DNA of 11,685 nt from contig CAZTYU010000003.1 in NCBI GenBank assembly GCA_964617535.1, positions 1,186-12,870 of the forward strand, read 5' to 3'. This document shows, piece after piece, positions 1 through 11,685 of the stretch. Position numbers and translations under genes: made by a program. The notes under the pieces are model-generated. The model did no database searches. It was not told where the DNA came from and was given only the letters and a program-made list of their open reading frames with translations. This stretch comes from an uncultured Bdellovibrionales bacterium (GTDB taxonomy: Bacteria > Patescibacteriota > Minisyncoccia > Moranbacterales > UBA1568). The stretch's first letter is position 1. Each line of letters starts with the position of its first letter.

Positions 1-1106
1 GCCGGACCATCGACATGATCGAGGATGCCGCCGAGCGGTTTCGGATAGCCGATCTGCGCCGGGAGCCGCAAGTGACGCTTGGCGAGTTCGACTGCGCCCG
101 GGACGAGTACACCGCCGCCCGTCAGGATGACGCCCGCCGGGAGCAGTGCTTCGCGATTGATGCTTTTCAGTTCGAGGTTTACGTAATGAAAAATCTCTTC
201 GAGCCGCGCCTCGATGATTTCAGACACATGGTGGCGCGAGACTTCGTCGCTCTCCTGCGAGTCGAATTCCGAAAGCGGGATCGCTTCTTTTTTGCCGACT
301 TCCGAAGGAATCGCGTGGCCGTACTGGAGCTTCACCGCTTCGGCCACATCGATCGAGGTACGGAGTCCAATGGCGATGTCGTTCGTGATATGGCTGCCGC
401 CGACGGGGAGCACCGCGAGGTGGAGGAGGTCACCGTCTTCGAAGACGGCGAGCGATGTCGTGTTGGCGCCGATGTTCACGATGACAACGCCGAGTTCTTT
501 CTGTTTGGCCGAGAGAATGGCCTCGGCCGAGGCGAGCGGCTCGGCGATAAAATGATGGGCCGAGATGCCGGCGAGCTCAAGACTGCGGATGAGGTTCTTC
601 AAATGATTGCTCCCCGTCCCGATGACGAGGCTCGAGAGCTCGAGCCGGACGCCTTTCAGGCCAACCGGGTCCTTGATCCCGCCCTGGTCGTCGAGGCGAT
701 AGTGCTGCGGCACGACATGGAGGATTTCTTTGTTCGGTCCGAGGACGGTGCGCGCCTCGGTTTCTTCGACGATCCGGCCGAGATCGTCTTCGGTCACTTC
801 GCCATCGGCTTTGCCGACCGCGATGACACCGACGGCCGAAGTCGCAAACAGGTCAGCACCCGAGACCGAGCACGCGACCGCATCGACGGCGGTGCCGGCC
901 ATCCGTTCAGCCGCTTCGAGCGCGCTGTTGATCGACTTGGCTACTTCTTCCGGTTGGACGACAATGCCGCGCCGGATGCCGACCGACGGGACAGTGCCGA
1001 CGCCGACGACTTTGAGCGGCCCGTCATCATGCGGGAGTTCAGCGATGACCGCGCGAACGGTCGCCGAGCCGATATCAAGTCCGACGGTGTGATGTGATTT
1101 CGCCAT
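1..1106 (-). CDS. ftsA: Cell division protein FtsA, 5' portion (N-terminal ~368 aa); the gene continues past the left window edge
   Basis: The plus ORF 15..1097 contains no TTA/CTA/TCA codons in frame, so its exact reverse-complement frame is also open from 1149 down to the window edge. This explains why the ORF track (which needs an in-window stop) does not list it. Translation from ATG 1106..1104 (alternative ATG 1112..1110) gives M(L)MAKSHHTVGLDIGSATVRAVIAELPHDDGPLKVVGVGTVPS...HVVPQHYRLDDQGGIKDPVGLKGVRLEL...VNIGANTTSLAVF...GGSHITNDIAIGL...GVILTGGG. These are the characteristic FtsA/actin-fold motifs (compare E. coli [26 protein letters not shown]). Codon usage is GC3-rich like the neighbouring genes. 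Confidence 0.8.
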   Translation of the reverse strand, partial: MAKSHHTVGLDIGSATVRAVIAELPHDDGPLKVVGVGTVPSVGIRRGIVVQPEEVAKSINSALEAAERMAGTAVDAVACSVSGADLFATSAVGVIAVGKADGEVTEDDLGRIVEETEARTVLGPNKEILHVVPQHYRLDDQGGIKDPVGLKGVRLELSSLVIGTGSNHLKNLIRSLELAGISAHHFIAEPLASAEAILSAKQKELGVVIVNIGANTTSLAVFEDGDLLHLAVLPVGGSHITNDIAIGLRTSIDVAEAVKLQYGHAIPSEVGKKEAIPLSEFDSQESDEVSRHHVSEIIEARLEEIFHYVNLELKSINREALLPAGVILTGGGVLVPGAVELAKRHLRLPAQIGYPKPLGGILDHVDGP

Positions 1107-1159
1107 AAGCATTGGAAAGCGCCAAAAGAGCGCAGAGCGAGAAAACGCTCATGCGGCTC

Positions 1160-1167
1160 ATTATACA
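1160..1167 (-). promoter_or_regulatory. Extended -10 promoter element (TGTATAAT on the minus strand) upstream of ftsA
   Basis: Minus-strand sequence ...cctTGTATAATGagccgcatgagcgttttctcgctc... lies ~45 nt upstream of the ftsA ATG. It is a perfect TGnTATAAT. No good -35 is present (TGGCAG at 17 nt), which is typical of extended -10 promoters. A short GAGCG-ttttct-CGCTC hairpin lies in the leader. Confidence 0.4.
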
Positions 1168-1192
1168 GGAAGAAAAAGGTGCCTGCCACCAC

Positions 1193-1546
1193 TTAGCGGA
1201 TGGGGAGGTGCGGGAGAAAGATGAGGAGGCCCGCAATGAGTGCGCCCGCGGCCGCGATGAGGACTGAGCCAGCGACGAGGTCCTTGATCACTTTCACGTA
1301 CGGATGGACGCGCGGCTTCATCATGTCGAGCATCCGCTCGAAAGACGTGTTGACGAGTTCGAGCGCGAGAACGACCGAACAGACGATCGCGAGGATGGCC
1401 CGCTCATCAGAGGAAAGCGGCAAATACCAGGCAAAAAAGGCGATAGCGAGGGCGACCGCGACTTCGAAATGGAAATTGCGTTCCTCGCGGATCGCATAGG
1501 CGATGCCAGAAAACGCGTGGCGGAAACTGCGGAAAAACTTGCGCAT
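1193..1546 (-). CDS. dgkA: Diacylglycerol kinase / undecaprenol kinase family small membrane protein (DgkA-like, 117 aa)
   Basis: ORF-track ORF. Three hydrophobic helices and a conserved ...AILAIVCSVVLALELVNTSFERMLD... segment resembling the DgkA EXXNSAIE region. Position directly downstream of ybeY mirrors the ybeY-dgkA arrangement of Firmicutes. Confidence 0.75.
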   Translation of the reverse strand: MRKFFRSFRHAFSGIAYAIREERNFHFEVAVALAIAFFAWYLPLSSDERAILAIVCSVVLALELVNTSFERMLDMMKPRVHPYVKVIKDLVAGSVLIAAAGALIAGLLIFLPHLPIR

Positions 1547-1553
1547 GATAGGT

Positions 1554-2027
1554 CTATTTGTCTTTGGGAGAAACCGGGGCGAGCGCGTCAGTCACGTCGT
1601 CCTGGATCCGGAACATCCGCTCCTCATGGTCGAAACCGACCAGATGGAGCACGCCGTGAGAAAACACATAGGTGAACTCGCGCTTCCATGATACACCATC
1701 CTCGTCCGCTGAACGAGCGATGAAATCCGGCGAAAGCACGATCTGTCCGAGGTCGATCGGGCCAGCAGGTGCGGCCGAAATAGCCGAGAGTCCTTCGAAA
1801 TGTCCGAACGAGAGGATATCGGTCGGCTTCGATTTCCGCCGATAGTCGCCGTTGAGTTTCGCGATCTCGGCATCGGAAACGCAGGCTACGTCGAGCATAA
1901 CGGTGCGCCGGTCATCGAAGACCGATGGAAACGAACGAGTGAGCGTCTCGCGGATAATGCTCCGAAGAAAAACAAAAGAAAGCCCGCGTAGGGCTTCCTC
2001 TCCCCGGAGAGTCATCCGGATCCGCAT
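1554..2027 (-). CDS. ybeY: Endoribonuclease YbeY (rRNA maturation factor)
   Basis: Contains ...KPTDILSFGHFEG... and the zinc-binding H-x3-H-x5-H motif HGVLHLVGFDHEE. The ORF-track start (2081) overlaps yqeY by 53 nt. The in-frame ATG at 2027..2025 (MRIRMTLRGEE) sits 1 nt after the yqeY stop (TAGtATG) and is the more plausible start. ATG 2015 is an alternative. Confidence 0.85.
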   Translation of the reverse strand: MRIRMTLRGEEALRGLSFVFLRSIIRETLTRSFPSVFDDRRTVMLDVACVSDAEIAKLNGDYRRKSKPTDILSFGHFEGLSAISAAPAGPIDLGQIVLSPDFIARSADEDGVSWKREFTYVFSHGVLHLVGFDHEERMFRIQDDVTDALAPVSPKDK

Positions 2028-2028
2028 A

Positions 2029-2481
2029 CTATTTGAGCCGGGCGCTGACGAGTTCGCGCACGAGATTGCCGTCGGCTGCACCGGCGGTTTCTTTCATGAC
2101 GGCGCCCATGACGCGGCCCATGTCCTTGGCGGTCGCATCCGGCATAGTAGCGAGCACTTTGTCCACCGCAGCAGTGACCGCTTCGGACGAGAGTTGCGCC
2201 GGGAGGTACGCCTCGATGAAGACGAGCTCAGCCTGCTCTTTCTCGACGAGATCGGCGCGGCCTGCTGCTTCATACTGAGCGATGCTGTCCTTCCGCTGCT
2301 TCACGAGTTTCTTGGCGACGGCTTCGACTTCGGCATCGGTGAACTCGGCCACCGGCTTCCGGGCTTCGATCGCCGCATTTTTGAGCGCACTCTGGAAGAA
2401 ACGGAGCGTGTCGCGCTTCACGGTTTCCCCGGCTTTCATGGCGGCCTTCAGTTCATCGCCGATTTTTGTGACAAGAGCCAT
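2029..2481 (-). CDS. yqeY: GatB/YqeY domain protein
   Basis: 150 aa. Typical YqeY layout: N-terminal helical part, ...QRKDSIAQYEAAGRADLVEKEQAELVFIEAYLP... and C-terminal ...DMGRVMGAVMKETAGAADGNLVRELVSARL. Sits downstream of rpsU as in Bacillus. Confidence 0.85.
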   Translation of the reverse strand: MALVTKIGDELKAAMKAGETVKRDTLRFFQSALKNAAIEARKPVAEFTDAEVEAVAKKLVKQRKDSIAQYEAAGRADLVEKEQAELVFIEAYLPAQLSSEAVTAAVDKVLATMPDATAKDMGRVMGAVMKETAGAADGNLVRELVSARLK

Positions 2482-2525
2482 AGGCTTCTTTGGTATAAAA
2501 AATTTCTCCTTTGCGGATCACCTAT

Positions 2526-2566
2526 CCGTTTCGGCGAGCCGCCACTGTGGCGGCCCACCAAACGGA
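2526..2566 (-). promoter_or_regulatory. Perfect nested inverted repeat CCGTTT..GCCGCCAC-t-GTGGCGGC..AAACGG in the rpsU-yqeY intergenic RNA
   Basis: Read directly from the sequence. It has a 6-bp outer and 8-bp inner GC-rich complementary arm. It lies ~10 nt after the rpsU stop and is not followed by a U-tract, so it is not a canonical intrinsic terminator. It may be a processing/stability or attenuation hairpin. Confidence 0.4.
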
Positions 2567-2574
2567 ACATTCAC

Positions 2575-2826
2575 TTAGCGAATCTTCTTCTTGATGTCGC
2601 GAAGTGCTTCATCATCGAAGCGACCGAGCTTCTTCAAGCGGTTGATTTCCTTGCGGATCTTCACTTTATAGAGGGCCTCGGTGCGGCGCTTCGGACGGCT
2701 CTGCTCTTCCTCGCGGAAGCGCAGTTTGCGGACGCGCTTTAGGACGCCGGACTGCTGGACGCGCCGCGAAAAACGCCGGATGAGCGCTTCGGCGGTTTCC
2801 TTCTCTTTTCGTTCAATGTAGATCAT
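2575..2826 (-). CDS. rpsU: 30S ribosomal protein S21
   Basis: MIYIERKEKETAEALIRRFSRRVQQSGVLKRVRKLRFREE...RRTEALYKVKIRK... is the S21 family. The ORF-track start at 2853 is a TTG. ATG 2826..2824 is preceded by AAGGAGG at 5-nt spacing (gacagAAAGGAGGtcgctATG), so the start is set there. Confidence 0.85.
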   Translation of the reverse strand: MIYIERKEKETAEALIRRFSRRVQQSGVLKRVRKLRFREEEQSRPKRRTEALYKVKIRKEINRLKKLGRFDDEALRDIKKKIR

Positions 2827-2991
2827 AGCGACCTCCTTTCTGTCGTTACGCAATTTTCCCCTTAACTCTTCTGAGGACTTGCGTGTTTGGTGCAGTTCGA
2901 GGCGCAGCCGAAGCGCGGAGCAAGCTGTATTTCACATACAGCGGCGAGCACTAGAGGCTGCAACGAAGAAATGTGCCAGACACGAAAGTTC

Positions 2992-3339
2992 TCAAACGGG
3001 GTGGATGTTTTCCGAGAGCTTTGCCCCGCCAAGGAGGTGGAGGTGGAGATGCGGCACCTCCTGTCCCCCACCCTTCCCGACGCGAATGAGCAGCTTATAC
3101 CCTTTTTCCGAAATCTTCAAGTCTCGGGCGAGATCCCGGGCGACCCGGAACATGTTCCCCACGATCCGCTCGTCCCCGTCCTCCATCTCGGCAATCGACG
3201 GGATCAGCTTCTTCGGAACGATGAGGACATGAACCGGCGCGATTGGCGCGATATCGTCGAATGCCATGACTTCATCATCCTCGTAGCGGAACACCTTGGG
3301 GATTTCGCGGTCGCGGATTTTCTCGAAGACCGTCTTCAT
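2992..3339 (-). CDS. HIT-family (histidine triad) nucleotide hydrolase/transferase, Hint-like
   Basis: 115 aa with the histidine triad HLHLHLL near the C-terminus and the typical ...DIAPIAPVHVLIVPKK... core. Its SD (AAGGAG) is formed by the last codons of hisS (CAC AAG GAG TAG ct ATG). Confidence 0.85.
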   Translation of the reverse strand: MKTVFEKIRDREIPKVFRYEDDEVMAFDDIAPIAPVHVLIVPKKLIPSIAEMEDGDERIVGNMFRVARDLARDLKISEKGYKLLIRVGKGGGQEVPHLHLHLLGGAKLSENIHPV

Positions 3340-3341
3340 AG

Positions 3342-4865
3342 CTACTCCTTGTGTTTGGCGTGATCACGCTTTTCTTTCTCGAGGCGCTCCTTCTCCTCTT
3401 CTTCCTCGTCATCCTCGTCCGGCTTCGGGAGCGGGATGCCGTTCGGACCCATGAGCGCGGTGTTTGCCTTCAGGATCTTCTTGGCGGCATCGACGAGCTT
3501 GTCCTGGATGACCGTCTCCTGCGTGCCGGACACCATATCCTTCACGATCGCCGTACCGTCGAGCGCTTCTTTCTGCCCGATGATGATGGTCACCTCGACG
3601 CCGAGGCGGTTCGCGACACGGAGCTGGCTTTTCAGCGTACCGCGACCGAACGATTCTGCGATGAGGATACCATTTTTCTCGAGGTCGGCGAAGAGCCGGA
3701 GCGATTTCTTTTTCGCCATGTCACCGAGCTGAGCGAGAAAAACGCGCGGCTTCGGCTCGACATACGGCTTCACCTGGGTCCGCTTCATCTCGAGGATGAT
3801 GCGATCGAGGCCGAGACCGAAACCGATGGCCGGGGTCGGTTCGCCGCCGAGCGACTGGACGAGCCGGTCATAGCGACCGCCGCCGCCGAGGGAGTAGGCC
3901 CGGCCCTCTTTGTCCGTTGATCGGATCTCGAAGACCGTGCGGGTGTAGTAGTCGAGGCCGCGGACGAGCCGGGTGTTGATCGTGTACGGGAGTTCGAGCT
4001 CGTCGAGGTATTCGAGCAGGCGCTTGAAGTGATCGCGCGATTCCTGATCGAGGTAGTCGAGGGACTGCGGCGCGTGCGTCGTGATTTGGATGCACTTCTC
4101 TTCCTTGCAGTCGAGGATGCGCATCGGATTCGTCGCGAGCCGCTCCTTGCAGTTCTGGCAGAGGCGGTGTTTCTGGCTCTCCAAGTAGCGGACGAGGACT
4201 TTCTCGTAGTCACGGCGCGATTCGGGCGTACCGATGGAATTCACCTGGAATTCGATGTTCTTCAGCCCCAGGTCACGAACAACACGGAACGCGAGCTGGA
4301 TCACCTGGGCGTCGAGGATCGGATCTTCTTCACCAAAGACGTCGAAATTGGCCTGCCAGAATTCGCGGTAGCGGCCTTCCTGCGGACGATCATAGCGGTA
4401 GACCGGACCCATGGAGAACAGCTTGATCGGCTTCGAGAGCACCCCCATGCCATGCTGGATATACGCGCGGACGACGCCAGCGGTGAATTCCGGCCGGAGG
4501 GCGACGCGATCCCCGCCGCGGGTGTTGAAAACATACATTTCCTTGTCGATGATGTCCGTCCCTTCGCCGACCGAGCGAGTGAAGAGGTGAGCGTACTCGA
4601 CGAGCGGCGTATCGATGCGGCGATAGCCGTACTCGAGCTGCGCGTGCGAAAGGATGCGGCGAACCCGCTCCCAATACGGCTGCTCATCCGGGAGGATGTC
4701 GCGCATGCCGCGAAGCGCCTGGAGGAGGATCTCCTCCTGCATGAGGGCGGGCGCAGCCGGAGCCGGCTTGGCGGCCTTTTTCGCAGCCGGAGCCTTCTTC
4801 GGAGCGGCTTTCTTGGCGGCTGGGGCTTTCTTCTCGGTTTCCTTCTTCTTCGTCGTCTTGGCCAT
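3342..4865 (-). CDS. hisS: Histidine--tRNA ligase (class II aaRS) carrying a ~40-aa Lys/Ala/Pro-rich N-terminal extension and an acidic C-terminal tail
   Basis: Contains ...ALRGMRDILPDE... (motif 1 region), the HisRS-type anticodon-binding domain, and ...LGGGGRYDRLV... (motif 3, GGGRYD). Overall length and order match HisRS. The N-terminus MAKTTKKKETEKKAPAAKKAAPKKAPAAKKAAKPAPAAP precedes a canonical start-like MQEEILLQALRGM. The C-terminus ends ...KPDEDDEEEEEKERLEKEKRDHAKHKE. Confidence 0.9.
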   Translation of the reverse strand: MAKTTKKKETEKKAPAAKKAAPKKAPAAKKAAKPAPAAPALMQEEILLQALRGMRDILPDEQPYWERVRRILSHAQLEYGYRRIDTPLVEYAHLFTRSVGEGTDIIDKEMYVFNTRGGDRVALRPEFTAGVVRAYIQHGMGVLSKPIKLFSMGPVYRYDRPQEGRYREFWQANFDVFGEEDPILDAQVIQLAFRVVRDLGLKNIEFQVNSIGTPESRRDYEKVLVRYLESQKHRLCQNCKERLATNPMRILDCKEEKCIQITTHAPQSLDYLDQESRDHFKRLLEYLDELELPYTINTRLVRGLDYYTRTVFEIRSTDKEGRAYSLGGGGRYDRLVQSLGGEPTPAIGFGLGLDRIILEMKRTQVKPYVEPKPRVFLAQLGDMAKKKSLRLFADLEKNGILIAESFGRGTLKSQLRVANRLGVEVTIIIGQKEALDGTAIVKDMVSGTQETVIQDKLVDAAKKILKANTALMGPNGIPLPKPDEDDEEEEEKERLEKEKRDHAKHKE

Positions 4866-4895
4866 ATGCGTGGCGTTAAGAAATAGTTTCCAAAA

Positions 4896-5588
4896 TTAGT
4901 AGAGTGTCATCTCGGTGACCGGCCAGGCCCGGAGGAGCACCCGTCCGATAATCGCGGTCTTCTTCACGGGGCCGAAAGCACGCGAGTCATAGCTGAACGC
5001 CCGATTGTCTCCCATCACGAAATACTCGTCATCCGCCACTTTCGTCTTGGGGAGATCCGAAGTCTTCACTGCCGGATCGAGATACACGCTCTCATCAAGT
5101 ACATAGCCTTGATGATGGACGTCGTTGTAGATGTACACCTTGCCGCCCTTGATTTCGACGCTCTCGCCCGGGAGACCGATCACGCGCTTGATGAAGAACT
5201 GCTTCGGATCGCGCGGGAAACGGAAGACGACCGGCTCCTGACGCGACAGCTCGCGGAACGGATTCACATCGACATTCGCGAGTGGGATTCGCGTATGCTT
5301 GAGTCCGAATTCGCTGATGACGAGATACTCCCCGTCATCAAAGTTCGGCTCCATGGACGAACCCTGGACAAAGAACGGTTGGAACAAAAAAGCTCGAATC
5401 GGTATAATGACGACCGCAGCGAGGACGAGGATTTTCACCATCTCGAGGAGGAGCGCTCCGGTTGAGAGATACTCTTCGTCCGGTTCGACCGGAGCCGGTG
5501 CGTGCGATGCGGACTGGTTTTCCACCATAGGAAATTCAAAGGGCTTTTTAGTGGCTGGCGCAATAAAACAACCCGATTGTACCACCAT
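4896..5588 (-). CDS. lepB: Signal peptidase I (LepB family)
   Basis: Catalytic Ser box ...FFVQGSSMEPNF..., Lys box ...KQFFIKRVIGLPGE..., and ...YFVMGDNRAFSYDSRAFGPV... are the SPase I conserved boxes. A single N-terminal TM is present (LVLAAVVIIPI). The start is uncertain: ATG 5588 (no SD) or the in-frame ATG 5528 (MVENQ...). Confidence 0.85.
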   Translation of the reverse strand: MVVQSGCFIAPATKKPFEFPMVENQSASHAPAPVEPDEEYLSTGALLLEMVKILVLAAVVIIPIRAFLFQPFFVQGSSMEPNFDDGEYLVISEFGLKHTRIPLANVDVNPFRELSRQEPVVFRFPRDPKQFFIKRVIGLPGESVEIKGGKVYIYNDVHHQGYVLDESVYLDPAVKTSDLPKTKVADDEYFVMGDNRAFSYDSRAFGPVKKTAIIGRVLLRAWPVTEMTLY

Positions 5589-5631
5589 TTCGACGCGATT
5601 TCAAGAGTGAATAATGGCTTAGCTAAAGGAA

Positions 5632-7173
5632 ATGGAGCAAAACCCGTACGAAACTGAGGCGGGACACCCCCGATCGAGAAGCTTCTCGCTCGGCGCGGCT
5701 CCCGTCAGCACCATGGCCCAGCCGAAACGGCGGACACGGCGGCTCTTTCTGCCGCTTACCTCGCTTGTTCTCATCCTCTTCGGCATCCTCGGCGGCGCCT
5801 CGCTCATGATAGGTGTCCGCTTCACGCAGTCTCTTCATTTCGAAAACCGCGAACTGTCATTTTTCTCGGGACTCCGCATCCTAGGTGATTCGTTTCTCGG
5901 TACCGGCGGCACGCTCGAAGGTGAAAAAAATGGCCGGGTAAACATCCTCCTTTTGGGACGGGCCGGCGAGAAATATCCTGGCCGCAACCTGACCGACACC
6001 GTCATGCTCCTCTCGCTCGATACCGAAAAGAAACGCGTCGGTCTCCTCTCGCTCCCTCGTGACCTCTTTGCGCCGATCCCCGGAACCGGGCTTTCCACCA
6101 AACTCAATTCGCTCTACCAGATCGGACTGAATGAAAATGTCGGCACCGAGATCCTCCGCGAGAGCGTGGCCGAAATCACCGGGCAGCCGATCCACTACTA
6201 TGCGATGATCGACTTTGACGGCTTCGAGCGGATGATCGACGCGCTCGGCGGCATCCAGGTCGAAGTCATGCGCGATATCTATGATCCCCGCTATCCCGGC
6301 AAGAACTACAGCTATGAGACGTTCGAACTCAAAAAAGGCTGGCAGAGACTCGATGGCAAAACCGCGCTGAAATATGCGCGCGAGCGGCACGATGATCCCG
6401 AGGGCGACTTCGGCCGCACGAAACGGCAGCAGCAGATCATGCAGGCGGTGCGCGAGAGGGCTTGGTCCATCCCGACGTTCCTGAATCCCTTCGCGCTCTC
6501 CGGCTTTCTCGAAAGCCTCGGCGAGAGCGTTACGACCGACGTCCCGCCGGAGCGCCTCGGACGTTTCATCGAACTCGCTCGTTCCCTCGACACAAAGAAC
6601 GTCTCGACGATCGTCATCGACGCCTGGAAGAAAGAGAGTTTGCTCCGCGTGTCCCACGTCGAGTCGGGCGGTGTTCGCGCGTTTATCCTCGTTCCGCGGA
6701 GCGGCACTTGGGGCGAGATCCGAGAGAGCGCCGAGCACCTGTTTGAGGCAAATGCTCGGGAGACGAAAACCGAAGCGATGAAACGAGAGGCTGCGAGCAT
6801 CCTCGTCCTCGCCGCTCCCCGCTACCGCGCCAATGCCGAAGCCCTCGTCAGTGATATCCGCGAAACCTTTCCGATCGCTTCGGTGAAGCTCCAGAGTGAC
6901 GGCGGTTTGGACAGCGTGACCGAAGCCGCTATGATACAGGACAAGAGCGGGGTCCGTGCGCCCTATACCCTCGATACGCTCATCGCCCGGTACGGCCTCT
7001 CGGTCGGCGACATCCGCGGAGCAGCCGCCCTCACTCGTGACGACATTGATCTCGTCATCCTGTATAACCAAAGCGGTCCGATTCTTCCGACACTCGACCG
7101 TGCCGACGCACCGATCGGCGAAACCGACTTCCAAGAGCCGCTCGCTCCGCAGAAGAATCCCTATACCCGCTAG
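5632..7173 (+). CDS. LytR-CpsA-Psr (LCP) family cell-envelope glycopolymer transferase with a C-terminal LytR_C-like domain
   Basis: N-terminal TM (LFLPLTSLVLILFGILGGASLMI), then ...NILLLGRAGEKYPGRNLTDTVMLLSLDTEKKRVGLLSLPRD...YYAMIDFDGFERMIDALGGIQVEV...DGKTALKYARERH...GDFGRTKRQQQIMQAV.... These are the LCP catalytic-domain motifs. An alternative start is ATG 5713 (MAQPKRRTRR + TM). Confidence 0.85.
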   Translation: MEQNPYETEAGHPRSRSFSLGAAPVSTMAQPKRRTRRLFLPLTSLVLILFGILGGASLMIGVRFTQSLHFENRELSFFSGLRILGDSFLGTGGTLEGEKNGRVNILLLGRAGEKYPGRNLTDTVMLLSLDTEKKRVGLLSLPRDLFAPIPGTGLSTKLNSLYQIGLNENVGTEILRESVAEITGQPIHYYAMIDFDGFERMIDALGGIQVEVMRDIYDPRYPGKNYSYETFELKKGWQRLDGKTALKYARERHDDPEGDFGRTKRQQQIMQAVRERAWSIPTFLNPFALSGFLESLGESVTTDVPPERLGRFIELARSLDTKNVSTIVIDAWKKESLLRVSHVESGGVRAFILVPRSGTWGEIRESAEHLFEANARETKTEAMKREAASILVLAAPRYRANAEALVSDIRETFPIASVKLQSDGGLDSVTEAAMIQDKSGVRAPYTLDTLIARYGLSVGDIRGAAALTRDDIDLVILYNQSGPILPTLDRADAPIGETDFQEPLAPQKNPYTR

Positions 7174-7178
7174 CACAC

Positions 7179-7736
7179 ATGCCCCCTATGACTACGCTCA
7201 TCGTCGGCCTCGGCAACCCCGGACCCGAATACGCTACTACTCGCCACAACATCGGTTTTCTCGCGCTCGACCGTTTGCGGGAAGTTTTTGGTGCGCCAGA
7301 ATTCCGTCCAGAAGCAAAGTTCTCCGCTCTGCTCTCGTCGGTCGTCGTCGATGGACGGAAAGTTATCCTCGCCAAGCCGACGACGTACATGAACGAATCC
7401 GGCCGCGCGGTCCGGGCCATCCTCGACTACTACAAGCTCAATCCCGCGGCACTCATCGTCATCCACGACGATCTCGACATCGCTCCGGGCACGCTCCGCA
7501 CCACCGACTCGTCCCGGGCCGCTGGACACAATGGCGTGCAGGACATCATCGATTCCCTCGGCACACAGGATTTCTTCCGCCTCCGTCTCGGCATCGGTCG
7601 GCCAGTTGAAGTTGAGGGCGTCTGCATACCGTCTCACGACTATGTACTCGGCCGTTTCTCGGAGGAAGAATCCGCCGGACACGCTGCCCTGTTCGATACC
7701 GTCATCAGAACCGTCCGCGACCGACTCGTGGCCTAA
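7179..7736 (+). CDS. pth: Peptidyl-tRNA hydrolase
   Basis: ...LIVGLGNPGPEYATTRHNIGF...AKPTTYMNESGRAV...VIHDDLDIAPGTLR...GHNGVQDI...RLRLGIGRP... matches the Pth signature. The start may be the internal ATG 7188 (MTTLIVGLGNPG). Confidence 0.9.
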   Translation: MPPMTTLIVGLGNPGPEYATTRHNIGFLALDRLREVFGAPEFRPEAKFSALLSSVVVDGRKVILAKPTTYMNESGRAVRAILDYYKLNPAALIVIHDDLDIAPGTLRTTDSSRAAGHNGVQDIIDSLGTQDFFRLRLGIGRPVEVEGVCIPSHDYVLGRFSEEESAGHAALFDTVIRTVRDRLVA

Positions 7737-7744
7737 CGCGAAAG

Positions 7745-7783
7745 AAACGAAAACCCGCCCGAAAAAACGGGCGGGTTTTTATT
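7745..7783. terminator. Bidirectional rho-independent terminator after pth
   Basis: aaacgaaaa-CCCGCCCG-aaaaaa-CGGGCGGG-tttttatt. It has an 8-bp GC stem, a 6-nt loop, a T-run on the plus side and an A-run on the other side. It starts 9 nt after the pth stop. Confidence 0.75.
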
Positions 7784-7928
7784 CGGCTGAAGAAGAGAGT
7801 TCCGCCAAAGGCCGGCAGTAGGAGGGTACTACCAACTCTGGACGGAACTGTCGCCTCCAGCACTCGGAAGAGGCTGCTTTTGTTTGCACCACCCTAGCGT
7901 CAAAACTACTCCCTGTCAATACTCGCCC

Positions 7929-7960
7929 AAGAAAAAAGCCGGATAGCACTAGCTACCGGC
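7929..7960 (-). terminator. Rho-independent terminator after the second small membrane protein gene (minus strand)
   Basis: Minus strand: GCCGGTAGC-tagt-GCTA(t)CCGGC followed by TTTTTTCTT. It lies ~20 nt downstream of the stop at 7980. Confidence 0.6.
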
Positions 7961-7979
7961 CAAACGGACGCGAAGCGGT

Positions 7980-8360
7980 TCATGACGCGTCACGCGGACG
8001 AGAGCCCATCACCGTGACGAGCATCTGGTACGCGGCGATCGATGCGATCGCCATGAGCGCGAGTAGGCAGGCGATCAGGCTCCACTCGGCGTGGAAATAC
8101 ACGATCAGGATGGGCGAGACGGCGAACACCATGAGGCGCGGAAAGAGGCGGTATTTATCCGCAAACGTTTCCTGAGTCGCCCAGACGACTGCGAGATACA
8201 GGACGAATCCCGTACCGATGCCATGGACGAACGCTTCGGCTGAAGCTTCGCCTGGCTCCGTCAGGAGCACATACCCCGTGAGACCGATGCACATCGGGAT
8301 CGCCACCATGAGACCACCGAGAACGAGCGCAGCTATCCAGTAAAGAACGAGCTTTCCCAT
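7980..8360 (-). CDS. Small 4-TM integral membrane protein (126 aa), unknown function, paralog B
   Basis: The ORF-track ORF 7980..8405 is trimmed to ATG 8360 (MGKLVLYWIAALVLGG...), which is preceded by AAAGGAGG at 5 nt. It has four hydrophobic segments and GC3-rich codons. A conserved promoter/leader cassette lies upstream (see findings). Confidence 0.65.
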   Translation of the reverse strand: MGKLVLYWIAALVLGGLMVAIPMCIGLTGYVLLTEPGEASAEAFVHGIGTGFVLYLAVVWATQETFADKYRLFPRLMVFAVSPILIVYFHAEWSLIACLLALMAIASIAAYQMLVTVMGSRPRDAS

Positions 8361-8395
8361 GATCCCCTCCTTTCGTAGCGGCTGTGGGATGACTG

Positions 8396-8424
8396 ATACT
8401 CGCACCCGTCCTGAAAAATGTCAA
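8396..8424 (-). promoter_or_regulatory. Putative sigma70-type promoter (cassette copy 2): TTGACA-17nt-GAGTAT, for membrane protein B
   Basis: -35 TTGACA (plus 8419..8424 as tgtcaa) is embedded in the conserved 17-mer TTTTTCTTTTGACATTT. The -10 GAGTAT (plus 8396..8401) follows after a 17-nt spacer. The copy-1 promoter has identical spacing. Confidence 0.5.
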
Positions 8425-8461
8425 AAGAAAAACCGGCGCCCTCTCTCGAGAGAAGCGCCGG
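8423..8461 (-). terminator. Rho-independent terminator (cassette copy 2) after membrane protein A
   Basis: Minus strand: CCGGCGC-ttctc-TCGA-gagag-GGCGCCGG (a long, nearly perfect hairpin) followed by TTTTTCTTTT. Confidence 0.7.
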
Positions 8462-8488
8462 GAAACTTGGGGGGGTGCCGTCACACCG

Positions 8489-8869
8489 TCACGCGCCGGC
8501 TGACTTCCGGTGGCTCACCATCACTTGGTAGACCGCCGGGACAGCCAGAACCGCGAGCACGACCAGCGTGGCGAAGTAGGTGAAGCCGAACGTCGGCATG
8601 AGCCAAGCGACCGCCGTCGGCAACGCCAGGAAGAACAGGAAACGCTTCATGGGCGACACCGCCTTCGCCGGGATGCCGAGCGCGACGACCGCAGTGATCG
8701 TCACAAACAGCATGAGCGAGAAGTAGGCCGCGACGCGCACGTCGACCGGGACGGCACGCGTGATCTTGGTTGCCTCGACGTACAGGACCGGGGCGAACAG
8801 CATCACGAAGAGCGCGAGCGTCGCGCTGAGGAGCGTGGCGAAGAAAAGGTACAGGATCGTCTTTCCCAT
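8489..8869 (-). CDS. Small 4-TM integral membrane protein (126 aa), unknown function, paralog A
   Basis: ORF-track ORF. MGKTILYLFFATLLSATLALFVMLF..., four hydrophobic helices. AAAGGAGG lies 9 nt upstream of the ATG. It has the same length and MGK start as paralog B but is only weakly similar otherwise. Confidence 0.65.
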   Translation of the reverse strand: MGKTILYLFFATLLSATLALFVMLFAPVLYVEATKITRAVPVDVRVAAYFSLMLFVTITAVVALGIPAKAVSPMKRFLFFLALPTAVAWLMPTFGFTYFATLVVLAVLAVPAVYQVMVSHRKSAGA

Positions 8870-8905
8870 TTGGGATGCCTCCTTTGCATGAAGATGGGAT
8901 GCCTG

Positions 8906-8934
8906 ATATTTGCATCTCCCCCACTAAATGTCAA
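8906..8934 (-). promoter_or_regulatory. Putative sigma70-type promoter (cassette copy 1): TTGACA-17nt-AAATAT (preceded by TGc), for membrane protein A
   Basis: -35 TTGACA (plus 8929..8934) lies inside the same 17-mer TTTTTCTTTTGACATTT. After a 17-nt spacer comes AAATAT (plus 8906..8911), with TG at -15/-14. Confidence 0.5.
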
Positions 8935-8970
8935 AAGAAAAAGGCCCCGTTTCCTTTCGGATTCGGGGCC
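8933..8970 (-). terminator. Rho-independent terminator (cassette copy 1) ending the flotillin operon
   Basis: Minus strand: GGCCCCG-aatccgaaaggaaa-CGGGGCC followed by TTTTTCTTTT. It lies ~45 nt after the stop of the 73-aa gene. Confidence 0.7.
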
Positions 8971-9017
8971 CGTGCTTCATGCGGCGTTGCCGCTGAAACA
9001 ATTGATGACCTACTGGG

Positions 9018-9239
9018 TCAGCCGGCGGTGGCTCCCGCCTCGGCCGGTGACGCAGCAGTCGGGTTCACGTCAGGGTCGTTGTGGCAGACGCAGCCGTGCA
9101 TGGTCTCGCTGCCGCCGTAGTCGCTCGGCTTGAGCCAGGCGTAGCGACCACCGCACATGCAGCTGGACGGGACGATCTTCCAGCCTTGGATGAGCGCGAT
9201 GGCCCACTTCTGCGGAAGTTGATCGGACATGATGGGCAT
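9018..9239 (-). CDS. Small Cys/His/Met-rich protein (73 aa), putative metal-binding, translationally coupled to the flotillin gene
   Basis: ATG 9239..9237 (MPIMSDQLPQKWAIALIQGWKIVPSSCMCGGRYAWLKPSDYGGSETMHGCVCHNDPDVNPTAASPAEAGATAG). AAGGAG lies 7 nt upstream and is formed by the flotillin's final Lys-Glu codons (ACC AAG GAG TGA cggc ATG). Codons are strongly GC3-biased like real genes here. A terminator follows. Confidence 0.55.
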   Translation of the reverse strand: MPIMSDQLPQKWAIALIQGWKIVPSSCMCGGRYAWLKPSDYGGSETMHGCVCHNDPDVNPTAASPAEAGATAG

Positions 9240-9243
9240 GCCG

Positions 9244-11343
9244 TCACTCCTTGGTCTTGGCCGCAGGAGCCGGCGCGGGAGCAGGCTTGGGAGTCGTTGT
9301 GCTCGCCATGCCGTCGCGCACCAGGTTGGCCAGGAGCACGTCGACCAAGGTCCCGCCGTTGGCACCGGAGGCGCCGCCGGAAACGAGGATCTCGGGGACC
9401 AGCTTCATGCCCGCCTTGCCGGCATCGGACAGCGCCTGCGCGACCTGCACGATCGCGTAGTTGCCCGCGTCCATCGACTCGATCTTCTGCTTGATGACCT
9501 TCGCCTCGGCCTCACCGATCGCCAGGGTTCTCCCAGCTTCGGCTTCACCGGTGACTCGCGTCACTTGGGCGTCGGCATCCGCGTTGATCTTCTTCGCCTT
9601 GGCCGCGCCATCTGCCGTCTTCACCGCTGCTTGGGCGTTGAAGTCCGCGATCTCGACGGACCGTTCGGCGGTCACGACGCTTGCCTGGGTGTCGGCCTGC
9701 GCAGTGGCCTGCTCGAGCTGCTTGCGCGTCTCCTGTGCCTGCCGCTGCGTGTCGAAGGTCACCTTCTGCTGTTCGGCGACCTTGCGGTCGGTCAGCGTCT
9801 GCATCAGCTCGGCTGGCGGGTTGATGTCACCGATGAGCGTCTCGACCGCCTGGACGTTGTACGTCCGGAGTGCCGCGGAGATGGCGGTCTTGGCTTCTTC
9901 TTGCCGCTGGCTGCGCTCCTTCAGGAAGCCGATGACGTCGGAGCTCTGGGCGGCGTTGCGGAAGTAGTTGCCGATGGTCGGTTCGAGCACCTGCGTGACC
10001 AGCGCCTCCATGCTCCCGAAGCGGGCGATCACCTTGGGGGCGTCATTCCGCGGGATATGGATGATCTGGCTCACGTCGAGGTTGAACGTGAAGCCATCGG
10101 CCGAGCGGACCGTGATGGTCGAGAGGTTGGCGTCGAGCTTGTGGCTCTCCGTCTTCGCCGTCGCCCAGTTGAGGACGACGTTCGCCGTCGGCACCACCCG
10201 CACCTTGTGGGTGTAGGGGTTGATCGGGTACTTGCCCGGATCGAGCACGTCGTTCCAGACGCCCTTCTGGCCGCGTTGCACCAGGTTGCCCTGGGTGAAC
10301 TGGTCACCGGTCACGTCTTGCCCCTGGCTGCCCACGAACGCAACCACCACGCCGACCGATGCGATTGGCACCTCGGTCATGTCCTGCTGTTCCACCGTGG
10401 CGAACTTCGGGTTGATGAAGTAGCGACCCGCGAGCAGCACTTGCTCCTGGAGACCCTTCTTGCCGCCGTTCGCGAGGAAGGCGTTCGGGTTCTGGAACAT
10501 GTTGTGGTTCGCGGTTTCCGGACCGGCGATCTCGCCGGTTGCGAGCGCTTCGCCTTCCTTCGTCGTCACGATCCCGACCTTGTTCTCGGGGATGTCGATG
10601 ACGTCGGCCATCTCGACCTTGAACAGCACCGGGTTGATCCGGTACTGCCCCTGGGGGATGATGGTTGCCTGCGCACCACGTTCACCGCTCACCATGAACG
10701 CCTTGGCGTCCTGGAAGAGGTCGCACTCGACGTGCTTGGCGATGATGCGGCCGGTCGGAAGCGCGGCGCCATCCTTGGCTTCGACGACGCCGATCTTGCC
10801 CGCCGGGATGACGGTCATCTCCTTGGTCTCCACCGTGAAGACCTTCTTGTTGATCCGCCAAGAGCCCGGGGGGATCAGCGCCATCTGAGGACCACGCTGG
10901 CCACCCTTCGAGAGGAAGGCCCGCGCGTCCTGGAAGTCGTCGCATTCGACCTGCTGGCCGATGATGCGCCCCGCCGGAAGCGGTTCACCGTCACAGGATT
11001 CCACGACGCCGATGCGGCCCGGGGGGATCACGGTGAACTTCTCGAATTCGACCACGAACTGCCACGGCCAGTAGAAGAAGTGGAGTCCGGGCGCGAGTGC
11101 GTCGGCCTGGACGCCGGCCTCGCCGTTCAGGGCGATGACCTTGCCGGGCGGCAGCTCGCGGTTCGAGCCGAAGATCACGAACTTCTTCGTCACCAGACCG
11201 ATGCTGTCATCGGGGATGATGACGATGCCGAAGAGGCGGAGGACCTGCTTGTAGAACAGGACCGCCAAGGCCAGAACGACGACGGTGGCGATGAGGCCAC
11301 CATAGCCGAAGAGACCTGAAAGGAGGGAGAGTGCGTATTCCAT
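9244..11343 (-). CDS. Flotillin-like SPFH/band-7 protein (699 aa) with an N-terminal TM anchor, a tandemly repeated SPFH N-terminal beta-segment, a complete SPFH domain and a long Glu/Ala-rich coiled-coil flotillin tail
   Basis: N-terminal membrane anchor (LLSGLFGYGGLIATVVVLALAVLF). Four ~75-aa repeats follow, each with I-P-x-G-x-x-G-V-V / G-x-x-L-x-x-G-x-I / ECD-x-FQDA-x-AF / PG-x-YRINP / F-x-VE. Then a canonical SPFH core (...DVSQIIHIPRNDAPKVIARFGS...LEPTIGNYFRNAAQ...) and a flotillin-type EA-rich coiled coil (...AEAGRTLAIGEAEAKVIKQKIESMDAGNYAIVQVAQALSD...). This is similar to FloT/YqiK-type proteins. The C-terminus is TTTPKPAPAPAPAAKTKE. Confidence 0.85.
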   Translation of the reverse strand: MEYALSLLSGLFGYGGLIATVVVLALAVLFYKQVLRLFGIVIIPDDSIGLVTKKFVIFGSNRELPPGKVIALNGEAGVQADALAPGLHFFYWPWQFVVEFEKFTVIPPGRIGVVESCDGEPLPAGRIIGQQVECDDFQDARAFLSKGGQRGPQMALIPPGSWRINKKVFTVETKEMTVIPAGKIGVVEAKDGAALPTGRIIAKHVECDLFQDAKAFMVSGERGAQATIIPQGQYRINPVLFKVEMADVIDIPENKVGIVTTKEGEALATGEIAGPETANHNMFQNPNAFLANGGKKGLQEQVLLAGRYFINPKFATVEQQDMTEVPIASVGVVVAFVGSQGQDVTGDQFTQGNLVQRGQKGVWNDVLDPGKYPINPYTHKVRVVPTANVVLNWATAKTESHKLDANLSTITVRSADGFTFNLDVSQIIHIPRNDAPKVIARFGSMEALVTQVLEPTIGNYFRNAAQSSDVIGFLKERSQRQEEAKTAISAALRTYNVQAVETLIGDINPPAELMQTLTDRKVAEQQKVTFDTQRQAQETRKQLEQATAQADTQASVVTAERSVEIADFNAQAAVKTADGAAKAKKINADADAQVTRVTGEAEAGRTLAIGEAEAKVIKQKIESMDAGNYAIVQVAQALSDAGKAGMKLVPEILVSGGASGANGGTLVDVLLANLVRDGMASTTTPKPAPAPAPAAKTKE
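10378..11037 (-). repeat. Intragenic tandem repeats (3 full ~225-240-bp units, aa 103-322) within the flotillin gene, conserved at DNA level
   Basis: For example, plus-strand ...gcgtcctggaagaggtcgcactcgacgtgcttggcgatgatgcggccggtcggaagcgcggcgccatccttggcttcgacgacgccgatcttgcccgccgggatgacggtcat... (~10695-10810) against ...gcgcgtcctggaagtcgtcgcattcgacctgctggccgatgatgcgccccgccggaagcggttcaccgtcacaggattccacgacgccgatgcggcccggggggatcacggtgaa... (~10925-11040). Flanking half-repeats extend the repeated region to ~10165..11223. Confidence 0.65.
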
Positions 11344-11362
11344 GATTCAGAGATTCCTTCTG

Positions 11363-11638
11363 CTAGAACTTGAGTTGCTTGGATTCTTCGTCGCCCGGCT
11401 GGAGGAAACGCGCCTTGAATGCGCGCCACCCCTGCTTCTTGCGAAGCTCGCCGAGCACCACCTGCATCCCGTGTTCCGGCCACGTCTCTTCTTGCCAGAC
11501 CTTGCGGTCTCGGCTGAGCGAAAACGTGATCGTCCCAGAGACGCCACGAGCGGTGGCGATTGCGTACGGATAGCGATCGCGGACGACCGACTGGACCGTG
11601 GCAATGACCACTTCCCTTCTTGATGATTCTTGGCTCAC
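11363..11638 (-). CDS. Hypothetical soluble protein (91 aa), first gene of the flotillin operon
   Basis: The ORF-track ORF starts at a TTG at 11683. The in-frame GTG at 11638..11636 is preceded by GAAAGGAG at 7 nt and is the likelier start (VSQESSRREVVIATVQSVVRDRYPYAIATARGVSGTITFSLSRDRKVWQEETWPEHGMQVVLGELRKKQGWRAFKARFLQPGDEESKQLKF). It has no TM, stops 19 nt before the flotillin ATG, and has GC3-rich codons. The family was not recognised. The ORF could extend beyond the window edge. Confidence 0.5.
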   Translation of the reverse strand: MSQESSRREVVIATVQSVVRDRYPYAIATARGVSGTITFSLSRDRKVWQEETWPEHGMQVVLGELRKKQGWRAFKARFLQPGDEESKQLKF

Positions 11639-11685
11639 ATGAGCGCTCCTTTCTGAATGGGTATCGTACCCGTTAGTTGTCAAAG

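Follow-up and report, generated by a model that had tools for sequence, protein, structure and literature searches.

RNA thermometers and the 5′-terminal stabilizer hairpins of Bacillus mRNAs are examples of short 5′ UTRs that pair, at their 5′ end, with the translation start region. Paired SMR transporters, such as EbrAB and YkkCD, consist of small 4-TM proteins encoded by tandem paralogs, and trans-acting sRNAs of the RsaE/RoxS and RNAIII types use C-rich apical loops to pair with Shine–Dalgarno (SD) sequences. The locus described here shares features with each of these systems, as well as with sigma-70 promoters of the extended −10 (TGn) class, and departs from each of them in some respect. 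It lies in a stretch of 11,685 nt, hereafter the window, i.e., the whole stretch of DNA that was analyzed. Read from the sequence, its minus strand is organized at this locus as three consecutive, individually terminated transcription units, the first two of which carry the genes that we call A and B.

Genes A (8489..8869, minus strand) and B (7980..8360, minus strand) each encode a predicted four-helix membrane protein of 126 aa, B being the core member of the family and A an accessory paralog. All the sequences quoted in the preliminary description of this DNA were found where it had placed them on the minus strand, as were the two tandem 126-aa ORFs and the 17-mer TTTTTCTTTTGACATTT shared by their upstream regions (8942..8926 and 8432..8416). 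No exact direct repeat in the window is longer than this 17-mer, a length reached in 1 of 200 first-order Markov simulations. A repeat search of the window returned a 48-nt repeat with 77% identity, its copies 510 nt apart, and the leader motif ATCAGnCATCCC occurs exactly twice, against 0.25 occurrences expected by chance. No tRNA genes were found in the window.

The first two units, both on the minus strand, are built alike. Upstream of gene A, Terminator T1 (8932..8971) consists of a hairpin (8971..8942, including a terminal G–U pair) and the U-tract TTTTTCTTTT (8942..8933). It is followed by the predicted promoter (8906..8934), with the −35 element TTGACA (8934..8929), a 17-bp spacer, TGC (8914..8912) and the −10 element AAATAT (8911..8906), and by the leader (8870..8905), with the element CAG-n-CATCCCA (8905..8895), the SD AAAGGAGG (8885..8878) and a predicted start at A8900. 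The same order recurs at gene B: Terminator T2 at the 3′ side of gene A (8425..8461; hairpin 8461..8433) has a U-tract (8432..8425) reaching into the next −35; the predicted promoter (8396..8424) has TTGACA (8424..8419), a 17-bp spacer, TGC (8404..8402) and GAGTAT (8401..8396); and the leader (8361..8395) has CAG-n-CATCCCA (8395..8385), the SD AAAGGAGG(GGATC) (8373..8361) and a predicted start at A8390. Terminator T3 (7929..7961, minus strand; hairpin 7961..7937, then a U-tract) closes the second unit. The view that each gene is a self-contained terminator–promoter–leader–gene unit is supported. The folds of T1, T2 and T3, the last of them already proposed as a third terminator, reach −22.8, −20.4 and −16.2 kcal/mol (z = −4.0, −2.9 and −3.0), with a U-tract after each, and T4, the terminator at the 3′ side of the third unit, reaches −24.3 kcal/mol (z = −6.1). 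All four combine a GC-rich hairpin with a U-tract of at least five U, as expected of intrinsic terminators. The T1 hairpin module is kept 5′ of gene A in the window and in L010, L016 and L020 (L numbers denote related loci and their genomes), and at the T2 site a hairpin is retained in orthologs with differing sequences. T1 also ends an upstream variable island, which includes a gene for a 73-aa protein.

The promoters of genes A and B are predicted to be near-consensus representatives of the sigma-70 extended −10 type, both the −35 and the −10/TGn elements being present. As in described promoters of this class, TTGACA is followed by a 17-bp spacer and TG stands one base 5′ of a hexamer with A−11 and T−7. 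As in those that abut a terminator, a T-rich stretch 5′ of the −35 doubles as the terminator U-tract; the −35 starts within the U-tract of the preceding intrinsic terminator. The invariant TGC before the −10 hexamer refines the earlier promoter reading to an extended −10. The same architecture exists at other genes of the lineage, i.e., lepB, ftsZ, the S6 operon and the island promoter of L010, which have TTGACA and a TG(C) extended −10 without CATCCC. Unlike ordinary sigma-70 promoters, however, the predicted promoters of A and B have a fixed third base in TGn (TGC) and are followed by 11 nt after the −10 that are invariant across deep divergence.

Fourteen non-redundant copies from nine genomes give the consensus TTTGACA-N14-TGC-nAntAT-CAG-n-CATCCCa in a fixed register, and the same consensus is found in two remoter orthologs, L025 (43% aa identity) and L026. 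In total, 17 copies were found in fixed register, 5′ of every readable ortholog, at protein identities down to ~40%; at least 22 positions stay invariant while protein identity drops to that level. Both copies of the window have TTGACA with a 17-bp spacer, as do 15 of the 16 others, the exception being L026, where the −35 is TTGATA. Within the −10 (nAntAT), A−11, A−8 and T−7 are invariant, as is the TGC directly upstream, and the only changes in the CCCA arm of the leader element are from A to G, in L014 and L025. Synonymous sites of the orthologs are 47–75% identical, whereas the core positions of the motif stay constant.

Outside these genes the pattern is practically absent from what was searched. 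The genome-wide search for extra copies covered one representative MAG and ~130 kb of related loci. In the related loci the pattern occurs solely 5′ of A- and B-family genes. A scan of 596 Gb of genomes returned one real match (L023, a single B gene between the L25 gene and pth) and one chance match, and a scan of JGI metagenomes returned one match, directly downstream of L25 at a contig end. The question raised earlier of whether more cassette copies exist is therefore answered in the negative for the ~130 kb of loci, the 596 Gb of genomes and the JGI metagenomes: apart from the chance match, there are none beyond A/B-family loci.

Two accounts of the likeness between the upstream regions had been offered: a recent cassette-wise duplication with rapid protein divergence, or selection on a shared regulatory leader. 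The history of the proteins bears on this choice. BLASTP aligns the N-termini of A and B alone and is not significant pairwise (E = 0.074). Profile–profile comparison of the two families with hhalign gives a probability of 79% and an E of 1.6e-5 over 112 colinear columns, so that the statement that the proteins share little beyond MGK, length and topology understated their relationship: they have in common 126 aa, the start MGKxxLY, R75/76, P83/84 and a YQ motif. At the nucleotide level, dS between A and B is 1.2–1.9 (saturated), dN is 0.8–0.97, and matches at four-fold sites range from 3/14 to 9/21. By profile–profile homology and saturated dS, A and B are judged to be true but very old tandem-duplication paralogs. 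Both are under purifying selection and A evolves faster than B (dN/dS of 0.09–0.27 for B and 0.27–0.69 for A).

The upstream DNA tells a different story from the coding DNA. In the window, codon-aligned coding DNA of A and B is 44% identical, compared with 77% for the 47-nt promoter block, which bears out the earlier observation of stronger conservation upstream; the equal conservation of coding parts that would have spoken for a longer simple duplication is not seen. Across genomes, the corresponding values are 42–48% for coding DNA and 77–94% for the promoter block. With synonymous sites saturated in the comparison of A with B, the upstream DNA that the genes have in common is not a recent copy. 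A recent duplication followed by very fast protein divergence, with upstream DNA too young to differ, would fit two adjacent, colinear units of the same length with promoter blocks that are 71–88% identical; however, besides the saturated synonymous sites and largely mismatched four-fold sites, the variable spacer of the promoter has diverged like neutral DNA while its core positions are invariant, A and B orthologs are each recognizable across five genomes, and the motif is conserved equally in single-copy genomes, being invariant among orthologs at 40–78% identity. We consider this account very improbable, and of the two earlier alternatives it is the one that fails. Selection on a shared regulatory leader is favored by the constancy of the motif across orthologs, which points to purifying selection on a sigma-70-type extended −10 promoter and a start-site-proximal element.

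Alternatively, repeated gene conversion could keep the two promoter copies of each genome alike. The L010 copies are 88% identical, against ~75% for cross-genome comparisons of A with B, with spacers that agree at 12 of 14 positions; moreover, four of the five two-copy genomes (L006, L010, L016 and L020) have one and the same base at position n of either copy. Yet the within-genome identity of A and B promoters in the window, L006 and L020 (71–77%) is not above the between-genome level, and conversion does not account for a motif that stays invariant where there is a single copy and over ~60% protein divergence. Such concerted evolution is, to our judgment, quite improbable: general gene conversion does not seem to explain the likeness of the promoters, although occasional conversion may have taken place. 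We favor instead an account in which the whole unit, promoter included, would have been duplicated long ago, and the promoter core and start-site-proximal element would have been kept constant by purifying selection as the proteins diverged. We regard this evolutionary and promoter account as highly probable, and the fuller explanation, which adds the shared control region and the inferred steps in the leader, as probable. By these comparisons, selection acts more strongly on the control sequence than on the proteins.

What the start-site-proximal element does is less clear-cut. Judging from the C(−1)A(+1) context, we infer that the mRNAs start at the A of CATCCC (A8900 and A8390). Both mRNAs would then begin with 5′-AUCCCA, which would pair with the start codon and the Gly2 codon (AUGGGA) and loop out the short UTR in such a way that the strong SD is displayed, while the AUG is masked and/or the 5′ end is protected. 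Both paralogs would thereby share one post-transcriptional setting. All 17 leaders allow at least five contiguous base pairs between the start-codon region and the 10 nt that follow the predicted transcription start; of 15 leaders, 13 contain this helix in their minimum-free-energy fold, and the A-to-G changes in the CCCA arm (L014 and L025) preserve G–U pairs. In 11 of 15 leaders the second codon is GGA, which accounts for only 11% of the Gly codons in the genes of the window; this preference could equally come from a broader tendency to use A-rich, unstructured codons early in the gene. The helix is short, closes a loop of 25–35 nt and stands out weakly against shuffled sequences (z of −0.2 to −2.3). 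It shows no true compensatory covariation, since both arms are nearly invariant. The resemblance to start-masking or 5′-stabilizing leaders lies in the predicted complementarity of UCCCA(U) to (A)UGGGA in all 17 leaders, with the SD in the loop; unlike them, the helix here has 5–7 bp, without covariation and thermometer-like features, and has no Rfam match. We put forward this specific pairing mechanism tentatively.

The main rival to the pairing reading is an operator. CAG-n-CATCCC(A) would in this case be a DNA-level site, either bound by a repressor or activator over the start or acting as a determinant of the start site and initial transcribed sequence, and its complementarity to AUGGGA would be incidental. 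The register of the element with the −10 is strictly fixed, with zero indels in 17 copies, while the spacing between element and SD ranges from 8 to 19 nt, and the invariant block (the AT of the −10, then CAG) begins upstream of any plausible transcription start. The weakness of the RNA-structure evidence points the same way, as does the base two positions 5′ of TGC, whose conservation creates a weak dyad GATG-N11-CATC in some copies. Against a DNA site, neither a palindrome nor a direct repeat can be made out convincingly in the motif, none of the genes conserved beside the locus in the related loci examined encodes a transcription factor, and the complementarity of two independently invariant blocks, together with the rare GGA codon, would be left unexplained. 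To our knowledge, no known operator matches CAG-n-CATCCCA. A DNA-level role is possible, if rather doubtful.

Two other candidate elements were set aside. A dyad-symmetric operator, GATGC-N9-GCATC, is found in few copies only. The preliminary description had also pointed to a direct repeat around the SD of gene A, and a second GGCATCCCA is indeed present between the SD and the ATG; it is shared by the window and L010 only and is not kept in L006, L016 and L020, so it was rejected as a conserved element.

The third unit, missed in the preliminary description, lies 3′ of T3 and has a promoter and a conserved noncoding RNA gene. The predicted promoter (7891..7919, minus strand) has TTGACA (7919..7914), a 17-bp spacer and TAGGGT (7896..7891); its ATTGACAG and CGCTAGGGT are invariant in 11 related loci and L025. 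The candidate transcript of ~140 nt (7742..7885, minus strand) has an A-rich 5′ tail, a long hairpin (7865..7782) with the invariant apical loop CCCUCC, and a terminator (7779..7750) that is bidirectional and common to pth. In the consensus fold, 96% of cells are paired, compared with 33–50% in slid controls, five pairs have compensatory changes, and a covariance model scores 78–101 bits on this strand against 34–50 bits on the opposite strand. No Rfam family reached its gathering score for the leaders or for the third unit; the best matches were Leu leader (34.4, threshold 50) and rnk_pseudo (30.4, threshold 55), both driven by the shape of a hairpin plus a terminator. We propose the third unit as a candidate sRNA, previously undescribed.

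This candidate resembles the sRNAs with C-rich loops in being a stand-alone promoter–hairpin–terminator gene with an invariant CCCUCC complementary to GGAGGG. Unlike RsaE/RoxS and RNAIII-type RNAs, it has a single very long hairpin and not several C-rich loops. A specific pairing with the B leader was considered, as the loop fits GGAGGG in the window, and was rejected since GGAGGG is not conserved in L014, L020, L023 and L025. Nor does the sRNA serve as an explanation of the leader motif, which is still there in L026, where the sRNA is absent; pairing to CAUCCCA was likewise discarded, as the sRNA has no UGGGAUG. A bolder reading takes ATCAG-n-CATCCCA as the site of a dedicated regulator, protein or RNA, which together with the adjacent sRNA and its anti-SD loop would form a lineage-specific circuit for an essential orphan family fixed between rplY and pth. 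We consider such a circuit improbable; if true, it would amount to a new class of cis-regulatory RNA or DNA element and a new sRNA family in a reduced-genome uncultured lineage.

As for the proteins, every relative has B, and each time the gene stands between rplY (ribosomal protein L25) and pth (peptidyl-tRNA hydrolase), the latter convergent with it; all loci have as neighbors rplY, pth, an LCP-family protein, lepB and hisS. B is the core gene and A an accessory copy of a subclade. The family has a very narrow distribution: the homologs form five clusters for A and thirteen for B, and the B protein has only 10 matches among 1.84 billion representative proteins. Several of the most distant homologs lack the MGK start. 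Wastewater and sewage samples, for example the SRR16481186 series and the ERZ22665968 project, carry the organism. The AF2 model of B has a pLDDT of 85.7 and a pTM of 0.79, and that of A is all-helical with low confidence (pLDDT 60), too poor for fold searching.

A likeness to paired SMR transporters exists in so far as the two genes are neighbors and code for distantly related paralogs, each a membrane protein of ~120 aa with four helices. Unlike those pairs, both A and B have an N-in/C-in charge bias, read from their sequences, and not opposite topologies, and each has its own promoter and terminator in place of a common operon. The Pfam SMR signature (PF00893, with its TM1 glutamate) was not found, and neither A nor B gave a Pfam SMR match. 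Because B occurs alone in many genomes, an obligatory A/B heterodimer is unlikely.

Holin-like or toxin-like functions, or a partnership with the adjacent flotillin, had also been suggested, which would make the cassettes a mobile or defense module. These are small multi-helix membrane proteins, in the window they lie beside an SPFH/flotillin gene, and A sits at the edge of the variable island. However, B is chromosomally fixed between rplY and pth whether or not flotillin is there. The flotillin gene belongs to the variable island: L006 and all single-copy genomes lack it, and in L010 and L016 other genes take its place. For this reason the idea of a flotillin partner fails. B occurs without flotillin in L006, L010, L016, L014, L018, L019, L023, L025 and L026, and A does so in the first three. 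T1, in addition, separates the flotillin operon from gene A. As regards a holin or toxin, searches of Pfam, PHROGs, NCBIfam and PADLOC returned no family for A or B, nor for the 73-aa and 91-aa proteins; no lysin, antitoxin or phage gene is nearby, synteny is strictly conserved, both genes are under purifying selection (dN/dS < 1), and 126 aa is far above the length of type I toxins. We find all these proposals extremely improbable.

Taken together, the conservation described here is tidy yet fairly ordinary for cis-regulatory DNA and overturns no established view. It offers a clean natural case in which a promoter and a start-site-proximal element evolve more slowly than the proteins they control. 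It also defines an orphan family of four-helix membrane proteins, for which 1.84 billion proteins yield only about 10 representative clusters and which has a fixed place beside translation genes, and the 13-nt motif provides a handle in the search for a regulator in a lineage that is uncultured and without genetics.

Two tandem minus-strand genes, A (8489..8869) and B (7980..8360), each a 126-aa ORF for a small membrane protein, are preceded by similar promoter blocks. All sequences quoted in the preliminary description were found on the minus strand, and the duplicated cassette it reported is confirmed. The 17-mer TTTTTCTTTTGACATTT (8942..8926 and 8432..8416, minus strand) is the longest exact direct repeat of the window, a length reached in 1/200 Markov simulations, and sits in a wider repeat of 48 nt with 77% identity. 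ATCAGnCATCCC has two sites in the window, the A and B leaders, against a chance expectation of 0.25. The upstream DNA is indeed more conserved than the coding DNA: A and B are 77% identical over the 47-nt promoter block and 44% over the coding sequence, so the alternative of equal conservation of the coding parts as DNA does not hold. In sequence, each unit shows the typical features of an intrinsic terminator and of an extended -10 sigma-70 promoter, as well as a strong SD, AAAGGAGG, lengthened to GGAGGGGAUC in B. The hairpins before A (T1, 8932..8971), after A (T2, 8425..8461) and after B (T3, 7961..7929) fold at -22.8, -20.4 and -16.2 kcal/mol, respectively, and a U-tract follows each. T3 had been described as a third, degenerate terminator; it is in fact a good one. 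The promoters and terminators of these units are ordinary members of well-known classes.

Several metagenome contigs end exactly within the promoter motif (related loci L013 and L005 at their start, L024 at its end), as expected if the duplicated ~50-nt promoter block is an assembly repeat. The length of a poly-C run in the 3′ UTR of A, between stop codon and T2 (8470-8480, minus strand), is not constant even between almost identical strains: it counts 7 C in the window, against 8 in L005, 5 in L004 and 4 in L003. Either hypermutability of the homopolymer or noise from assembly may account for this.

BLASTP of A against B was not significant (E 0.074); profile-profile comparison of the two families gave a colinear match over 112 columns (probability 79%, E 1.6e-5). 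The proteins also agree in length, both start with MGKxxLY, and both carry an Arg-Pro pair ahead of helix 3 and a YQ motif within helix 4; A and B are therefore divergent paralogs. Judging from dN/dS (0.09-0.27 for B, 0.27-0.69 for A), both genes are under purifying selection. The AlphaFold model of B is a confident four-helix bundle (pLDDT 85.7, pTM 0.79), and that of A is all-helical with low confidence. Homologues are scarce: among 5.8 billion proteins, those of A fall into 5 clusters and those of B into 13, and a B-family profile retrieved just 10 proteins at E < 1e-3 from 1.84 billion representatives. This is an orphan family, with zero matches in Pfam, PHROGs, NCBIfam and PADLOC and no informative structural neighbour in a PDB structure search. 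Identities as holin, toxin, SMR transporter or flotillin partner failed every test run.

For context comparison, 26 related loci were retrieved. The place of B-type genes is always the same, with rplY (ribosomal protein L25/Ctc) on one side and the convergent pth (peptidyl-tRNA hydrolase) on the other; downstream of pth come an LCP-family gene, lepB, hisS, a HIT-family gene, S21, a yqeY-like gene, ybeY, dgkA, ftsA and ftsZ. B occurs without A in basal or distant relatives (L014, L018, L023, L025 and L026) and in L019, and both genes occur in one subclade (the window, L006, L010, L016 and L020). The promoter block, as a direct repeat on either side of A, would also permit loss of A by recombination, which fits such a patchy distribution (e.g., its absence in L019). 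From rplY to A extends a variable island (window 8975-11685, minus strand; L010 4640-7430; L016 1-1400; L003 1-200). In L006, A directly follows the L25 terminator; a flotillin operon separates L25 from A in the window and L020, and other genes do so in L010 and L016. The flotillin is therefore island cargo rather than the partner of A and B suggested as one possibility. The cargo consists of flotillin and a 73-aa Cys-rich protein in the window, whereas L010 has three genes unrelated to these and L016 yet others. The window and L010 share the first island gene (~91-94 aa; 11363-11638 in the window) at 86% identity but differ in the remainder of the island, and the right junction is conserved as the hairpin GCGGCAACGCCGC followed by T1. 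L003, whose B is identical to that of the window, has L010-like sequence left of CAGCGGCAACGCCGC and an L010-type junction, so the island cargo swaps at the strain level.

Further features were observed in the island and elsewhere in the window. Upstream of its first gene (window 11640-11685, minus strand; L010 4760-4800), a conserved TTGACA is followed by the palindrome GGGTA-N3-TACCC just 5′ of the SD, a candidate operator that may serve island self-regulation. The SPFH/flotillin-like protein (699 aa; 9244-11343, minus strand) contains an internal array in which a unit of ~72-74 aa is repeated in tandem four or five times (DNA period 216-222 nt; 10374-11230), N-terminal to the Band_7 domain. 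Directly after its gene, the 73-aa ORF (9018-9239, minus strand) has a CxC...CxC pattern and 82% identity in L020, without matches in PHROGs, NCBIfam or PADLOC. HisRS carries an N-terminal Lys/Ala/Pro-rich extension of ~45 aa (4760-4865, minus strand), KKAAPKKAPAAKKAAKPAPA, encoded by a 30-nt tandem repeat.

The promoter motif aligns without indels in all 14 non-redundant copies, with the consensus TTTGACA-N14-TGC-nAntAT-CAG-n-CATCCCa. It is complete in L025, where protein identity is 43%, and present in L026 with TTGATA as -35. The 14-nt spacer varies in sequence, as does the segment from CATCCCA to the SD, which is 8 to 19 nt long. In the related loci, the pattern was found solely upstream of A- and B-family genes; other promoters of the lineage, such as those of lepB, ftsZ, the S6 operon and the L010 island, combine TTGACA with an extended -10 of the TG(C) type without the CATCCC block. 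A scan of 596 Gb of species-representative genomes returned a single genuine relative, L023, plus a chance match in Herminiimonas, and a scan of the JGI metagenome collection a single contig end, immediately after L25.

Why, then, are the two promoter copies alike? Recent duplication with rapid protein divergence, one of the initial proposals, is contradicted by a saturated A-B dS of 1.2-1.9; the duplication is therefore ancient. Gene conversion between the copies could be read from L010, where they are 88% identical against ~75% across genomes, and from an oddity, the variable base n being the same in both copies in 4/5 two-copy genomes; however, within-genome identity clearly exceeds the cross-genome value in L010 alone, and conversion is not the general cause. 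The core motif is constant, whereas four-fold sites of orthologs are just 47-75% identical to the window, a mark of purifying selection.

Judging from its C(-1)A(+1) context, 6 nt downstream of the -10, the A of CATCCC would be the transcription start, and the mRNAs would begin with AUCCCA(U/C), complementary to (A)UGGGA, which comprises the start codon and Gly2. In 17/17 leaders these two blocks form a run of at least 5 contiguous pairs, which the MFE fold uses in 13/15; the 5′ arm shows an A-to-G change twice, each time leaving a G-U pair, and codon 2 is GGA in 11/15 copies, a rare codon (11% of Gly codons in the window). Leader fold z-scores are weak, and no compensatory covariation was seen in the helix. 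We regard pairing of the mRNA 5′ end with the start-codon region as a tentative mechanism, less likely than not. A DNA-level site (operator or start-site determinant) would account equally well for the register kept with the -10; we rate a DNA-level operator as less likely than not as well. No described RNA family includes the element, which would act, if at all, like short start-masking/5′-stabilising leaders or like a start-site operator.

After T3 lies a third minus-strand promoter, invariant among relatives (TTGACA 7919..7914, 17-bp spacer, TAGGGT 7896..7891). It would drive an RNA of ~140 nt, in which a conserved ORF was not found. This sRNA candidate unit (7742-7919, minus strand) has its own promoter, an A-rich tail, a long hairpin (7865..7782) with an invariant, anti-SD-like CCCUCC apical loop, and a strong bidirectional terminator (7779..7750) common to it and pth. 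In the consensus structure, which holds after L025 is added, 96% of cells are paired vs. 33-50% in slid controls, with compensatory changes at five pairs. Its strand is fixed by G-U pairs that are conserved and by covariance-model scores, which reach 78-101 bits on the minus strand against 34-50 bits on the opposite one. No family reached threshold in an Rfam search. The candidate occurs in 12 related loci but is missing from L026, which keeps the leader motif; sRNA and leader are therefore not obligatorily coupled.

We consider it likely that A and B descend from an ancient duplicated transcription unit whose promoter and start-proximal element are under selection. Conventional cis-regulatory DNA evolution mostly explains the finding, and the 13-nt start-site element is unusual in the depth of its invariance.
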